From Gemmatimonadales bacterium (GTDB lineage: Bacteria > Gemmatimonadota > Gemmatimonadetes > Gemmatimonadales > GWC2-71-9): DNA of 64,000 bases. The translations under genes and the position numbers were made by a program. Positions 1 to 64,000 of the stretch are shown piece by piece; the first letter of the stretch is position 1; each line of letters begins with the position of its first letter. The stretch spans positions 24,717 to 88,716 of the forward strand of contig DATBLR010000107.1 of assembly GCA_036555275.1 (NCBI GenBank), given 5' to 3'. The notes under the pieces were generated by a model. It searched no databases. It was not told where the DNA came from and worked only from the letters and a program-made list of their open reading frames with translations.

Positions 1-25
1 AGCACAGCTTTGAGTGAGGGCAGAA

Positions 26-116
26 GGCTATCGGCTATCAGCTATCGGCTATCGACCGAAGGACACCGTGGACGCCCTCGACCGCCCCGACGACCGATAG
101 CCGATAGCCGATAGCC
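26..116. repeat. Array-hairpin element, GGCTATC class: 4 tandem heptamers (26-54), 40-nt spacer, 3 reverse-complement heptamers CGATAGC (95-116)
   Basis: Read directly: ggctatc ggctatc agctatc ggctatc g ... cgatagc cgatagc cgatagc c. Ends 9 nt before the panC start. Confidence 0.85.
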
Positions 117-125
117 AACGGCCCG

Positions 126-980
126 ATGCTCGAATTCTCCGACATCCCGCCTCTCCGCACCTGGCTCGCCGACCAGCGGAGCGCCGGCCGGCGGATCGCC
201 CTGGTGCCTACCATGGGCGCGCTGCATGAGGGTCACCTCTCACTGGTGGATGAAGCCCGCCGCCGCGCCGACGCAGTGGTCCTGAGCATCTTCGTCAACC
301 CGCTGCAGTTCGGTCCCCACGAGGACTTTCAGCGCTACCCCCGCGACCTGCAGCGGGACCGTGCCCGCTCGGCGGAGCGAGGAGTCGCCGCGCTGTTCGT
401 TCCTGCGCTGGAGCTGATGTATCCGCCAGGGTCGGAGACCCGGGTTGTGCCGGGAGCGACGGCGGAGCGCTGGGAAGGCGCGATGCGTCCGGGGCACTTC
501 ATCGGGGTCCTGACCGTGGTCGCGAAGCTGTTCCATGTTGTCGCGCCCGACGTCGCGGTGTTCGGGCAGAAAGACATTCAACAGGCCACGCTGGTGCGAC
601 GCATGGTGCGGGATCTCGATTTTGCGGTGGAGCTGGTGATCGCGCCGACGATCCGGGAATCGGATGGTCTGGCGTTGAGCAGCCGCAACGCCTACCTCAA
701 CCCACCCCAACGGCGCCAGGCATTGGCACTCTCGACCGCCCTCCGGACCGCCGAAATGGCATGGCGCGGTGGGGAACAGGATGCCGCGATTCTGGAGCAC
801 CGGATGTGGGAGCAATTCCATACCTTTTCAGGAGTTACGGTAGACTATATTGCCATTGTGGACCCCGATCGCTTGCAGCCTGTCAAAACCGCCGTCCGTG
901 GCACGATCGTCGCAGTTGCTTGCCACGTCGGGCCCACCAGGCTGATCGATAACCACATCCTCGGCATGGAGTTTCGCTGA
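126..980 (+). CDS. panC: Pantoate--beta-alanine ligase
   Basis: 284-aa ORF. PTMGALHEGHLSLV HIGH-type nucleotidyltransferase motif and PanC-like sequence throughout. Confidence 0.93.
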   Translation: MLEFSDIPPLRTWLADQRSAGRRIALVPTMGALHEGHLSLVDEARRRADAVVLSIFVNPLQFGPHEDFQRYPRDLQRDRARSAERGVAALFVPALELMYPPGSETRVVPGATAERWEGAMRPGHFIGVLTVVAKLFHVVAPDVAVFGQKDIQQATLVRRMVRDLDFAVELVIAPTIRESDGLALSSRNAYLNPPQRRQALALSTALRTAEMAWRGGEQDAAILEHRMWEQFHTFSGVTVDYIAIVDPDRLQPVKTAVRGTIVAVACHVGPTRLIDNHILGMEFR

Positions 981-982
981 AC

Positions 983-1564
983 GTGATTCACGAGATGCGT
1001 AGCGCGCCATCGGGTTTGCGACCGACGTTGCCGGAATGGGCGATGGTCTCGCCCATGCGGCTCGCCCACATCGAGCGAGTGGCGCAGCTGGTGGCGCAGT
1101 GGGCCGAGGAGATGGGTGTGCCGGACAGCGAACGCAACCGCTGGCTGCGCTCGGTCTGGCTGCACGATGCCATGCGCGACGCGCCCGACGCGGAGCTGGA
1201 GCGCTGGGCACCGTCGGTGCCCGGGCCCGCCGCGCTGCGGCACGGTCCCGCGAGCGCGGCCCGCGCCAAGGCAGACGGTGAGACCGATCGCGGCGTGCTT
1301 GACGCGGTGCGCTATCACAGCGTCGGCCTCGCCGAATGGGACATGGTGGGGCGGGTGCTGTATTGCGCCGACTTTCTGGAGCCAGGGCGGGACCACTCGC
1401 CCGCCGAACGCGCGGCCCTGGCGCGGCGATTCCCGCGCGACTCGAGCTCTGTGCTCCGCGAGGTCGCCCGGGCCCGGCTGAGCCATGCGATCGTGTCGGG
1501 CTGGCCGCTTCCCGATCCTACGGTGCGCTTTTGGAACTCGCTCCAGGGACTCGCCGCGCGCTGA
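983..1564 (+). CDS. HD-domain phosphohydrolase, YqeK-like
   Basis: 193-aa ORF starting 3 nt after the panC stop. Shows the WLHDAMRD ... RYHSVG ... YCADFLEPGR pattern of YqeK-type HD hydrolases. Confidence 0.7.
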   Translation: MIHEMRSAPSGLRPTLPEWAMVSPMRLAHIERVAQLVAQWAEEMGVPDSERNRWLRSVWLHDAMRDAPDAELERWAPSVPGPAALRHGPASAARAKADGETDRGVLDAVRYHSVGLAEWDMVGRVLYCADFLEPGRDHSPAERAALARRFPRDSSSVLREVARARLSHAIVSGWPLPDPTVRFWNSLQGLAAR

Positions 1565-1962
1565 TCGGCGCCGGCGTCGTGTTCGCCGGCATCGCCATTG
1601 TCCTGCTGGCCCGCACCTTCCGGCGTGACCGGGTCGAAGGCCACGCCTTTCCCATTCCATCCCGCGACCAGCGCGTCATCGTCGAAGTGCTGAACGGCAC
1701 CGACCGGAACGGCCTGGCCCGACTGGGCGCACGCCGCCTCCGGCGTCAGGGATTCGATGTCGTCTCTTTCGGCAATGCCGAATCACCCGGCGTCGATACC
1801 ACGACCGTGCTGGTGCGCCGGGGGAGTGCCGAGCCGGCGGAACGGGTGCGGTCGGCGCTCGGCGTGGGCACTGTGGTGGCGCGGAAGGACACCCTGCGGC
1901 GGGTGGATGTGACCGTGATCCTCGGCTCCGACTTCCGGCCTGACGAGGATGGCCGGCCGTAG
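1531..1962 (+). CDS. LytR_C (LytR/CpsA/Psr C-terminal) domain protein with one N-terminal TM helix
   Basis: Distal part of ORF 1336..1962: TM segment LIGAGVVFAGIAIVLLA, then a VIVEVLNGT..GLA...L..QGFDVVSFGNA block. The upstream part of the ORF overlaps the previous gene. Start is uncertain; TTG 1531 was chosen. Confidence 0.6.
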   Translation: MELAPGTRRALIGAGVVFAGIAIVLLARTFRRDRVEGHAFPIPSRDQRVIVEVLNGTDRNGLARLGARRLRRQGFDVVSFGNAESPGVDTTTVLVRRGSAEPAERVRSALGVGTVVARKDTLRRVDVTVILGSDFRPDEDGRP

Positions 1963-1990
1963 GGGCCGCATGCATGCGGCCCCTACGGCC
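1955..1990. terminator. Perfect 36-bp palindrome centred on GCATGC between convergent genes (bidirectional terminator candidate); extra copy of the right half at 1999-2017
   Basis: ggccgtaggggccgcatg|catgcggcccctacggcc is exactly self-complementary. 1999-2017 is the exact reverse complement of 1951-1969. Confidence 0.7.
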
Positions 1991-2005
1991 GCAGGTACGC
2001 GGCCC

Positions 2006-3358
2006 CTACGGCCGGCCAGGCACCAGCCCCAGAACCAGGTCCATCACGTTGGTTCCGGTCATTCCCGTCTTGAAGAGCGCTCCTGCCGCCGCCAGCGCAT
2101 CGTAGCCATGGTGGGTCTGGAGGTCGCGTGCGGGGTCGCGCCCCGCGCGTCGGATGGCGTCCCAGGTGCCGGCCTCCGCAAACCCGCCCGCGGCGTCGGT
2201 AGGCCCGTCCCGCCCATCCGTCCCAGCCGCTAACAAGACCAGCCGCCGAGTCGCCGAGCCGTCGAGCCGTCGAGCCGCTTCGTCAAGAACTCCGGCGGCG
2301 GCAAGGGCCAGCTCCTGGGACCGCCCGCCCAGGCCGGCGTCGGGCGTGAGGGTAACAGTGGTCTCTCCGCCCCAGATCAGGACCGTATCTTTATTCACTC
2401 CGCTGGCTTGCGCGGCCGCGAGCTTTGTGGCATCATATGCCAGCAAGGTCGTGGCGAGCCGCCTGCCCACGTCGGCCGCCTCGCCGGTCAGGGCGGCGTC
2501 CAGCAGCAAGGGCTCCAGTCCCAGTTCCCGGGCCCGCGCCGCAGTGGCTTCAAGGGCCAGCCGGTTGCTGGCGATGAGAATCGTCTGAGTGCTTCGGAAG
2601 GCGGGATCGCCCGGCTTCGGTGTCTCGGGTGCGTCGCCCCGGATCACCGCCTCGAGGTGGTCGCGGAGCTCTGCTGGGATCTTCTCCCACAGGCTGTCGG
2701 TTTCGAGCATGGCTCGGATCTCGGCGGCTCTCGACGGATCTGGAATACAGGGACCTGAGCCGATTGAACCCAGGTCGTCACCGATTACGTCGGAGATTGT
2801 GAAATTTTTCACGTGCGCCGGATGGAGGGCGGCGGCGAGGCGTCCGCCGCCCCAGCGCGCGAACCGTTTGCGGATCCGGTTCATGGCAGTTATATCGAGC
2901 CCGGATCCCAGCAGGAGCCGGAATAACTCGGTGAAATCCGTCGGTCGGAGCCCAGGCAATGGGGCGCCGACGAGGCTCGTCGTGCCCCCCGAGAGGAGTA
3001 CCCACACCTCATCGTCGGGGCCCACGCGGGCTACTGCTTGGCCCACCAGCTCGGCGGCGGCGAATGAACCGGGCCCGGGTTGGGGATGGTCGCCTACCCC
3101 GACAACCAGGCGTGGGTGGGGTGAGGGCGCGGCTTCGGGCAGGACCAGCACTCCTCCTGCGGGCGCGGTTCCCCGGTCGGCCAGGACTTGAACCGCAGCC
3201 TGGGCCATCGGAAGCGAGGCCTTGCCGAGGGCGAACAGATGCACCCGACGGCTGGTGGGGTGCGCGGCGAGCGCCGCCCTCAGGGCGGGCGCCGGTGCCG
3301 CGGCATGGACCGCCGCCCAGTACAGCTCGGTGAGCAGGGTGCGCGGATCAGCCGACAT
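2006..3358 (-). CDS. Glycerate 2-kinase family protein (DUF4147 + MOFRL; TtuD/hydroxypyruvate-reductase-like annotation class)
   Basis: ORF 2006..3583 trimmed to ATG 3358 (MSADPRTLL...). GGETTV and GTDGRDGPTDAAG blocks are present. Confidence 0.85.
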   Translation of the reverse strand: MSADPRTLLTELYWAAVHAAAPAPALRAALAAHPTSRRVHLFALGKASLPMAQAAVQVLADRGTAPAGGVLVLPEAAPSPHPRLVVGVGDHPQPGPGSFAAAELVGQAVARVGPDDEVWVLLSGGTTSLVGAPLPGLRPTDFTELFRLLLGSGLDITAMNRIRKRFARWGGGRLAAALHPAHVKNFTISDVIGDDLGSIGSGPCIPDPSRAAEIRAMLETDSLWEKIPAELRDHLEAVIRGDAPETPKPGDPAFRSTQTILIASNRLALEATAARARELGLEPLLLDAALTGEAADVGRRLATTLLAYDATKLAAAQASGVNKDTVLIWGGETTVTLTPDAGLGGRSQELALAAAGVLDEAARRLDGSATRRLVLLAAGTDGRDGPTDAAGGFAEAGTWDAIRRAGRDPARDLQTHHGYDALAAAGALFKTGMTGTNVMDLVLGLVPGRP

Positions 3359-3401
3359 GGCGGGCGTGGTCAGGCAGGGTCCGGATGATGGTAGCAGGCA
3401 T

Positions 3402-3430
3402 GCGGGCGGTATGAACATACAGCCGCCCGC
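3402..3430. promoter_or_regulatory. 29-bp near-perfect palindrome in the divergent glycerate-kinase <-> sga control region (candidate operator)
   Basis: gcgggcggtatg aa catacagccgcccgc: outer 8 bp are perfect and the core is TATGAACATA. A second inverted repeat, cgagagc-ccgga-gctctcg, follows at about 3441-3465. Confidence 0.35.
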
Positions 3431-3493
3431 GAGCATTCGCGCGAGAGCCCGGAGCTCTCGCTCCGTGTTGTCTTCAGCGCAGAGGGTGATGCC

Positions 3494-4732
3494 ATGCCAG
3501 GCCGCAATTTCCTGTTCGTCCCCGGTCCCACGAATTCGCCCGACCGCATCCTCAGGGCGATGCATGTGCCCATGGAGGACCACCGGTCGTCATCGTTCCC
3601 CGGGCTCACCGGACCGATCTTCCGCGACCTGAAGCGGGTCTTCCAAAGCGAAACCGGGACGCCCTTCATCTTCCCGGGCACCGGGACCGGCGGCTGGGAG
3701 TCCGCGCTGGTTAACACCCTCTCCCCCGGCGACAAGGTGCTGTCGTTCCGCTATGGCCAGTTCAGTCACCTGTGGATCGACATGATGCAGCGGATGGGGC
3801 TCGACGTGACCGCGATCGACGTCGAATGGGGCGAAGGCGCGCCGCCGGAGACCATTCATGACATCCTGGCCAAGGACGCCAAGCATGGGTACAAGGCCGT
3901 CTGCGTAGTCCACAACGAGACCGCTACCGGGGTGACCAGCGACGTCGCGGCGGTGCGCAAGGCGATGGACGCCGCCAAACATCCCGCCTTCCTGTTCGTG
4001 GACAGCGTCTCGGGCCTCGCCAGCATCGATTTCCGGATGGATGAATGGCGAGTCGATATGGCCGTGACCGGATCCCAGAAGGGCTTCATGCTGCCGGCCG
4101 GTGCGGGCATCGTCTGCGTCAGCCCCCGGGCCCTGGAGGCCGGCAAGACGGCGAAGCTGCCGCGCTGCTACTGGAGCTTCGAGGACATGATCAAGGCGAA
4201 CGCGACGGGTTATTTCCCCTACACGCCGTCCGTGCCGATGCTGTACGGCTTGCGCGAGGCGCTCGACATGCTGTTCGAGGAGGGACTCGAGAACGTGTTC
4301 GCCCGGCACCACCGGCTGGCGGAAGGGTGCCGTCGGGCGGCCGCGGCGTGGGGCCTCACCCTGTGCGCCCGGGCGCCCAAGTGGCATTCCGATACCGTGA
4401 GCGCGATCATGGTGCCCGCGGGCGTGAATGCGGCCGACGTGATCGATGTGGCCTACCGGCGCTACAACTTCGCGTTGGGGGCCGGCCTCAACAAAGTCGC
4501 GGGTAAGTTGTTCCGGATCGGCCACCTGGGCGATCTCAACGAGATCACCCTCGCCGCGGGGTTGGCGGGGACGGAGATGGCCATGCGCGATGTCGGGATC
4601 AAGGTCGAGTTCGGCAAGGGCGTCGCCGCGGCGCAGCAGTACTGGATCGAGACCCAGACTCCGCTGCCGCCCAAGACCGTGGCGGGTCCCGCCGAGGCGG
4701 CGGTGGCGCGCAAGCCGGCGGGCGTCGCGTGA
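3494..4732 (+). CDS. sga: Serine--glyoxylate (alanine--glyoxylate) aminotransferase, class V PLP enzyme
   Basis: 412 aa. N-terminus MPGRNFLFVPGPTNSPDRIL and the SQKGFMLPAG PLP-lysine block. Gene context fits (mcl, mtkAB, hprA, ppc). Confidence 0.85.
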   Translation: MPGRNFLFVPGPTNSPDRILRAMHVPMEDHRSSSFPGLTGPIFRDLKRVFQSETGTPFIFPGTGTGGWESALVNTLSPGDKVLSFRYGQFSHLWIDMMQRMGLDVTAIDVEWGEGAPPETIHDILAKDAKHGYKAVCVVHNETATGVTSDVAAVRKAMDAAKHPAFLFVDSVSGLASIDFRMDEWRVDMAVTGSQKGFMLPAGAGIVCVSPRALEAGKTAKLPRCYWSFEDMIKANATGYFPYTPSVPMLYGLREALDMLFEEGLENVFARHHRLAEGCRRAAAAWGLTLCARAPKWHSDTVSAIMVPAGVNAADVIDVAYRRYNFALGAGLNKVAGKLFRIGHLGDLNEITLAAGLAGTEMAMRDVGIKVEFGKGVAAAQQYWIETQTPLPPKTVAGPAEAAVARKPAGVA

Positions 4733-5670
4733 GCCACACCCGCTACGAGCCGGCTCGCCCCCGGCTGCAGCGGAGCGAGCTGGCCGTACCGGGCTCCAAT
4801 CCGGCCATGTTCGAGAAGGCCCTCGCCAGCGCCGCGGACTACGTCTTCCTGGACCTGGAGGACTCGGTCGCGCCAGCGGACAAGGAACAGGCGAGGATCA
4901 ACGTCATTCGGGGGCTGAACCAGCACGACTGGCGGGGTCATGGCAAGACCATCTGCGTTCGGGTAAACGGGATCGACACCCACTACTACTACCGCGATAT
5001 GGTGGACGTGGTGGAGCAGGCCGGTGAGAAGGTGGAGGTGGTGCTGGTCCCCAAGGTCGGGGTGCCGGGAGACGTGTACCTCACTGACGCCCTGCTGACC
5101 CAGATCGAAGCCGCCAAGGGGATCACCCAGCGGATCGGCATCGACGTGCTCATCGAGACCGCGCTGGGAATGGCGAACGTGGAGGCCATCGCCCAGAGCT
5201 CGAAGCGCCTGGAGGCGATGCACTTCGGGGTGGCCGACTACGCCGCCAGCATGCGGGCGCGGACGGTCTCGATCGGCGGGCTCAACCCCGACTATCCCGG
5301 CGACCAGTGGCATGCCTCTCTCACCCGCATGATCGTGGCGTGCCGGGCCTACGGGCTCAGGCCGATCGACGGGCCGTTCGGGGACTTCAAGGATCCGGAT
5401 GCCTATCTCGCCGCGGCCCGTCGCGGTGCGGCGCTGGGCATCGAGGGGAAGTGGGCGATCCATCCCAGCCAGATCGAGCTGGCGAATCAGGTCTTCACGC
5501 CGCCGGAGGCCGAGGTGACCCGGGCCCGGCGGATCCTTGAGGCGCTGGAGCAGGCCGCGCGAGACGGAAAGGGGGCCGCCCAGCTGGATGGCAAGATGAT
5601 CGACGCCGCCAGTGCGCGCATGGCGCAGAACGTAGTGGAGATGGCGAAGGCGATCGGGGCGAAGCGGTGA
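4729..5670 (+). CDS. mcl: L-malyl-CoA/beta-methylmalyl-CoA lyase (HpcH/HpaI-CitE fold)
   Basis: 313 aa. SELAVPGSNPAMFEKA...DYVFLDLEDSVAP and the KWAIHPSQIE block. GTGA start/stop overlap with sga. Confidence 0.85.
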   Translation: MSHTRYEPARPRLQRSELAVPGSNPAMFEKALASAADYVFLDLEDSVAPADKEQARINVIRGLNQHDWRGHGKTICVRVNGIDTHYYYRDMVDVVEQAGEKVEVVLVPKVGVPGDVYLTDALLTQIEAAKGITQRIGIDVLIETALGMANVEAIAQSSKRLEAMHFGVADYAASMRARTVSIGGLNPDYPGDQWHASLTRMIVACRAYGLRPIDGPFGDFKDPDAYLAAARRGAALGIEGKWAIHPSQIELANQVFTPPEAEVTRARRILEALEQAARDGKGAAQLDGKMIDAASARMAQNVVEMAKAIGAKR

Positions 5671-5681
5671 GAGGGGCCGCC

Positions 5682-5785
5682 GGCTATCGGCTATCAGCTA
5701 TCGGCTGTCGGAGCTTGGGACGAGGTCAGGAGCCCGTCTCGGGCCCCGACGTTAGGGCCGATAGCTGATAGCCGATAGCTGACCA
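5682..5785. repeat. Array-hairpin element, GGCTATC class, in the mcl|mtkA intercistronic gap
   Basis: Left arm ggctatc ggctatc agctatc ggctgtc gg (5682-5711). Right arm gccgata gctgata gccgata gctgacc (5757-5785). The first 25 nt of the left arm are identical to the element at 26-116. Confidence 0.85.
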
Positions 5786-5817
5786 TTCGTCCCGGCATTC
5801 ATCAGCGGAGACCACCC

Positions 5818-6990
5818 GTGGACATCCACGAATACCAATCCAAAGAACTCCTCGCCAACTTCGGCGTCGCCGTCCCGCGGGGCGGGGTGGCCTACAGTGC
5901 CGAGCAGGCGGTCTACCGGGCCGCGGAAATCGGCGGCTCGCGGTGGGCCGTCAAGGCGCAGATCCACTCCGGGGCCCGGGGCAAGGCCGGCGGCATCAAG
6001 TTATGCACCACCGAGGATGAGGTGCGCAAGGCCGCCAACGAGCTGCTCGGCAAGCGCCTGGTCACCCACCAGACCGGGCCCGACGGCAAGGTCGTGCACC
6101 GGTTATATGTCGAGGCCGCAGTGCCCATCGAACGGGAGCTGTACGTCGGCTTCGTTCTGGACCGGAAGAGCGAGCGGATCATGATGGTGGCTCACCCGCA
6201 TGGCGGCATGGAGATCGAGGAGATCGCCAAGAGCGAGCCCGAGACCATCCTCCGCCAGACCATGGAGCCGGCCGTCGGCATGCAGTCGTTTCAGGCGCGC
6301 GAGGTCGCCTTCGGGCTGGGGCTGCCTGCCGCCGCGGTGAACCGGATGGTGAACACGCTGATGGGCTGCCACCGGGCGTTCCGGGAGCTGGACGCCACGA
6401 TGGTGGAGATCAACCCGCTGGTGCTGACCCGGGACGGGCAGCTGCTCGCCCTCGACGCCAAGATGGCCTTCGATGACAACGCCCTGTTCCGGCGCCCCAA
6501 TGTCACCGAGCTCCGCGACCATGCCGAAGAGGACCCCCGCGAGGCACAGGCGTCCGAGCACGGGCTCAACTATGTGGCGCTGGATGGGGAGATCGGCTGC
6601 ATCATCAACGGCGCCGGGTTGGCCATGGCGACCATGGACATGATCAAGCACGCCGGCGGCTCCCCGGCCAACTTCCTCGACGTGGGCGGGGGGGCATCGC
6701 CGGAACGGGTCGCCATGGCGTTCAAGCTGGTGCTGCAGGATCGCAAAGTCGGCGCCATGCTGGTCAACATCTTCGCGGGTATCAACCGCTGCGACTGGGT
6801 GGCCAAGGGCGTGGTGCAGGCTGTGAAGGAAGTCGGGGTGAACGTGCCCCTGGTGGTTAGGCTCGCCGGCACCAATGTGGAGGAAGGCCGCAAGATCATT
6901 CAGGAGTCGGGCCTGCCCATCATCTCGGCGGAGTCGCTTGAGGACGCCGCGGACAAGGTGGTGGCGGCGTGGAAGAAGGCCAAGAAATAG
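5818..6990 (+). CDS. mtkA: Malate--CoA ligase (malate thiokinase) beta subunit; succinyl-CoA ligase beta is the alternative
   Basis: 390 aa with an ATP-grasp N-terminus, [12 protein letters not shown]...[19 protein letters not shown]. Assigned to Mtk rather than SucC from context only. Confidence 0.75.
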
Positions 6991-7065
6991 GGGGAACGGG
7001 GAACCGGGAACGGGGAACGGGCACTGCCTCCTCCCCGTTCTCCGTTCCCCGTTCTCCCATTCCCC
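6991..7065. repeat. Array-hairpin element, GGGGAAC class, in the mtkA|mtkB intercistronic gap
   Basis: ggggaac ggggaac cgggaac ggggaac ggg - 11-nt loop - ccccgtt ctccgtt ccccgtt ctcccat tcccc. Begins on the nucleotide after the mtkA stop. Confidence 0.88.
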
Positions 7066-7090
7066 AAATCGCGCTGGAGATGGAATCGTC

Positions 7091-8005
7091 ATGGCCATCA
7101 TGATCAACGAGCTGACCCGCATCATCGTCCAGGGCATCACGGGCGATAAGGCGACCTTCCACTCCCAGAAGATGATCGAGTACGGGGCGAAGGTGGTCGG
7201 CGGAGTCACACCGGGGAAGGGTGGGCAAAACCATATCGGGCTGCCGGTGTTCAACACCGTGAAGGAGGCGGTGGACGCCGTCTATCCCGACGCGAGCATC
7301 ATCTTCGTGCCGGCGGCCTTCTGCGCCGACGCGATCATGGAAGCGGCGGACGCGGGAATCAAGCTGGTCTGCTGCATCACCGACGGGATCCCAGCGCAGG
7401 ACATGATGATGGTGAAGCGCTACCTGCGGCGGTACCCGAAGGAGAAGCGCACCACCCTGGTCGGGCCCAATTGCGCCGGTCTCATCAGCCCGGGCAGATC
7501 GATGCTGGGCATCATGCCCGGGCACATCTACATGCCGGGACGGGTCGGGCTGGTGACCCGTTCCGGCACCCTGGGGTACGAGGCGGCGAGCCAGATGAAG
7601 GAGCTGGGCATCGGGGTCTCCACGAGCGTCGGGATCGGTGGCGACCCGATCAACGGGTCGAGCTTCCTGGATGTGCTGGCTCTGTTCGAGCGTGACCCGG
7701 AGACCGAGGCGGTCATGATGATCGGCGAGATCGGCGGGCCGCAGGAGGCGGAGGCCGCCATGTGGGTGAAGCAGAACATGACCAAGCCGGTCATCGGGTA
7801 CGTTGCGGGGCTTACCGCCCCCAAGGGCCGCCGCATGGGGCACGCGGGGGCCATCATCTCGGCGTTCGGAGACACAGCCGCCGAGAAGGCGGAGATCATG
7901 CGCTCGCTGGGGCTGCACGTCGCCCCCAGCCCGGCGGAGTTGGGCCGGGCAGTGGCCGAGGCGCTGGCCAAGAAGCCGGCCAAGAAGCGGATGGCGAGCC
8001 GATGA
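7091..8005 (+). CDS. mtkB: Malate--CoA ligase alpha subunit (SucD-family)
   Basis: ORF 6875..8005 trimmed to ATG 7091 (MAIMINELTRIIVQGITGDKATFH), preceded by GGAGATGGA. SRSGTLGYE and GHAGAII phosphohistidine loop are present. Confidence 0.78.
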   Translation: MAIMINELTRIIVQGITGDKATFHSQKMIEYGAKVVGGVTPGKGGQNHIGLPVFNTVKEAVDAVYPDASIIFVPAAFCADAIMEAADAGIKLVCCITDGIPAQDMMMVKRYLRRYPKEKRTTLVGPNCAGLISPGRSMLGIMPGHIYMPGRVGLVTRSGTLGYEAASQMKELGIGVSTSVGIGGDPINGSSFLDVLALFERDPETEAVMMIGEIGGPQEAEAAMWVKQNMTKPVIGYVAGLTAPKGRRMGHAGAIISAFGDTAAEKAEIMRSLGLHVAPSPAELGRAVAEALAKKPAKKRMASR

Positions 8006-8976
8006 CCGCCCGCCCGCGGGTCATCATCACCCGGAAGATCCCGGCGGCATGTGAAGCGGAGGCGGAGCGGCGGTTTGACGCCGTGGTCAACCGGGACGAT
8101 GTGCCCCTGAGTGCCGACCAGCTGCGGGAGGCGCTGCGCAACGCCGACGGGCTCCTGCCGACGGTCACCGATAAGGTCACCGCCGAGGTGCTGGCGGTCG
8201 CGCCGCGGCGGGCGAAGATCATCGCCAATTTCGGGGTCGGGTTCAACAACATCGACATCGCGGCCGCCGGGGCGCAGGGCCTCACCGTCACCAACACGCC
8301 CGACGTCCTCACCGATGACACGGCGGATATCGCCATGACACTGCTGCTCATGGTGGCACGCCGCGCCGGGGAGGGCGAACGTCAGGTCCGCGCCAGGCAG
8401 TGGACCGGCTGGCGGCCGACGCACATGCTCGGGGCCAAGGTGAGCGGGAAGACACTGGGCCTGATCGGCTTCGGCCGGATCGCGAAGGCGGTGGCCCGGC
8501 GGGCGCACCACGGCTTCGGCATGCGGATCCTCTATACCGACCCGTTCCCGCCAAAGCCGGAGGAGGCGAAGGCGGTGAATGCGGAGGCGCGGGCCTCGGT
8601 GGAGGACGTACTGCGGGAGGCGGATTTCATATCGCTCCATTGCCCCGCGACGCCCGAGACCCGGCACCTGATCAACCGGGAGCGGCTGGCGGTCATGCGG
8701 CCGCACGCCTTCCTGATCAACACCGCGCGCGGCGACGTGGTGGAGGAGGCGGCGCTGGTGGCCGCGCTCAAGGCCGGCGGCATCGCGGGGGCGGGGCTCG
8801 ACGTGTTCGAGAAGGAGCCCACTGTGGCCCCCGAGCTGCTCGCCATGGAGAACGTGGTCCTGCTTCCCCACCTGGGCAGCGCCACCCAGGAAACCCGGGT
8901 TGCGATGGGTATGCGGGCCATCGAGAACCTCTCGCTCTTCTTTGCCGGGCAGCCGGTCCGCGACAAGGTCGTGTGA
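8002..8976 (+). CDS. hprA: Hydroxypyruvate/glyoxylate reductase (D-isomer-specific 2-hydroxyacid dehydrogenase)
   Basis: ORF 7762..8976 trimmed to ATG 8002 (ATGA overlap with mtkB). Motifs GLIGFGRIAKAV (NAD fold), INTARGDVV and PHLGSAT. Confidence 0.85.
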   Translation: MTARPRVIITRKIPAACEAEAERRFDAVVNRDDVPLSADQLREALRNADGLLPTVTDKVTAEVLAVAPRRAKIIANFGVGFNNIDIAAAGAQGLTVTNTPDVLTDDTADIAMTLLLMVARRAGEGERQVRARQWTGWRPTHMLGAKVSGKTLGLIGFGRIAKAVARRAHHGFGMRILYTDPFPPKPEEAKAVNAEARASVEDVLREADFISLHCPATPETRHLINRERLAVMRPHAFLINTARGDVVEEAALVAALKAGGIAGAGLDVFEKEPTVAPELLAMENVVLLPHLGSATQETRVAMGMRAIENLSLFFAGQPVRDKVV

Positions 8977-11750
8977 CCCAGGACTATCTCGCTCCGTTTA
9001 CTGCCGGCGCGCTCCCTTCCTCTCCTGATCCGCTCGCAGCCAGCGCCGCCCAATACGCGACCGAGGTAGCGGAGCACCTCTTCTCGCTCCTGGTTGGCGT
9101 CGTCAAGGTCCGACACCCCTACCTCGAGTCGGCCCTCGCGGGCGGGCCGATGGATCCCGGCTGGACCACCGACCAGCTGGAGGCGTGCCTCCGCGCCCAG
9201 GGAATCTGGTTTCAGCTCCTCTCTATCGCCGAGCAGAACGCCGGCATGCGGCGCCGTCGCCAGACTGAGACCGAGCGAGGGGCCGAGCACGTCAAGGGCA
9301 CCCTGAGTCAGGTGCTGCACGACCTGGTCCGCGACGGGATCGCCGAGCCCGACGGCGTGCGGCGCCTGCTTCACGACCTGCGCGTCCGGCCGACCATTAC
9401 GGCCCATCCCACCGAGGCCAAGCGGGTGACGGTGCTGGAAAAGCAGCGCCGCATCTACCGCAAACTCGTGGACCTGGAGTCGCCCCGCTGGACTCCGCGG
9501 GAGCGGGCCCAGCTCACCGAAGCGCTCCGCACCGATATCGAGCTCCTGTGGATGACGGGCGAGCTTCGGCTCGAGAAGCCCACGGTGCCCCAGGAGGTCT
9601 ACTGGGGGCTGCACTTCTTCAGCGAAACCCTGTTCGAGGCCGTGACCGAGACCGCCGAGAAGCTCGAGCGGCTGCTGGCACAGATCTGGCCCGAGGAACG
9701 ATTCGAGATTCCGCCATTCTTCCAGTTCGGTTCCTGGATCGGAGGCGATCGGGACGGGAATCCGTTCGTGACCAACGAGGTCACCCGACGGACGCTGTGC
9801 GAGAACCGGATGGCGAGCCTGCATCGCTATCGCCAGCGACTGGTCGAGCTGCTCAAGACGCTGAGCATCACCGAGCGGGCCGTGACGGTGACGCCCGCCT
9901 TCCGGGCCGCCCTGGACCGCGCCCTGGGAGAGAGCGGCGATGGCCCCGGGATCATCTCCCGCAACCCCGGCGAGATTTTTCGCCAGTATCTCGCCTGCAT
10001 GATGCACAAGCTCGAGGGCGCGATTCGGCATGCCGAGCGGGGAGGCAAGGCCCTGGCGGGCGACGGCTACGGCTCGGCCGACGAGCTGCTGACCGATCTG
10101 CGCATCCTCGAGAATGCGCTCCGGGACGGAGGCAGCGCCACGCTCGCGAGCCAGCTCTTGCGGCCGGTGCGGCGCGAGGTCGAGACCTTTCGCTTCAGTA
10201 CCGTCCGGCTCGATCTCCGGGAAAATACGGCCCGCCTGACCGAGGCGCTGGTGGCACTCTGGCGCATCACGACGGGCCAGGGCGGCGACCCGCCGGCGCT
10301 GGCTTCGGATGAGTGGAAGGGCTGGCTCCTGGGGGAGCTGGCCCGGCCCCGCCGGGGCGACCGGCCGCCGGAGGCGTTCCCGCCGGGGGTGCGGGAGACC
10401 ATCGGCATGTTTCGGCTCGTGGGGGAAATGCGGGCCGGGCTGGATCGGGAGGCCTTCGGCGCCTTCATCCTCAGCATGACCCGCGAGGTTGCCGATGTGC
10501 TCGGTGTTTACCTCCTGGCCAAGGTGGCGGGCCTCTTCGCCGACGAGTCGGGGGTGGAGAGCTGCACTCTCCCCATTGTCCCGCTGTTCGAGACCATTGA
10601 CGACCTGCACCGCGCACCCGGGATGATGCGGGAGCTCCTTAGCATCCCGGTGGTGCGGCGGACGGTGCGGGCTCTCGGCGGAGCCCAGGAAGTGATGATC
10701 GGTTATTCGGACAGCAACAAGGATGGCGGCTACTTGTCCTCCAACTGGGAGCTGTCCAAAGCCCAGACCCGACTCACCCGGCTGGGCGAGGAGCTTGGGG
10801 TCCCGATCAGCTTCTTCCACGGGCGAGGCGGGTCGGTAAGCCGGGGAGGCGCGCCGCTGGGCCGATCTATCGCGGCCCAGCCTGCCGGATCCATCCGGGG
10901 CCGGATGCGGGTGACAGAGCAGGGGGAGGTTGTCTCGCTCAAATACGCCAACCGGGGCACCGCGCAGTACCAGGTGGAGCTCCTTGCCGCGAGCGTGATC
11001 GAGCATTCCTTCCGCTCCGAGCAGGAGGCGGCCCTCGCCCCGACCAGCGAATTCGACGAGGCCATGGAGGCTCTCTCCGGCGCGGCCCAGGCGGCCTACC
11101 GCCGCTTCGTCGAGCGCCCCGATCTGATCGGCTACTTCACTGCCGCGAGCCCGCTGGAGGAGCTCACCCTGCTGAACATCGGCTCCCGGCCGGCACGCCG
11201 CACTGGCGCCCGGACCCTGGCCGATCTGCGGGCGATTCCCTGGGTGTTCGCCTGGTCGCAGAACCGGCACTTCATCACCGGCTGGTACGGGATGGGAAGC
11301 GGGCTCCAGACCTTCATGCAGATCCGGGGCGAGCGGGGGGAGAAGCTGCTCAAACGAATGCTGGAAGGCTCGCGACTGTTCCAGCTGCTGCTCGATGAGG
11401 TGGAGAAGACCCTGGCCTATGTCGATCTCGACATCGCCCGCATGTATGCGGAGCTGGTCCCCGAGGCAACCTGCCGGGACGCGATCTTCGGCTTGGTGGA
11501 GGAGGAGCACCATCGCACCGTCGAGGCCGTCCTGCGAGTGAGCGGGGCCTCGGAGCTGGCCGAGCGCTTTCCCCGGTTCCGCCGCCGCCTGGCGCGTCGC
11601 ATGGCGACCATCAATCAGGTGAGCCGACAGCAGGTGGAGCTGCTGCGCCGCTTCCGAGCGGCTGCGAGTGAGTCGGAGCGGCAGCGCTACCTCTCCGCAT
11701 TGCTCCTCTCGATCAATTGCATCTCGCTCGGGTTCGGGGCGACGGGGTGA
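8973..11750 (+). CDS. ppc: Phosphoenolpyruvate carboxylase
   Basis: ORF 8400..11750 trimmed to GTG 8973 (GTGTGA overlap with hprA), giving about 925 aa. Motifs TAHPTEAKR and GYSDSNKDGG. Confidence 0.9.
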   Translation: MTQDYLAPFTAGALPSSPDPLAASAAQYATEVAEHLFSLLVGVVKVRHPYLESALAGGPMDPGWTTDQLEACLRAQGIWFQLLSIAEQNAGMRRRRQTETERGAEHVKGTLSQVLHDLVRDGIAEPDGVRRLLHDLRVRPTITAHPTEAKRVTVLEKQRRIYRKLVDLESPRWTPRERAQLTEALRTDIELLWMTGELRLEKPTVPQEVYWGLHFFSETLFEAVTETAEKLERLLAQIWPEERFEIPPFFQFGSWIGGDRDGNPFVTNEVTRRTLCENRMASLHRYRQRLVELLKTLSITERAVTVTPAFRAALDRALGESGDGPGIISRNPGEIFRQYLACMMHKLEGAIRHAERGGKALAGDGYGSADELLTDLRILENALRDGGSATLASQLLRPVRREVETFRFSTVRLDLRENTARLTEALVALWRITTGQGGDPPALASDEWKGWLLGELARPRRGDRPPEAFPPGVRETIGMFRLVGEMRAGLDREAFGAFILSMTREVADVLGVYLLAKVAGLFADESGVESCTLPIVPLFETIDDLHRAPGMMRELLSIPVVRRTVRALGGAQEVMIGYSDSNKDGGYLSSNWELSKAQTRLTRLGEELGVPISFFHGRGGSVSRGGAPLGRSIAAQPAGSIRGRMRVTEQGEVVSLKYANRGTAQYQVELLAASVIEHSFRSEQEAALAPTSEFDEAMEALSGAAQAAYRRFVERPDLIGYFTAASPLEELTLLNIGSRPARRTGARTLADLRAIPWVFAWSQNRHFITGWYGMGSGLQTFMQIRGERGEKLLKRMLEGSRLFQLLLDEVEKTLAYVDLDIARMYAELVPEATCRDAIFGLVEEEHHRTVEAVLRVSGASELAERFPRFRRRLARRMATINQVSRQQVELLRRFRAAASESERQRYLSALLLSINCISLGFGATG

Positions 11751-11752
11751 CG

Positions 11753-11851
11753 GGACGAGGCGAGGAGGCGAAAAGGCCAGCAGGCTAGGTCGACGGTTGC
11801 CGGTGTCCCCCTGCCAGTTGGCCTCCTGGCCTCCTCGCCTGCTGGCCTTCC
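11753..11851. repeat. Purine-rich / pyrimidine-rich complementary segments between convergent ppc and rlmN
   Basis: gaggcgaggagg and ggccagcagg (11753-11785) have complements cctcctcgcc and cctgctggcc (11820-11851). The complements are in the same, not mirrored, order. The right part overlaps the rlmN 3' end. Confidence 0.5.
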
Positions 11852-12891
11852 ACCTCTACCCGCAGCTGCCCGCACGCGGCACTGATGTCGAGCCCGCGAC
11901 TGCGCCGGACGACCGCCTCGACCCCCCGCTGACCGAGCCGAGCGGCGAAGGCGCGGAGCCGGCTCGGCGGGCTGGGCGCGAGATCGGGAGCGCCGCCGGG
12001 GTGCAGCGGCAGCAGGTTCACCAGCGCCCCCGTCTTCCGGGCGAGAGCGGCCAGCTCGTCGGCGTCTCGTTCGCTGTCGTTCAGTCCGGCGATCAGTACG
12101 TACTCGAAGGTGATCCGCTTGCGGAAGGCGGCGGCCGCCGCCAAGACCTCCTTCAGAGGATACTTCTTCTCGACCGGCATGAGCGGCCGACGGCGGGCCG
12201 CGCTCGCGGCGTGGAGGGAGATCGCCAGCCGGAACTGTTCCGGCCGTTTGGCGAGCTGCTTCATGCCGGGAATGATCCCCACGGTTGAGACGGTAATGTG
12301 CCGCGCGCCGATGCCGAATCCCTCGGCACTATTCAGGACGGTGAGGGCGACGTCCACCGCGGGCCAGTTGAGCAGCGGCTCGCCCATGCCCATGAACACG
12401 ACATTGGTCGGCTTGTCAGCTGGGTCGCGAAGCACCAGCTCGCGGACCTGCCCCAGGATCTCTGAGGGCCGAAGGTTGCGTCGGAAGCCCATCTGGCCCG
12501 TGGCACAGAACCGGCAGCCGAGGGCGCAGCCCGCCTGGGAGGAGATGCACAACGTGCGGCGGGCGCCGGAAGGGATGAGGACCGATTCGACAAGCTCTCC
12601 GTCATCGAGACGCCACAGCTGTTTTCGGGTGCCGTCCTGCGAGCGCTGTTCGGTAGCCAGGGTGAGACGGGGGAGGGGCCAGTCCCGCTGCAGGAGCACC
12701 CGCAATTCCGCCGGAAGCTCGGTGGCCTCGGCCCACTGCCCGATCGGTCGCTGCCACAGCCGAGGCAGCAGCTGCCGCAGTCGAAATCGGGGCAGTCCGA
12801 GATTCCCCACCCAGCTTTCGAGGCGGGCCGACGCCTCCCGCGGCGGAAGGTCGAGCAGGGTGGCGGTTACGACGCCAGGACCGGCGGCCAT
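11785..12891 (-). CDS. rlmN: 23S rRNA/tRNA adenine-C2 methyltransferase, radical SAM (RlmN/Cfr family)
   Basis: ORF 11785..13230 trimmed to ATG 12891 (MAAGPGVV...). GCALGCRFCATG CxxxCxxC cluster. The C-terminal tail runs into the repeat at 11820-11851. Confidence 0.85.
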   Translation of the reverse strand: MAAGPGVVTATLLDLPPREASARLESWVGNLGLPRFRLRQLLPRLWQRPIGQWAEATELPAELRVLLQRDWPLPRLTLATEQRSQDGTRKQLWRLDDGELVESVLIPSGARRTLCISSQAGCALGCRFCATGQMGFRRNLRPSEILGQVRELVLRDPADKPTNVVFMGMGEPLLNWPAVDVALTVLNSAEGFGIGARHITVSTVGIIPGMKQLAKRPEQFRLAISLHAASAARRRPLMPVEKKYPLKEVLAAAAAFRKRITFEYVLIAGLNDSERDADELAALARKTGALVNLLPLHPGGAPDLAPSPPSRLRAFAARLGQRGVEAVVRRSRGLDISAACGQLRVEVEGQQARRPGGQLAGGHRQPST

Positions 12892-12975
12892 GGACCAAAG
12901 ATACATGCAGGGGGCCCGGCCGCGGCGCCGGACATCGCCGTCTCCAGCCCGCCTAACCTTCGCTGCCTGAATCGG

Positions 12976-13004
12976 TTGCCCTGCTCTCCGACGCTCATTA
13001 GGTT
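12976..13004 (+). promoter_or_regulatory. Sigma70-type promoter candidate TTGCCC-N17-TAGGTT for ptsN-aspS
   Basis: -35 at 12976-12981 and -10 at 12999-13004. The same -35 hexamer and spacing recur at 45722 and 47814. Confidence 0.4.
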
Positions 13005-13032
13005 TGGCCACATCATTCGTCCCGATCCAGGA

Positions 13033-13488
13033 TTGCTGCTCACCGAACTCCTCACGCCAGACCGCATCAGGGTACCCATCGCGGCTGTCGACAAGCCCGG
13101 CGTTCTCCGCGAGTTGACCCAGTTGCTCGCCGAGCGCGCCGGGACCGCCGTCGAGCCGCTCCTGACCGCGGTGACCGAGCGGGAACGGGTGCTGTCCACC
13201 GGCATCGGTCACGGCATCGCGATTCCCCACGCCAAATCACCGCTGGTCGCGGACCTCGCCCTCGTCGGCGGCAGTGCCCCGGCCGGCATCCCGTTCGAAG
13301 CGCTGGACGGGGAGCCGGTTCGCCTGTTCTTTCTGCTCATAGGCCCTGACAGCGCCGCCGGGCTCCACGTCAAGGCGCTGTCCCGTATCGCTCGACTGGT
13401 GCGTCGGGAAAGTGTGCGGGACGCGCTGCTCGCGGCCAAGACCCCCGAGGCGTTCCATCAGGTGCTGGTCGAGGCCGAGGAGCGATGA
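13033..13488 (+). CDS. ptsN: PTS EIIA-Ntr type nitrogen regulatory protein
   Basis: GIGHGIAIPHAK phospho-His block and LFFLLIGP. The track start, TTG 12976, coincides with the putative -35 box, so TTG 13033 (LLLTELLTPDRI) is preferred. Start remains uncertain. Confidence 0.75.
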   Translation: MLLTELLTPDRIRVPIAAVDKPGVLRELTQLLAERAGTAVEPLLTAVTERERVLSTGIGHGIAIPHAKSPLVADLALVGGSAPAGIPFEALDGEPVRLFFLLIGPDSAAGLHVKALSRIARLVRRESVRDALLAAKTPEAFHQVLVEAEER

Positions 13489-15278
13489 CCGACGCCACTT
13501 CGCTCCGCACCCATCGCGCCGGCAGTCTCCGTCGCCAGCATGCGGGACTGGCCGTGCGACTCGGGGGGTGGGTCCATCGGGTGCGGGACCTGGGCGGGGT
13601 CATCTTCATGGACCTGCGGGACCGGGACGGGCTGGTCCAGTTGTCCTTCGATCCCAAGTGGACTCCCGCGGACGTTCTGGCCCTCGCGGGAACGGTGGGC
13701 CAGGAGACGGTGATCATGGTCGACGGCACGGTGCAGCTTCGCCCGGAGACCGCTCGGGATACCGCGCTCCCCTCGCGCGACGTGGAGGTCCGGGTCTCCA
13801 GGCTCCAGATCGCCGGGCCGGCGCAAACGCCCGCGATTCCAGTCTCCCGGAAGGAGGGAGAGGACCTCCCCGCCGAAGAGCTCCGGCTCAAGCACCGGGT
13901 GCTGGATCTGCGTCGTCCGGAGCTGCAGCAAAACCTCATCCTCCGTCATCGCCTGTTGCAGCGGGCCAGGCGCACCCTGGCCGATCTGGGCTTTCTGGAG
14001 ATCGAAACGCCGATCCTCACCAAGCCGACCCCCGAGGGAGCGCGCGACTACCTGGTGCCCAGCCGGGTGCATGTCGGGGAGTTCTACGCCCTGCCGCAGT
14101 CGCCACAGATCTACAAGCAGCTGCTGATGGTGGCGGGCTTTGACCGCTACTTCCAGATCGCCCGGTGCTTCCGTGACGAGGATCTCCGGGCCGACCGGCA
14201 GCCGGAGTTCACCCAGATCGACCTCGAGTCTTCGTTCGTCGGGCAGGAGGACGTACAGGGTTACGTCGAGGCCGTGCTGGTGGCGCTGTGGGACGAGGCG
14301 GGCCAACCGGTCAAGGCTCCCTTTCCCCGGCTCGCCTACCGCGATGCGATGGAGCGCTACGGCATCGACAAACCCGATCTCCGATTCGGTCTTGAGCTTC
14401 AGGATTTCTCCTCGGCCGCGCGGGGTGATGCGGCCGAGTTCGTCACCGCGGCGATCGCGGCGGGGGGACGGCTGCGAGGCATTCTCGCAGAGGGGGCGGG
14501 GAATGCCAGCCGCAAGGAGCTGGACGCGCTGACCGCGGTGGCCAAATCCGCCCGGGCCGGCGGCCTCCTCTGGGCTCGGCGGGCGCCGACCGGCTGGGAA
14601 GGACAGGGCGTCAAGGCGTTCGGCGCGGAGGGGCTCGGAACACTGCCGGCTCGCGAGGGGGATCTGCTCCTTGCAGTGGTCGGCAAGGACGAGGTCACGA
14701 GCCCCGCTCTCCACGCGGTACGCATGGAGCTGGTGAAACGGGCCGGGACACCCGTTTCCACCAGGCATGCCTTCTGCTGGATCGTGGACTTTCCGCTATT
14801 CGAGCAGGATCCGGAGACGAAACAGTGGGTCTTCGTGCACCACCCCTTCACCTCACCGCACCCCGACGATCTCGGGAAGCTGGAAAGCGATCCCTGGCAC
14901 TGCCGGGCGCTCCACTATGACGCGGTCTATAACGGCACCGAGCTGGGCAGCGGTTCGATCCGGATCACCGATCCTGAAGTGCAGCGCACCGTGTTCCGGC
15001 TGCTGGGTACCGGTCCCGAGGAAATCCGGCGGCGTTTCGGATTCCTGCTCGATGGGTTGGCGGCCGGGGCTCCTCCGCATGGCGGTTTCGCGCTGGGCTT
15101 CGACCGTATTTCGATGCTGCTCGCCGGTGCGACCAGCTTGCGCGACGTGATCGCGTTCCCGAAGACCACCGCCGCGCGCGCGCTGTTCGAGGGCGCACCG
15201 ACGCGAGTGAGTGACGAAGAGCTGAGGGCGTTGCATCTGCAACTGCGGGACGAGGGAACGGGGAACGGGGAACGGTAG
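13485..15278 (+). CDS. aspS: Aspartate--tRNA ligase
   Basis: 597 aa. Class II motifs FQIARCFRDEDLRADRQPEFTQID and GGFALGFDRISMLL. The last 8 codons (EGTGNGER) are the left arm of a GGGGAAC hairpin. Confidence 0.93.
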   Translation: MTDATSLRTHRAGSLRRQHAGLAVRLGGWVHRVRDLGGVIFMDLRDRDGLVQLSFDPKWTPADVLALAGTVGQETVIMVDGTVQLRPETARDTALPSRDVEVRVSRLQIAGPAQTPAIPVSRKEGEDLPAEELRLKHRVLDLRRPELQQNLILRHRLLQRARRTLADLGFLEIETPILTKPTPEGARDYLVPSRVHVGEFYALPQSPQIYKQLLMVAGFDRYFQIARCFRDEDLRADRQPEFTQIDLESSFVGQEDVQGYVEAVLVALWDEAGQPVKAPFPRLAYRDAMERYGIDKPDLRFGLELQDFSSAARGDAAEFVTAAIAAGGRLRGILAEGAGNASRKELDALTAVAKSARAGGLLWARRAPTGWEGQGVKAFGAEGLGTLPAREGDLLLAVVGKDEVTSPALHAVRMELVKRAGTPVSTRHAFCWIVDFPLFEQDPETKQWVFVHHPFTSPHPDDLGKLESDPWHCRALHYDAVYNGTELGSGSIRITDPEVQRTVFRLLGTGPEEIRRRFGFLLDGLAAGAPPHGGFALGFDRISMLLAGATSLRDVIAFPKTTAARALFEGAPTRVSDEELRALHLQLRDEGTGNGER

Positions 15279-15320
15279 CACAGCCGCGCCCGTTCCCCGT
15301 TCCCTGTTCCCTTTTCCCCA
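15252..15320. repeat. Array-hairpin element, GGGGAAC class, aspS|phoH junction
   Basis: gagggaac ggggaac ggggaac gg - tagcacagccgcgc - ccgttcc ccgttcc ctgttcc cttttcc cc. Ends 14 nt before the phoH start. Confidence 0.85.
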
Positions 15321-15334
15321 GCAGGGGAGGCTGA

Positions 15335-16285
15335 ATGACCGATGACGTTCAACACCGCATCTCCACCGAGGGCGCCGATCCACTGCTGTTCACCGGTGTG
15401 AACGACGCCAATCTGTTCGAGCTGCAGCGGGCGACGGGGGTCCGGGCCACGCTGCGCGGCGATACTCTCACCCTGGGTGGCTCGCTGGAGCAGGTTGAGC
15501 GGGCCGCCCCGGTGGTGCAGGGGATGTTGGAGCTGGCCCGCATGGGCGAGACGGTGACGCCCGAGGATGTGGCCCGCCTGGTGGCGGCCGGGGTGGCGCA
15601 CGAGCCGCTGGGAACCGTCGACTACAAGATCATCCTCCCCGGGCTGCGGCGCGTGATCGCGCCCAAGACGCCCGGCCAGCGCGAATACCTGCAGGCCATC
15701 GCGACCCATGACATCGTGGTCAGCATCGGGCCGGCCGGCACCGGCAAGACCTATCTCGCCGTCGCCAAGGCGGTCGAGGCGCTGGCCCGGAAGCGCGTGC
15801 GGCGGATGATACTGGCCCGCCCCGCGGTGGAGGCCGGTGAATCGCTCGGCTTCCTGCCGGGCGACCTGCAGGCGAAGGTGGATCCGTACCTCCGCCCGCT
15901 GTACGATGCCCTCGAGGACATGATGCCCCACGACCGGGTGCAGAAGGCCCTGGAATCGCGGATCATCGAAATCGCCCCGCTCGCCTACATGCGGGGACGC
16001 ACGCTTGCCGACGCGTTCATCATCCTCGATGAGGCCCAGAACGCCACGGGCGCACAGATGAAGATGTTCCTTACCCGGCTTGGCGTGAACAGCAAGGTGG
16101 TGGTGACCGGCGACAAGACCCAGATCGACCTGCCCAGCCGCGAGGATTCCGGGCTGGTGCAGATCGAGCGGATCCTTCCCGGCGTGGATGGCGTCGCCTT
16201 CTGTTATCTGGACGAAAGCGACGTCCTCCGGCATCGGCTGGTCCGCGAGATCATAAAGGCTTACGCGGAGGACCAGCACGGTTGA
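15335..16285 (+). CDS. phoH: PhoH-like ATPase
   Basis: 316 aa with GPAGTGKTYLAV Walker A. Conserved phoH-ybeY-corC neighbourhood. Confidence 0.9.
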   Translation: MTDDVQHRISTEGADPLLFTGVNDANLFELQRATGVRATLRGDTLTLGGSLEQVERAAPVVQGMLELARMGETVTPEDVARLVAAGVAHEPLGTVDYKIILPGLRRVIAPKTPGQREYLQAIATHDIVVSIGPAGTGKTYLAVAKAVEALARKRVRRMILARPAVEAGESLGFLPGDLQAKVDPYLRPLYDALEDMMPHDRVQKALESRIIEIAPLAYMRGRTLADAFIILDEAQNATGAQMKMFLTRLGVNSKVVVTGDKTQIDLPSREDSGLVQIERILPGVDGVAFCYLDESDVLRHRLVREIIKAYAEDQHG

Positions 16286-17661
16286 AGATCGGCGGCCCCG
16301 CGCTCGGCCATGCTGCGCGCTGGGCGTTTCTCCTGCTCCCCGCCATCGCCGCCGGGCTCCCCGCGCCCCGTCCGGCGATCCTCCTGTTGCACGCCTTCTT
16401 CCTCAGCTTCTTCTGGCTGGTGCTCCTGTTCTTTCGTCCGGAGAGCTACCGGACGATGCGGGAGCTGACTTTCTTCGCGCTGCTCTTCGCGCTGACCCTG
16501 GGGCTGGGAGCAGTGATCGCCCGGCTGGCGCCGGAGTGGCCGGTCCTGCTGCCGGTGCCGATGGCGGCACTGCTGATCACCCTTCTCTATAACGGCCGGC
16601 TGGCGATGACCGCCGCGGCCGTGCTGTCGCTGGTGCTGGCGACTGCAAGTCACACCCTTGCTCTCGGCGCGCTGACCTTCGGGTTGGCCGGGGGAGTGCC
16701 GGCTGCACTTAGTCTTCGGCGGGTCCGGCGGCGAAGTGACCAGTATCGGGCCGTCCTGGCCGTCGCGGGTGGCAATCTGATCGGTGCCTTGGTCTTCGGA
16801 CTCGCCGCGAAACTCCCTCCACCCGTGACGGCTCAGCTGGCCGCGCTGGGCCTCGGCGTTGCGGCCGCGTTGGTGGCGACCTCCATGTTGGTGCTGCCGG
16901 GAGCGGAAGCGCTCACCCGTCGCACCACTGACTTCACCCTCCTGGAGCTGGCCGATCCGACCCGGCCGCTTCTGGCCCGGCTCGCTCGCGAAGCCCCGGG
17001 AACCTGGGCCCACAGCCTGGTCGTGGCTAATCTGTGCGAAGCGGCGTGCAACGCGATCGGCGCGAACGGGCTCCTGGCGCGGGTGGGCGGGTTCTACCAC
17101 GATGTGGGGAAGCTGGCGGCGCCGGCGTTGTTCGTGGAAAACCAGAACCAAGACATCAATCCCCTCTCCGCCTTGCCGCCGAGGGACTCGGCGCGAGCGG
17201 TGCGCGATCACGTCAGCGCCGGACTGGCCCTGGCCGCCAAGGCCGGTCTTCCTTCCGTGGTGCGTGATTTTATCCCCGAGCATCACGGCACCATGGCGCT
17301 CGACTACTTCGTCGCTCGGCTGGATCCTGCCGAGCAGGCGGACGCCGCGATGCAGGACGACTTTCGCTATCCCGGACCCCGGCCCCGGTCGCGGGAGACC
17401 GCGGTGGCCATGCTCGCAGACGCGGCGGAAGCCGCGGTGCACGTACTGGAAGAGCGATCGCAGGAGCGGGTACGCGAGGTCGTCACCCACCTGATCCGGC
17501 AGCGCCTGGACGCTGGCCAGCTCTCGGAGGCGCCGCTCACGGTCGGCGACCTGGAACGGGTCACCGACGCCTTCGTGCCACTGTTGGCCGGCATTCACCA
17601 CAGCCGGCTCGACTATCCTAGGAGCATTGGTGGGATCACGAAAGACTTTGGGCGGGAATAG
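16282..17661 (+). CDS. Membrane HD/HDIG phosphohydrolase (7TM-HD, PgpH/YqfF-like), short form
   Basis: 459 aa with multiple TM helices, then YHDVGK ... EHHGT HD motifs. Lacks the long N-terminal extracellular domain seen in many family members. Confidence 0.75.
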   Translation: MKIGGPALGHAARWAFLLLPAIAAGLPAPRPAILLLHAFFLSFFWLVLLFFRPESYRTMRELTFFALLFALTLGLGAVIARLAPEWPVLLPVPMAALLITLLYNGRLAMTAAAVLSLVLATASHTLALGALTFGLAGGVPAALSLRRVRRRSDQYRAVLAVAGGNLIGALVFGLAAKLPPPVTAQLAALGLGVAAALVATSMLVLPGAEALTRRTTDFTLLELADPTRPLLARLAREAPGTWAHSLVVANLCEAACNAIGANGLLARVGGFYHDVGKLAAPALFVENQNQDINPLSALPPRDSARAVRDHVSAGLALAAKAGLPSVVRDFIPEHHGTMALDYFVARLDPAEQADAAMQDDFRYPGPRPRSRETAVAMLADAAEAAVHVLEERSQERVREVVTHLIRQRLDAGQLSEAPLTVGDLERVTDAFVPLLAGIHHSRLDYPRSIGGITKDFGRE

Positions 17662-18172
17662 CCGGCTCGGCGGCTCGGCGACTCGTCGGCTCGGCAGGAG
17701 GAGCTCGGCGACGCCCGGCCGGTCTTCGCAGCTGACGGTCCGGGTGGCGGGCGACCGGGTCCGCCTGCCGCTCTCGGCCGGGCGTGTACGCCGGGTCGTC
17801 AGGGCTGTATGGTCTGCCGAGGGCCGAGCCGCCGAACCGCCGAGCCGGCAAGCCGACGTCAGCATCGTGTTCGTTGGCCCGGCGCGTATGCGGCTCCTCA
17901 ACCGCGCCTGGAAACGCCACGACCGTGCGACCGATGTGCTGGCCTTCACGCTGCACTCGCCGGGGGGCGGGCTGACAGGAGAGGTGTACATTTGTGCCGC
18001 AATCGCCCGCGCGGCAGCCCGGGAGCACGGGGTCCCGGCGCAGGAAGAGCTGGTTCGGCTGGTGGTGCACGGCACCCTGCACCTGCTGGGCTACGACCAC
18101 CCCGAGAGTGCGGCCCGGACCCGCTCGCCGATGTGGCGGCGGCAAGAACGCTTCGTAGAGGCGCTCGCGTGA
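17627..18172 (+). CDS. ybeY: rRNA maturation endoribonuclease YbeY
   Basis: HGTLHLLGYDH zinc-binding motif and TDVLAF block. The start is ambiguous: TTG 17627 overlaps the previous gene and would translate both repeat arms. Confidence 0.8.
   Translation: MVGSRKTLGGNSRLGGSATRRLGRRSSATPGRSSQLTVRVAGDRVRLPLSAGRVRRVVRAVWSAEGRAAEPPSRQADVSIVFVGPARMRLLNRAWKRHDRATDVLAFTLHSPGGGLTGEVYICAAIARAAAREHGVPAQEELVRLVVHGTLHLLGYDHPESAARTRSPMWRRQERFVEALA
17662..17858. repeat. Octamer-array inverted repeat (TCGGCGGC class): left arm 17662-17695, right arm 17823-17858
   Basis: c tcggcggc tcggcgac tcgtcggc tcggcagg ... gccgagcc gccgaacc gccgagcc ggcaagcc. The left arm starts on the nucleotide after the 7TM-HD stop. 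The right arm lies inside the ybeY reading frame. Confidence 0.75.
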
Positions 18173-19368
18173 TCGCAACCCTTCATCTGCTCATCACCCC
18201 GCTGGCGACGCTGGTCTTCGCGCTGTGGGCTGCGTGGTTGTCACTGGCTGCGGAGGCAGGCGGCGAAGTGCCCCGCATCCTGGCGGACCAACAGCTCGTC
18301 GAGGGCCGCCGGCTGCCCCCGGCCCGGGCGCTGTACGTCGGTCACCTCGCGCTTCTGGTCCTGGCCGGGGCCGCCGCGGGTACCGCGGACACCTGGTGGG
18401 CCTGGGAGCCGTTCGGCGCCGTCGGCCGCCTGCTGCTGTCGGTCATGCTGGTCTGGGTGGTGGGGACGGTTCTTCCCCGGGTGCTGGCGGCTGTCGCTCC
18501 GGAGCTGCCGCCGCTGGTCCATCCCGGGGCGCTGCGCTCCATCAGGGTCCTGAGTCCGTTGCTGGGGCTCATCGCCTGGGCCGACAGCCGGTTCCGACCC
18601 GCGGCGGCGCCCCCCAGCCGGGAAGGCGGCCAGGTGCGGCGTGACATGCTGCTTGGCCTGTTCTCGCTTGCCGACATGACCGTGGCCGAAGTCATGACCC
18701 CCCGGATCGACATCATCGCGGTGCACAGCGGTGCGGACAGGGACGAGGTGATCGCAACCCTGCGACGCTCGGAGCACGCCCGCATTCTGGTCTACGACGA
18801 GCACCCCGATGCGGTGGCCGGCGTGCTCTACGCCAAGGACATGCTCCCCAGTCTCTCGGAGGGCGAAGAGGCCCCGGAGTGGAATACGCTTATTCGGCCG
18901 GCGGCATTCGTGCCCGAGGGCAAGACTCTGGACCGGCAGCTACGCGACTTCAAGCGCGGCCCCAGCCACCTCGCCGTGGTCGTCGATGAGTTCGGCGGCA
19001 CCGCCGGTCTCATAACCCTGGAGGACATCTTCGAAGAGATCGTCGGCGAGATCCAGGACGAGCACGACACCGACGAAGTCAAACCGGTCGTGGACGACGG
19101 GCAGGGCCACCTGTCGGTCGAGGGCAGCGTGCCCATCGCTGAGCTCGAGGCCCTGCTGGGCCACAGCTTCAACCGGGAAGACGTCAGCACCGTGGGAGGC
19201 CTCGTGCTCGATGCGTTCGGGCGGGTGCCCCGCAGCGGCGAGCGCACTGAAATCGACGGCGTCGAGGTGGCCGTGGAGCAGGTGGCCCGGCGGCGAGTGC
19301 GGCGCGTGGTCGTGACTCGACCCGCGCGGGCCAGCACCCCCGGGTCCGCCGACGAGGGTACGCCGTGA
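18169..19368 (+). CDS. CNNM/CorC-HlyC family protein (TM region + CBS pair + CorC_HlyC domain)
   Basis: ORF 17809..19368 trimmed to GTG 18169 (GTGA overlap with ybeY). Blocks MTPRIDI, LAVVVDEFGGTAGLITLEDI and EIVGEI. Confidence 0.8.
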   Translation: MIATLHLLITPLATLVFALWAAWLSLAAEAGGEVPRILADQQLVEGRRLPPARALYVGHLALLVLAGAAAGTADTWWAWEPFGAVGRLLLSVMLVWVVGTVLPRVLAAVAPELPPLVHPGALRSIRVLSPLLGLIAWADSRFRPAAAPPSREGGQVRRDMLLGLFSLADMTVAEVMTPRIDIIAVHSGADRDEVIATLRRSEHARILVYDEHPDAVAGVLYAKDMLPSLSEGEEAPEWNTLIRPAAFVPEGKTLDRQLRDFKRGPSHLAVVVDEFGGTAGLITLEDIFEEIVGEIQDEHDTDEVKPVVDDGQGHLSVEGSVPIAELEALLGHSFNREDVSTVGGLVLDAFGRVPRSGERTEIDGVEVAVEQVARRRVRRVVVTRPARASTPGSADEGTP

Positions 19369-20573
19369 CCTGGACGGTTCTCAGTATCGGGTTGGTCCTC
19401 GCCATCTTCGGCGCGGTCTCGGGGACGGCGCTCGTGTCACTGAGCCGGCTGGAACTGACCCGGGCAGTCGCGGGCCAGCTTCGGGGCGGCCCCGGGTCGC
19501 TGTCCTGGTTGGCCGAGATGGACCAGTATCTGGGTGTTACGGCCGTGCTCACTTCGTTGGGGGTGATCGTGGTGGGGGCGGCGATCCCGGCGTTCCTGGG
19601 CGGGTTCACCCTGGCGGCCCTGGCACTGCTGCTGGTCCTGGTAGCCATGCCGGCGGTGCTGCTCGCCGGCTACCTGATTCCCCGCTGGCTGGTTCGGCCC
19701 CGGGCGGAGGCGTTGCGCAACCTGGTGGTCCCCCTGCTGCGCCCGCTGGGCCGGGTGGTCGGCCTCGTTCTTCCTGCTCGGGCGGTGCCGGGCGCCGGCG
19801 AACTTCGAGCCTTCTGGAGGGAAGGCGCCGCTTCCGGCCTGCCGGCCGACGATGAGCTGATCATGGTCGGCGGGGTCATGACGTTCACCGAGCGGCCAGT
19901 GCGGGAGCTCATGACACCGCGCACCGATATCGTCGCGGTCTCGGAGGACGACACCCTCGGAGACATCTCCGCCGTGTTCGCGCAGAGCGGCTACAGCCGC
20001 CTCCCGGTGTACCGGGGGACTCTGGACGAGATCGTCGGCATGCTGCACGCCTTCGATCTCTTCAAGCTCAAGCCGGGGGATCCGCTGCCGATCCGCCCGG
20101 TGGCGAACGCGCCCGCGAGCCGCACCTGCGGCAACCTCCTGCTGGACATGCAGCGCGAGCGGCGGCACCTCGCTGTGGTGCTGGACGAGTTCGGCGGAAC
20201 CCTGGGCATCGTCACCTTCGAGGACCTGCTGGAACAGCTGGTCGGTGAGGTCTTCGACGAGGACGAGGGGACGACGGCGCAGGCCGCGCGGAGCGGACCG
20301 ATTCTCTTCGAGGCCGACGGGGCGCTGCCGATCGCGGCCATTGAGGAGCGCTTCGAGCAGAGCCTTCCCTCGGCGGAGACCAGCACGGCGGGAGGCCTCC
20401 TGGCCGAGCTGGCCGGGCGGATCCCCCTCGCCGGCGAACGCTTCTTGATCCGGGGGCTCGAGTTCGAGGTGCTGCAGGCCTCACCGACTCGGGTGGAGCG
20501 GGTGCTCATCCGGCGCGGTCCACCCTCTCCAATCGTGCTCGCTCCCTCGGTGAGTGGCGAGGAACGGCGGTGA
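19365..20573 (+). CDS. Second CNNM/CorC-HlyC family protein (tandem paralogue)
   Basis: 402 aa. Blocks MTPRTDIV, LAVVLDEFGGTLGIVTFEDLLEQLVGEV and a C-terminal transporter-associated domain. Confidence 0.8.
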   Translation: MTWTVLSIGLVLAIFGAVSGTALVSLSRLELTRAVAGQLRGGPGSLSWLAEMDQYLGVTAVLTSLGVIVVGAAIPAFLGGFTLAALALLLVLVAMPAVLLAGYLIPRWLVRPRAEALRNLVVPLLRPLGRVVGLVLPARAVPGAGELRAFWREGAASGLPADDELIMVGGVMTFTERPVRELMTPRTDIVAVSEDDTLGDISAVFAQSGYSRLPVYRGTLDEIVGMLHAFDLFKLKPGDPLPIRPVANAPASRTCGNLLLDMQRERRHLAVVLDEFGGTLGIVTFEDLLEQLVGEVFDEDEGTTAQAARSGPILFEADGALPIAAIEERFEQSLPSAETSTAGGLLAELAGRIPLAGERFLIRGLEFEVLQASPTRVERVLIRRGPPSPIVLAPSVSGEERR

Positions 20574-21919
20574 TTCACCCGGCGGCGATCGTCCGATCGA
20601 TGCTCGATCTGGTCCGCCGCGGGAACCTGCGGGGTTTCCTGGCGCTCGCCGAGAAGGCCGAACCGGCCGATCTGGGTGACGTACTGTCCTCGCTCGACGA
20701 GGAGCAGCGACTGGAGGTGGTGAAGGCGCTTCCCGCCAAGCTCTCCGGTGCGGCCCTGGTTGAGATGCCGGACGAGAGCCAGGCCGAGGAGACCCTGGAG
20801 CACCTGGCCGCCGAGGCTCCCGAGGCGGCCGGTGAGATCGTCGAAGAGCTCCCCGACGATGAGGCCGCCGACCTGGTCGGCGGCCTCAATCCCGAAGATC
20901 AGGAACGCATCCTGGCCGTAGTCGAGGACCGGGAAGACATCGAGGAGCTGCTTCGCTACGACCCGGAGACGGCCGGCGGGCTGATGACGGCCCACGTGGT
21001 CAAGGTACGCAGTACCGATTCGGCTGGCGAAGCCATTGAGTCGCTGCGGCGGCAAGCCGAAGAGATCGAGGACTTCTCTCAGGTGTACGTCGTGGACGAG
21101 CGCAGCCACCTGCTGGGCGTCCTGCCGATCAAGCGACTGGTGATCAGCCCGGCCGCGCGCCGGGTCGGTGAGATCATGGAGGACACCGATATCCGGGTCG
21201 CGCCCGAGACCGACCAGGAAGAGGTGGCGCGGTTGATGAGCCGATACGACGTGCCGGCCGTCGCGGTGGTCGATGGCGGCGGCAAGCTGCTCGGCCAGGT
21301 CACCTTCGACGATGTCATCGACGTGGTCGAAGCGGAGCAGACCGAGGATCTGCTCCAGTTCGGTGGCACCTCGGCGGACGAGGAGCTGGCGGCGCCGTGG
21401 ACCGGTGCGGTGCGCAGTCGGCTCCCCTGGCTTCTGGTCAACCTGATCACCGCGTTCGCAGCCGGCGCGGTCGCGAGCTACTTCAGCGGCAAGGTCGCCG
21501 CGGTGCGGGGCCTGATCTTCTGGATGCCGGTGATCGCGGGGATGGGCGGGAATGGCGGCACCCAGGCACTCGCGGTGAATGTGCGTCGAGTGGCCCTGGG
21601 ACTGGTGCCGGTGGGGAAGGCGGTGCCGATCATCGGCAAGGAAATGCTGGCCGGATGCGCCAACGGCGCGGTCAACGGGATCGCCGCAGCCGTCGTCGCG
21701 TTCGGGCTGGGCCATGGCGCGAATCTGGGCCTGGTGGTGTTCCTTGCGATGACCGGCAATCTGTTCGTCGCGGGATTCGCCGGCGCCTTCATCCCGCTCT
21801 TGCTCAATCGGCTGGGCGTCGATCCGGCGGTCGCGTCCTCCATCTTCGTCACGACGTTTACCGACGTGTGCGGCTACGCCCTGTTGTTCGGGCTGGCGGG
21901 GTGGTTGCTGGGGGTGTAG
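20570..21919 (+). CDS. mgtE: Magnesium transporter MgtE
   Basis: 449 aa: MgtE N-domain, CBS pair, then C-terminal TM helices with a GNGGTQ-type block. Confidence 0.88.
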   Translation: MIHPAAIVRSMLDLVRRGNLRGFLALAEKAEPADLGDVLSSLDEEQRLEVVKALPAKLSGAALVEMPDESQAEETLEHLAAEAPEAAGEIVEELPDDEAADLVGGLNPEDQERILAVVEDREDIEELLRYDPETAGGLMTAHVVKVRSTDSAGEAIESLRRQAEEIEDFSQVYVVDERSHLLGVLPIKRLVISPAARRVGEIMEDTDIRVAPETDQEEVARLMSRYDVPAVAVVDGGGKLLGQVTFDDVIDVVEAEQTEDLLQFGGTSADEELAAPWTGAVRSRLPWLLVNLITAFAAGAVASYFSGKVAAVRGLIFWMPVIAGMGGNGGTQALAVNVRRVALGLVPVGKAVPIIGKEMLAGCANGAVNGIAAAVVAFGLGHGANLGLVVFLAMTGNLFVAGFAGAFIPLLLNRLGVDPAVASSIFVTTFTDVCGYALLFGLAGWLLGV

Positions 21920-21984
21920 ACGGGCAGGACGGACAGGACGGGCAGGGCGCACTTGACCGTTCTGACCGTCTTGTCCGTCTTTGT
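21919..21984. repeat. Array-hairpin element with 9-nt units (GACGGNCAG) between convergent mgtE and the TonB-dependent receptor gene
   Basis: gacgggcag gacggacag gacgggcag gg - cgcact - tgaccgttc tgaccgtct tgtccgtct. Begins at the mgtE stop codon. Confidence 0.75.
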
Positions 21985-21993
21985 TCGCCCTCG

Positions 21994-24831
21994 TTACCAA
22001 CCCAGCGTCATCTCCACCCTGCTGTACAGGAACCGCCCGTTGAAGCCGAACGGGGAGGCCGCCGCCCAGGGGAAGGTGCCGAAGTTGTTGTTCAGCAGCT
22101 GCGAGGTGTCGCCATCCGAATCGGCGATGACCTGCGAACTGGGCTCGTCCGGATAGACGTCGAACAGATTCCGTGCCCCGATCGCTACTTTCACCTGATT
22201 GAAGCTGTACCCGATCTCCGCATCGATCAGAGTCTTGGCGCCGTACTTCTCGCGACAGAGGTCGCAGAAGCCGAGCTGGGCAGAGGAGAACTTGCCGAAA
22301 TAGGAGGCCCGGCCCAGGGCATGGAAGCGCCCCAGGTCATACTGGGTGGTCAGGGTGCCGCGCCAGTCCGGGCGCTCGTCGGTAATACCGATGTAGGTGA
22401 CGGAGTCGATCAGGCCCGGCTCGGTCGAATTCTGCAGGATGGCCGGAATGGGGTCGATGTGGGTGATGGTGTTCTTGGTGTAATTCACCCCCGCATCGAA
22501 CGTGAACGTGCCCGTCGCTCCAGCGGGAACCTGCAGCCTCGCGGTGAGGTCCACTCCCTGGGTCTTGGTATCCAGCCCGTTGGTGAAGTACTGAACCCCG
22601 CTGATCCCGGTGAAGCCTGCCCTGCCGAGGATGGCCAGGGTGGTGTCGTCATCGAACGTGGCGCCGAGCAGGATGCGGTCGTTGATCTTGATGTGAAAGA
22701 CGTCCAAGGTCACCGTGAAGTTGTCTCTGGGTGTGACCGCCAGGCCTCCGCTCAGATTCAGCGAGGTTTCCTCTTTGAGCGGCTTCGCCCCCAGCAGCTT
22801 GGACACGGGGTGATCGGTTGGGTAGTTACCGATCTCGACCAGCTGCCCGGCGATGAAGCTGGTCGTAATGTGGCTGAAGAAACTCTGGCTCAGGCCAGGG
22901 GCCCTGAAGCCGGTGCTGGCCGCCCCGCGGAAGACGATCCGGCGGGTGGGCTGGAAGCGGAGGGCCAGCTTGCCGGACACTCTGGAGCCGAAGTCACTGT
23001 AGTGCTCGAACCGGCCGGCGACATTGCCGAGGAGCTGGGTGGACAGGTCGGTCTCCAGCTCCGTGTAGACGCCGTAGTTGGTGCGGTGATGGTCGCTGGC
23101 GTCGCTCGGAGCGAAGCCGGAGAAGACCGAGGAGCCTCCGGGCGCCGGGCCGCTGGAATCCTGAGCCAGGTGATTACCGTTGACCCAGGACGCGAACTCG
23201 CCGGACTCGATCTTGAACTGCTCCCGCCGCACCGCCCCGCCGACGGCCACGTGCACCGGGTTCGGAAGGCCTACACGCACCTCCCGCGCGAAATTGATCG
23301 CCCCGAGCGCTTCCCTTCGGAGCAGCCGCCCCGCGAAGAAGGATAGCTGGTTAGGGATATTGGGGTCGTCGGCGAAGGCGGGATCGCCGGGACCGGTGCC
23401 GAGGACCCCATCAGCACCCGGCGCGCAGGGCGTGTCCAGACACGGTCCCAGCGACGCGTTGAGGGTGTTCCGCAGGTTGTAGTCGAATCGGCTCACGCCG
23501 TAGCTGCCGCCGAAGTCGATGGCCCAGCCGGCCGCGCTGGTGCGGAAGCCGCCGACGGCCGAGACGTCTTCCAGGAACGGGTGGAACTCCGGCAGAAAGC
23601 CCTGGGGGTAGATCTCGGGCCAGTTGCGCTCGCTGTCGAAGTAGCGCCAGAAGCCATTCCCGGTACCGACCCGGCGGCTGTAGCCGCCGAAGGCGTATAC
23701 CTCGCTGGTCCCGGCCGCTCCCAGAGGCATCCGGAAGTTGGCAAAGCTCATGGCGTTCTGCTCCAGGCCATCTCCGAAGTGCAGGTTCGGCTGTGGGAGA
23801 GTGTTTCGCTTGACGATGACCTGGCCGTTGTCGGGGTTGATGGAATCGGCAATGCCGGCGGGGTCCACGAGGGAAGCATCGGCCCACGCACGGTTGGTCT
23901 TGTCGCGCTGTTGAAATTCACCGAACAGCGCAAGGGAACCGCGCCCGAGCCCAATCCCCAGCCCCCCATTCAGATCGACCGTGGTCCCGTCGTTCGGATA
24001 CCCCTTTCCGGTCACGTACTGACCCGCGTTCGCATTCAGAAAGGGGGAGAACTGGCCCTCTTTCAGCACCACATTCACTACCCCGGCGATGGCGTCCGAG
24101 CCGTACTGCGCCGAGGCGCCGTCACGCAGCACCTCGATGCGATCCACCGCGCCGCCCGGGATGGCATTCAGGTCCACTCCGGAGGACCCGGCGCCCGTTC
24201 CGAAGGCGAAGGTATTGACCACCGCCATCTGGTGTCGGCGCCAGCCGTTCAGTAGGACCAGCGTGTGGTCCGGGGAGAGGCCGCGCAGGGTGAAGGGCCG
24301 GGCGATATCGTTGGCGTCGGTGATGGTCTGATGGGGGAAATTCACCGAGGGGGACAGGGCCTGGAGGATCTGGCTGGTCTCGGTTGTCCCCTGCTGTTGA
24401 ATGTCCTCCGCCGTGTAAACGTCCACCGGCACCGCCAGCTCCTCGGCGGCGGTGTGCCGGGCCCGCGATCCGATCACTACGTCAATCGGCGCCAGCTCCA
24501 CCGCCGATCGGGACAGCGTGAAGTCCTGCTCCACGACGTCCGAGGCAGCGACGCTCACTTCCAGGGAGACCGGTGTATATCCGATGGCCCGCACCCGGAG
24601 GGTGCGGGGGCCCGCGGGCACTCCCCGCAGGGTATACCGGCCCCCTGCGGTCGTAAGAGCACGCAGGGTCGTCCCGTCTACCGAAACGATCGCCCCGATA
24701 ATCGCGGCGCCGCTGCTGTCGCTGACGATTCCCTTCACGGAGCCCGACTGGGCGGCGAGCGGCGCGCTGCCGAGAACGGCTGCGGCGAGGACCCAGGTGA
24801 CACCCATGGCGCGAACCAGGGAGAGCTGCAT
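21994..24831 (-). CDS. TonB-dependent receptor with N-terminal carboxypeptidase-regulatory-like domain
   Basis: 945 aa: signal peptide, GSVKGIVSDSSGAAIIGAIVSV CarbopepD_reg-like segment, plug, beta-barrel, and C-terminal aromatic residue (..TLGW). Confidence 0.88.
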   Translation of the reverse strand: MQLSLVRAMGVTWVLAAAVLGSAPLAAQSGSVKGIVSDSSGAAIIGAIVSVDGTTLRALTTAGGRYTLRGVPAGPRTLRVRAIGYTPVSLEVSVAASDVVEQDFTLSRSAVELAPIDVVIGSRARHTAAEELAVPVDVYTAEDIQQQGTTETSQILQALSPSVNFPHQTITDANDIARPFTLRGLSPDHTLVLLNGWRRHQMAVVNTFAFGTGAGSSGVDLNAIPGGAVDRIEVLRDGASAQYGSDAIAGVVNVVLKEGQFSPFLNANAGQYVTGKGYPNDGTTVDLNGGLGIGLGRGSLALFGEFQQRDKTNRAWADASLVDPAGIADSINPDNGQVIVKRNTLPQPNLHFGDGLEQNAMSFANFRMPLGAAGTSEVYAFGGYSRRVGTGNGFWRYFDSERNWPEIYPQGFLPEFHPFLEDVSAVGGFRTSAAGWAIDFGGSYGVSRFDYNLRNTLNASLGPCLDTPCAPGADGVLGTGPGDPAFADDPNIPNQLSFFAGRLLRREALGAINFAREVRVGLPNPVHVAVGGAVRREQFKIESGEFASWVNGNHLAQDSSGPAPGGSSVFSGFAPSDASDHHRTNYGVYTELETDLSTQLLGNVAGRFEHYSDFGSRVSGKLALRFQPTRRIVFRGAASTGFRAPGLSQSFFSHITTSFIAGQLVEIGNYPTDHPVSKLLGAKPLKEETSLNLSGGLAVTPRDNFTVTLDVFHIKINDRILLGATFDDDTTLAILGRAGFTGISGVQYFTNGLDTKTQGVDLTARLQVPAGATGTFTFDAGVNYTKNTITHIDPIPAILQNSTEPGLIDSVTYIGITDERPDWRGTLTTQYDLGRFHALGRASYFGKFSSAQLGFCDLCREKYGAKTLIDAEIGYSFNQVKVAIGARNLFDVYPDEPSSQVIADSDGDTSQLLNNNFGTFPWAAASPFGFNGRFLYSRVEMTLGW

Positions 24832-24940
24832 CCAAACCTCCGGGGAATGTGTAGTCTTGGCTGCAGGGAGGAATCTCGCTGGCGAGCTTACGGCCCGGAG
24901 CGGAAGTCGTCAAGGTGGGTTGTGAAACGGCGCCACAAGG

Positions 24941-24972
24941 AAAACCGCCTGCCGGGCGAGCCCGACAGGCGG
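24941..24972 (-). terminator. Rho-independent terminator downstream of the ComEA-like gene
   Basis: On the minus strand: ccgcctgtcggg-ctcg-cccggcaggcgg followed by tttt. Confidence 0.6.
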
Positions 24973-25034
24973 TGAAACGCGGAGCTGGGAGGGAACCTAT
25001 GCCGTGTGCGCTCCGCGGGGAGTAAGGCGACTGC

Positions 25035-25397
25035 TCAGCTTTGCTTCTTGGCGATGACCGAGTAGCGGACCTTCTTGTAGGCCGCCGCGGGGATGATCTT
25101 CTTGCGCATCAGTTCACTCTTTGACTTGAACGGCCGGGCCTTGATGATCGCGTCGGCGTAGGTCTCGCCGATCCCTGGCAGGGCGACCAGCTGTTCGCGG
25201 GTCGCGGTGTTGAGATCGACCAGCTCCTTCTGCGTGGTGGTTGCGGCGGCCGGCTTGGCTGGCGCGGGCTTGGCCGCCGGCTGCTGTGCCGTCTCCTTCG
25301 CCTTGGGTGTCGCAGGCGCGGTGGCCTGGGCGTACGCCGCTGGAGCAGCGAGCAGTCCAAGGGTCGCAAGGGTTGCGAGCATCAACGAACGGTTCAT
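25035..25397 (-). CDS. ComEA-like helix-hairpin-helix DNA-binding protein, secreted
   Basis: ORF 25035..25625 trimmed to ATG 25397 (GGAGGA RBS). Signal peptide, Ala/Pro/Lys-rich linker, then VDLNTATREQLVALPGIGETYADAII HhH motif. Confidence 0.75.
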   Translation of the reverse strand: MNRSLMLATLATLGLLAAPAAYAQATAPATPKAKETAQQPAAKPAPAKPAAATTTQKELVDLNTATREQLVALPGIGETYADAIIKARPFKSKSELMRKKIIPAAAYKKVRYSVIAKKQS

Positions 25398-25603
25398 GAC
25401 TTCCTCCAGAACGGTGGGCAGCTGCGGAACGGAACTCCGCGATCTTGCTGACGGCGCCGGGAGAGGCAATCGACGTGCCGCGTCGAAGCGCGGGCAAAAG
25501 GCGCAGAATGAGGCGGAAACGGGGTGATGCGGGCGGTGGTCCTGGACACTCTGGCGCGGCCGGAGACAGAATGACCAGCCGACTTGTCTTTCGCGGATAG
25601 ATC

Positions 25604-27025
25604 CTAGGCCGCGCCCGGCGTCCAATGCCAGCGCTGGATCATGCGGGTGAGGGTTCGGCGCGAGATGCCGAGCAGGCGCGCGGACTCCTCCCGATTCCCT
25701 CCGGTGGCCGCGAGAACCCGGAACACATGTCGCCGGTCCAGTTCGTCGAGCGTGACCAGCCCCGCGTCCGGCGGAGCGGATTCCCCGGGAATGGTGGCCG
25801 GCAGCGCGGTCGGCCGCGGGGGTGCGGCGCAGGCGCGGAAATTCTCAGGCAGATGCTCCGGTCCGATGACGTCGAGTTCGGCCAGCACCATGGCCCGCTC
25901 CAACACGTTCTCCAGCTCGCGCACGTTCCCGGGCCATTCCCAGGCGAGCAGCAGGGCCTGGGCGGCGGGGTCTATCGCTACCGGGCCGCGGCCGTGGCGG
26001 GCCGCCAGCCGCGTGAGGAAGTGATCGATGAGAAGCGGGATGTCCTGCTTTCGCTCCCGGAGCGGCGGGAGCTGGATCGTCACCACGTTCAGCCGGTAGA
26101 ACAGGTCTTCCCGGAACTTATTGTCTCGTACCATGGCGGCGAGATCGCGATGCGTGGCCGCGATCACCCGGACATCCACTTTCACCGGGGTCTCGGCACC
26201 CACCGGCACGATCTCCTGCTCCTGCAGCACGCGGAGAAGGCGCGCCTGAAGGGCCGGTGAGATGTCGCCGATCTCATCCAGGAAGACTGTTCCCCGGTCG
26301 GCTTCCCGGAAGATGCCGGGACGGTTCGCGACGGCGCCCGTGAACGCGCCGCGCATGTGTCCGAAGAGCTCGCTCTCCAGGAGTCCTTCCGCCAGAGCCG
26401 AACAGTTCACTGCCACCATCCTCCGTTCGGCGCGCTCCGAGAAGCGGTGAATCGTCCGGGCCACCAGCTCCTTCCCGGTTCCGGTCTCGCCCAGGAGCAG
26501 GACCGAGGCCTGGGTGCTCGCTACTCTCGCCACCTGCTTCATGACCGAGATGATGGCCGGACTGTGGCCGACCAGGCTGGCTGTCCCGGCTCCTTCGCCC
26601 GGGGGCGGCGGGGCGGGACGTTCGAGGCGGGCGGTGGCGAAGCGGCGCCGCTCCAGGGCCCGGGCCAGCGTGCCGCGGAGCTCGACCAGATCATACGGCT
26701 TGCTGATGAAGTCATAGGCACCTGCCCGGATCGCCTCGGCCGCGGCTCCCGCGTCGCCGAACGCCGTCAGGACCAGGACCAGCGCCTCCGAATCGCGCTC
26801 CCGAACGGCGGCCAGCAGGTCGAGACCGCTGGCCTCAGGCATCCTGAGATCGGTCAACACCGCATCGAACGGGCCTTCCCGGTCGTAGAAGGCGAGTGCC
26901 TCGCGGACGGAGAGGGCTCGGAAGACCTGGTAGGATTCCCGCTCCAGCACTTCGCCGAGCATGCGGCAGGCTTCCTCATCGTCATCCACCAGGAGCAGGC
27001 GGGGGCGCCTGCCGGCCCCGGTCAT
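25604..27025 (-). CDS. Sigma54-dependent response regulator (REC-AAA+-Fis HTH, NtrC family)
   Basis: GETGTGKEL Walker A, GAFTGA sigma54-contact loop and a C-terminal HTH. Start set at ATG 27025 (ATGA overlap with the kinase stop). Confidence 0.9.
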   Translation of the reverse strand: MTGAGRRPRLLLVDDDEEACRMLGEVLERESYQVFRALSVREALAFYDREGPFDAVLTDLRMPEASGLDLLAAVRERDSEALVLVLTAFGDAGAAAEAIRAGAYDFISKPYDLVELRGTLARALERRRFATARLERPAPPPPGEGAGTASLVGHSPAIISVMKQVARVASTQASVLLLGETGTGKELVARTIHRFSERAERRMVAVNCSALAEGLLESELFGHMRGAFTGAVANRPGIFREADRGTVFLDEIGDISPALQARLLRVLQEQEIVPVGAETPVKVDVRVIAATHRDLAAMVRDNKFREDLFYRLNVVTIQLPPLRERKQDIPLLIDHFLTRLAARHGRGPVAIDPAAQALLLAWEWPGNVRELENVLERAMVLAELDVIGPEHLPENFRACAAPPRPTALPATIPGESAPPDAGLVTLDELDRRHVFRVLAATGGNREESARLLGISRRTLTRMIQRWHWTPGAA

Positions 27026-28494
27026 CCAGCCCTCGGCGGGGGCAAGGTCAGTCTCCATCGGGTCCCCTTTTCAGTCGGTACATACGCCAGCTCTCCACCC
27101 AGCCTTCGGGCGAGGCCACGACTTACGGCAAGTCCAAGGCCGGTTCCGGCCTGGCCCTTCGAGGTGACAAACGGCTGAAACAGCTGGCTGCGGGCTTCCG
27201 GGGAAAGCCCGGGACCGTCATCGGCGACCTCGATGAAGACCTGGGCATCCTCCCGGCCGGTGGAAAGCGTGATCCGGCCGCCGGGTGACAGGGCCTCGAT
27301 CGCATTCTTGAGGAGATTGAGCAGGACCTGGTCGACCAGGTCGGGATCGGTCTCCGCCACCAGCGTGCTATCCTTGGCGGGCACCACCTCGGCTGTCACG
27401 CCGGCGCTGGTCAGGGAGGGCTCCAGAAAACGCAGCATCGCGGCGGCGCGGGCGCGGAGGTCGGTCGGGATTGCCCGCGGCTGTGGCCACGCGGCGCGAC
27501 CCAGCCCGCCTCGTACGATCGTCGCCACCCGGTCCAGCTGGGCAAGAACCAGGGCGACCCGTTCCGCGGCAGCAACGTCGCCGGTGCGACGCAGGTCCTC
27601 CTTCAGCAGCTGCAGATGGCCGTTGGTAGTGCTCAGCGGGGTCCCGATCTCATGGGCAAAGCTCGCGGCGATCTCTTCTGTCTGGGCCTGGCGATCCAGT
27701 TCCCGGGCCCGCTCTCCCAGCGCCAGCAGTCCTGCCCGCGCCGCACTCTCCTGCTCCCGGGCCGCCAGTGCCGCACGCAACTCGTTGTATCCGCGAGCGA
27801 CGGCTCTGAACTCCCGTGGCCCGACCTCCCGAGCGACCGGCCCGCTTTCCGCTCCACCGTGGGCACCCTGCATCGCCCGCAGTAATGACCGGAGGGGAAC
27901 GCCCACCCACCGGCTGGTGAGAATTCCCACCCCGATCGAAAGCAGAATGGCGGCGGCCAGCGCGAAGCTATAGGCCCGTCGCCGTTCCTGGCGGGCCCAG
28001 TCCTCCAGCCGGCCGGTGTCCACTCTCACATCCAGCACCGCGCGCCACCGAGCCCCTCCCAGCGGCACGGCCACTTGCCAGGCAGGATGAGGTGATTCCC
28101 GGAACTGCACCCCGACCACGCTAAGCTCCAGCGCATCGGCATCGAAGTCGTCCGCCGCCCGGGTCACGGTGCTATCGCTCGCGGCCGCGAGCAGCAACTG
28201 GTCTCCTTGCCGGAGGAACACCGCCGCGGTCGTCTCGGTCAGATGCCGGCGGCTCCACTGGTTGACGCCGACTCTGAGCGCGCTCGGATCTCCGGTCGGC
28301 GCGATTCGGGTGAGATACGCGGCGAGTGTGGTGGCGAGATCCACCGATTCCTTGCGCAGGTCCTCAAGCCGCGAGCGCTCCGCCAGAGACAGCGTCAGTT
28401 CGGTTGCGCCGGCAACCAGCAGGACGGCGAGGAGCGCCGTGATCGCCGCGAGTCTGCGGGGAAGGGCAAGCTGCCGGATGACGGAAACGGGCAC
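27022..28494 (-). CDS. Sensor histidine kinase (2 TM, HAMP, HisKA, HATPase_c)
   Basis: 490 aa. H-box SFAHEIGTPL, N-box LLNLLKNAIEA and G2 GTGLGLAVS. Confidence 0.88.
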   Translation of the reverse strand: MPVSVIRQLALPRRLAAITALLAVLLVAGATELTLSLAERSRLEDLRKESVDLATTLAAYLTRIAPTGDPSALRVGVNQWSRRHLTETTAAVFLRQGDQLLLAAASDSTVTRAADDFDADALELSVVGVQFRESPHPAWQVAVPLGGARWRAVLDVRVDTGRLEDWARQERRRAYSFALAAAILLSIGVGILTSRWVGVPLRSLLRAMQGAHGGAESGPVAREVGPREFRAVARGYNELRAALAAREQESAARAGLLALGERARELDRQAQTEEIAASFAHEIGTPLSTTNGHLQLLKEDLRRTGDVAAAERVALVLAQLDRVATIVRGGLGRAAWPQPRAIPTDLRARAAAMLRFLEPSLTSAGVTAEVVPAKDSTLVAETDPDLVDQVLLNLLKNAIEALSPGGRITLSTGREDAQVFIEVADDGPGLSPEARSQLFQPFVTSKGQAGTGLGLAVSRGLARRLGGELAYVPTEKGTRWRLTLPPPRAG

Positions 28495-28573
28495 TCGGAA
28501 CGCCTTCTCAGGGGTCGGGGAGGGTAAACTTATACGCGGGTTTCCTGGTCTCGCACGCGCCGATCATTCGTCC

Positions 28574-29137
28574 ATGAGCGACCTGCAGCCATTTCTCTCC
28601 CAGCACGGCCTGGTGGCGCTGTTCTTCGTTGCCACCGTGGAGGGGGACGTGAGCCTCCTCGTCGCCGGCGTGCTCGCGCACCTGGGTGTCCTGCCTCTGC
28701 CGGGCGCGATGGTCGCCGGTGGCTTGGGCAACCTGGCCGGCGATTCCGTCTGGTTCACCCTCGGACACCTGCATAGCGAGCGGATCCGATCGACCCGCTT
28801 CTACCGCGCCGTTGGCCCCCGGATCGAACGACTGACCCGGAGACTCGGCCCCTGGCAATTGCTGGCGGCCAGGGTGGTGTACGGCACGCGCAACGCCAGC
28901 ATGCTCTTCTGGGGTCAGTTGCGGCTGCCGGTTACCCGCTTCCTCGCCATCGATGCCCTGGGATGCGCGATTGCCGCGGCAGGCTTCACCTTGCTGGGGT
29001 ACGCCGTGGGCCAAGGCACCGAGGCCCTCACCGGTGAGTTGCGGCGGATCGAGCACTGGCTCCTGCTGGCGCTTGGGGCCGGGATGGTCTTGGTCTGGGG
29101 AATCAGCCACCTGGTTCGCCGCAAGCTCAGGGCCTAG
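28574..29137 (+). CDS. DedA/SNARE-associated family membrane protein
   Basis: ORF 28169..29137 trimmed to ATG 28574 (MSDLQPFLSQHGLVALFFVATVEGD...). The upstream part is antisense to the kinase gene. Confidence 0.75.
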   Translation: MSDLQPFLSQHGLVALFFVATVEGDVSLLVAGVLAHLGVLPLPGAMVAGGLGNLAGDSVWFTLGHLHSERIRSTRFYRAVGPRIERLTRRLGPWQLLAARVVYGTRNASMLFWGQLRLPVTRFLAIDALGCAIAAAGFTLLGYAVGQGTEALTGELRRIEHWLLLALGAGMVLVWGISHLVRRKLRA

Positions 29138-29167
29138 CGCTCAGGTACCGTAGCCGGCACCTCAAAG

Positions 29168-29196
29168 TTGCGTAGGTGCTTCGCCCATGTGAAGTT
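29168..29196 (+). promoter_or_regulatory. Weak promoter candidate TTGCGT-N17-GAAGTT. It would place the TSS at ATG 29203, making meaB leaderless.
   Basis: Hexamers read directly. The -10 is poor. Confidence 0.25.
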
Positions 29197-29202
29197 ACAT
29201 TC

Positions 29203-30243
29203 ATGGTACCATCACATCTCGTGGCCGACCTCAAGGCCCGCAGGACCCCAGCGGTCGCGCGGGCCATTTCGCTGGTCGAGAACGCCAGGCCTGGCTTCGA
29301 GGAGCTACTTTCCACCATCCACTCCACCCTCGGGCACGCCCAGAGGATCGGAATTACCGGCCCCCCTGGGGCAGGCAAATCCACCCTGACCGGGCAGCTG
29401 GTCCAGGCGTTGCGCGCCCGGGGCCTGACAGTTGCGGTCGTAGCGGTCGATCCCACCAGCCCGTTCACCGGCGGGGCCGTCCTGGGGGACCGGATCCGTA
29501 TGGAGTCGGTCGCTCTGGACCCCGGGGTGTTCATCCGCTCCATGGCGACCCGTGGCTCGCTGGGGGGGCTGGCGACGACCACCCGCGAGGTCTGCGATGT
29601 CCTGGATGCCGGCGGCTTTGACCGGATCCTGATAGAGACGGTGGGGGTTGGCCAGTCGGAGCTCGACGTAGCTCAGAGCGCGGATTCCACCGTCCTGGTG
29701 CTGGTCCCGGAATCGGGCGACGGCATCCAGACCCTGAAATCCGGGGTGATGGAAATCGGCGACATCTTCGTGGTCAACAAGGCGGACCGCCCAGGTGCCG
29801 ACCGCCTGCGCCAGGAGATCGAGATCACTCTTGGAATCCGGAGCGGTACGACCTTTCGGCATGTCCGGCCCCACCACGGCGCGCGATCGACCGACGAGGG
29901 CCGGGTCGCCGAGCCAGCGAGCCGCCGAGCGGTCGAATGGAAGCATCCGGTGCTCGCCACCGTCGCCGCCAGGGGTGAGGGCACCGTCGAACTGGTAACG
30001 GCGCTGGATCTTCACCATGAGTACCTGACGGCGTCGGGAGAGCTGATCGAACGGCGACGGCGCCGTATGTACCAGCGTACCCGCGAGGTGGTGAATCGCG
30101 CGACCCGACAGTGGATCTGGCAGGAAACCGGCGCGGAGCAGGTGATTCGCGATCGCATGGACGACGTAGTCGCAGGACGGCTCAGCCCCTACGAGGTGGC
30201 GGCCGAGGTGCTGGATGCACTCAAGCAGGGGTCTCGGGTATGA
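29203..30243 (+). CDS. meaB: Methylmalonyl-CoA-mutase-associated G3E GTPase (MeaB/ArgK)
   Basis: [10 protein letters not shown]-loop, ETVGVGQSE and VVNKAD. An alternative GTG start lies at 29176. Confidence 0.9.
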
Positions 30244-31952
30244 CGATTTCCGAGCCGGACGCGGTGAAAACGCTGGCGGAGCGTGTGGAAGCCCAGGCAC
30301 AGGAGCTGGAGCGGCTCCGCGCCGAGGTCGCGCGCTGGCGCCGGGAGGTGGCCGCCCTGCCGGTGCGCGACGAGGTGGAGTTCACCAGCATCTCGGGACG
30401 CGGCCTGCAGCCCGTGTACACGGCGCTGGATCTGCCGGAGCACCATGCTGTTGCGTCCGGGCTGCCAGGGGAATTCCCCTATCTTCGGGGCATCCATCCG
30501 ACGATGTACCGCGGGCGGCTGTGGACCATGCGACAGTTCGCCGGCTTCGGCACGGCGAAGGACACCAACGCGCGTTATCACTTTCTGCTGGCCCGCGGTC
30601 AGACCGGGCTGTCGGTCGCCTTCGATTTCCCCACCCTGATGGGATACGACTCCGATCATCCGCGTGCCGAAGGGGAGGTCGGGAAGTGCGGGGTCGCCAT
30701 CTCCAGCCTGAAGGACATGGAAGACCTGTTCGAGGGCATCCCGCTCGATCAGGTATCCACCTCCATGACGATCAACGGGCCCGCGGCGATCGTGTTCTGC
30801 TTCTATGTCGCGGCGGCCGAGCGCCAGGGCGTGGACCCGAGCCGGCTCCATGGCACGATCCAGAACGACATGCTGAAGGAGTACATGGCACAGCATGCTT
30901 GGATCTTCCCGGTGGAACCGGCCCTCAAGGTGATCGTGGACCTGTTCGAGTGGGGCTCGGCCCATACCCCGAAGTGGAACACCATCTCGATCTCTGGCTA
31001 TCACATTCGGGAAGCGGGAGCCAGCGCGGCTCAGGAGCTGGCCTTCACCCTGGCCAACGGCTTCTGCTATGTGGAACACGGCATCGCCCGGGGGCTGGAC
31101 GTGGACAGCTTTGCGCCCCGGCTCTCGTTCTTCTGGGATGTCCACAATGATTTCTTCGAGGAGATTGCCAAGCTGCGGGCCGCGCGGCGGATCTGGGCCC
31201 GCACCATGCGGGACCGGTACGGCGCCCGCAATCCGCGCAGCTGGCAGATGCGGTTCCACTGCCAGACCGCGGGCGTCTCCCTGACCGCCCAGCAGCCCCA
31301 CAACAACATTGTGCGCGTCGCGTACCAGGCGCTCGCTGCGGCGCTCGGGGGCACCCAGTCCCTGCACACCAACGCGCTCGACGAAACGCTCGCCCTGCCG
31401 ACCGAAGAATCGGTTCGCATTGCCCTTCGGACCCAGCAGATCCTGGCCTACGAGACCGGCTTGCCGAACGTCGCGGATCCCCTCGGCGGGTCGTACTATG
31501 TCGAAGCATTGACGGACGGCCTGGAGCGCGAGGCTGCTGGGCTGTTCGCCGAGATCGAGGCCCAGGGCGGCGTGGTCCCGGCGATCGAGTCGGGCTGGTT
31601 CCAGCGGCAGATTGCCCAGTCCGCGGCCCGGTTCCAGAGCGAGATGGAGGCACACCGGCGAATCATTGTCGGGGTGAACGAGTTTGTCGAAGATGGGGAG
31701 CCGCCGGTCGAGATCCTCCGGGTGGGCAACGCGGCCGAAGCGCAGCAGCGCGAACGGATGGCTGCCTTGCGCGCCTCCCGGGACGGCGCCCTGGTGGACG
31801 CCCGGCTCGAGACTTTGCGTCAGGCGGCTCTGGAAGGGCGCAACCTGATTCCCGCGATGCTCGACTGTGCTCGCGCCTATGCCACTCTGTACGAGATCCG
31901 GCACGTGCTCGAACGAGTGTACGGGACGTACCGGGAACCGGTGTTTTTCTAG
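30240..31952 (+). CDS. Coenzyme-B12-dependent acyl-CoA mutase, large (substrate-binding TIM-barrel) subunit; substrate class unresolved
   Basis: ORF 30111..31952 trimmed to ATG 30240 (ATGA overlap with meaB), 570 aa. Blocks [40 protein letters not shown] and [12 protein letters not shown]. No B12-binding domain. Confidence 0.9.
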
Positions 31953-31967
31953 CGTGGGCTTTCGTAA

Positions 31968-32096
31968 CTGGTACCGGGTACCGCGTATCGCGTACCGGTT
32001 CCCGTGGGGCATATACCGGATGCCCGGTCGCCGCATATCGGTCGATTCCTTACCCGTACTCGGTACGCGGTACTGGGTACTCGGCACCAGGTACTC
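31968..32096. repeat. Array-hairpin element, GGTACCG class, between the mutase large subunit and the eRF1-like gene
   Basis: ct ggtaccg ggtaccg cgtatcg cgtaccg g - 54-nt spacer - ccgtact cggtacg cggtact gggtact cggcacc aggtact c. Ends 14 nt before ATG 32111. Confidence 0.85.
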
Positions 32097-32110
32097 ACCC
32101 AGATTCCAGA

Positions 32111-33262
32111 ATGAATCCCGACATCACCAAACTGCTGGCGAAGCTGACCCGGCTCCGGACCGACGATCACCGCATCGTCACCTGTTATCTCAAGATCGAG
32201 CCGCGCGATCGGGCCCGGGGCAAATATCTGATCAAGCTCAAGAACCGGATCCGCGAGGTCGAACACGCGCTGGACCGGCTCGACTTCCCCCGGCAGGTGC
32301 GCGAGGAGGTGAGCGCGGATCTGCGCCGGATTCACGATCAGCTGCGGGAGCCGGCCCGACTGCCCGGAACCCAGGGACTGGCCATTTTCGCCTGCGGGCC
32401 GCTGAAGCTGTTCGAGCTGGTGGGACTCCCCAGTGTGCACCGCTCCCGTCTGGCCGTGGAACGCACCCCGCTGGTGCGGGAGCTGGCCTCGGTGGAGGAC
32501 GAGATCGGCACCCTGCTCACCGTGGTACTGGATCGGACGGCCGGGCGGATCTTCGAGGTGACCGCTTTCGGCGCCGCGGAGCTGGATGGCATCCGGTCCA
32601 ACAGCACCCGCGGCGGCCGCTTCCACAGCGATCGGGCGGACGCTCCTGGCAAGGGCGAGCACACCTACCACAACCGAATTCGCGAAGAGAAGCAACGGCA
32701 CTTCGCCACCATCGCCGAACGGCTGTTCGAGCTGCATCGGCGTCGGCCGGTGCACGGGGTCGTGCTGGCGGGTCCGGGCCGGGAAGCGGGCGCCGTCGCG
32801 GCTTTCCTGCACCCCTACCTCGCGGACCGTTTGATGGGGGTCGTGAGTTTGAACCCGAAGGAGGCCCGGGCCGCCGTCGTGCACACGGCGACGCTCGCCA
32901 CCCGGGCCGAGTTCGAGCGCGAGTCGGAGCGCTCCATTGTCCTGGGCCTGGAGGGTGCGCTCGGAGAAGGTTGGGCGGTGGATGGGGTGGAGGACACCCT
33001 GCGGGCGCTGAGTCGGGGACAGGTGCGGACCCTGCTGGTGGACGGTGATGCCCAGGCTTCCGGATTTCATTCGGCGACGTCCGGCCGAATCGCCGCCCGT
33101 GAGGCCGAGTTGCGCGCCGAGGGTGAGGTCTATCCGGTGCTCGATCTGATAGACGAGGCCATCGAGGAGGCGCTGCGCCAGCGGGTCGAAGTCGAGGTCC
33201 TCTACGACACCGCCGCCCGCGGTGTGATCCACACGCTGGCGGGCCTGCTGCGCTTCCGGTGA
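32111..33262 (+). CDS. eRF1/Pelota-fold protein (bacterial baeRF-type release-factor-like), GGQ loop replaced by GGR
   Basis: 383 aa. STRGGRFHS...HNRIREEKQRHFATIAERLF..VHGVVLAGPG and VDGVEDTLRALSRGQVRTLLV parallel eukaryotic eRF1 [31 protein letters not shown] and [20 protein letters not shown]. Confidence 0.75.
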   Translation: MNPDITKLLAKLTRLRTDDHRIVTCYLKIEPRDRARGKYLIKLKNRIREVEHALDRLDFPRQVREEVSADLRRIHDQLREPARLPGTQGLAIFACGPLKLFELVGLPSVHRSRLAVERTPLVRELASVEDEIGTLLTVVLDRTAGRIFEVTAFGAAELDGIRSNSTRGGRFHSDRADAPGKGEHTYHNRIREEKQRHFATIAERLFELHRRRPVHGVVLAGPGREAGAVAAFLHPYLADRLMGVVSLNPKEARAAVVHTATLATRAEFERESERSIVLGLEGALGEGWAVDGVEDTLRALSRGQVRTLLVDGDAQASGFHSATSGRIAAREAELRAEGEVYPVLDLIDEAIEEALRQRVEVEVLYDTAARGVIHTLAGLLRFR

Positions 33263-33942
33263 CATTTCGGGCGGTCATTTTCGACGCGGGCAACACGCTG
33301 CTTTTCCTCGACTATGCCCGGCTGGCCCCCGCGATGGCGGTGGCGACGGGGGTGCCCCTCACCGCAGCCGGGCTCGAAGCCCAGGCCCGTGCCGCGGCCC
33401 TCGCGCTGGAGCGGAGCGATGGCACCGATCGGGAACGTGCTTCCCGCTATCTCGAGACGCTGTTCCGCCTGGCCGGTGTGCCGGAGGGTCACACCGACGT
33501 AGTGCGTGAGACCCTGTTCGCCCTGCACCGGGAAAAGCACCTGTGGGGCGGCCTCAAACCGGGCACCCGCGAGGCCTTGGATCGGCTGCGTGAAGCGGGC
33601 TACCGGCTGGCCGTGATCTCCAACAGCGACGGCCGGGCCGAGGAAGCGCTGGTCGCAGCCGGGCTCCGGGACTGCTTCGAGCTGGTAATCGACTCCGAGT
33701 TGGTTGGGTTTGAGAAGCCCGACCCACGCATCTTCCACGTCGCGCTGCGGCGCATGGGGCTTGGCCCCGCCGATGTGCTGTACGTGGGGGACATCTACGA
33801 GGTGGACGTCATCGGGGCCCGCCGGGCGGGCATGGATGTGGTGCTGCTTGATCCGCTCGACAAGCACCCGAGCCGCGATGTCCGTACTGCGCGAACCCTC
33901 ACCGAGGTCGTGGAGATGGTCCTGCACGGAAGGAGCGGATAG
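33259..33942 (+). CDS. HAD-superfamily hydrolase (subfamily IA)
   Basis: 227 aa. Motif I VIFDAGNTLL, motif II VISNSD, motif IV YVGDIYEVDVIGA. GTGA overlap with the preceding gene. Confidence 0.8.
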   Translation: MTFRAVIFDAGNTLLFLDYARLAPAMAVATGVPLTAAGLEAQARAAALALERSDGTDRERASRYLETLFRLAGVPEGHTDVVRETLFALHREKHLWGGLKPGTREALDRLREAGYRLAVISNSDGRAEEALVAAGLRDCFELVIDSELVGFEKPDPRIFHVALRRMGLGPADVLYVGDIYEVDVIGARRAGMDVVLLDPLDKHPSRDVRTARTLTEVVEMVLHGRSG

Positions 33943-34377
33943 ATGGTCGCCACAGTCGCTCGCAAACCCCGCGCACGCCCGATTCGGGTCCTGGTCGCCA
34001 AGCCCGGTCTGGACGGGCATGACCGGGGGGCCAAGGTGGTCGCCGCGGCGCTTCGCGATGCGGGTATGGAAGTGATCTATACCGGGCTGCACCAGACCCC
34101 GGAGATGATTGCCACCGCTGCGGTGCAGGAAGACGTGGACGTGGTGGGGCTGTCGATTCTCTCCGGGGCCCATATGACCCTGTTTCCCAGAGTCCGCCGG
34201 CTGCTCGACGAAGCCGGCCGCACCGACCTCCTGCTTACGGGCGGCGGGATCATCCCCCGCGAGGACATGGAGGCGCTGGAGCAACAGGGCGTGGGCAAGC
34301 TGTTCGGCCCCGGTACCCCGACGGGAGACCTGGTGAGCTATATCGAGTCCTGGGCCGCCCAGCATCTCACCAGCTGA
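33943..34377 (+). CDS. Acyl-CoA mutase small subunit (B12-binding domain)
   Basis: 144 aa. [19 protein letters not shown] (DxHxxG base-off/His-on motif) and GGGIIP. Starts on the nucleotide after the HAD stop. Confidence 0.9.
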
Positions 34378-34386
34378 GGGCGGCCG

Positions 34387-36015
34387 GTGACTACGACGAC
34401 TCCTCCCCGGAACTCGCGGCTCAGGAGCCTGACCGAGGAATATCTCGCCCTCGCGGCAAAGCTCCGGGAAGGTGGTGGGGCCAAGCGGGTGGCGAGGATG
34501 CACCAGAAAGGGCAGCTCTCCCCACGCGAGCGGGTTCACGGGCTGCTCGATCCGGGGACCCCCTGGCTCGAGATAGGCCTGCTGGTCGCGTACGACCAAT
34601 ACGACGGCCAGGCGCCCGGCGCGGGGGTGGTTACGGGGCTCGGGGTGGTCGAGGGACACGAAGTCGTGATCGTCGCCAACGATGCCACGGTCAAGGCGGG
34701 CTCCTGGTGGCCCGAGACGATCCGGAAGATCCTGCGGGCACAGGAGATCGCGATGCGCCAGCGGATCCCGATCATCTACCTGGTGGATTCGGCCGGGGTA
34801 AACCTCCCCTATCAGGGCGGCGTGTTCCCGGGACAATACGGGGCCGCCCGAATCTTCTACTACAACTCGCTGATGCGGCGCTACCTGAACGTGCCCCAGA
34901 TCAGCGCGGTCATGGGAAGCTGCATCGCCGGCGGCGCGTACCTCCCGGCGCTGTCCGATGTGATCTTCATGGTCGAAGGCACCAGCTTCATGGGCCTCGG
35001 CGGGCCCAACCTGGTCAAGGGCGCCACTGGCCAGATGGTGGACCCCGATACGCTCGGCGGCGCCGCCATGCACACCTCCGTCTCCGCCGTCGCGCACTAT
35101 CGCGCCGCGACCGATGCGGAATGCCTCAAGATGATCCGCGGCTACGTGGCCCGGTTGCCCAGCCTCCGAGCCGTCGAGCCGCCGAGCCCTCGTGTCTCCG
35201 AGCCGCCCAGCCGGCCCGCCACCGATCTCTACGACCTTCTTCCCACTGACCACCGCATGTCCTACGACATGCACGCACTGCTTGGGTGCTTTCTCGATGG
35301 CGGGAGGCTGGATGAATTCCAGCCGGACATCGCGCGGGAACTGCTCTGCGGTCACGCCTGGATCGAGGGGAGACCGGTCGCGATCCTGGCCAACGCCCGA
35401 ACGGTGATCAAGGGGAAGTCAGGGCAGATGCCGCGGATCGGCGGAATCGTCTACACGGAAAGCGCCGAGAAGGCGGCCTACTTTATCGAAACGGCGAGTC
35501 GGCAGCGGATCCCGCTGCTCTTCGTGCAGGACGTCAGCGGTTTCATGGTCGGCAGCGAGGCGGAGCAGTCAGGCATCATCCGGGCCGGTGCGCGCTTCGT
35601 CGAGGCGATGGCGACCGCAGTCGTCCCCAAACTGGTGTTGACGGTCAACCATGCGTCGGGTGCCGGGTATTACGCCATGGCAGGGCAGGGATTCGACCCC
35701 GACTTCATTCTCAGCTGGCCCACGGGCCGTATGGCTGTCATGGAAGGAGAGTCGGCCGTGGAGGCGGTCCACGGGGTGGAGTTGGCACGGTCCCGCGCGG
35801 AAAAGCGGGCGCCCGCAAAGGAAGTACAGGCCTCCGCCGCCAGCATGCGAGCCGATTACGAGCACCAGCTCGACGCGAAGTATGCGGCAGCGCGCGGCTT
35901 CGTGGACGCCATCGTGACGGTCGAGGAGACCCGCGAGGTACTTGCCTTCCTGCTGCGAACGACGTCGGGCTTCGGCGGCCCGCATATCGGACCCTTCGTG
36001 CTGCCGCCGCTATGA
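34387..36015 (+). CDS. Acyl-CoA carboxylase carboxyltransferase (beta) subunit, methylcrotonyl-/geranyl-CoA carboxylase-like
   Basis: 542 aa. Blocks LSPRERVHGLLDPGTPWLEI, IVANDATVKAGSWWP and AVMGSCIAGGAYLPA. No biotin-carboxylase partner is present in the window. Confidence 0.85.
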   Translation: MTTTTPPRNSRLRSLTEEYLALAAKLREGGGAKRVARMHQKGQLSPRERVHGLLDPGTPWLEIGLLVAYDQYDGQAPGAGVVTGLGVVEGHEVVIVANDATVKAGSWWPETIRKILRAQEIAMRQRIPIIYLVDSAGVNLPYQGGVFPGQYGAARIFYYNSLMRRYLNVPQISAVMGSCIAGGAYLPALSDVIFMVEGTSFMGLGGPNLVKGATGQMVDPDTLGGAAMHTSVSAVAHYRAATDAECLKMIRGYVARLPSLRAVEPPSPRVSEPPSRPATDLYDLLPTDHRMSYDMHALLGCFLDGGRLDEFQPDIARELLCGHAWIEGRPVAILANARTVIKGKSGQMPRIGGIVYTESAEKAAYFIETASRQRIPLLFVQDVSGFMVGSEAEQSGIIRAGARFVEAMATAVVPKLVLTVNHASGAGYYAMAGQGFDPDFILSWPTGRMAVMEGESAVEAVHGVELARSRAEKRAPAKEVQASAASMRADYEHQLDAKYAAARGFVDAIVTVEETREVLAFLLRTTSGFGGPHIGPFVLPPL

Positions 36016-36089
36016 CAGGAGCCGCGGGCTGGGCCGGGTCCCCGGAACCTGCTCGTCTGGGTGGGTGGGCGCTGCCAGGGAGTTCCAGA

Positions 36090-38909
36090 ATGCCGCGTAG
36101 ATCCGTCAGTTCACTGGAAATGACCGCGGCAGTGGCTGCAATGCTGGCTGCCTGCGCGGCCCCGAGCCGGCCTGCGGCACCGGCCCCCCAGCCAGCCCCG
36201 GCCGGGTCGTCCAACGGGAGGGCCGTGCCGGAACCGCTTCCGCTTTTGCCGCCCCGGGAGGCCTGGCTGCGCGGCTGGATGCCGCTCAAACCCACCGGGG
36301 TGGACGAGTTCCTCAAGCTTCACCCGACCTTCGACGGCCGGGGCGTGCTGATCGGAATACTCGACGGCGGTCTCGATCCCGGCGTCGCCGGCCTGCGAAC
36401 GACCACCACCGGAGAAAAGAAACTGTTGGACCTGCGGGATTTCTCCGGTGAAGGAGTCGTGGCCCTCGCACCGGCCGCGATGCAGGGCGACCAGATCTCG
36501 GTGGCGGGCCGGATCCTGGCTGGGGCCTCGCGCCTCCGGGCGCTGGCGGTCGGGAACGCCGTTTTCGGCGGCGCGGTCGCGGAGCGCCCGCTGGGTGAGA
36601 TGCCGGCGTCGGATCTGAACGGCGATCGGGACGACACGGACACTCTCGCCGTCGTGGTCGTTCGGGCCAGCGACGGGTGGGTGCTCTTCGCCGATACCGA
36701 CGGGGACGGCTCGCTCGCCAACGAGAAGCCGGTACACGACTACCTGGTAGCCCGGGAGACGTTCGCCTGGCACTCCGGCGGCCGGCAGCCGACCATTACC
36801 CTGGCCGCGAACTTCCGTGAGGAGCGGGGCACGCCAAAGCTGGACCTCTTCTTCGATACCAGTGCACATGGTTCCCACGTGGCCGGTATTGCCGCCGGGA
36901 ACAACCTGTACGGTGTCAGCGGCTTCACCGGCGTAGCGCCGGGTGCCTATCTGCTCGGATTGAAAATCGCGAACAACGCCCAGGGTGAAATCAGCACGAC
37001 CGGAAGCATGGTGGCGGCAATGGCCTACGCGATCGGCTTTGCGCGGGCCCGCCGATTGCCGCTGGTCCTGAACCTGAGCTTTGGGGTGGGGAATGAGAGC
37101 GAAGGGAGCGCCCGGATTGACGCCGTGGTGGATTCGGTCCTGGCGGCCAATCCGGACGTGGTCTTCGCCATCAGCGCCGGGAATGACGGCCCCGGGCTGA
37201 CCACCATGCAGTATCCCGGGTCCGCCACCAGGGCCGTCACGGTGGGGGCGACTTTTCCTTCGGTGTTTCTGGGCGCCGCCGGGAAGGGAGGCGACCCCAT
37301 CGCCTACTTCAGCTCACGCGGCGGGGAGCTCGCCAAGCCGGACATCGTGGCTCCCGGCCTTGCCTACTCGACGGTGCCGCGCTGGAACACCGGGGACGAG
37401 CGCAAGGGCGGGACCAGCATGGCCGCTCCCCACGCGGCGGGGCTTGCCGCGCTGCTGGTCTCCGGGCTGATCCAGGAAAAACGCCGTATCGAAGCTCGGT
37501 TGATCCGGCAAGCTCTCATGGTGACGGCGCGCCCCCTCGCGACGGTCAACTACCTCGACGACGGGACCGGTCAGCCCAACGTGGCCGCAGCCTGGCGATG
37601 GTTGGCGGCGGCCAGGCCGGTCCCCGAAATCGCCGTCCGGGCGGTACACAATGGAGTCACTGCGGCCTTCCAGGAGCGGGAACTCGGCGTGCCGGTGGAC
37701 ACTCAGCAGGTCTTCGAAGTCGGTCTCGCCCCTGACGCGGCCGAGACCGAGGTCGCGGTGCGCTCGAACCGGCTCTGGCTGCGCGCCCCAGCGCGTCTGC
37801 GGCTTCGGAGTGGGGCGAACCGGGTCAACCTCACCTATCAGGCCTCGGCCCTCTCCCGGCCCGGTGTATACACAGGCGTGGTGACCGGCTGGATCAGCGA
37901 CACCCTGGCGGGGCCAGTGTTCCGACTGGTGAACACCGTTGTCGTCGCGGACACAGGGAACCCGATCATCGCCAGAGTCAGCGCCATCCCGGCGGGCGGC
38001 GAAGGGCGGGTCTTTTTTGCGGCCACGACCGGACGGCCCTTCGCGGTGTCCTTCGCAACCCAGGCGGCCGGAGAGCAGGTCCTGGCATACCTCCACGAGC
38101 CAGGGGGACAGCCCTACCGTGAGGAGAACGGCATTGGCGCGGGCCATGACGACCAGGCCGGGGTCTACGTCGTTGATGCCCGCGACGTCGTCTCCGGGCT
38201 GTATGAGGCGGTGGCCGTCGCGCCCCCACTGAATGGAGCGTCCGCCACGATTTCAGTGCAACAGAGTCCCCTGACGATCGGCGTGGACCATACCCCTGAC
38301 GGGCTGGCGGTGCGGCTCGGGAATATGAGCACTGCAACAGTCACCAGCCAGCCGTTCGTGGTGCTGGTCGGCGCGGCACGTGAGGAGCGCCTTGCCGCCC
38401 AGGGTTCCGACCGGCGGCACATCCGATTCCGGCTTCCCGATTGGGCCGTCCACGCGACGGTCGATGTGGAGATGGATCGGGCCCAGTGGCCGACATTCAC
38501 GGATTTCGGCGTGACCATGCTGGCTGGGGATGGACGGAAGCTGGGAAAGGCGCCGCTCAACTACGCGTTCGGTCGGCTCCACGTGGATCTCCCCCGGGGC
38601 GCAGCGGCGCCGGCGGAAGCGGAGGTCGTGCTCTCTCCCGGCTTCGCCGACCCGCAGCGCGATCAGCGCTGGGCCGCCACAGTCTCGATCCGGCTCTATG
38701 CCGACTCGGCCCACGTCAACCGGCTCGCCGGCCAGTCGGTCAGCGTGGCTCCCGGGGCGACCGGCGCCGTGGTCTTTCCACTCACGGCGTCGGCACTGCA
38801 ACTGGGGGAGGCCTTTGCCCCCCTGGGGATCGTGGTGGTGCCGGAGGGAGAGCGGACCTGGACCCGCGAGGCCACGCTGCAGCCGGCCGACATGACGCGC
38901 CGTCGATGA
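36090..38909 (+). CDS. S8 subtilase lipoprotein with tripeptidyl-peptidase-II-like architecture
   Basis: ORF 36012..38909 trimmed to ATG 36090 (lipobox LAAC). Asp ILDGGLDPG, about 175-aa insert, His [13 protein letters not shown], Asn AISAGNDGP, Ser [12 protein letters not shown]. Long C-terminal beta-rich extension. Confidence 0.8.
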
Positions 38910-40282
38910 GCGGCCGCATCGTCCGGGTCGCGGCTGGCCAGGGCTTCTGGGGTGACTGGCTCGAGGCGCCGGTCCGTCAGGTACGGGGCGGGCCGATCGA
39001 CTATCTGATGATGGACTATCTCGCGGAAGTGACCATGTCCATCATGCAGAAACAGAAGTCGCGTGATCCACGCCTCGGCTATGCCCGCGACTTCGTCCCC
39101 TTGATGGAGCGGATTCTGCCGGACCTCGCGGCCCTCGGGGTCAGGGTCACCAGCAACGCCGGCGGCGTGAACCCCCGGTCGTGCGCCGAAGCCGTCCGGG
39201 ACGCCGCGCGCAAGCTCGGGCTGAGCGATCGGGTGCGCATAGCCCTGGTCACCGGGGATGACATCCTGCCGCGCCTCGATGCCCTCCTGCAGTCCGGTCA
39301 CCAGCTGAAGGACCTCGACACCGGCCGGCCGCTCAGCGACATCCGCGATGCAGTGCTCTCCGCGAACGCCTATCTGGGGATGGCCCCGATCGTTGAGGCG
39401 CTGCGCCGTGGCGCGCACGTCGTGGTCACTGGACGGGTGACCGACACGGGGCTTACTCTGGGACCTTTGTTCCACGAGTTCGGGTGGGCCACCGACGATT
39501 GGGACAAGGTTGCCGCCGGCACCGTCGCCGGACACATCATCGAATGTGGCGCTCAGTCCTCCGGCGGCAATCTGCTGAAGGATTGGCGGTCGGTGAAGGG
39601 GCTGGAGAACCCCGGCTTTCCCATCGTCGAGGCAACGGCTGATGGCAGCTTCGTGGTCACCAAGCACCCGGGGACGGGGGGAACCGTCAGCGTCGCGAGC
39701 GTCACTGAACAGCTGGTGTACGAAATGGGCGACCCACACTCCTATATCACTCCCGACGGCATTGCCGACTTCACCACGATCCAGCTGCGCCAGGTGGGCA
39801 GGGACCGGGTCAGGGTGAGCGGAATCCGGGGACGCCCCCGCACTGACCAGCTCAAGGTTTCGATCGCGTATTTCTACGGGTACAAGGCCATCGGAACGCT
39901 GGTATACAGCTGGCCCGAAGCCTACGACAAGGCCAGGGCGGCCGACCGGATCCTCCGGGCCCGGTTGCAGGACCTGGGCCTCGCATTCGAGCAGATCCTG
40001 ACCGAGTTTGTGGGTGTTGACGCCACCCACGGCCCCCTCGCTGGACCGCCGCATCCCGACATCCCGGAGGTGCAGCTTCGGGTCGGTGTGCGGTCGAAGG
40101 ACAAGGCGGCGGTGGAGCGGTTCACCCGGGAGATCGCGCCGCTGGTGCTGACTGGCCCGCCGAGCGTCACCGGTTTTGCCGGGGGCCGCCCGGAGGTGCA
40201 GGAGGTCATCGCGTACTGGCCCGCGCTGATCGATCGGACGGCCGTCGAGCCGTTCGTCAAGGTGGAGGTCCTCGACCCATGA
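38906..40282 (+). CDS. AtuA-family protein (DUF1446, acyclic-terpene-utilisation protein A-like)
   Basis: ORF 38441..40282 trimmed to ATG 38906 (ATGA overlap with the S8 gene). Blocks [11 protein letters not shown]...[17 protein letters not shown] and [14 protein letters not shown]. Confidence 0.75.
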
Positions 40283-40337
40283 GGCGTCACCGACGGCCTC
40301 AGCGTCCCTGGTCGGGGCCTGCCGTAGCCCAGCATGA

Positions 40338-40401
40338 GGCCCGGTGGGTGGGGCGAGCGGGCGCTGCGCTATGGCACGCCCCGAGCCCCACCCATCGGGC
40401 C
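40338..40401 (+). other. 17-bp stem / 30-nt loop hairpin in the AtuA | partner intercistronic gap
   Basis: ggcccggtgggtggggc (40338-40354) pairs with gccccacccatcgggcc (40385-40401), with one G-A mismatch. Confidence 0.5.
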
Positions 40402-40439
40402 GCTGCCGACCCACGAGACAACAACGGGACAGCAACCGA

Positions 40440-40811
40440 ATGAAAGCAGCTGCGCGCCGCTCGCCGACTCGGTTCATCCAGCTCCGTTACCTCGCTCACG
40501 CCCGCTCCGGCGATAAGGGCGACACCGCCAACGTGGGGCTCATCGCCCTCGAGCCGGCCTACTATCCCCTCCTCGTGAAGCAGGTCACCCGCGCCCGGGT
40601 GAAGCGCCACTTCCGCGGCATGGTGAGAGACGTAGACCGCTTTGAGCTGCCGAATCTCAACGCGCTGAACTTTCTGCTGCACGGCGCCCTCGACGGCGGC
40701 GGCACCATCTCCCTGAAGACCGATGCCCAGGGGAAGGTCTACTCTACGGCCCTGCTGCGCATGGAGGTCCCCGTACCCGCGGCGCTGGCGCGCAAGGTCC
40801 GGGCACGATGA
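40440..40811 (+). CDS. Small AtuA-partner protein (DUF4387-like)
   Basis: ORF 40344..40811 trimmed to ATG 40440. LAHARSGDKGDTANVGLIA ... LNFLLHGALDGGG pattern. Paired with AtuA-family genes by recollection. Confidence 0.6.
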   Translation: MKAAARRSPTRFIQLRYLAHARSGDKGDTANVGLIALEPAYYPLLVKQVTRARVKRHFRGMVRDVDRFELPNLNALNFLLHGALDGGGTISLKTDAQGKVYSTALLRMEVPVPAALARKVRAR

Positions 40812-41560
40812 CCGTCCGGACAGACCTTGCCGAGGGGATTCTGACCGTGACCCTCGACCGCCCGGAGAAGCGGAACGCCCTCGACTCGGGAACCGTCGAG
40901 GCGCTTCACCACGCGCTGGAGCGTGCGGAGCTGGATCCCGAGGTCCGGGTGATCGCCCTTCGCGGGGCAGGGAAGGACTTCTGCGCCGGCGCCGATCTCG
41001 AAGAATTGCTCACATCCGCGGGCTTGCCACCCGAGGAAAACGAGCGGTCTGCGCTCCGGCTTGGGAAGTTGTTCCTGCGGATCCGTGACCTTCCCAAACC
41101 GGTCCTGGCCGCCGTGCAGGGGCGGGCCCTTGCGGGAGGAGCAGGCCTGGCCACCGCCTGCGATCTTCTGGTCGCGCAGGAGAGCGCACAGCTGGGCTAT
41201 CCCGAGATTCAGCGAGGGTTCGTCCCTGCGATGGTGATGACCGTCCTGCGGCGTCAGCTCGGGGAGCGGCGCGCATTTGACCTGGCGGCTACAGGTCGGC
41301 TCCTTTCGGCGCACGAGGCTTGTGAGGCGGGCCTGGTGTCGCGGGTAGTGCCCGATCGCGAATTCGAGGCAACCGTCGCCGGTCTCCTCGCTCAGCTCTC
41401 GGCCAGCAGTGGCTCGGCCCTGGCGCTGATCAAGCGTCTCCTCTACCAGCTCGACGGCTGTTCCTTCGCCGACGGCATCGCCCTCGGCGCGAAGGTCAAC
41501 GCGCTCGCACGCATTCACCCGGATTTCCAGACGGCCGTCGCCGCGTTCCTGCGGGCATGA
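40808..41560 (+). CDS. Enoyl-CoA hydratase/isomerase (crotonase fold)
   Basis: 250 aa. Blocks LDRPEKRNAL, GAGKDFCAGADL and AAVQGRALAGGAGLA. ATGA overlap with the preceding gene. Confidence 0.88.
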   Translation: MTVRTDLAEGILTVTLDRPEKRNALDSGTVEALHHALERAELDPEVRVIALRGAGKDFCAGADLEELLTSAGLPPEENERSALRLGKLFLRIRDLPKPVLAAVQGRALAGGAGLATACDLLVAQESAQLGYPEIQRGFVPAMVMTVLRRQLGERRAFDLAATGRLLSAHEACEAGLVSRVVPDREFEATVAGLLAQLSASSGSALALIKRLLYQLDGCSFADGIALGAKVNALARIHPDFQTAVAAFLRA

Positions 41561-41733
41561 GACGACTGAAGCTCTTTCTGGCGGTTCTCGGTTTTACTCT
41601 GGCGCTGGCCGGAATTGCGCTCGACCAGCGGCCGGTGGTCTGGGCCGCGATAATCGTCCTCGCCGCGGCCCTGGCGCTCCGCCTCTGGGAGCGACGACGC
41701 AGCACGGGCGCCAGCCCGCGGGACTCCGCGTAG
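41557..41733 (+). CDS. 58-aa two-TM micro-protein, below the ORF-track length cut-off
   Basis: My translation: MRRLKLFLAVLGFTLALAGIALDQRPVVWAAIIVLAAALALRLWERRRSTGASPRDSA. ATGA overlap with the hydratase stop. Confidence 0.4.
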   Translation: MRRLKLFLAVLGFTLALAGIALDQRPVVWAAIIVLAAALALRLWERRRSTGASPRDSA

Positions 41734-41796
41734 ATCCGAACCGCTCCCGGTCATTCCGCACCGGGGTTCCGATGATCAGGTCGCTAGAGTCGGTGC

Positions 41797-43197
41797 ATGC
41801 CTCCCCTCGCCGACCGAATTGCCGAAGCTCGTCGCCTGCTCCACGGCTATTACGGGTTCCGCGACTTCCGTCCTCTCCAGCGGCGCGTCGTCCAATCGGT
41901 TCTGGCCGGACGAGACACCCTCGCGATTCTGCCGACCGGAGGTGGAAAGTCGATCTGCTTCCAAGTGCCCGCCCTGGTGCAGGGAGGGCTGACTATCGTC
42001 GTCTCTCCGCTGCTCGCCCTCATGCAGGACCAGGTGGCGGCGCTGTCCCGTCGGGGGGTGGCGGCCGAGACCCTCAATTCCCTGACAGCCGGCCCGGACC
42101 AGGAGCGAATCCACGCCCAGATCGCAGCAGGGCAACTGCGGCTGCTATACGTCTCGCCGGAACGGGCCCCCAGGCTGGGCCTGGATCTGGTGCGTCTCGG
42201 GGCCAAGCCGGGGCTGCTGGCGATCGATGAGGCTCACTGCATCAGCGAATGGGGCCACGATTTCCGGCCTGCCTATCGGGACCTGGCATTGTTTCGCACC
42301 GAGCTGGGGCACCCTCCCACCATCGCGCTGACTGGCAGCGCCACGCTCCCGGTGCGCGAGGACATCGTGCAATCACTGGCGCTCCGGCGCCCCGACGTGC
42401 ACGTGGGCTCCTTCGATCGACCTAACCTGGCCTTCGCGGTCCATGCCCTGCGCGGACCGTCGGCCCGGCTTCCCCGGGTGCGACACCTGCTCGCGTCTCG
42501 GCCTGGATTGTCCATCGTCTACGTGCCTACGAGGAATAGCGCCGATGCACTGGCACAGGCCCTCTGGTTTGCGGGACATCGCTCCGCTCCCTATCATGCC
42601 GGGCTCACCCGTGAGCGCCGCGCCGAGGTATTGCGCCGCTTCCTGGCCGAGGATCTCGATGTAGTCGTGGCGACCTCAGCCTTCGGGATGGGCATCGACG
42701 CCCCCCGGGTGCGGCTGGTGGTGCATTGGGGTATGCCGGCGACCCCGGAGGCGTACTACCAGGAGGCGGGACGCGCCGGCAGGGACGGCCAGTCGGCGCG
42801 GTGCGAGCTGCTGTACCATCCCTCGGATGCCGGTATTCACCGGCGTCAACTGGACGCGACCTTCCCGCCGCGCCGGGTGGTTGAGCAATTGTGGAGTAAT
42901 CCCGATCTCCGCCGTCGTCACCCGGACAGCGTCGTCGCGTCCGCGGAGCGGCTGCGCGCCGAGCTCGGGCCGACTCCCGGTCCACGGGATTGGCAACGGG
43001 TGCTCAAACGGAAGGGCGCGGCACTCAGGCGACTGCGAGTCATGGAACGGTACGCTTCGCTTCGCCGGTGTCGCCGTCAGGCATTGCTGGGGTACTTCGG
43101 TGAGACCCGCGTGACGTGCGCCGACTGCGACGTGTGTCTGACAAAGCGCCGGATGCTTCACCGCGTCACCAGTGCGCTCAAGCGCTCGGTGACCTGA
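41797..43197 (+). CDS. recQ: RecQ-family ATP-dependent DNA helicase, short form without HRDC
   Basis: 466 aa. Blocks LPTGGGKSICFQ, DEAHCISEWGHDFRPAY and a C-terminal Cys cluster CRRQ...CADCDVC. Confidence 0.85.
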   Translation: MPPLADRIAEARRLLHGYYGFRDFRPLQRRVVQSVLAGRDTLAILPTGGGKSICFQVPALVQGGLTIVVSPLLALMQDQVAALSRRGVAAETLNSLTAGPDQERIHAQIAAGQLRLLYVSPERAPRLGLDLVRLGAKPGLLAIDEAHCISEWGHDFRPAYRDLALFRTELGHPPTIALTGSATLPVREDIVQSLALRRPDVHVGSFDRPNLAFAVHALRGPSARLPRVRHLLASRPGLSIVYVPTRNSADALAQALWFAGHRSAPYHAGLTRERRAEVLRRFLAEDLDVVVATSAFGMGIDAPRVRLVVHWGMPATPEAYYQEAGRAGRDGQSARCELLYHPSDAGIHRRQLDATFPPRRVVEQLWSNPDLRRRHPDSVVASAERLRAELGPTPGPRDWQRVLKRKGAALRRLRVMERYASLRRCRRQALLGYFGETRVTCADCDVCLTKRRMLHRVTSALKRSVT

Positions 43198-43213
43198 TCG
43201 GTCGATTTCCAGG

Positions 43214-44392
43214 CTACTGCAGTGCGACCCGATAGATCCGCCCGGAAGCCATCACAACATACACTTCGCCGCCCGCATCCTCTCCGAAGCTGACCACGTT
43301 GTCGTTCACCAGCGGGGCCGCGACCGGCGTATAGGCGAGGTTGAGGTTGCTCCCGACCATCCGGACCGCTCGCACCCAGCCGCCGCAATAATCGCCGTAC
43401 AGGTATGTCCCGCGAAGGGCGGGGAAGCGTTGCCCACGATACACGTTGCCACCCGTCACGGAGCAGGACGGGCTGTGCTGGTACTCGATGACCGGGAGCA
43501 CCAGCCCCGCGGTCGGGCAGCCGTTCGCCGGGATGAAGCAGTGCGTCCCTTCCATGACGGGCCACCCGAAGTTGTTGCCGCCGATGGGAGGCGCCGGCAG
43601 GTAGTTCACTTCCTCCCACAGATCCTCCCCGACGTCGCTCAGCCACAGGTCGCCAGTCACTCGGTCGAAGCTCCAGCGCCACGGGTTGCGAAGCCCGAGC
43701 TGCCAGATCTCCCCCAGCCAGCCGGAGCGAGTGACGTAGGGATTGTCGGGCGGGATCGTGTAGGGCGAGGCGCCGTCGACGTCGATGCGGAGCATCTTGC
43801 CCAGCAGCACGGTACTGTCCTGGGCGGCCTGGGTCGGAGAGTTGGTCGGGCTGCCGTCTCCAAGACCGAGGTAGAGCATCCCATCTCGGCCAAAGCCGAT
43901 GGTTCCGCCGTAGTAGACGGTGTTGGGGTCCTGGGACTGGCTCAGAATAGTTTGACGACTGGTCGGGTCGGCGAAGTCGAAGCTCGGATCCGCAAGATAC
44001 TCGGCGAGCTGACTGTCGCCGTTCAGGTCGGCATAGTACACGAACAGTCGCCGGTTGCTCGAATACTGCGGGTGGAAAGCCAGGCTGTAGACCCCGTACT
44101 CGCCGGTGGCGGGATTGGTCAACGCCGTGAGGTTGAGAAAGGCGGAGTCTTGGAGGACGCCGTTCCGCCGCAGCCGGATCCGGCCGCCTCGCTCAACGAT
44201 GAACAACCGGGATTGATCGGCTGGCGGAGCGGTGACGAATACCGGGAAGTCGTAACCGCTGTCGATCGGGACCAGCGCGAGGGCGTTCCCGGGACCCGGG
44301 CCGCTCGAGTCCCCACACGCGGCCACGACGCTCGCGACCACCAGCGCCCCCAACCGTCGAGCCACCATCGATTCTGCCGCGTCCATGCGCAT
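43214..44392 (-). CDS. PQQ-dependent sugar (glucose/sorbosone) dehydrogenase-like beta-propeller lipoprotein
   Basis: Lipobox VAAC. LAFHP, GGTIGFGRDGMLYLGLGDG and WQLGLRNPWRWSFD blocks. Start chosen at ATG 44392 (AGGTGA RBS); ATG 44419 and 44368 are alternatives. Confidence 0.75.
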   Translation of the reverse strand: MRMDAAESMVARRLGALVVASVVAACGDSSGPGPGNALALVPIDSGYDFPVFVTAPPADQSRLFIVERGGRIRLRRNGVLQDSAFLNLTALTNPATGEYGVYSLAFHPQYSSNRRLFVYYADLNGDSQLAEYLADPSFDFADPTSRQTILSQSQDPNTVYYGGTIGFGRDGMLYLGLGDGSPTNSPTQAAQDSTVLLGKMLRIDVDGASPYTIPPDNPYVTRSGWLGEIWQLGLRNPWRWSFDRVTGDLWLSDVGEDLWEEVNYLPAPPIGGNNFGWPVMEGTHCFIPANGCPTAGLVLPVIEYQHSPSCSVTGGNVYRGQRFPALRGTYLYGDYCGGWVRAVRMVGSNLNLAYTPVAAPLVNDNVVSFGEDAGGEVYVVMASGRIYRVALQ

Positions 44393-44501
44393 GCGCTCAC
44401 CTGTTGTCGTTGGTTGCATAAAGATAAGAGCCAGTCAGTTCTGGAGAACCTGGGCTATATTTTCGGGCAGCCCTCGCCGACCTTTCGCACGAGCCTCCGC
44501 C

Positions 44502-45719
44502 ATGGATCTCTCGCTCTACTTCACCGAGCAGCACTACCAGGTGCGTGACATGGTGCGGGAGTTCGCCGCCCAGCATGTCGCCCCGGTTGCCCGCGAGCTG
44601 GATCGAACTCAGGCCTTCCCCTGGGAAAACGTTAAGCGGATGGGAGAGCTCGGCCTCCTCGGCGTGCCTTGGCCGGAAGAGCTCGGCGGAGCGGGGATGG
44701 ATCAGCTGTCCTACTACGTTGCCCTGCACGAGCTGGCCAAAGTGGACGCCAGTCACTCCCTGACAGTCAGCGCACATACCAATCTCGGCACCTCGCCGAT
44801 CGTGGATTTCGGGACTGCCGAGCAGAAGCGGCGCTACGTGCCGCTGCTCGCCGGTGGCAAGGTGCTCGGAGGCTTTGGGCTCACCGAGCCAGGCGCCGGC
44901 AGCGACGCGGGCGGCACCGCGACCACCGCCGTCGACAAGGGTGACCATTACGTACTCAACGGCTCCAAGGTGTTCATCACGCACGCGGGGGTAGGCGAGA
45001 TTTTCGTTGCGACCGCCCGCACCGAACCGGGGAACGGCAACAAGGGCATCACCAGTTTCATCCTGACCAAGGAAACCTGCGACCTGGCAACCTGCCGCCA
45101 GGTCGGTGTTGGACATCAGGAGGACCTGCCGCGTATCAAGGGATTCCGCGCCGGAAAGAAGGAAGAAAAGATGGGGTGGCGCGCCAGCGACACCCGCGAA
45201 CTGGTGTTCGAAGACGCCGTCGTTCCGAAGGAAAACATGCTGGGGAAGCCAGGGGAGGGATTCATCAACTTCCTCAAGACCCTGGACGGCGGCCGCATTG
45301 GCATCGCCGCGCTCTCCCTGGGGATCGCCGAAGGAGCCTACTTGGAGGCGCTGCGTTACGCCGGGGTCCGCAAGCAGTTCGGCCGGGCGATCGGCAGCTT
45401 TCAGGGCGTGCATTTTCAGTTGGCCGACATGGCAATGGAAATCGAGGCCGGAACCCATCTGCTCTACCACGCTGCCTGGCTCAAGCAGAACGGCAAGTCG
45501 TTCAAGAAGGAAGCGGCAATGGCCAAACTGTTCTGCTCGGAGCTGGCGATGCGCGTGACGACCAAGGCCGTGCAGATCTTCGGGGGCTACGGGTACACTA
45601 CCGAATACCCGGTCGAGCGGATGATGCGCGATGCGAAGGTATGCGAGATCGGGGAAGGGACCTCTGAGATCCAGCGGATCGTGATCGCCCGCCAGATCCT
45701 CGGGGACATCGTTTCCTGA
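44502..45719 (+). CDS. Acyl-CoA dehydrogenase (short/branched-chain type) with a 22-aa Cys-containing insert
   Basis: ORF 44385..45719 trimmed to ATG 44502 (MDLSLYFTEQHYQ). Blocks GFGLTEPGAGSDAGG, GEGTSEIQRIVIAR and YPVERMMRDAK. Confidence 0.88.
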   Translation: MDLSLYFTEQHYQVRDMVREFAAQHVAPVARELDRTQAFPWENVKRMGELGLLGVPWPEELGGAGMDQLSYYVALHELAKVDASHSLTVSAHTNLGTSPIVDFGTAEQKRRYVPLLAGGKVLGGFGLTEPGAGSDAGGTATTAVDKGDHYVLNGSKVFITHAGVGEIFVATARTEPGNGNKGITSFILTKETCDLATCRQVGVGHQEDLPRIKGFRAGKKEEKMGWRASDTRELVFEDAVVPKENMLGKPGEGFINFLKTLDGGRIGIAALSLGIAEGAYLEALRYAGVRKQFGRAIGSFQGVHFQLADMAMEIEAGTHLLYHAAWLKQNGKSFKKEAAMAKLFCSELAMRVTTKAVQIFGGYGYTTEYPVERMMRDAKVCEIGEGTSEIQRIVIARQILGDIVS

Positions 45720-45721
45720 GG

Positions 45722-45750
45722 TTGCCCTAAGCCACCGTCATTCCTATATT
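45722..45750 (+). promoter_or_regulatory. Sigma70-type promoter candidate TTGCCC-N17-TATATT, about 380 nt upstream of the RNase E/G start
   Basis: An AT-rich -10 stands out in 68% GC sequence. The -35 and spacing are identical to the rplU and ptsN candidates. Confidence 0.45.
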
Positions 45751-46132
45751 TAGCCAATGCCTTCGACATGGCTGGGCTGTCCGAACAGAACCTTGGAGGC
45801 CGCCCCCCTTCCCGCGGGACGGCTCGGCTTGGCTCGGCCTGATCTTGCGGAACGGCTCCGGAAGGCGCCCGTTCCGCGCGCTGTACCTCAGCTTCCCCGC
45901 CCCACGCCACGGTGTCCGGATCGCCCCAATGATCCGGCCGGCGTCCAGCGGAACCCCGCAGCACAGTTCTCTCATCCCTCGCCCCGGATTTCCGACCTGT
46001 TGGTCACGGGGCGGTCCCGGCGACGGGTACGGTGTGGTGGCCTGCCAGGCTGCCCGTCGTTCCCAGCCGGGTCCCTGACATTCATGACCGGATCCTCGGG
46101 CTCCCGGCGCGCTGGCGCCGGGGTGTGCCGAC

Positions 46133-47800
46133 ATGGCCCGGTCGAGGTCTTCACGCGTGAAGCGCGAAATTCTGATCACCGGAAGCCAGCGGGAAACCCG
46201 TGTGGCGATCCTCGAGGACGACCGCCTCGTCGAGCTTCTGTTCGACCGTTCCGACCAACGCCGCACCGTCGGTGACATCTACCTGGGCCGGGTGGAGGCG
46301 GTGCTACCCGGCATCCAGGCCGCATTTGTAGACATCGGGCTGGAGAAGAGCGCCTTTCTCCACGCCTCCGACCTTCTCGAGCCGGAAGAGGACGAGGAAC
46401 CGACCGGCGAGGAGGGGGACGAGGCGTTCGAGGAGGCGGAAGAGGGCGACGGGCCCGGTGACGCGGGCCCCCGCCCCAACCGCGGTCGCCGAGGCGAGCC
46501 CAATGGCGGCGGCAACGGAGAGCCGCGCCAGCGCGAAGTCCGCTCCCGTCGGCAACTTCCCGACATCTCCGACATCCTCAAGAAGGGTCAGACTCTCCTG
46601 GTTCAGGTCACCAAGGAGCCTATCTCCACCAAGGGCTGCCGGGTGACCGCCCAGATCTCCCTCCCGGGTCGCTTCCTGGTCTACATGCCCTACGCTTCCA
46701 AGGTGGGGGTGAGCCGAAAGATCGAGAGCAAGGAGCTGCGCGCCCGGCTCCGCGACATGGTCGCGGCCCACCTCCCGAAGGATGCGGGGGGGATGATCGT
46801 CCGCACCGTCGCGGAAGGGGTGACCGAGGAGCACTTCCGGCGGGAAGTGGAGGGCCTCCTCAACCTGTGGCGTAAGATCAACCGGAAGAAGACCTTCGTC
46901 CGCGCACCCGCCCTGGTCCAGCGAGAAACCTCCCTGACCCGGGGCATCATCCGCGATCTGTTCAGCGCCAAGGTCGACGCACTGTACGTGGACTCGAAGG
47001 AGTTGTTCAACGAGATCGAGGCCTATCTGAAGCAAGTGGACCCAGAGCTGCTGGCTCGGGTCAACCTGTACAGCGAGACGGTCCCGCTCTTCGACAAGTT
47101 CGACATCGAAAACGAGATCCGGGATCTCTTCAAGGCCCGCTGCGATCTGCCGACCGGCGGCTACATCATTATTCAGCCCACCGAGGCTCTGGTTTCGATC
47201 GACGTGAACACCGGACGCTACACCGGCAAGAAGGATCCCGAGAAGACCATTCTCAAGACCAATCTCGAGGCGGCACGCGAGATCGCCCGCCAGATCCGGC
47301 TGCGAGACATGGGCGGCATCATCGTCTGCGATTTCATCGACATGGAGAGCCGGCAGAACCGCGACCGGGTACTCCAGGAGCTGCGGACCCACCTGGGGCG
47401 CGACCGCGCCCGGACCAAGGCGTTCGCCGTCTCGGAGCTGGGCCTGGTCGAAATGACCCGGCAGCGGGTACGGCCTTCCCTGTGGCACTCCATGACGACG
47501 GAGTGCCCGGACTGCAAAGGCACCGGCCGGGTCTTCACCCCCGAGGTCGTCGCCCGCCGCCTGGAGCGATCCCTCAAACGGGCCGGGCGGGAACGCCGGG
47601 AACGGCAGCTCGCCGTCCGCCTTCATCCTGAGGTGGCGCTGTACCTGCTTGAAGAGGAGCCCAGGCTGATCCACACCCTGGGCAAGATGACGGGACTGGA
47701 GCTGGAGCTCCGCGACGACCCCATGATGCGCGTCGACGAGTTCCGGCTCATGAGTCGCCCCGGCGGACGAGATGTGACGGACATCTACGCGGTGGCCTGA
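46133..47800 (+). CDS. rng: Ribonuclease E/G family endoribonuclease
   Basis: 555 aa. S1 domain VGDIYLGRVEAVLPGIQAAFVDIG, DNase-I-like/Zn-link region with CPDCKGTGRV. Acidic/Arg-rich insert after the S1 domain. Confidence 0.88.
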   Translation: MARSRSSRVKREILITGSQRETRVAILEDDRLVELLFDRSDQRRTVGDIYLGRVEAVLPGIQAAFVDIGLEKSAFLHASDLLEPEEDEEPTGEEGDEAFEEAEEGDGPGDAGPRPNRGRRGEPNGGGNGEPRQREVRSRRQLPDISDILKKGQTLLVQVTKEPISTKGCRVTAQISLPGRFLVYMPYASKVGVSRKIESKELRARLRDMVAAHLPKDAGGMIVRTVAEGVTEEHFRREVEGLLNLWRKINRKKTFVRAPALVQRETSLTRGIIRDLFSAKVDALYVDSKELFNEIEAYLKQVDPELLARVNLYSETVPLFDKFDIENEIRDLFKARCDLPTGGYIIIQPTEALVSIDVNTGRYTGKKDPEKTILKTNLEAAREIARQIRLRDMGGIIVCDFIDMESRQNRDRVLQELRTHLGRDRARTKAFAVSELGLVEMTRQRVRPSLWHSMTTECPDCKGTGRVFTPEVVARRLERSLKRAGRERRERQLAVRLHPEVALYLLEEEPRLIHTLGKMTGLELELRDDPMMRVDEFRLMSRPGGRDVTDIYAVA

Positions 47801-47813
47801 CCCGGCGGCTCCC

Positions 47814-47842
47814 TTGCCCAAAGCCCAACTCCCCCTTATAGT
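47814..47842 (+). promoter_or_regulatory. Sigma70-type promoter candidate TTGCCC-N17-TATAGT for rplU-rpmA
   Basis: Read directly. The -10 ends 42 nt upstream of the rplU ATG. Confidence 0.5.
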
Positions 47843-47883
47843 TTCGCGCTCTTGAGGTCGGAACTTTGCCACCGCGAGTTGCC

Positions 47884-48198
47884 ATGTACGCGATCATCCG
47901 GACCGCCGGAAAGCAGTTCCGCGCTGAGAAGGGTATGACCCTGCAGCTTCCGCTCATGGAGGCCAAGCCGGGCAGCAAAGTCACCTTCGACGAAGTCCTG
48001 CTCACGTCGGACGGCACCACGGTAAAGGCCGGCACTCCGCTGGTGAAGGGGGCCAAGGTGACCGCGGAAGTGGTGGGAGCGACCAGGGGCCCCAAGCTGT
48101 ACATCTGGAAGTTCAAGCGCCGGAAGAACTATCGTCGCAAGACCGGCCATCGGCAGACATACACGGCAGTGCGCATCACGGACGTCAAGGCAGGATAG
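47884..48198 (+). CDS. rplU: 50S ribosomal protein L21
   Basis: [17 protein letters not shown]... Track ORF trimmed to ATG 47884. Confidence 0.95.
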
Positions 48199-48205
48199 AG
48201 ATTTC

Positions 48206-48475
48206 ATGGCACACAAGAAAGGTGTCGGCTCCAGCCGCAACGGCCGCGACTCCCATCCCCAGTACCTGGGCGTGAAGCGCTACGGGGGGGAACGGGTCAT
48301 TGCGGGCAACATTCTGGTCCGGCAGCGTGGTACCCGGTTCCACGCCGGCAAGAACGTCGGCCGGGGCAACGACGACACCTTGTTCGCGCTGGTGGACGGG
48401 GTGGTGAAGTTCGAGCATAAGGACAAAAAGCGCCTGAAGGTTTCGGTCTATCCGCCGGTGGTTGCGAGTAGTTGA
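48206..48475 (+). CDS. rpmA: 50S ribosomal protein L27
   Basis: [24 protein letters not shown]... Confidence 0.96.
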
Positions 48476-48605
48476 GACCTGCGGCGAGCCTTCAGAGCAG
48501 CTGGCGGAGATGCGGGCCGGGGATGATACCTCGGCCCTTGGTCATTCTGAAACATCGGCGACAGATTGGGCGTTAGGTTTCGCCGACCGGCAGAAGGAGG
48601 AATCG

Positions 48606-48959
48606 ATGGCCCGGATTCTCGAGAGGCTCAACCAGGAGCTGGAGAGTTTTGGCAGGAAGGCGCAGCAGGCGCTGGACGAGGGCAAGCTGCAGCTGGAGCG
48701 CTTCCGGCTTCAGCGGGAGCGGGACGAGGCGGCGCGGCGGCTTGGTTACCTGATCCACCAGCGCGAGCGCGGCCGAACGGTTGATCAGCCGGAAGTCGAC
48801 GCCTGGTTGCAGCGAATGGACGCGCACGACGCCACCATTGCGCGGATCGAACGGGACCTGGCTGCCGTAAAGGGCCAGGCGGTCACCGTCAGTGAGTCCC
48901 CGCCACCCGCCGCCGCGTCCACAGGTGAGGCGGAGGTAGTGAAGGAGCCGGGCGCCTAG
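48606..48959 (+). CDS. Hypothetical coiled-coil protein
   Basis: ORF 48462..48959 trimmed to ATG 48606, preceded by AAGGAGG. Charged heptad-like sequence with no recognisable motif. Confidence 0.5.
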   Translation: MARILERLNQELESFGRKAQQALDEGKLQLERFRLQRERDEAARRLGYLIHQRERGRTVDQPEVDAWLQRMDAHDATIARIERDLAAVKGQAVTVSESPPPAAASTGEAEVVKEPGA

Positions 48960-49267
48960 CCCTTGAGGAGGCGCAAGACCAGCACAGCCTCGATCAACAC
49001 TCCGGAGATGACTGGCGGCGGTACCTGGTATCGCAGGTTCACAGCGAAATAGCCAGCTACCCACACGGCGTTGAACCAGGTCAGCCGCCGCACCAGAGGT
49101 TCGGTCATCTCCGTGGTTCCCGCCGCCATCATCGTGAGCCCACCCAGTGCCGCCGGCAGCACCGAGACGGTACCCGCCAGTGCAAACTGAATTCCGAGAA
49201 GGGAAGGCGCCATCCCGAGTCCCATCGGGGTATGGACCCCGTCCATGGCGCTCATGACCGCGGCCAT
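48956..49267 (-). CDS. Hypothetical small membrane protein (3 predicted TM segments), downstream of arsR
   Basis: 103-aa hydrophobic ORF. Its stop overlaps the stop of the convergent gene (shared CTAG). Confidence 0.5.
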   Translation of the reverse strand: MAAVMSAMDGVHTPMGLGMAPSLLGIQFALAGTVSVLPAALGGLTMMAAGTTEMTEPLVRRLTWFNAVWVAGYFAVNLRYQVPPPVISGVLIEAVLVLRLLKG

Positions 49268-49291
49268 GGATGGGGGGCGGGGGGGATCCGG

Positions 49292-49612
49292 TCATTGCCG
49301 GGTACCTCGTTTGGGTGGAGCGGGATCGGCGGCAGCGTACGCGGCGATGGCATCGTCCCACAACGATTCGACATAGCGACGCAGGTCGGCCAGGCCCTCC
49401 GTACTTGATCGGTAGTAACGCCGGGTGCCTTCCTGGCGGTGGGTGACCAGCCGGGCCTTCTGCAGAATCCGCAGATGCTGGGAGACGCCGGGCTGACTGA
49501 TGCGGACCAGCCGGGCCAGTTCGCCCACGGTGCGGGGGCGGCTCCGGAGCCGCTCGTAGACCGATCGCCGGGTCGGATCGGCCAGCGCAGCCAGGCAATC
49601 TTCATAAGCCAT
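49292..49612 (-). CDS. ArsR/SmtB-family transcriptional regulator
   Basis: 106 aa. LADPTRRSVYERL...VGELARLVRISQPGVSQHLRILQKARLV winged-HTH. Confidence 0.88.
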   Translation of the reverse strand: MAYEDCLAALADPTRRSVYERLRSRPRTVGELARLVRISQPGVSQHLRILQKARLVTHRQEGTRRYYRSSTEGLADLRRYVESLWDDAIAAYAAADPAPPKRGTRQ

Positions 49613-49617
49613 AACTT

Positions 49618-49647
49618 ATATTTGCACTGGCATATGAATGGCGTCAA
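49618..49647 (-). promoter_or_regulatory. Promoter candidate TTGACG-N18-AAATAT. The -10 ends 5 nt before the arsR ATG, implying a leaderless mRNA.
   Basis: Minus-strand reading: cgcTTGACGccattcatatgccagtgcAAATATaagttATG. Confidence 0.35.
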
Positions 49648-49680
49648 GCGGGTTCTGGCCGACGTCCCCGGGGGGCTCGT

Positions 49681-50355
49681 TCAGCGCAGGGCGGTGCGGA
49701 TCCGGTCGGGGTAGTTACCGCAGATGCCATCGACTCCCAGCAAGGCGAGGCGGCGGATCTCGCGCTCGTCATTGGCGGTCCAGGCGACGATCTCAAGGCC
49801 GTCGCCGTGCAGATCGCTGACCAGGGCCTCGTCGATGAGGGACGTCTCCATCCACAGGGTATCCGCTCCGACTCCCCGGAGCACAGGCAAGGTGTCCAGC
49901 AGGTAGGAGGCCAGCAGGATGCCCCGGCGGAGTTCCGGGCGCTGGTTGCCAAGTCGGGCAATGATGCGGTGGTCGAATGCGTGCACCGCGTAGCGCCGGG
50001 GACTCGGCCCGGAATCGAGAATCGCCAGTAACCCGGCATCGCAGGTGGCGGGGAGGGATTTCAGTTCCACCCACACGTCCAGGCCGGCCAGGAGCGACAA
50101 CGCCTCAAGCAGGGTGGGAATTCGCTCCCCGTTTGGGAGCCGGTGATCCGCAAGCGCCGCAGCCGGAAGGTCGCCGATCCGGCCAAGGCCCTTCACCTCC
50201 GGATCGTGGTGCACGATCAGGGTGCCGTCGGCCGTGGCGTGAATGTCGAGCTCGACCGCGTCCGCACCCAGCTCCATTGCCCGCCGGAAGGCCGCGGGAG
50301 AGTTCTCGAAAGCATGACCGGACGCGCCCCGGTGGGCGATGACCGCTGGCGGCAT
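49681..50355 (-). CDS. Glycerophosphodiester phosphodiesterase
   Basis: 224 aa. IAHRGASGHAFENS and ELDIHATADGTLIVHHD blocks. Confidence 0.85.
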   Translation of the reverse strand: MPPAVIAHRGASGHAFENSPAAFRRAMELGADAVELDIHATADGTLIVHHDPEVKGLGRIGDLPAAALADHRLPNGERIPTLLEALSLLAGLDVWVELKSLPATCDAGLLAILDSGPSPRRYAVHAFDHRIIARLGNQRPELRRGILLASYLLDTLPVLRGVGADTLWMETSLIDEALVSDLHGDGLEIVAWTANDEREIRRLALLGVDGICGNYPDRIRTALR

Positions 50356-50361
50356 GACTGG

Positions 50362-51561
50362 TCAGTCCATGCGCTCCACCAGGAGGGCGATGCCTTGGCC
50401 CACCCCGATGCACATCGTAGCGAGGCCGTAGCGGCCCCCGGTCCGGCCCAAGGCGTGGACCAGCGTAGTGAGGATCTTCGCTCCGCTGGCCCCAAGCGGA
50501 TGTCCCAGTGCGATGGCTCCGCCGTAGATGTTGACCTTTGCCGGGTCCAGGCGGAGTTCTCGGATACAGGCGAGCGCCTGGGCCGCGAACGCTTCGTTGA
50601 GCTCGATGAGATCCAGCTGCCCGACGTCCAGCCCGGCACGCTCCAGCACCTTCCGCGTGGCCGGGATCGGACCGAGCCCCATGACCGAAGGGTCAACCCC
50701 GGCCACCGCGCTGGCGACGACCCGGGCGAGCGGCTTCTGCCCCAGCTCCCGGGCCGCCTGCGCGCTCAGAATCGTGAGGGCCGCGGCGCCGTCGTTAATA
50801 CCGCTCGAGCTGCCGGCGGTCACGGTCCCGTCTTTCGTGAATGCGGGCTTCAGCTTGGCGAGACCCTCCAGAGTGACCCCCGGCCTTGGAGGCTCATCGG
50901 TCGTGAACTGGCTCGTGCCCCCCTTGCCGTCCGGAACAGAAACAGGGACCAGTTCGTCCGTGAACACGCACTGGCTGAGGGCAACTTGGGTCCTGCGCTG
51001 GCTCTCCACCGCGAAGGCGTCCTGTTCGGCCCGCGTAATGCCATACTGGGCCGCCACCCGTTCCGCCGTCTCACCCAGCGCGATGGTCCAGTCCCTTGGC
51101 ATTCGGGGATTGGTGAAGCGCCACCCGACCGTTGAGTCGGCGATTGCGGGGGGAATCCGGCTCCAGGCCGTCCCGGTCTTGAGCATCACGTACGGGGCCC
51201 GGGTCATGCTCTCGACCCCGCCTGCGATGAACACCTGCCCTTCGCCGGCGCGCACCGCCTGGGCCGCGCTGGCCACGGCCTGCAGGCCGGAACCGCACAG
51301 ACGGTTCACGGTCTGCCCCGGTACCCCGACCGGCAGACCGGCCAGGAGTGCCGCCATCCTGGCGACGTTGCGGTTGTCCTCCCCAGCCTGGTTGACACAG
51401 CCTAGGATCACGTCCTCGATCCGATCCACGGGGAGGTCGGTCCGGTCTATCAGCCCCCGGAGGGCGATGGCGGCAAGGTCGTCCGCCCGGACCTCGGCGA
51501 GGGCTCCGGCGGCGCGGCCGACCGGGGTACGGACCGCGGCGGTAATGACGACCTCGAGCAC
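50362..51561 (-). CDS. Acetyl-CoA C-acetyltransferase (thiolase II)
   Basis: ORF 50362..52212 trimmed to GTG 51561 ([15 protein letters not shown]). Blocks [26 protein letters not shown] and CIGVGQG. Confidence 0.88.
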
Positions 51562-51690
51562 GGCAGTTCTCGGCGTTCTGGGGTCGGGGGAATCTAGCGC
51601 CCCTCCGCTTGCGGCGGGCACGGCCCCCGCCCATCCTCCGGTGGGGTGCCTACTTAACAACATTCGCCAGAGGCCGTCTCCCTCTCGACA

Positions 51691-52245
51691 ATGCGCGTGC
51701 CGGCCGCCAATGCCCCCGCCTCCACCTCGGACCCGGCTCTTGTTGACGCCTATCGGGCCGGGGACGAGCGCGCCGCGACGGAGCTGGTGACCCGGCACGC
51801 GCTGGCGGTTGGGCGATTCCTGAGTGCGGCCGGTGCCGGGACCTCGGACCTCGACGACCTGGTCCAGGAGACCTTCATCCGGGCTTTTCGAGCTCTGGAC
51901 GGCTGGCGGGGAGAGGCGGCCTTTCGGAGCTGGATCATGGCCATCGCGAGCAACCTGCTCAAGGACCAGTTTCGACGGGCCCGTGGCCGCAGGATGGTTG
52001 CGCTTGAGGATGCCGATCTGGCGGCCCACGATGATCCGGCGGCGACTCTGGACGCGACAGAGGCGGAACGGAGACTCCAGCAGGGATTGGGCAGCCTGCC
52101 CAGGTTGCAGCGGGAAGTCTTCTTGCTGAGGGCCCAGCAAGGGATGGACTACCAGGACATCGCCGATTCCCTCGCGACCACGCCCGGGGCGGCCAGGGTC
52201 CACTATCACCACGCGGTAAAACGGCTGAAGGAGTTGATGTCATGA
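51691..52245 (+). CDS. ECF (group 4) RNA polymerase sigma factor
   Basis: 184 aa. Region 2 [11 protein letters not shown] and a region 4 HTH near the C-terminus. Overlaps the anti-sigma start. Confidence 0.85.
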
Positions 52246-52748
52246 CAGACTGCGAGTCGGTTACCGATCGGATCCCGGTGGTCGCGCTTGGTCGCGACGC
52301 TTGGACCGCCGAGGAGGCGGCACACCTTGCCTCCTGCCCCGCCTGCCAGGCCGAGTGGAAGGTTGTCGAGACGGCTCGGCGGCTCGGCGACTCGGCGGCT
52401 CGCCGTGTCGATCCGGACCGGGTGAACAGCATCGTGATCGCACGGCTGCGCGCAGATCGGCGCTGGAGGCGGGCGGCGTGGATCGGTGCGGTCGCGGTCG
52501 CGGCTGCCATGGCGCTTGTGGTGTGGACCGGTCGGCCGACACACCAGGCTGGCCCGATCGCCACCAGGGGAGCGGTTGGGTTCCACCTGCCGCTTGCCGA
52601 ATTGGACCGCCTCGACAGTGGGCAGCTCGAGCGGATCTTGGAGGATCTGGAGGCTCCGCTCGGCGCCCAGGCGGCGCCGGAGGCTCCGGAGCTGGGCGAC
52701 CTGAAGGATTCGGAACTCGAACGTGTGCTTCGCACCCTGGAGGGTTGA
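52242..52748 (+). CDS. Anti-sigma factor (zf-HC2 N-terminus, one TM helix)
   Basis: HLASCPACQAEW, TM segment AAWIGAVAVAAAMALVVW. Contains an octamer DNA array at about 52372-52407 (ARRLGDSAARR). Confidence 0.7.
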   Translation: MTDCESVTDRIPVVALGRDAWTAEEAAHLASCPACQAEWKVVETARRLGDSAARRVDPDRVNSIVIARLRADRRWRRAAWIGAVAVAAAMALVVWTGRPTHQAGPIATRGAVGFHLPLAELDRLDSGQLERILEDLEAPLGAQAAPEAPELGDLKDSELERVLRTLEG

Positions 52749-52752
52749 ACCT

Positions 52753-53256
52753 GTGCGGACGACATGGTTGGTGCTGGCTTGCCTGGTACTCGGCGCGTTT
52801 CCGCTCATGGCCCAGGACGACGGCGAACTGGAGGCGGGTGGCCGCGCGCTCCGGCTACGGCAGCTGATCGAAGAGCGATTCACCGCCCGGGTCAAGGAGG
52901 AACTGGGCCTGACCGATCCGCAGGCGTCCAAAATGCGGGAGGTTGTGGGTGGCTACTTCGCAAAGCGCCGGGCTCTCGAAGCCGACGAACGGCGCCTGCG
53001 CCAGTCCCTGGCGGGGGAACTGCGCCCAGGGGTGGCTGCGAACAAGGACAACGTGGCCCGGTTGACCGATCAGCTGCTCGAGCTGAAAGTGCGGTATGCC
53101 CAGAGCTACCGGGATGAAGTCCGGGACCTCTCCGGCTTCCTTGACCCGGTTCAGGTGGCCCAGTTTCTCATCCTCAGGGAGCGGCTCCTCGATCGCATCC
53201 GGGAAGTCCGGCAGGACCGGGATCAGGCTCCAGTACGGCGGCGCCAGCAACCCTGA
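52753..53256 (+). CDS. Periplasmic LTXXQ-motif (Spy/CpxP-like) protein
   Basis: Start moved to GTG 52753 (signal peptide VRTTWLVLACLVLGAFPLMAQ). LTDPQ and LDPVQ motifs in a helical, Arg/Glu-rich sequence. Confidence 0.65.
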   Translation: MRTTWLVLACLVLGAFPLMAQDDGELEAGGRALRLRQLIEERFTARVKEELGLTDPQASKMREVVGGYFAKRRALEADERRLRQSLAGELRPGVAANKDNVARLTDQLLELKVRYAQSYRDEVRDLSGFLDPVQVAQFLILRERLLDRIREVRQDRDQAPVRRRQQP

Positions 53257-53286
53257 GGGTTGCTTCCCAGCGGTTCCGGACCTGAA

Positions 53287-53323
53287 AACGCCGCGGGCGG
53301 GTCGGTGACCCGCTCGCGGCGTT
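53287..53323 (+). terminator. GC-rich stem-loop after the LTXXQ gene (terminator candidate, poor U-tract)
   Basis: aacgccgcg-g-gcgggtc-ggt-gacccgc-t-cgcggcgtt. Confidence 0.4.
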
Positions 53324-53386
53324 GTTGCCCCTGCAAAATTGTGTCGCGCGCGCTAGCTTCTCTCAGTGTCAGTGAAGGAGTCCGTG

Positions 53387-54715
53387 ATGCGCATCAGGCT
53401 GGTGGTAGCCGCTTTCCCCCTTGTCGTTGCCTGCGTCGGCTCGGCTGTGGCGCAGGACCGGCCGGCGCTAGTCTATCGACTGGACGTCCACGGGACCATC
53501 GAGAATGGTCTCGCTCCGTACATCGCCAGGACGGTCCGCGAGGCGAACCGCGCGAACGCCGCGGCGATCTATCTGGATCTCGATACGCCGGGCGGGCGGG
53601 TTGATGCTGCCGAGCGGATCGCCGATGCACTCCGCGCCTCGCGAGTCCCCGTCTATGCCTTCGTGAACCCTCGCGCCTACAGCGCCGGTGCCCTGATTGC
53701 CCTGGCCGCCAACGGGATCTACATGCGGTCGGGCGCGGTCCTGGGAGCTGCAACTCCCGTGGACGGCCAGGGCACCAAGGCGCCCGAGAAGTATGTGTCG
53801 GCGATGCGCGGTGAGTTCCGGGCGCTTGCCGAGGAGCGGGGTCTCGACCCGCGCATCGCCGAGGCCATGGTGGACGAGAAGCTGGGCGTGCCGGGCCTTG
53901 CCGAGCCCGGGCAGTTGGTGACACTCAGTACCGCTGAGGCACTCAAGGTCAAGTACGCCAGGGGGCAGGTGGAGAACGAGGCGGAGCTATTGCAGCAGCT
54001 CGGGTTGGCCGGGGCGACAGTCCACCAGGCGGAGATCAACTGGGCCGAGTTGGTGGTCCGGTTCCTGACCAATCCGATCGTCTCGCCGTTGCTGCTGTCG
54101 CTGGGTGTGCTGGCGCTGCTCACTGAGATCAAGGCCGGCGCCCACGGAATCGGACTCCTCATCGGCATGACCTCGCTCGGACTGTTTTTCGGATCGAGCC
54201 TGATCCTCGGGCTGGCCGGCCTGGAGGAAGTGATCCTGCTTGGCCTGGGGGTACTCGCGGTCGCGGTGGAGGTCTTCGTGCTCCCGGGCTTTGGAATCGC
54301 CGGCGTGCTGGGCGCGCTGTTGATCGGCGCGGCGATCGTCCTGGCCATGCTGGGGAACTTCCCCACGGGAGGCGACGTGATCCAGGCATTGGCGGTGCTT
54401 GGTGCCAGCGTGTTCATCACCCTGGCTGTCGCCTTCGCCTGGCTCCGCCACCTGCCCAACAGTCGGCGCTTCAGCGGACTGATTCACCAGGATTCGGTTC
54501 AGGCCGCCGAAGGCTACGTGTCCGCGCTGCCCCGCGCCGACCTGGTCGGGAAGCGCGGAGTCGCGACCACCGATCTCAGGCCTTCCGGCATGGCAAGAAT
54601 CGATGGCGAGAAGATCGACGTAGTGACCGACGGGGAGTATCTCCCGCTCGGCGCTCAGGTAGAGGTGGTGCGTGCCGAAGGCTACCGGCACGTGGTCCGC
54701 TCGGCAAACACCTAA
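53387..54715 (+). CDS. NfeD-family membrane-bound ClpP-class serine protease
   Basis: ATG 53387 preceded by GAAGGAG. Signal peptide, ClpP-like domain ([13 protein letters not shown]), TM block, and C-terminal OB-like NfeD domain. Confidence 0.82.
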
Positions 54716-54729
54716 CGGGGAGTCCCAAC

Positions 54730-55734
54730 GTGGACGAGATCGGCTCACTGGCGCCGGGGCTGGTAGTGGCGCTGTTCTTCATCGCCTTCATCGTTCTTGT
54801 CATCTTCTTCCGGTTCATCCCGCTCGGGCTGTGGATCCAGGCCTGGACCTCGGGCGTGCGGGTGTCGTTTCTGACCCTGTTCGGAATGCGCTTCCGGAAG
54901 GTGAACCCCAGCGGCATCGTCCTGCCTCTCATCAACGCCCACAAAGCGGGACTGGATCAGGTGGGGCTCCGGGAGCTCGAGTCCCACTATCTCTCCGGCG
55001 GCAACGTGAGCCGGGTGGTCAACGCGCTGATCTCGGCCGACAAGGCCGGTATCCCGCTTCCGTTCAAGCAGGCCGCCGCTATCGACCTGGCCGGCCGCGA
55101 CGTCTTTGAAGCGGTCCAAGTCAGCGTCAATCCCAAGGTGATTACGACACCCAAGGTCGCCGCCATGGCCAAGAACGGCATTCAGCTCCTGGCGATCGCC
55201 CGGGTGACGGTTCGAGCCAATATCAACCGACTCGTGGGGGGGGCGGGGGAGGAGACGATCCTCGCCCGCGTGGGCGAAGGCATCGTCACGGCGATCGGCT
55301 CGGCGGAGACCCACAAACAGGTCCTGGAGAACCCCGACATGATCTCCAAGACGGTGCTCGCCAAGGGGCTCGATGCCGGGACCGCCTTCGAGATTCTGTC
55401 GATCGACATCGCCGACGTGGACGTGGGCAAGAACATCGGTGCGGAACTGCAGACCGATCAGGCCGAAGCCGACAAGCGGATCGCCCAGGCCAAGGCCGAG
55501 GAGCGGCGGGCACTGGCGGTGGCGATGGAGCAGGAATACAAGGCGGAGGCGCAGAAGCAGCGGGCCGCGGTGATCTCGGCCGAGGCGCAGATCCCGCTCG
55601 CGATGGCCGACGCTTTCCGGAAGGGAAACATTGGCGTGATGGACTTCCAGCGCTACAAAAACATCCAGGCAGATACGACAATGCGCCAGGCGATCGCCGG
55701 CCAGTCCGATACCTCGACGAGCGGGACCGGGTAA
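54730..55734 (+). CDS. floA: Flotillin-like protein FloA (SPFH family, YqfA-type)
   Basis: 334 aa. The [18 protein letters not shown]...[10 protein letters not shown]-terminus is characteristic of FloA. nfeD-floA pairing. Confidence 0.88.
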
Positions 55735-56430
55735 GTGACGGGCTTTCGCGAAGCGGCGGGGTTCGAAGGCCTCATCGTCCTCGCCATCGTTTATTTCATC
55801 CTGAGCCGGCTGCAGCAGGCAGGGAAGCGTGCGGCTCAGGCGCGCCAACAGAGTCAGCGTCCGCCGCTCGAGGCTCCCCCCGGTGGGACGCCGACCCAGC
55901 AGGAGGGCCTCTCGCTCGAGAGCATTCTGAGGGAGATCGAGCGGGTCAAACAGCAGCGGGAGCAGCCTCCTCGTCCTGCGCCGCTTCCCCGCCGAACCCT
56001 GCCGCAGCCAACACCCTCTCGGCGACTGCCGGCAGCGCGGAAACCGGAGGTGGTTCAGGACGAGCGGGGCCCGATGGGGCGCATGGCTCGGGCACAACTC
56101 GAATCAGCCGAGGACTTCGAGGAGCGGACATCGCTCGAAGAGACAGGGGCCGTGGCAAGGCCCCGCCGCCCGCAGCTGGAGGATGAGGTGGTGCGGGGCG
56201 GACGGGTGATAGTGGATCAGGATGCCGAGGCCGAAGGGGTGGTCGAGAGCCGCATCAGGGCCGCGGAGGCGCGCAACCGGCCGCACGCCGGGCGAGATCA
56301 CGCAGAGTTTGACCAGAAGATCCGTGAGGCGGCGGCGCCAGCCCAGCCGGCCGCTCGCTACGACACCACCCGCCTGCGCGACGCCTTTGTGTGGCGGGAG
56401 ATTCTGGGGCCGCCGAAGGCTTTGGAATAA
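55735..56430 (+). CDS. Hypothetical membrane-anchored Pro/Arg/Gln-rich protein, third gene of the nfeD-floA unit
   Basis: GTG start on the nucleotide after the floA stop. One TM helix (LIVLAIVYFILS), remainder low complexity. Confidence 0.45.
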   Translation: MTGFREAAGFEGLIVLAIVYFILSRLQQAGKRAAQARQQSQRPPLEAPPGGTPTQQEGLSLESILREIERVKQQREQPPRPAPLPRRTLPQPTPSRRLPAARKPEVVQDERGPMGRMARAQLESAEDFEERTSLEETGAVARPRRPQLEDEVVRGGRVIVDQDAEAEGVVESRIRAAEARNRPHAGRDHAEFDQKIREAAAPAQPAARYDTTRLRDAFVWREILGPPKALE

Positions 56431-56470
56431 GCCGCGGGAGGAGCCGCATGCATGCGGCCCCTCCCGCGGC
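56431..56470. terminator. 40-bp GCATGC-centred palindrome exactly filling the gap between convergent genes (bidirectional terminator candidate)
   Basis: gccgcgggaggagccgcatg|catgcggcccctcccgcggc, one mismatch. Shares the core GCCGCATGCATGCGGCCCCT with 1955-1990. Confidence 0.7.
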
Positions 56471-57046
56471 TTAGCGTCGAGGCTTCGTCTTACCCCCAAA
56501 CTTTTTCTTGTACAGCCCCATCGCATGGCTGATGGCCTCGCGGGCCTCCGCCGCGCCTTCGAAGCCCCTGGTCCGCGTCGCCACTCCCTCCAGGTCCTTG
56601 TAGACCTGAAAGAAGTGCTCGATCTCCTTCAAGGAGTGTTGGGGGATGTCGTCCAGCCCGTTGATGCCTTCGGAATAGGGGTCACTCACTGGAACGGCGA
56701 GCACCTTCTCGTCCGCCTTGCCGCGATCGATGAGGTGGAAGAGCCCGATGGGGCGGCACTCTACCAGGCAGCCCACGAATACCGGAATGGTCGTGATGAC
56801 CAGAATATCCAGCGGGTCCCCGTCATCACCCAGGGTGCGGGGGAGAAAGCCGTAGTCGCCAGGGTAGTGAACCGCGCTGTGGAGCACGCGGTCCAGTCGG
56901 AAGATCCCGAGCTCCTTGTCGAGCTCGTACTTGTTGCGCTCGTTGGTGGGAATCTCGATGATGGCGTTGACGACGGCGGGCGGCTTGGTGCCGGTAGGCA
57001 GGTCGTGCCAGGGGTGCAGCCCGCGGAGGGTGACGGGTCTGGGCAT
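56471..57046 (-). CDS. ppa: Inorganic pyrophosphatase (family I)
   Basis: 191 aa. NAIIEIPTNERNKYELD, YPGDYGFLPRT and DGDPLDILV blocks. Confidence 0.93.
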   Translation of the reverse strand: MPRPVTLRGLHPWHDLPTGTKPPAVVNAIIEIPTNERNKYELDKELGIFRLDRVLHSAVHYPGDYGFLPRTLGDDGDPLDILVITTIPVFVGCLVECRPIGLFHLIDRGKADEKVLAVPVSDPYSEGINGLDDIPQHSLKEIEHFFQVYKDLEGVATRTRGFEGAAEAREAISHAMGLYKKKFGGKTKPRR

Positions 57047-57077
57047 GGCAGGGAAGCTAGCAGGGAACGGCGCTTCC

Positions 57078-57106
57078 TTGCATATCCGGCTTCGCGCGAT
57101 GATACT
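57078..57106 (+). promoter_or_regulatory. Promoter candidate TTGCAT-N17-GATACT for tRNA-Leu
   Basis: The -10 ends 10 nt before the mature tRNA 5' end. Confidence 0.45.
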
Positions 57107-57116
57107 CCCCGCGCTC

Positions 57117-57199
57117 GCCCGAGTGGCGGAATGGCAGACGCAGCGGACTCAAAATCCGCCGGGGGCAACCCCGTGCGAGTTCGACTCTCGCCTCGGGCA
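57117..57199 (+). tRNA. tRNA-Leu (anticodon CAA), type II with long variable arm; CCA not encoded
   Basis: Hand-folded. Acceptor gcccgag/ctcgggc, D stem gcg/cgc, anticodon stem gcgga/tccgc with loop ctCAAaa, variable stem gggg-caa-cccc, T arm gcgag-ttcgact-ctcgc, discriminator A. Confidence 0.92.
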
Positions 57200-57558
57200 T
57201 TTCACATCAATACAACAAGTTGCGCGTACGTCGGGACTCGAAGGAAGGCGCGGTGCCGGCACTATCCGTCCCTCGACTCCGGGACCTCCTATCGGATCCT
57301 GCACGATGAAGGGCCGAGCGGCTTCTGGATCGAGGGGTGCGGCGTCGGCGACTCCTCCCTGACCCCTGATTCGTGGTTCGTCTTCGCACACTTCTTTGAC
57401 GTGACCGACGGCTGAGGCCACTCTACTGCGAGGGCCACTTGTCGGATCATCCATGAGAGCAGCGTCGCAAAGATGACCACCCTAGCGCGCTGTGGTACCG
57501 GGCCCCATCTACTGGGCGATTCTCAGTTGCCATGGATCAGGCTACGAAAGGAGCAGCG

Positions 57559-58056
57559 ATGAACGTGGTCAGAACTGCGGGCCTCTTTGCGACGGCTCTT
57601 TACGTGCTAACCGCTTGTGCGCCCCAAGCGCCGGATACCGCTGCCGACGTGGCCACCCTCAAGGCGGAGGCACCGGTTTGGTTCAAGCTCTATAACGCGG
57701 GTGACGCCGCCGGCGTCGCCGCGTTGTACGCGGAAGACGGAGTGGTGCTGGCCCCGGGTACGCCGGCGGTCGTGGGTCGCGCGGCGATACGGGATTTCAT
57801 TGCGTCGGACATCGCGGCATCGAAGGCTGCGGGACTCACCAACACGGGTGGCGACGTAACCGACGTTGGCGTCGCGGGCGACATGGCATGGATCACCGGG
57901 ACCTTCGTCGTCACGGCCGCGTCGGGGGCCACGGTCGACAAGGGCAAGTACGTGACGATCTATCGCCGGGCCAATGGGAAGTGGCTGATCATCCGCGACA
58001 CATGGAACTCGGACATGCCGCCTGCCGCGCCGTCGGCCTCGGCACCGCGCACCTGA
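57559..58056 (+). CDS. SnoaL-like/DUF4440 (NTF2-fold) lipoprotein
   Basis: ATG 57559 preceded by AAAGGAG. Lipobox LTAC. Blocks YNAGDAAGVAALYAEDGVVLAPG...GKWLIIRDTWN. Confidence 0.7.
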   Translation: MNVVRTAGLFATALYVLTACAPQAPDTAADVATLKAEAPVWFKLYNAGDAAGVAALYAEDGVVLAPGTPAVVGRAAIRDFIASDIAASKAAGLTNTGGDVTDVGVAGDMAWITGTFVVTAASGATVDKGKYVTIYRRANGKWLIIRDTWNSDMPPAAPSASAPRT

Positions 58057-58167
58057 TGCCCAAGGATCTGCTCGCGGTAATTGAAGAGCCGCCGGCCCCT
58101 CCGACTGTGCAGAGCGGCTGAGCGAATTCCTTTCGCGTGACAGAGTTCACCCAGAGGGCCCGACTGC

Positions 58168-59706
58168 CTACCCCGGATTCTTCTCGCGCGCCGCCAGCGC
58201 CAGCAGGTCCACCTGTGTTCCCGCCTCGCTCAGCAGGCGCCGGGCACGTTCGAGCTGCAGGTCTCGCCTGGCATCGGAGAGAAAACGCGCGGAATCCGAT
58301 AACACGAAGAGCCCCGCTCGCGCGGCGATCAACCGGTCCAGGTAGTCCGACCCCGCGGCGACCAGCGAATCGGGAATCTGGATTCCGGCGTTCCGCAACC
58401 GTCGCACCAGTTCCACGCGCCAGGCCTCCTGAGATTGAAGCCCTGCGGCCACTTCGGACTCCAGTTCGACTCCGAGACTATCAAGGATGGCAGTGGCGAG
58501 GGCAGCGCGGCTGCCCAAGAGAGTGGCCAGCGCCTGAGGCGCGGGGGCGGCCGGGGTGGCCTCGACCGCAATGTCGGGTACAATCCCGCCGCCACCGTAC
58601 ACGACCCGACCGCTCCGGGAGTGGAAGACTGGCCTGGCCCGGTCACCTTCACTGTCGCTCCGAGTTCGCTGAATCAGTCGGCCGCTCGGCGTGTACCAAT
58701 GGCCGCTGGTGATCCGGAGCCGCCAGTTTCCGGGCAGCCGGTAGACGCCCTGTACCAGTCCCTTGCCATACGACACGGTGCCGACCACCAACGCCCGATC
58801 GCAATCCTGGAGGGAGCCGGCCACGATCTCCGCCGCGGAGGCGGACAGTGAATCCTGCAGGACGACCATGGGAAGACCTGGCGGCAGCACCGGCAGTATG
58901 CTGGTTCGCATGGTGTCCACGGTCCGCCGGTAGCGCACCCGCGCGACCGTCTGTCCGGGCTGCAGGAAAAGGCTTGCGACCGCAACGGCCTGATCGAGAT
59001 CACCTCCCAGATTGCCACGGAGGTCGAGCAGCAGTCCCCGGGCACCGGCGTTGACAAGTCGTCGCACCGATTCGGCCACTTCCAGGGCCGAGTGGTCGCT
59101 GAAGCGCTCCAGCGGCAGGTAGCCAATGCCACCGGCCAGCAGGGTGGCAAACGGGACCGTCGGAGGGCTGATGACCCTGCGGCCGAGACTGTACTCGCGC
59201 CGCTCCCGACCCGGCCCCCGCTCCAGGACAACCCGCACCGTGGTTCCGGGCGTTCCAGTCAGGGCCCGGGATGCCCGGTCGACGCTCCAACCGGCGGTCA
59301 CGCTGTCGTTCACCGCCGCGATCAGGTCGCCGGGGCGGATGCCGGCGATCTCCGCGGCGCCGCCGGGAATGTTCCGCAATACCGCCAGGGCTCCGCGGTG
59401 CTGGATGATCACGACCCCGATGCCGCCATACCGGTTGGCCAGGACCGTTCGACTGTAGCGCTCGAACGCGGCAGAGTCCTGGAGGTCGGCGTAGGGATCG
59501 CCCAGTCGCGCTACCAAGCCCCGCGCCGCCCGTTCGTAGATCTGGTCGGCGTCGAGGCTGTCGACCGCCTCCCGGGCGACGAGATCCGTCACGGAGTTGA
59601 ACAGGCGATAGCCGTCGCCTGGAGTCGCTCTGCCGGCGAGGAATGCGCCGAGGACGATCGGCACGATCAGCAGGGCGCCGATCGACCGGCGGGCGGGCTG
59701 TCCCAT
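58168..59706 (-). CDS. S41 C-terminal processing peptidase (PDZ-containing)
   Basis: 512 aa. PDZ segment GIRPGDLIAAVN, GGIGYLPLERF, and the Ser block SLSASAAEIVAGSLQD. Confidence 0.85.
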   Translation of the reverse strand: MGQPARRSIGALLIVPIVLGAFLAGRATPGDGYRLFNSVTDLVAREAVDSLDADQIYERAARGLVARLGDPYADLQDSAAFERYSRTVLANRYGGIGVVIIQHRGALAVLRNIPGGAAEIAGIRPGDLIAAVNDSVTAGWSVDRASRALTGTPGTTVRVVLERGPGRERREYSLGRRVISPPTVPFATLLAGGIGYLPLERFSDHSALEVAESVRRLVNAGARGLLLDLRGNLGGDLDQAVAVASLFLQPGQTVARVRYRRTVDTMRTSILPVLPPGLPMVVLQDSLSASAAEIVAGSLQDCDRALVVGTVSYGKGLVQGVYRLPGNWRLRITSGHWYTPSGRLIQRTRSDSEGDRARPVFHSRSGRVVYGGGGIVPDIAVEATPAAPAPQALATLLGSRAALATAILDSLGVELESEVAAGLQSQEAWRVELVRRLRNAGIQIPDSLVAAGSDYLDRLIAARAGLFVLSDSARFLSDARRDLQLERARRLLSEAGTQVDLLALAAREKNPG

Positions 59707-59801
59707 GAGGCCTCCGGAATGCAGGGTTGGTGGATCTCCCTACGGACGTGGTCCGGCTCAGGCTACAACCGGGGCGCCGAGGCCCCTAACTTCCTTACCC
59801 C

Positions 59802-60830
59802 ATGGCAATGCTCGACACTGGCCGCCAGCGGGCCACCCTGCTCATCCTGCTGCTGGGGACTGGCCTAGTCCTGGCACTGGCGCCCTATGCATCGGGGCTG
59901 ATCGGCGGGCTGGTCCTGTACGTGATCTTCGTGCCGGTCCACATCCGGCTCACCCGGCGCCTCTCTCCCAGCGTGGCGGCCGGGCTCATGGTGGGGCTCG
60001 CTCTGGTCCTGCTGGTTGGGCCGGTGGTGTCCTTTGCCGGCCTGCTTCTCGATCAGGCGCAGTCCATCGCGACCGGGGTGATGCGCGGCCCCCTGCTGGA
60101 GCGGCTGGCCCAGTTGGAAATCGGCGGGATGGCGGTCGGCCCGAAACTGGCCGTGTTGGGGGAACGGATCGTAGGCTGGCTTGGCTCGAGTGCCTTTGGC
60201 CTGCTGGGCCACGCCACCCGGATCGGACTCAACCTCACGATCTCTCTGTTCGTTCTCTACTATCTGCTGCTGCGGCCGGCGACGACCTGGGAGGCCGTCA
60301 AGCCGTACATCCCATTCTCCCCCGCCAGCGCAGAACTGTTGCGCGAGCGGTTTCGGGACGTCACCGTCTCCACCATAATCGGTACCGGACTCATTGCGGT
60401 GATTCAGGGACTCTTCGTCGCGGCGGGGTTTTGGCTCACGGGTCTCTCCAACGCGCTCTTCTGGGGCGTGGTGACGATGGTGTTCGCCATCCTCCCGGTC
60501 GTAGGATCCGGGCTGGTGTGGGGGCCCGGAGTGCTGACCTTGCTGTTCAGCGGCCGCTATGGTGCCGCGATCGGCCTGGCTCTCCTCGGCATCATCCTCG
60601 TGGGCAATGTGGACGTCATCATCAGGCCCGCCGTCTTCCGTCGCTTCGCGCAGGTGCATCCCCTGGTCACATTGGTGGGTGCGATCGGCGGGGTCGGATA
60701 CTTCGGGCTGCTGGGGATCCTCATCGGGCCGCTCGCCGTTTCGTACTTCTTTGAGCTGATTCGGATGTTCCGGGAGGAATATCTCAGTCCGGTCCAACAG
60801 GCCTCGTCGGTGGCAGACGCGGCGTCCTGA
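59802..60830 (+). CDS. AI-2E family transporter (PerM/UPF0118)
   Basis: 342 aa with about 8 TM helices and a C-terminal GLLGILIGPL block. Confidence 0.78.
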   Translation: MAMLDTGRQRATLLILLLGTGLVLALAPYASGLIGGLVLYVIFVPVHIRLTRRLSPSVAAGLMVGLALVLLVGPVVSFAGLLLDQAQSIATGVMRGPLLERLAQLEIGGMAVGPKLAVLGERIVGWLGSSAFGLLGHATRIGLNLTISLFVLYYLLLRPATTWEAVKPYIPFSPASAELLRERFRDVTVSTIIGTGLIAVIQGLFVAAGFWLTGLSNALFWGVVTMVFAILPVVGSGLVWGPGVLTLLFSGRYGAAIGLALLGIILVGNVDVIIRPAVFRRFAQVHPLVTLVGAIGGVGYFGLLGILIGPLAVSYFFELIRMFREEYLSPVQQASSVADAAS

Positions 60831-61126
60831 TCGCGGCGTCGGCCCGGCGCGGCCCCCGTTGGCTGCAGTACGGTCTCGCGCACCAGGGACCGCAATGCCT
60901 CACGTCGGCGCAGGCGGCGGGGCGAATGCTTGGGAAGGAAGGTGGCATCGGTTTCCGGTGCAGGGGTCGGAGGAAGTTACTCGGGTGTCCCCTGAGATTC
61001 CTCGTCCGCGTTGAGGAGCCCGGCGCCCAGCCAGGCGACCGTGTCCACGTGGGGCCCGGAAACGCCCCGCTCTTCCCGCGCTGAGCGGAGGGGACTAACG
61101 TTCGGCCCACCCTCAACCCCTCCTCA

Positions 61127-62266
61127 ATGAGCGACGGAACCGCTCCCCCGGCCATTCGCGGTCTCGACAACGTCATTGCCCTTCAGTCCTCGGTGTGTCG
61201 GCTCTCCGCCGACGACGGGGGCCTCTCCTACCGTGGCTACGACGTCCGGGAGCTCGGCGAGCGGTCGAGCTACGAAGAAACGGCATTCCTCCTGATTCAC
61301 GGGCACCTGCCGGGAAGCGCCGAGCTCAGGCAGTTCACCGGCGAGCTCAGGGCGGCGCAGAAGCTCAGTCCCCTGATAGTACGCACCATGAAAGGGCTGC
61401 CGCCCGGGGCTGATGCCATGGCCGGACTTCGGGCAGCTCTGGCGGTCCTGGCGATCGAACATCCCGTCAGTGTGCCTCCGTCGCGAGCGGACGCGCTGGT
61501 GCAGGGCACGCGGCTCGTGGCCGTTACCCCGACCATCGTAGCGGCGTGGCATCGGCTCCGCTCCGGCCAGCGGCCCGTGCTGCCCAGAAAGAGCCTGAGC
61601 TTCGCCGCCAATTTCCTGGCTATGACCACGGGAGACCTGCCGCCGCCGGAGTCGGTGCACGCCTTCGACGTCGCCCTGGTTCTCCGGGCCGACAATGAGT
61701 TGAATCCGTCCACGTTTGCCGCCCGCGTCACCGCGGCCACCGGGGCCGACGTCTTCGGTGGTGTGATCGCCGGATGCTCCGCCCTGGCCGGGCCCCGGCA
61801 TGGCTGGCACACTCGCACCGTGATGGCGACGCTGGAGGAGATAGGGTCACCGGAGCGGGTGCCTGACTGGGTTCAGGGACGCCTGGCCGGGCGGAAACCA
61901 ATTGCTGGGTTTGGCCACGTGGTGTATCGCGGCGAGGATCCGCGCACCGAACTGCTCCGGTCCCTCGCGGAGGCCGAGTGCCAGCGCGCCGGGCTAGGGC
62001 CGATGTTCCGCACCGCGCGCGAACTGGAAGTCACCGTGGTGCGTGAAACCGGACAGCACCCGATCGTGGACTTCTATCTGGCGCCGCTTTATCGGGCCCT
62101 CGGGTTTCCGACCGATCTGTTCACTGCGGTCTTTGCGGTGAGCCGGATGTGCGGCTGGGTGGCGCACATTCTGGAGCAGTACACCGACGAGAAGCTGCTT
62201 CGCCCAAGGGCCGAGTATATTGGTCCCGTCGATCTCGCGTACCGGTCCATCCGAAAGCGTCGCTGA
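61127..62266 (+). CDS. Citrate synthase family protein (citrate or 2-methylcitrate synthase, short type)
   Basis: 379 aa. GLSYRGYDVREL, GPRHGW (for GPLHGG), GFGHVVYRGEDPR and VSRMCGWVAHILEQ blocks. Confidence 0.82.
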   Translation: MSDGTAPPAIRGLDNVIALQSSVCRLSADDGGLSYRGYDVRELGERSSYEETAFLLIHGHLPGSAELRQFTGELRAAQKLSPLIVRTMKGLPPGADAMAGLRAALAVLAIEHPVSVPPSRADALVQGTRLVAVTPTIVAAWHRLRSGQRPVLPRKSLSFAANFLAMTTGDLPPPESVHAFDVALVLRADNELNPSTFAARVTAATGADVFGGVIAGCSALAGPRHGWHTRTVMATLEEIGSPERVPDWVQGRLAGRKPIAGFGHVVYRGEDPRTELLRSLAEAECQRAGLGPMFRTARELEVTVVRETGQHPIVDFYLAPLYRALGFPTDLFTAVFAVSRMCGWVAHILEQYTDEKLLRPRAEYIGPVDLAYRSIRKRR

Positions 62267-62271
62267 TCACC

Positions 62272-63756
62272 ATGCCCTTTGCCTCGTCTGTCGTGTCCGC
62301 TCAGCCCGCCGGGTATGCCACCCCCCTTCTGGCCGTCGCGGTGCCGGCGGGAGTGATGCCGCCCTCGCTTGCCTCCCTGGATGCCCAGACGGGTGGTGCG
62401 ATATCGCGAGTGTACGCCTCGAGTGATTTCACCGGGAAGAAGGACGAGCAGGCCCTGCTGCACCCCGGCGGGCCCGCATCGCGGATCCTGCTCCTCGGTC
62501 TCGGCAAGATGGACGAAGCCGGCCGCAATGGCCTTCGGCGGGCGGCGGCCGCCGCCGGCAAGCGTGCCCGGGTGCTCGGCGTGCCGTCCCTGGCCTTTTT
62601 CCTTCCGCCCGAAGGACGGGGAGCTCTGACCGCACGCGACACCGGGCAGCTTATCGCCGAAGGCTTGTCCTTTGGGCAGTGGCACTTTCTGGAGATGAAG
62701 CTGCCGCCCGAGGAGAAGAAGCCCGTCCTCGAGCAAGGTGTAATCCTGGCCCCGACCGACACGTCCGAGGTCACCGCTGGTCATGCCGTGGGGGAAGGGA
62801 TCGCCGCAGGACAGACGTTCACGCGCAACCTCCAGGTATTGCCGGGCAACGTGTGCACCCCGACGTATCTCGCGGCCCAGGCAGGGGAGCTGGCGCGCCG
62901 GCACGGATTCAGGGTCACCGTGCTGGATCTCGCCGCGATCCGGGCGGAAAAGATGGGCGCCCTGCTCGCGGTGGCCCAGGGTGCCGTCGAAGAACCGAAG
63001 TTCATCGTGCTCGAGTACGAGGGCGCGAAAGGGGCCCCGGTGGTGCTGGTGGGGAAGGGCATCACGTTCGATACTGGCGGGATCTCGATCAAGCCCGCGG
63101 ACAAGATGGAGGAGATGAAGTACGATATGTCGGGCGCCGCTGCGGTACTCGGGACCTTCGAGATGCTGGGGCGTGTCAGGCCTAAGGTCCACGTCGTGGG
63201 CGTGGTTCCCGCCACCGAGAACATGCCGAGCGGGACGGCGGTCAAACCGGGTGACGTGGTCAAGAGTCACTTCGGCAAGACCATCGAGATCATCAATACC
63301 GACGCCGAGGGGCGACTGATTCTGTGTGATGCCCTGTCCTACGCCAGGCGGTTCAAGCCCGCCTGTGTGGTTGACGCGGCCACGCTCACCGGGGCGGTGG
63401 TCGTGGCCCTGGGACACGTGGCGACCGGGGTCATGGGAGCGGATGAGGCACTGCTCGAGGAGTTACGCCGGGCGGGGGAACGGGCCGGCGAGCGGATCTG
63501 GCCGCTCCCCATGTGGGAGGAGTATCGCGACCTCATCAAGTCTGACATCGCCGATGTGAAGAACTCCGGTGGCCGTCCTGCCGGCAGCATTACGGCGGGC
63601 TGGTTCCTCCGGGAGTTCGTCGAGGGATTTCCCTGGGCCCATCTGGACATCGCCGGAACCGCGTACAGCGACCGGGAAGACGCCACCCGGGTCAAGGGTC
63701 CCACGGGGATCTGTATGCGGCTGTTCGCGGAGTTCGTGCTGGGCCGGAGCCAGTGA
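62272..63756 (+). CDS. pepA: Leucyl aminopeptidase (M17)
   Basis: ORF 62149..63756 trimmed to ATG 62272. VGKGITFDTGGISIKP and NTDAEGRLILCDAL blocks. Confidence 0.92.
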   Translation: MPFASSVVSAQPAGYATPLLAVAVPAGVMPPSLASLDAQTGGAISRVYASSDFTGKKDEQALLHPGGPASRILLLGLGKMDEAGRNGLRRAAAAAGKRARVLGVPSLAFFLPPEGRGALTARDTGQLIAEGLSFGQWHFLEMKLPPEEKKPVLEQGVILAPTDTSEVTAGHAVGEGIAAGQTFTRNLQVLPGNVCTPTYLAAQAGELARRHGFRVTVLDLAAIRAEKMGALLAVAQGAVEEPKFIVLEYEGAKGAPVVLVGKGITFDTGGISIKPADKMEEMKYDMSGAAAVLGTFEMLGRVRPKVHVVGVVPATENMPSGTAVKPGDVVKSHFGKTIEIINTDAEGRLILCDALSYARRFKPACVVDAATLTGAVVVALGHVATGVMGADEALLEELRRAGERAGERIWPLPMWEEYRDLIKSDIADVKNSGGRPAGSITAGWFLREFVEGFPWAHLDIAGTAYSDREDATRVKGPTGICMRLFAEFVLGRSQ

Positions 63757-63846
63757 GGAGCAGGGGGAAGACGGGGGAACGGGGAACGGGGAGTGGGGCA
63801 GGGCGAGGTCACTCCCGTTCCCCGTTCTCCCGTTCCCTGCTCCCCA
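63757..63846. repeat. Array-hairpin element, GGGGAAC class, immediately after the pepA stop
   Basis: ggagcagggggaagac gggggaac ggggaac ggggagt gggg - loop - cactcc cgttccc cgttctc ccgttcc ctgctcccc. The right arm abuts ATG 63846. Confidence 0.85.
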
Positions 63847-64000
63847 TGTTGCTTTCGCTGGTGCTGGTCGCACGCCTTCCTGCCCAGATCCCCTACGACA
63901 CGCTGCCGCCCGACACGCTCGCCCGGGATACGGTCAACACCACGGAGCGCTACCTCGCGGCGCAGGCCGCGAACTCGATCCGCCTGGCGGTGCTGCCGCT
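63846..64000 (+). CDS. Partial ORF (5' end only), signal-peptide-like N-terminus, function unknown
   Basis: My translation: MLLSLVLVARLPAQIPYDTLPPDTLARDTVNTTERYLAAQAANSIRLAVLP... It runs off the window. Confidence 0.3.
   Translation, partial: MLLSLVLVARLPAQIPYDTLPPDTLARDTVNTTERYLAAQAANSIRLAVLP

Follow-up and report, generated by a model that had tools for sequence, protein, structure and literature searches.

A Balon-like gene of baeRF family 10 is placed between the two subunit genes of an acyl-CoA mutase across the order Gemmatimonadales

Balon from P. urativorans (AOC03_06830), Msmeg1130 from M. smegmatis (MSMEG_1130) and Rv2629 from M. tuberculosis are bacterial homologues of aeRF1 that have been observed by cryo-EM in the ribosomal A site and are described as hibernation factors (PMC10901736). 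A preliminary description of the DNA considered here had stated that baeRF proteins have no experimentally defined function, a statement that these ribosome-bound structures have made outdated. Among the baeRF groups, family 10 was singled out by Burroughs and Aravind as the one most likely to be catalytic, and a well-conserved Gln in the catalytic loop has been described for it (PF18854; PMC6514570). Pelota/Dom34, from the same superfamily, is without the catalytic Gln and binds the A site non-catalytically. The recognition of Balon-type factors dates from as late as 2024, and how diverse they are beyond Psychrobacter and mycobacteria is unexplored.

The gene described here lies in a window of 64,000 nt (the whole stretch of DNA that was analysed) from a Gemmatimonadales bacterium (assembly GCA_036555275.1, contig DATBLR010000107.1, positions 24,717 to 88,716 of the forward strand). 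Its ORF has exactly the coordinates given in the preliminary description (Table 1). The operon runs, in order, MeaB, mutase large subunit, baeRF, an optional HAD hydrolase, mutase B12 subunit, carboxyltransferase, S8 protease, AtuA and enoyl-CoA hydratase. The large-subunit ORF opens at 30111, with the ATG at 30237 as its probable start, and its product has the split 2-hydroxyisobutyryl-CoA mutase HcmA as its best sequence match in the PDB (4r3u, E = 1e-166). The mutase is a split HcmA/Icm-like enzyme, interrupted at the level of gene order only. As had been noted previously, the baeRF stop codon overlaps the HAD start in the sequence GTGA (GTG at 33259, TGA ending at 33262), and the HAD gene, which ends at 33942, directly abuts the B12-domain gene starting at 33943. 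No HPF/RaiA gene was seen inside the mutase operon. The public labels of these genes are either “peptide chain release factor subunit 1 (eRF1)” or “hypothetical protein”.

Table 1. Positions of the operon genes and of the parts of the Balon-like gene, numbered from the first nucleotide of the window.
Feature	Position	Strand	Basis or remark
MeaB-type G-protein chaperone of mutase	29176..30243	+	PF03308 MeaB, 300 bits; upstream in 66/68 assessable loci
Acyl-CoA mutase large (substrate-binding) subunit	30237..31952	+	PF01642, 756 bits; TIGR00641
Spacer (158 nt) with long imperfect hairpin of inverted GGTACNN heptad arrays	31953..32110	+	Arms 31964-31997 and 32061-32094
Balon-like baeRF (family 10) protein	32111..33262	+	ATG start, 383 aa; ORF and translation
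Approximate domains of the 383-aa baeRF protein			N, aa 1-120; M, aa 121-286; C, aa 287-383
N-domain loop E30-P-R-D-R34	32198..32212	+	All five residues invariant in 35 orthologues; basic KYLIKLKNR stretch next
Long flexible loop (aa 163-187) in the GGQ-loop position (SNSTRGGRFHSDRADAPGKGEHTYH)	32597..32671	+	TRGG[RK] and PGxGE, no conserved Gln
Start of Arg-rich helix after the loop	32672..32743	+	Invariant R189, I190, R191, R196, H197; aligns to eRF1 RFARLREEKRHNY
C-domain insertion, aa 314-344	33050..33142	+	Occupies the place of the aRF1 zinc ribbon and the Balon EF-Tu-binding beta-hairpin; Cys ligands lost
HAD-IA family hydrolase, optional cluster member	33259..33942	+	PF00702, PF13419; TIGR02253 and TIGR02252 below cut-off
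Acyl-CoA mutase small (B12-binding) subunit	33943..34377	+	PF02310; TIGR00640, 171 bits
Acyl-CoA carboxylase carboxyltransferase subunit, consistently conserved neighbour	34387..36015	+	PF01039, 429 bits
S8 subtilase, conserved downstream member of the array	36012..38909	+	PF00082; same place in most loci, 43-69% identity

The product had been assigned to the eRF1/Pelota fold as a baeRF-type protein, and this assignment was borne out by Pfam, by an AlphaFold2 model and by Foldseek. In Pfam, the M-domain matched baeRF_family10 (PF18854) with 37.8 bits against a gathering threshold of 27.1, and baeRF_family2 was also matched above its cut-off (36.1 vs. 26.9 bits). Family 10 was matched by all 49 members of the family (49/49; best E = 2.9e-33), including all 48 distant relatives tested. 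The Gemmatimonadales orthologues are 51-83% identical to the protein. Because a search of the PDB with the single sequence gave just a marginal match to eRF1 (E = 0.02, HMMER), profiles were needed. A profile built from the orthologues matched eRF1 at 1e-5 and aRF1 at 1.7e-5, while a profile of the wider family matched aRF1 (4af1) at 9e-30 over positions 6-379 and the Balons at 1.3e-35 (MSMEG_1130, full-length), 4e-20 (Rv2629) and 4e-16 (P. urativorans Balon). The M- and C-domains are homologous to those of aRF1/eRF1, with which they have in common an Arg-rich helix following the loop, a VLAG strand and a GxxxTLxAL...G.V..L motif. The likenesses to eRF1 that had been noted previously were reproduced by HMMER, which aligned VHGVVLAGPG with VKGLILAGSA and VDGVEDTLRALSRGQVRTLLV with YGIDDTLKALDLGAVEKLIV; NRIREEKQRHF was aligned with ARLREEKRHNY of eRF1. 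In NCBIfam, the sole full-length matches were to three “ribosome hibernation factor” models, NF052287, NF052288 and NF052289, whose equivalog cut-offs were missed (49.6 vs. 480, 47.0 vs. 320 and 46.4 vs. 330 bits, respectively). By these scores, the protein is related to all three orthologue groups and a member of none.

The AlphaFold2 model (pLDDT 84.1, pTM 0.72) has the N-M-C architecture, RNase-H-like M domain and Pelota-type C domain that characterise the aeRF1 superfamily. When the model was searched with Foldseek, Balon, aRF1, eRF1 and Pelota were all matched at full length with a probability of 1.00, and the top matches were Msmeg1130, P. urativorans Balon and Rv2629 (TM 0.58-0.71 for Balons). 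The best of these was ribosome-bound Msmeg1130 (8v9j/8v9l; E = 4.5e-23, TM 0.67-0.71), followed by P. urativorans Balon (TM 0.61-0.65). The global TM was ≈0.5 for a/eRF1, and for Pelota it was ≈0.4 or lower, with an E-value of 1e-10 or weaker. The eRF1/Pelota fold thus stood, with the refinement that the nearest match is Balon, ahead of aRF1/eRF1 and of Pelota. Unlike Pelota/Dom34, the protein has no Sm-fold N-domain with a loop A, and bacteria lack the ABCE1 partner. Its identity to the characterised Balons is 18-19%. As for Balon, sequence evolution is fast and there are multiple paralogues per lineage in different contexts. The nearest non-orthologous (paralogous) relatives, which are 38-47% identical, lie beside hibernation or stress genes: two adjoin S30AE/HPF-CSD genes (P0124, 47%; P0126, 45%), one an FtsH gene (P0137, 40%) and one a BON-Usp-Usp array (P0147, 38%).

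The N-domain is of the Balon type. A profile of this domain matched only Balon chains in the PDB (8e-5 and 4e-4) and was not detectably similar to aRF1 (E = 1.2). The invariant EPRDR loop appears to be located at the position of the HP-motif loop of Balon: the P. urativorans sequence REHPAND, with the one HP of that protein's aligned N-domain stretch, aligns to it, and MSMEG_1130 has DPTQ there. The His-Pro dipeptide itself is absent from the N-domain loop of the baeRF protein. Segment 26-46 carries a net charge of +6, and the pI of the N-domain is 10.3. Neither of the stop-codon recognition motifs, NIKS and YxCxxxF, is present in the protein sequence; NIKS and the GGQ of classical aRF1/eRF1 are both missing, as is characteristic of Balon.

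The loop at the GGQ position is modelled with low confidence (pLDDT 55-65 over aa 163-187). It had previously been described as having GGR in place of GGQ, with the catalytic Gln lost. The loss was confirmed, since there was no conserved Gln in columns 163-189 among 35 orthologues, whichever alignment register was used. The GGR equivalence, on the other hand, was probably a misregistration. In HMMER and one MAFFT alignment, the GRGGQS of eRF1 and the GGWSQ loop of family 10 sit opposite P179-G-K-G-E-H-T185, with G180-K-G-E-H-T185 as the partner of GRGGQS and R167-G-G-R170 left upstream and unpartnered. PGxGE is also the better conserved of the two elements (R167 35/35, G168 33/35, G169 26/35, G180 35/35, G182 34/35 and E183 34/35). 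A second MAFFT alignment placed G168-G169 opposite the GG of GGWSQ, and the register is therefore ambiguous. Distant family 10 members have a QGGWSQ loop, whereas the Gemmatimonadales clade has TRGGRFHSDRxxAPGxGE with no Gln, a conserved Glu nearby and, when compared with the GGWSQ members, 12-13 inserted residues. The loop TRGG[RK]...PGxGE also sets the protein apart from Balon; long (≈25 aa), flexible and partly conserved, it sits where the lasso-like loop/bL27 trap of Balon would lie, but individual elements could not be matched from sequence. The helix that follows is the Arg-rich helix characterising baeRF-1 proteins, which was read as a contact to LSU rRNA by Burroughs and Aravind (PMC6514570).

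In the C-domain, the insertion occurs at the site of the Balon beta-hairpin. The model has strands at 318-321 and 340-343 and, unlike Balon, an additional helix at 331-337; a contact to EF-Tu would be by analogy. Conservation of G318 and G325 extends as far as MSMEG_1130. Distant family 10 members and aRF1 have CxxC...CPxC at this site, compared to which the zinc ribbon here is degenerate.

We think it reasonably probable that the gene encodes a Balon-type, non-catalytic ribosomal A-site factor that is co-transcribed with a branched-chain acyl-CoA catabolic operon. This is supported by the best structure and profile matches, the Balon-type N-domain, the lack of Gln and the HPF-adjacent relatives. 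Such a protein would bind to the A site of the ribosome and perform no peptidyl-tRNA hydrolysis, with the basic N-domain and its EPRDR loop contacting the decoding centre, the long, Gln-less loop and Arg-rich helix of the M-domain approaching the peptidyl-transferase centre, and the degenerate zinc-ribbon/beta-hairpin insert of the C-domain contacting EF-Tu. From fold and context we infer that its binding, like that of Balon, would be independent of mRNA and that it would inhibit translation, and it may park or protect ribosomes under nutrient limitation. Several points speak against this reading. The low identity to characterised Balons, the widely missed NCBIfam cut-offs and the lack of a literal HP motif would, as far as sequence goes, set the protein apart. 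The catabolic MeaB-mutase-carboxyltransferase-AtuA operon differs from the stress operons described for Balon (RaiA/HPF, Hsp20, Usp and RtcB among others), and a factor needed at ribosome-like amounts is an odd passenger among genes for low-abundance enzymes.

Family 10 has also been flagged as possibly catalytic, and we considered that the protein might instead be a rescue or quality-control factor at the A site of stalled ribosomes, either non-catalytic like Pelota/Dom34 or hydrolysing peptidyl-tRNA via the PGxGE/TRGG[RK] loop. The family membership itself and the GGWSQ loop of some distant members favour this, as does the strong conservation of the clade loop at R167, G180, G182 and E183, which is not that of a degenerate sequence; furthermore, an operon of low expression would be a more fitting place for a factor acting sub-stoichiometrically than for a hibernation factor needed in stoichiometric amounts. 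We nevertheless regard it as unlikely, given the Glu that takes the place of a conserved Gln at or near the GGQ position, the loop insertion, a structure nearer to Balon than to Pelota or eRF1, and the pairing of near relatives with HPF genes.

The genomic context was surveyed in 80 Gemmatimonadales species, with counts made over the loci that had enough flanking sequence to judge. The mutase large-subunit gene is directly upstream of the baeRF gene in 75/78 loci, and the B12 small-subunit gene is downstream in 70/72. This synteny, raised as a question by the preliminary description, is not confined to the source genome, and a chance insertion unique to that genome was therefore rejected. Of the 72 loci that could be judged on the downstream side, 38 have the HAD gene, whose product had been raised as a possible partner of the baeRF protein; in the others, the B12-subunit gene directly follows baeRF. 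The HAD gene is thus missing from about half of the loci and not an obligate partner, which makes it unlikely that baeRF and HAD form a module with a non-ribosomal substrate. In three lineages (L054, L078 and L085), baeRF is kept beside the carboxyltransferase gene with no mutase genes nearby, which argues against a mutase-specific role. Co-transcription with the mutase and MeaB genes, as had been suggested, is very likely. The baeRF gene evolves faster than its enzyme neighbours in 60/61 loci; fast evolution has likewise been reported for Balon (Balon preprint).

In 66-75 loci the gene is downstream of the gene for the MeaB GTPase and exactly between those for the mutase subunits. This position could also mean that the fold has been repurposed for the mutase system, for instance as a partner of MeaB or of the B12 subunit in assembly or repair, or as a protein acting with the HAD phosphatase on some non-ribosomal substrate. 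The C-domains of the aeRF1 family are GTPase-binding modules, which would suit such a role. We consider repurposing very improbable. MeaB belongs to a class of GTPases different from EF-Tu/eRF3, and no need for such a partner is known in the characterised split mutases of this type. In addition, the HAD gene is optional, baeRF is retained where mutase genes are lacking, the RNA-binding hallmarks of the protein (basic N-domain and Arg-rich helix) are invariant, and its near relatives associate with HPF genes rather than mutases. We judge it equally improbable that the Balon-like protein is more than a passenger and forms a functional part of the B12 mutase/MeaB system, either coupling branched-chain acyl-CoA flux or cobalamin status to translational shutdown or having swapped EF-Tu for MeaB as its GTPase partner and acting in mutase assembly or repair; if true, either version would newly connect a translation-factor fold to metabolism that depends on a cofactor.

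The position between the mutase subunit genes could also be a frozen accident. A single ancient insertion could have been inherited vertically through the Gemmatimonadales, with no regulatory or functional meaning beyond passive co-transcription. In the 80 loci, synteny is just as good for the array as a whole, even for the S8 protease with its unrelated function, so that conservation of gene order is not specific to the baeRF-mutase pair. In addition, the syntenic loci all come from one order, relatives at ≤47% identity occupy other contexts, and the three lineages lacking mutase genes have kept baeRF. Against such a frozen accident, the arrangement holds down to 51% protein identity, the adjacent HAD gene comes and goes between lineages, and the spacers are tight or overlapping; retention of this kind usually indicates selection on co-expression. 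We consider a frozen accident possible, but somewhat doubtful.

The hairpin of arrayed repeats that had been noted ahead of the baeRF gene is real. Its arms are 34 nt long and 82% complementary, the minimum free energy of the spacer is −75.6 kcal/mol (z = −3.98), and 11 of the 18 matches to the GGTACNN array pattern in the window fall in the spacer, compared with an expectation of ≈1 match over the entire window. The hairpin is absent from all orthologous loci, in which the spacer is mostly 0-80 nt, and a search of Rfam with the spacer gave no match. A conserved regulatory RNA or element was rejected on these grounds, and the hairpin resembles a repeat insertion specific to this genome. It was also rejected that the divergent activator/kinase pair exerts sigma-54 control: no TGGCAC-N5-TTGC site lies close to the operon, and the window has fewer matches than expected by chance. 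A scan for sigma-70 promoters and terminators found nothing above background; one terminator-like match at 31928 falls inside the mutase gene, among its conserved C-terminal codons. With respect to anti-phage defence, PADLOC had no match for the baeRF or HAD protein, and the S8 protein had a generic subtilase match only.

The sole unusual feature of the baeRF gene is its placement between two mutase subunit genes across the order Gemmatimonadales. A literature search for a link between Balon and the mutase found nothing, and this is a previously unreported genomic context for a Balon-like gene. In the Gemmatimonadales the orthologue is now a fixed member of an operon for branched-chain acyl-CoA catabolism, and would therefore be made whenever that operon is transcribed. 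The orthologue group is a clean, order-wide case of a Balon-like gene locked in a catabolic rather than a classical stress operon, and we advise that these genes be treated as Balon-like in annotation. The clade also illustrates the diversification of family 10, in which Gln-bearing GGWSQ loops that may be catalytic occur beside long, Gln-less PGxGE loops; with these natural variants, the differences between release, rescue and hibernation functions could be tested. Should the co-expression with the operon have a meaning, these soil bacteria would have their ribosome parking, perhaps as part of a scavenging or starvation programme, wired to nutrient scavenging through a protease and the breakdown of branched-chain acyl-CoA.

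The middle domain of the 383-residue window protein was matched in Pfam by baeRF_family10 (37.8 bits against a cut-off of 27.1) and baeRF_family2 (36.1 bits against 26.9), two families of bacterial eRF1-like proteins. Full-length matches in NCBIfam were obtained only to three "ribosome hibernation factor" families, around MSMEG_1130, Rv2629 and AOC03_06830, with scores far below the equivalog cut-off in each case. The preliminary description had stated that baeRF proteins have no experimentally defined function. This premise is outdated, because Balon and its mycobacterial homologs (AOC03_06830, MSMEG_1130 and Rv2629), which are bacterial homologs of aeRF1, have been seen by cryo-EM to occupy the ribosomal A site during hibernation, in part together with EF-Tu·GDP (PMC10901736). 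A profile of the window protein and 48 distant full-length relatives matched MSMEG_1130 over its whole length (1.3e-35), aRF1 (9e-30), Rv2629 (4e-20) and Balon from P. urativorans (4e-16). A profile restricted to the N-domain matched only two Balon N-domains in the PDB (8e-5 and 4e-4), while the aRF1 N-domain did not match it significantly (E = 1.2); the N-domain is thus of the Balon type.

An AlphaFold2 model built on 35 orthologs had a mean pLDDT of 84.1 and a pTM of 0.72, with a long loop (residues 163–180) as its only weak region. In a Foldseek search of the PDB, ribosome-bound Msmeg1130 Balon ranked first (E = 4.5e-23, TM 0.67–0.71), followed by aRF1 (E = 8e-20, TM 0.50), P. urativorans Balon (TM 0.61–0.65) and Rv2629 (TM 0.58–0.60), with eRF1 (TM about 0.5) and Pelota/Dom34 (about 0.4 or lower) further down. 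The eRF1/Pelota fold proposed from the sequence was thereby recovered by both profile searches and structure prediction, with Balon nearest, and HMMER also returned the three local eRF1 similarities originally quoted.

The loop at the GGQ position has the consensus T166-R167-G168-G169-[RK]170 ... P179-G180-x-G182-E183 in the 35 orthologs, with R167 and G180 present in all 35, G182 and E183 in 34, G168 in 33 and G169 in 26. No conserved Gln was found across positions 163–189 in this set. Distant family-10 members carry a GGxSQ-type loop, QGGWSQARYQRH, the Gln of which is the "well-conserved glutamine" described for the family by Burroughs and Aravind (PMC6514570); further members have GGW-GY-EE. 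Compared to the distant members, the loop of the window clade is longer by an insertion of 12–13 residues. HMMER placed GRGGQS of eRF1 opposite G180-K-G-E-H-T185. In one alignment the family-10 Gln falls on E183, whereas another places G168-G169 opposite the GG of GGWSQ. The earlier reading of the loop as GGR in place of GGQ thus holds, at best, for one of two registers; PGxGE is the better conserved motif, and the catalytic Gln is missing in both registers.

The NIKS motif is also lost. The helix that follows the loop has invariant R189, R191, R196 and H197, and is the Arg-rich helix considered a hallmark of contact with large-subunit rRNA (PMC6514570). The N-domain is strongly basic (pI 10.3) and has an invariant loop, E30-P-R-D-R34, that aligns with the loop REHPAND of P. 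urativorans Balon, where the aligned N-domain stretch has its sole His-Pro. An insert in the C-domain occupies the place where aRF1 has its zinc ribbon and Balon its EF-Tu-binding hairpin; the window protein has lost the Cys ligands, which more distant orthologs half-retain. The best-supported reading is that the window protein is a Balon-type, non-catalytic A-site factor, which would bind the ribosome. A rescue or release function would be in keeping with family 10 being the baeRF family with putatively active members, and with a loop that is conserved rather than degenerate in the window clade; hibernation would be the more likely role.

The open reading frame was confirmed by translation, as were the claimed junctions on either side of the HAD gene (see table). 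Two long ORFs overlap the baeRF gene (31949–33265 on the minus strand, 438 aa; 31867–33048 on the plus strand in another frame, 393 aa), and are probably high-GC artefacts, since homologs back only the plus frame at 32111.

Features of the baeRF operon in the window
Feature	Position	Strand	Remarks
MeaB GTPase gene	29176–30243		upstream of baeRF
Acyl-CoA mutase large-subunit gene	30237 (probable start)–31952		upstream of baeRF
Spacer hairpin	31953–32110		158 nt, between large-subunit and baeRF genes
baeRF gene	32111–33262	+	ORF, 383 aa
HAD-family gene	33259–33942	+	GTG start overlaps baeRF stop
B12-binding-domain gene (mutase small subunit)	33943–34377		144 aa; abuts HAD gene

Downstream lie carboxyltransferase and S8 protease genes, and after them come an AtuA-ferredoxin domain gene and an enoyl-CoA hydratase gene. 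The best PDB match of the mutase large subunit was the split 2-hydroxyisobutyryl-CoA mutase HcmA (4r3u, E = 1e-166). In place of the RQYAGFST and the Arg of methylmalonyl-CoA mutase, this subunit reads RQFAGFGT and MAQHAW, with Phe and Gln substitutions of the kind typical for isobutyryl-CoA-type mutases. Its substrate is probably not methylmalonyl-CoA. The operon looks like one for branched-chain or terpenoid acyl-CoA catabolism. Motif I of the HAD protein is VIFDAGNTLL. Where a DxD is usual (DxxD in REG-2-like enzymes), the second acidic residue appears to be replaced, so that this phosphatase may be atypical. CorC/CNNM-CBS and MgtE magnesium-transporter genes precede the baeRF cluster in the window (19365–21919) and in locus L085 (1–3614), and an MgtE gene lies directly 3' of a baeRF paralog in L087 (4018–5040); this could be a recurrent neighborhood of Mg2+ transport and ribosome factors.

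With one genome per species, 80 loci with orthologs of 51–79% identity were collected, all but one labeled Gemmatimonadales or Gemmatimonadota. The exception, L022 (JBLMWC010000099.1, "Bacillota bacterium"), has the full Gemmatimonadales-type array at 56–87% identity and is probably a mis-binned or mislabeled MAG contig. Neighbors were counted by tblastn with the neighboring proteins of the window, over assessable loci. In 75/78 loci baeRF is directly preceded, on the same strand, by the mutase large-subunit gene; MeaB lies upstream in 66/68 and the B12 small-subunit gene downstream in 70/72, so that the synteny is clearly not unique to this genome. Only 38 loci have a HAD gene separating baeRF from the small-subunit gene. 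The order of the carboxyltransferase, S8 and AtuA genes is kept downstream. With large-subunit-to-baeRF spacers of mostly 0–80 nt, the genes are almost certainly co-transcribed; co-expression had been proposed as very likely. L061 (1700–6001) is rearranged: a partial MeaB match is followed by a mutase-like gene (36% identical) in reverse orientation, and some 1.9 kb of other sequence comes before the baeRF gene; the B12 subunit/carboxyltransferase/S8 order is intact downstream.

The array-hairpin described before the baeRF gene was borne out: the spacer folds at −75.6 kcal/mol (z = −3.98) and consists of two inverted arrays of GGTACNN heptads. It had no Rfam match. A conserved regulatory design was rejected, as none of the orthologous loci has the GGTACNN hairpin, an insertion specific to this genome. 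Different short-period repeat hairpins occur at the same junction in L007 (AGCTNNN-type arrays), L016, L027 and L042 (GGGAAGG-type) and L008, suggesting that array-hairpin intergenic elements form a family whose unit sequences differ from genome to genome.

The functionally unrelated S8 protease is as syntenic as baeRF, and gene order within one order is therefore no specific evidence of a baeRF–mutase partnership; a purely historical arrangement is an alternative reading. Three lineages (L054, L078 and L085/L086, the last with P0121, 53% identity) retain baeRF without nearby mutase or MeaB genes; there the baeRF gene, alone or together with HAD, is directly followed by the carboxyltransferase and S8 genes. 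No literature link between Balon-like proteins and mutases was found, and a role repurposed to MeaB or the mutase has a low probability. The nearest non-orthologous relatives lie 21 nt upstream of a chimeric S30AE-CSD HPF gene (P0124, 47% identity), in an HPF-CSD/inositol phosphatase/DUF4342/baeRF/MgtE cluster (P0126, 45%), upstream of DUF4342, FtsH and PRTase genes (P0137, a Gemmatimonadales paralog, 40%), divergent from BON, Usp, Usp and nitroreductase genes (P0147, 38%), or between AsnC and MarR regulator genes beside a NiFe hydrogenase cluster (P0140, 41%). The HPF, Usp/BON and FtsH neighborhoods are of the stress or hibernation kind reported for Balon. Chimeric HPF genes (Ribosomal_S30AE plus cold-shock domain) near the 45–47% relatives, three genes away in L087 (919–1449) and adjacent in L090 (3381–3929), agree with a 2025 preprint in which such genes are often adjacent to Balon genes. 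A small DUF4342 gene sits immediately beside family-10 paralogs in L083/L084 (8194–8532; 1355–1693), followed by FtsH and PRTase genes, and in L087 (2422–2754), and may encode a dedicated partner of family 10.

Among the conserved genes of the core operon, baeRF evolves fastest: its median identity is 58.6%, while the large subunit has 79.5%, the small subunit 83.6% and the carboxyltransferase 76.7%, and in 60/61 loci it is the lowest of the four. This matches the unusually fast evolution of Balon noted in the Balon preprint. No defense-system signal or sigma-54 site was found. In a Gemmatimonadales ancestor, the baeRF gene would have become fixed inside a catabolic operon, and a plausible rationale for its co-expression would be a scavenging or starvation program with secreted protease and branched-chain catabolism. 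The observations of the preliminary description hold, and its interpretation does so in part. The window protein adds a divergent new member to the now-characterized Balon/baeRF kind; what is new here is its conserved, apparently unreported operon context and its distinctive Gln-less PGxGE loop.
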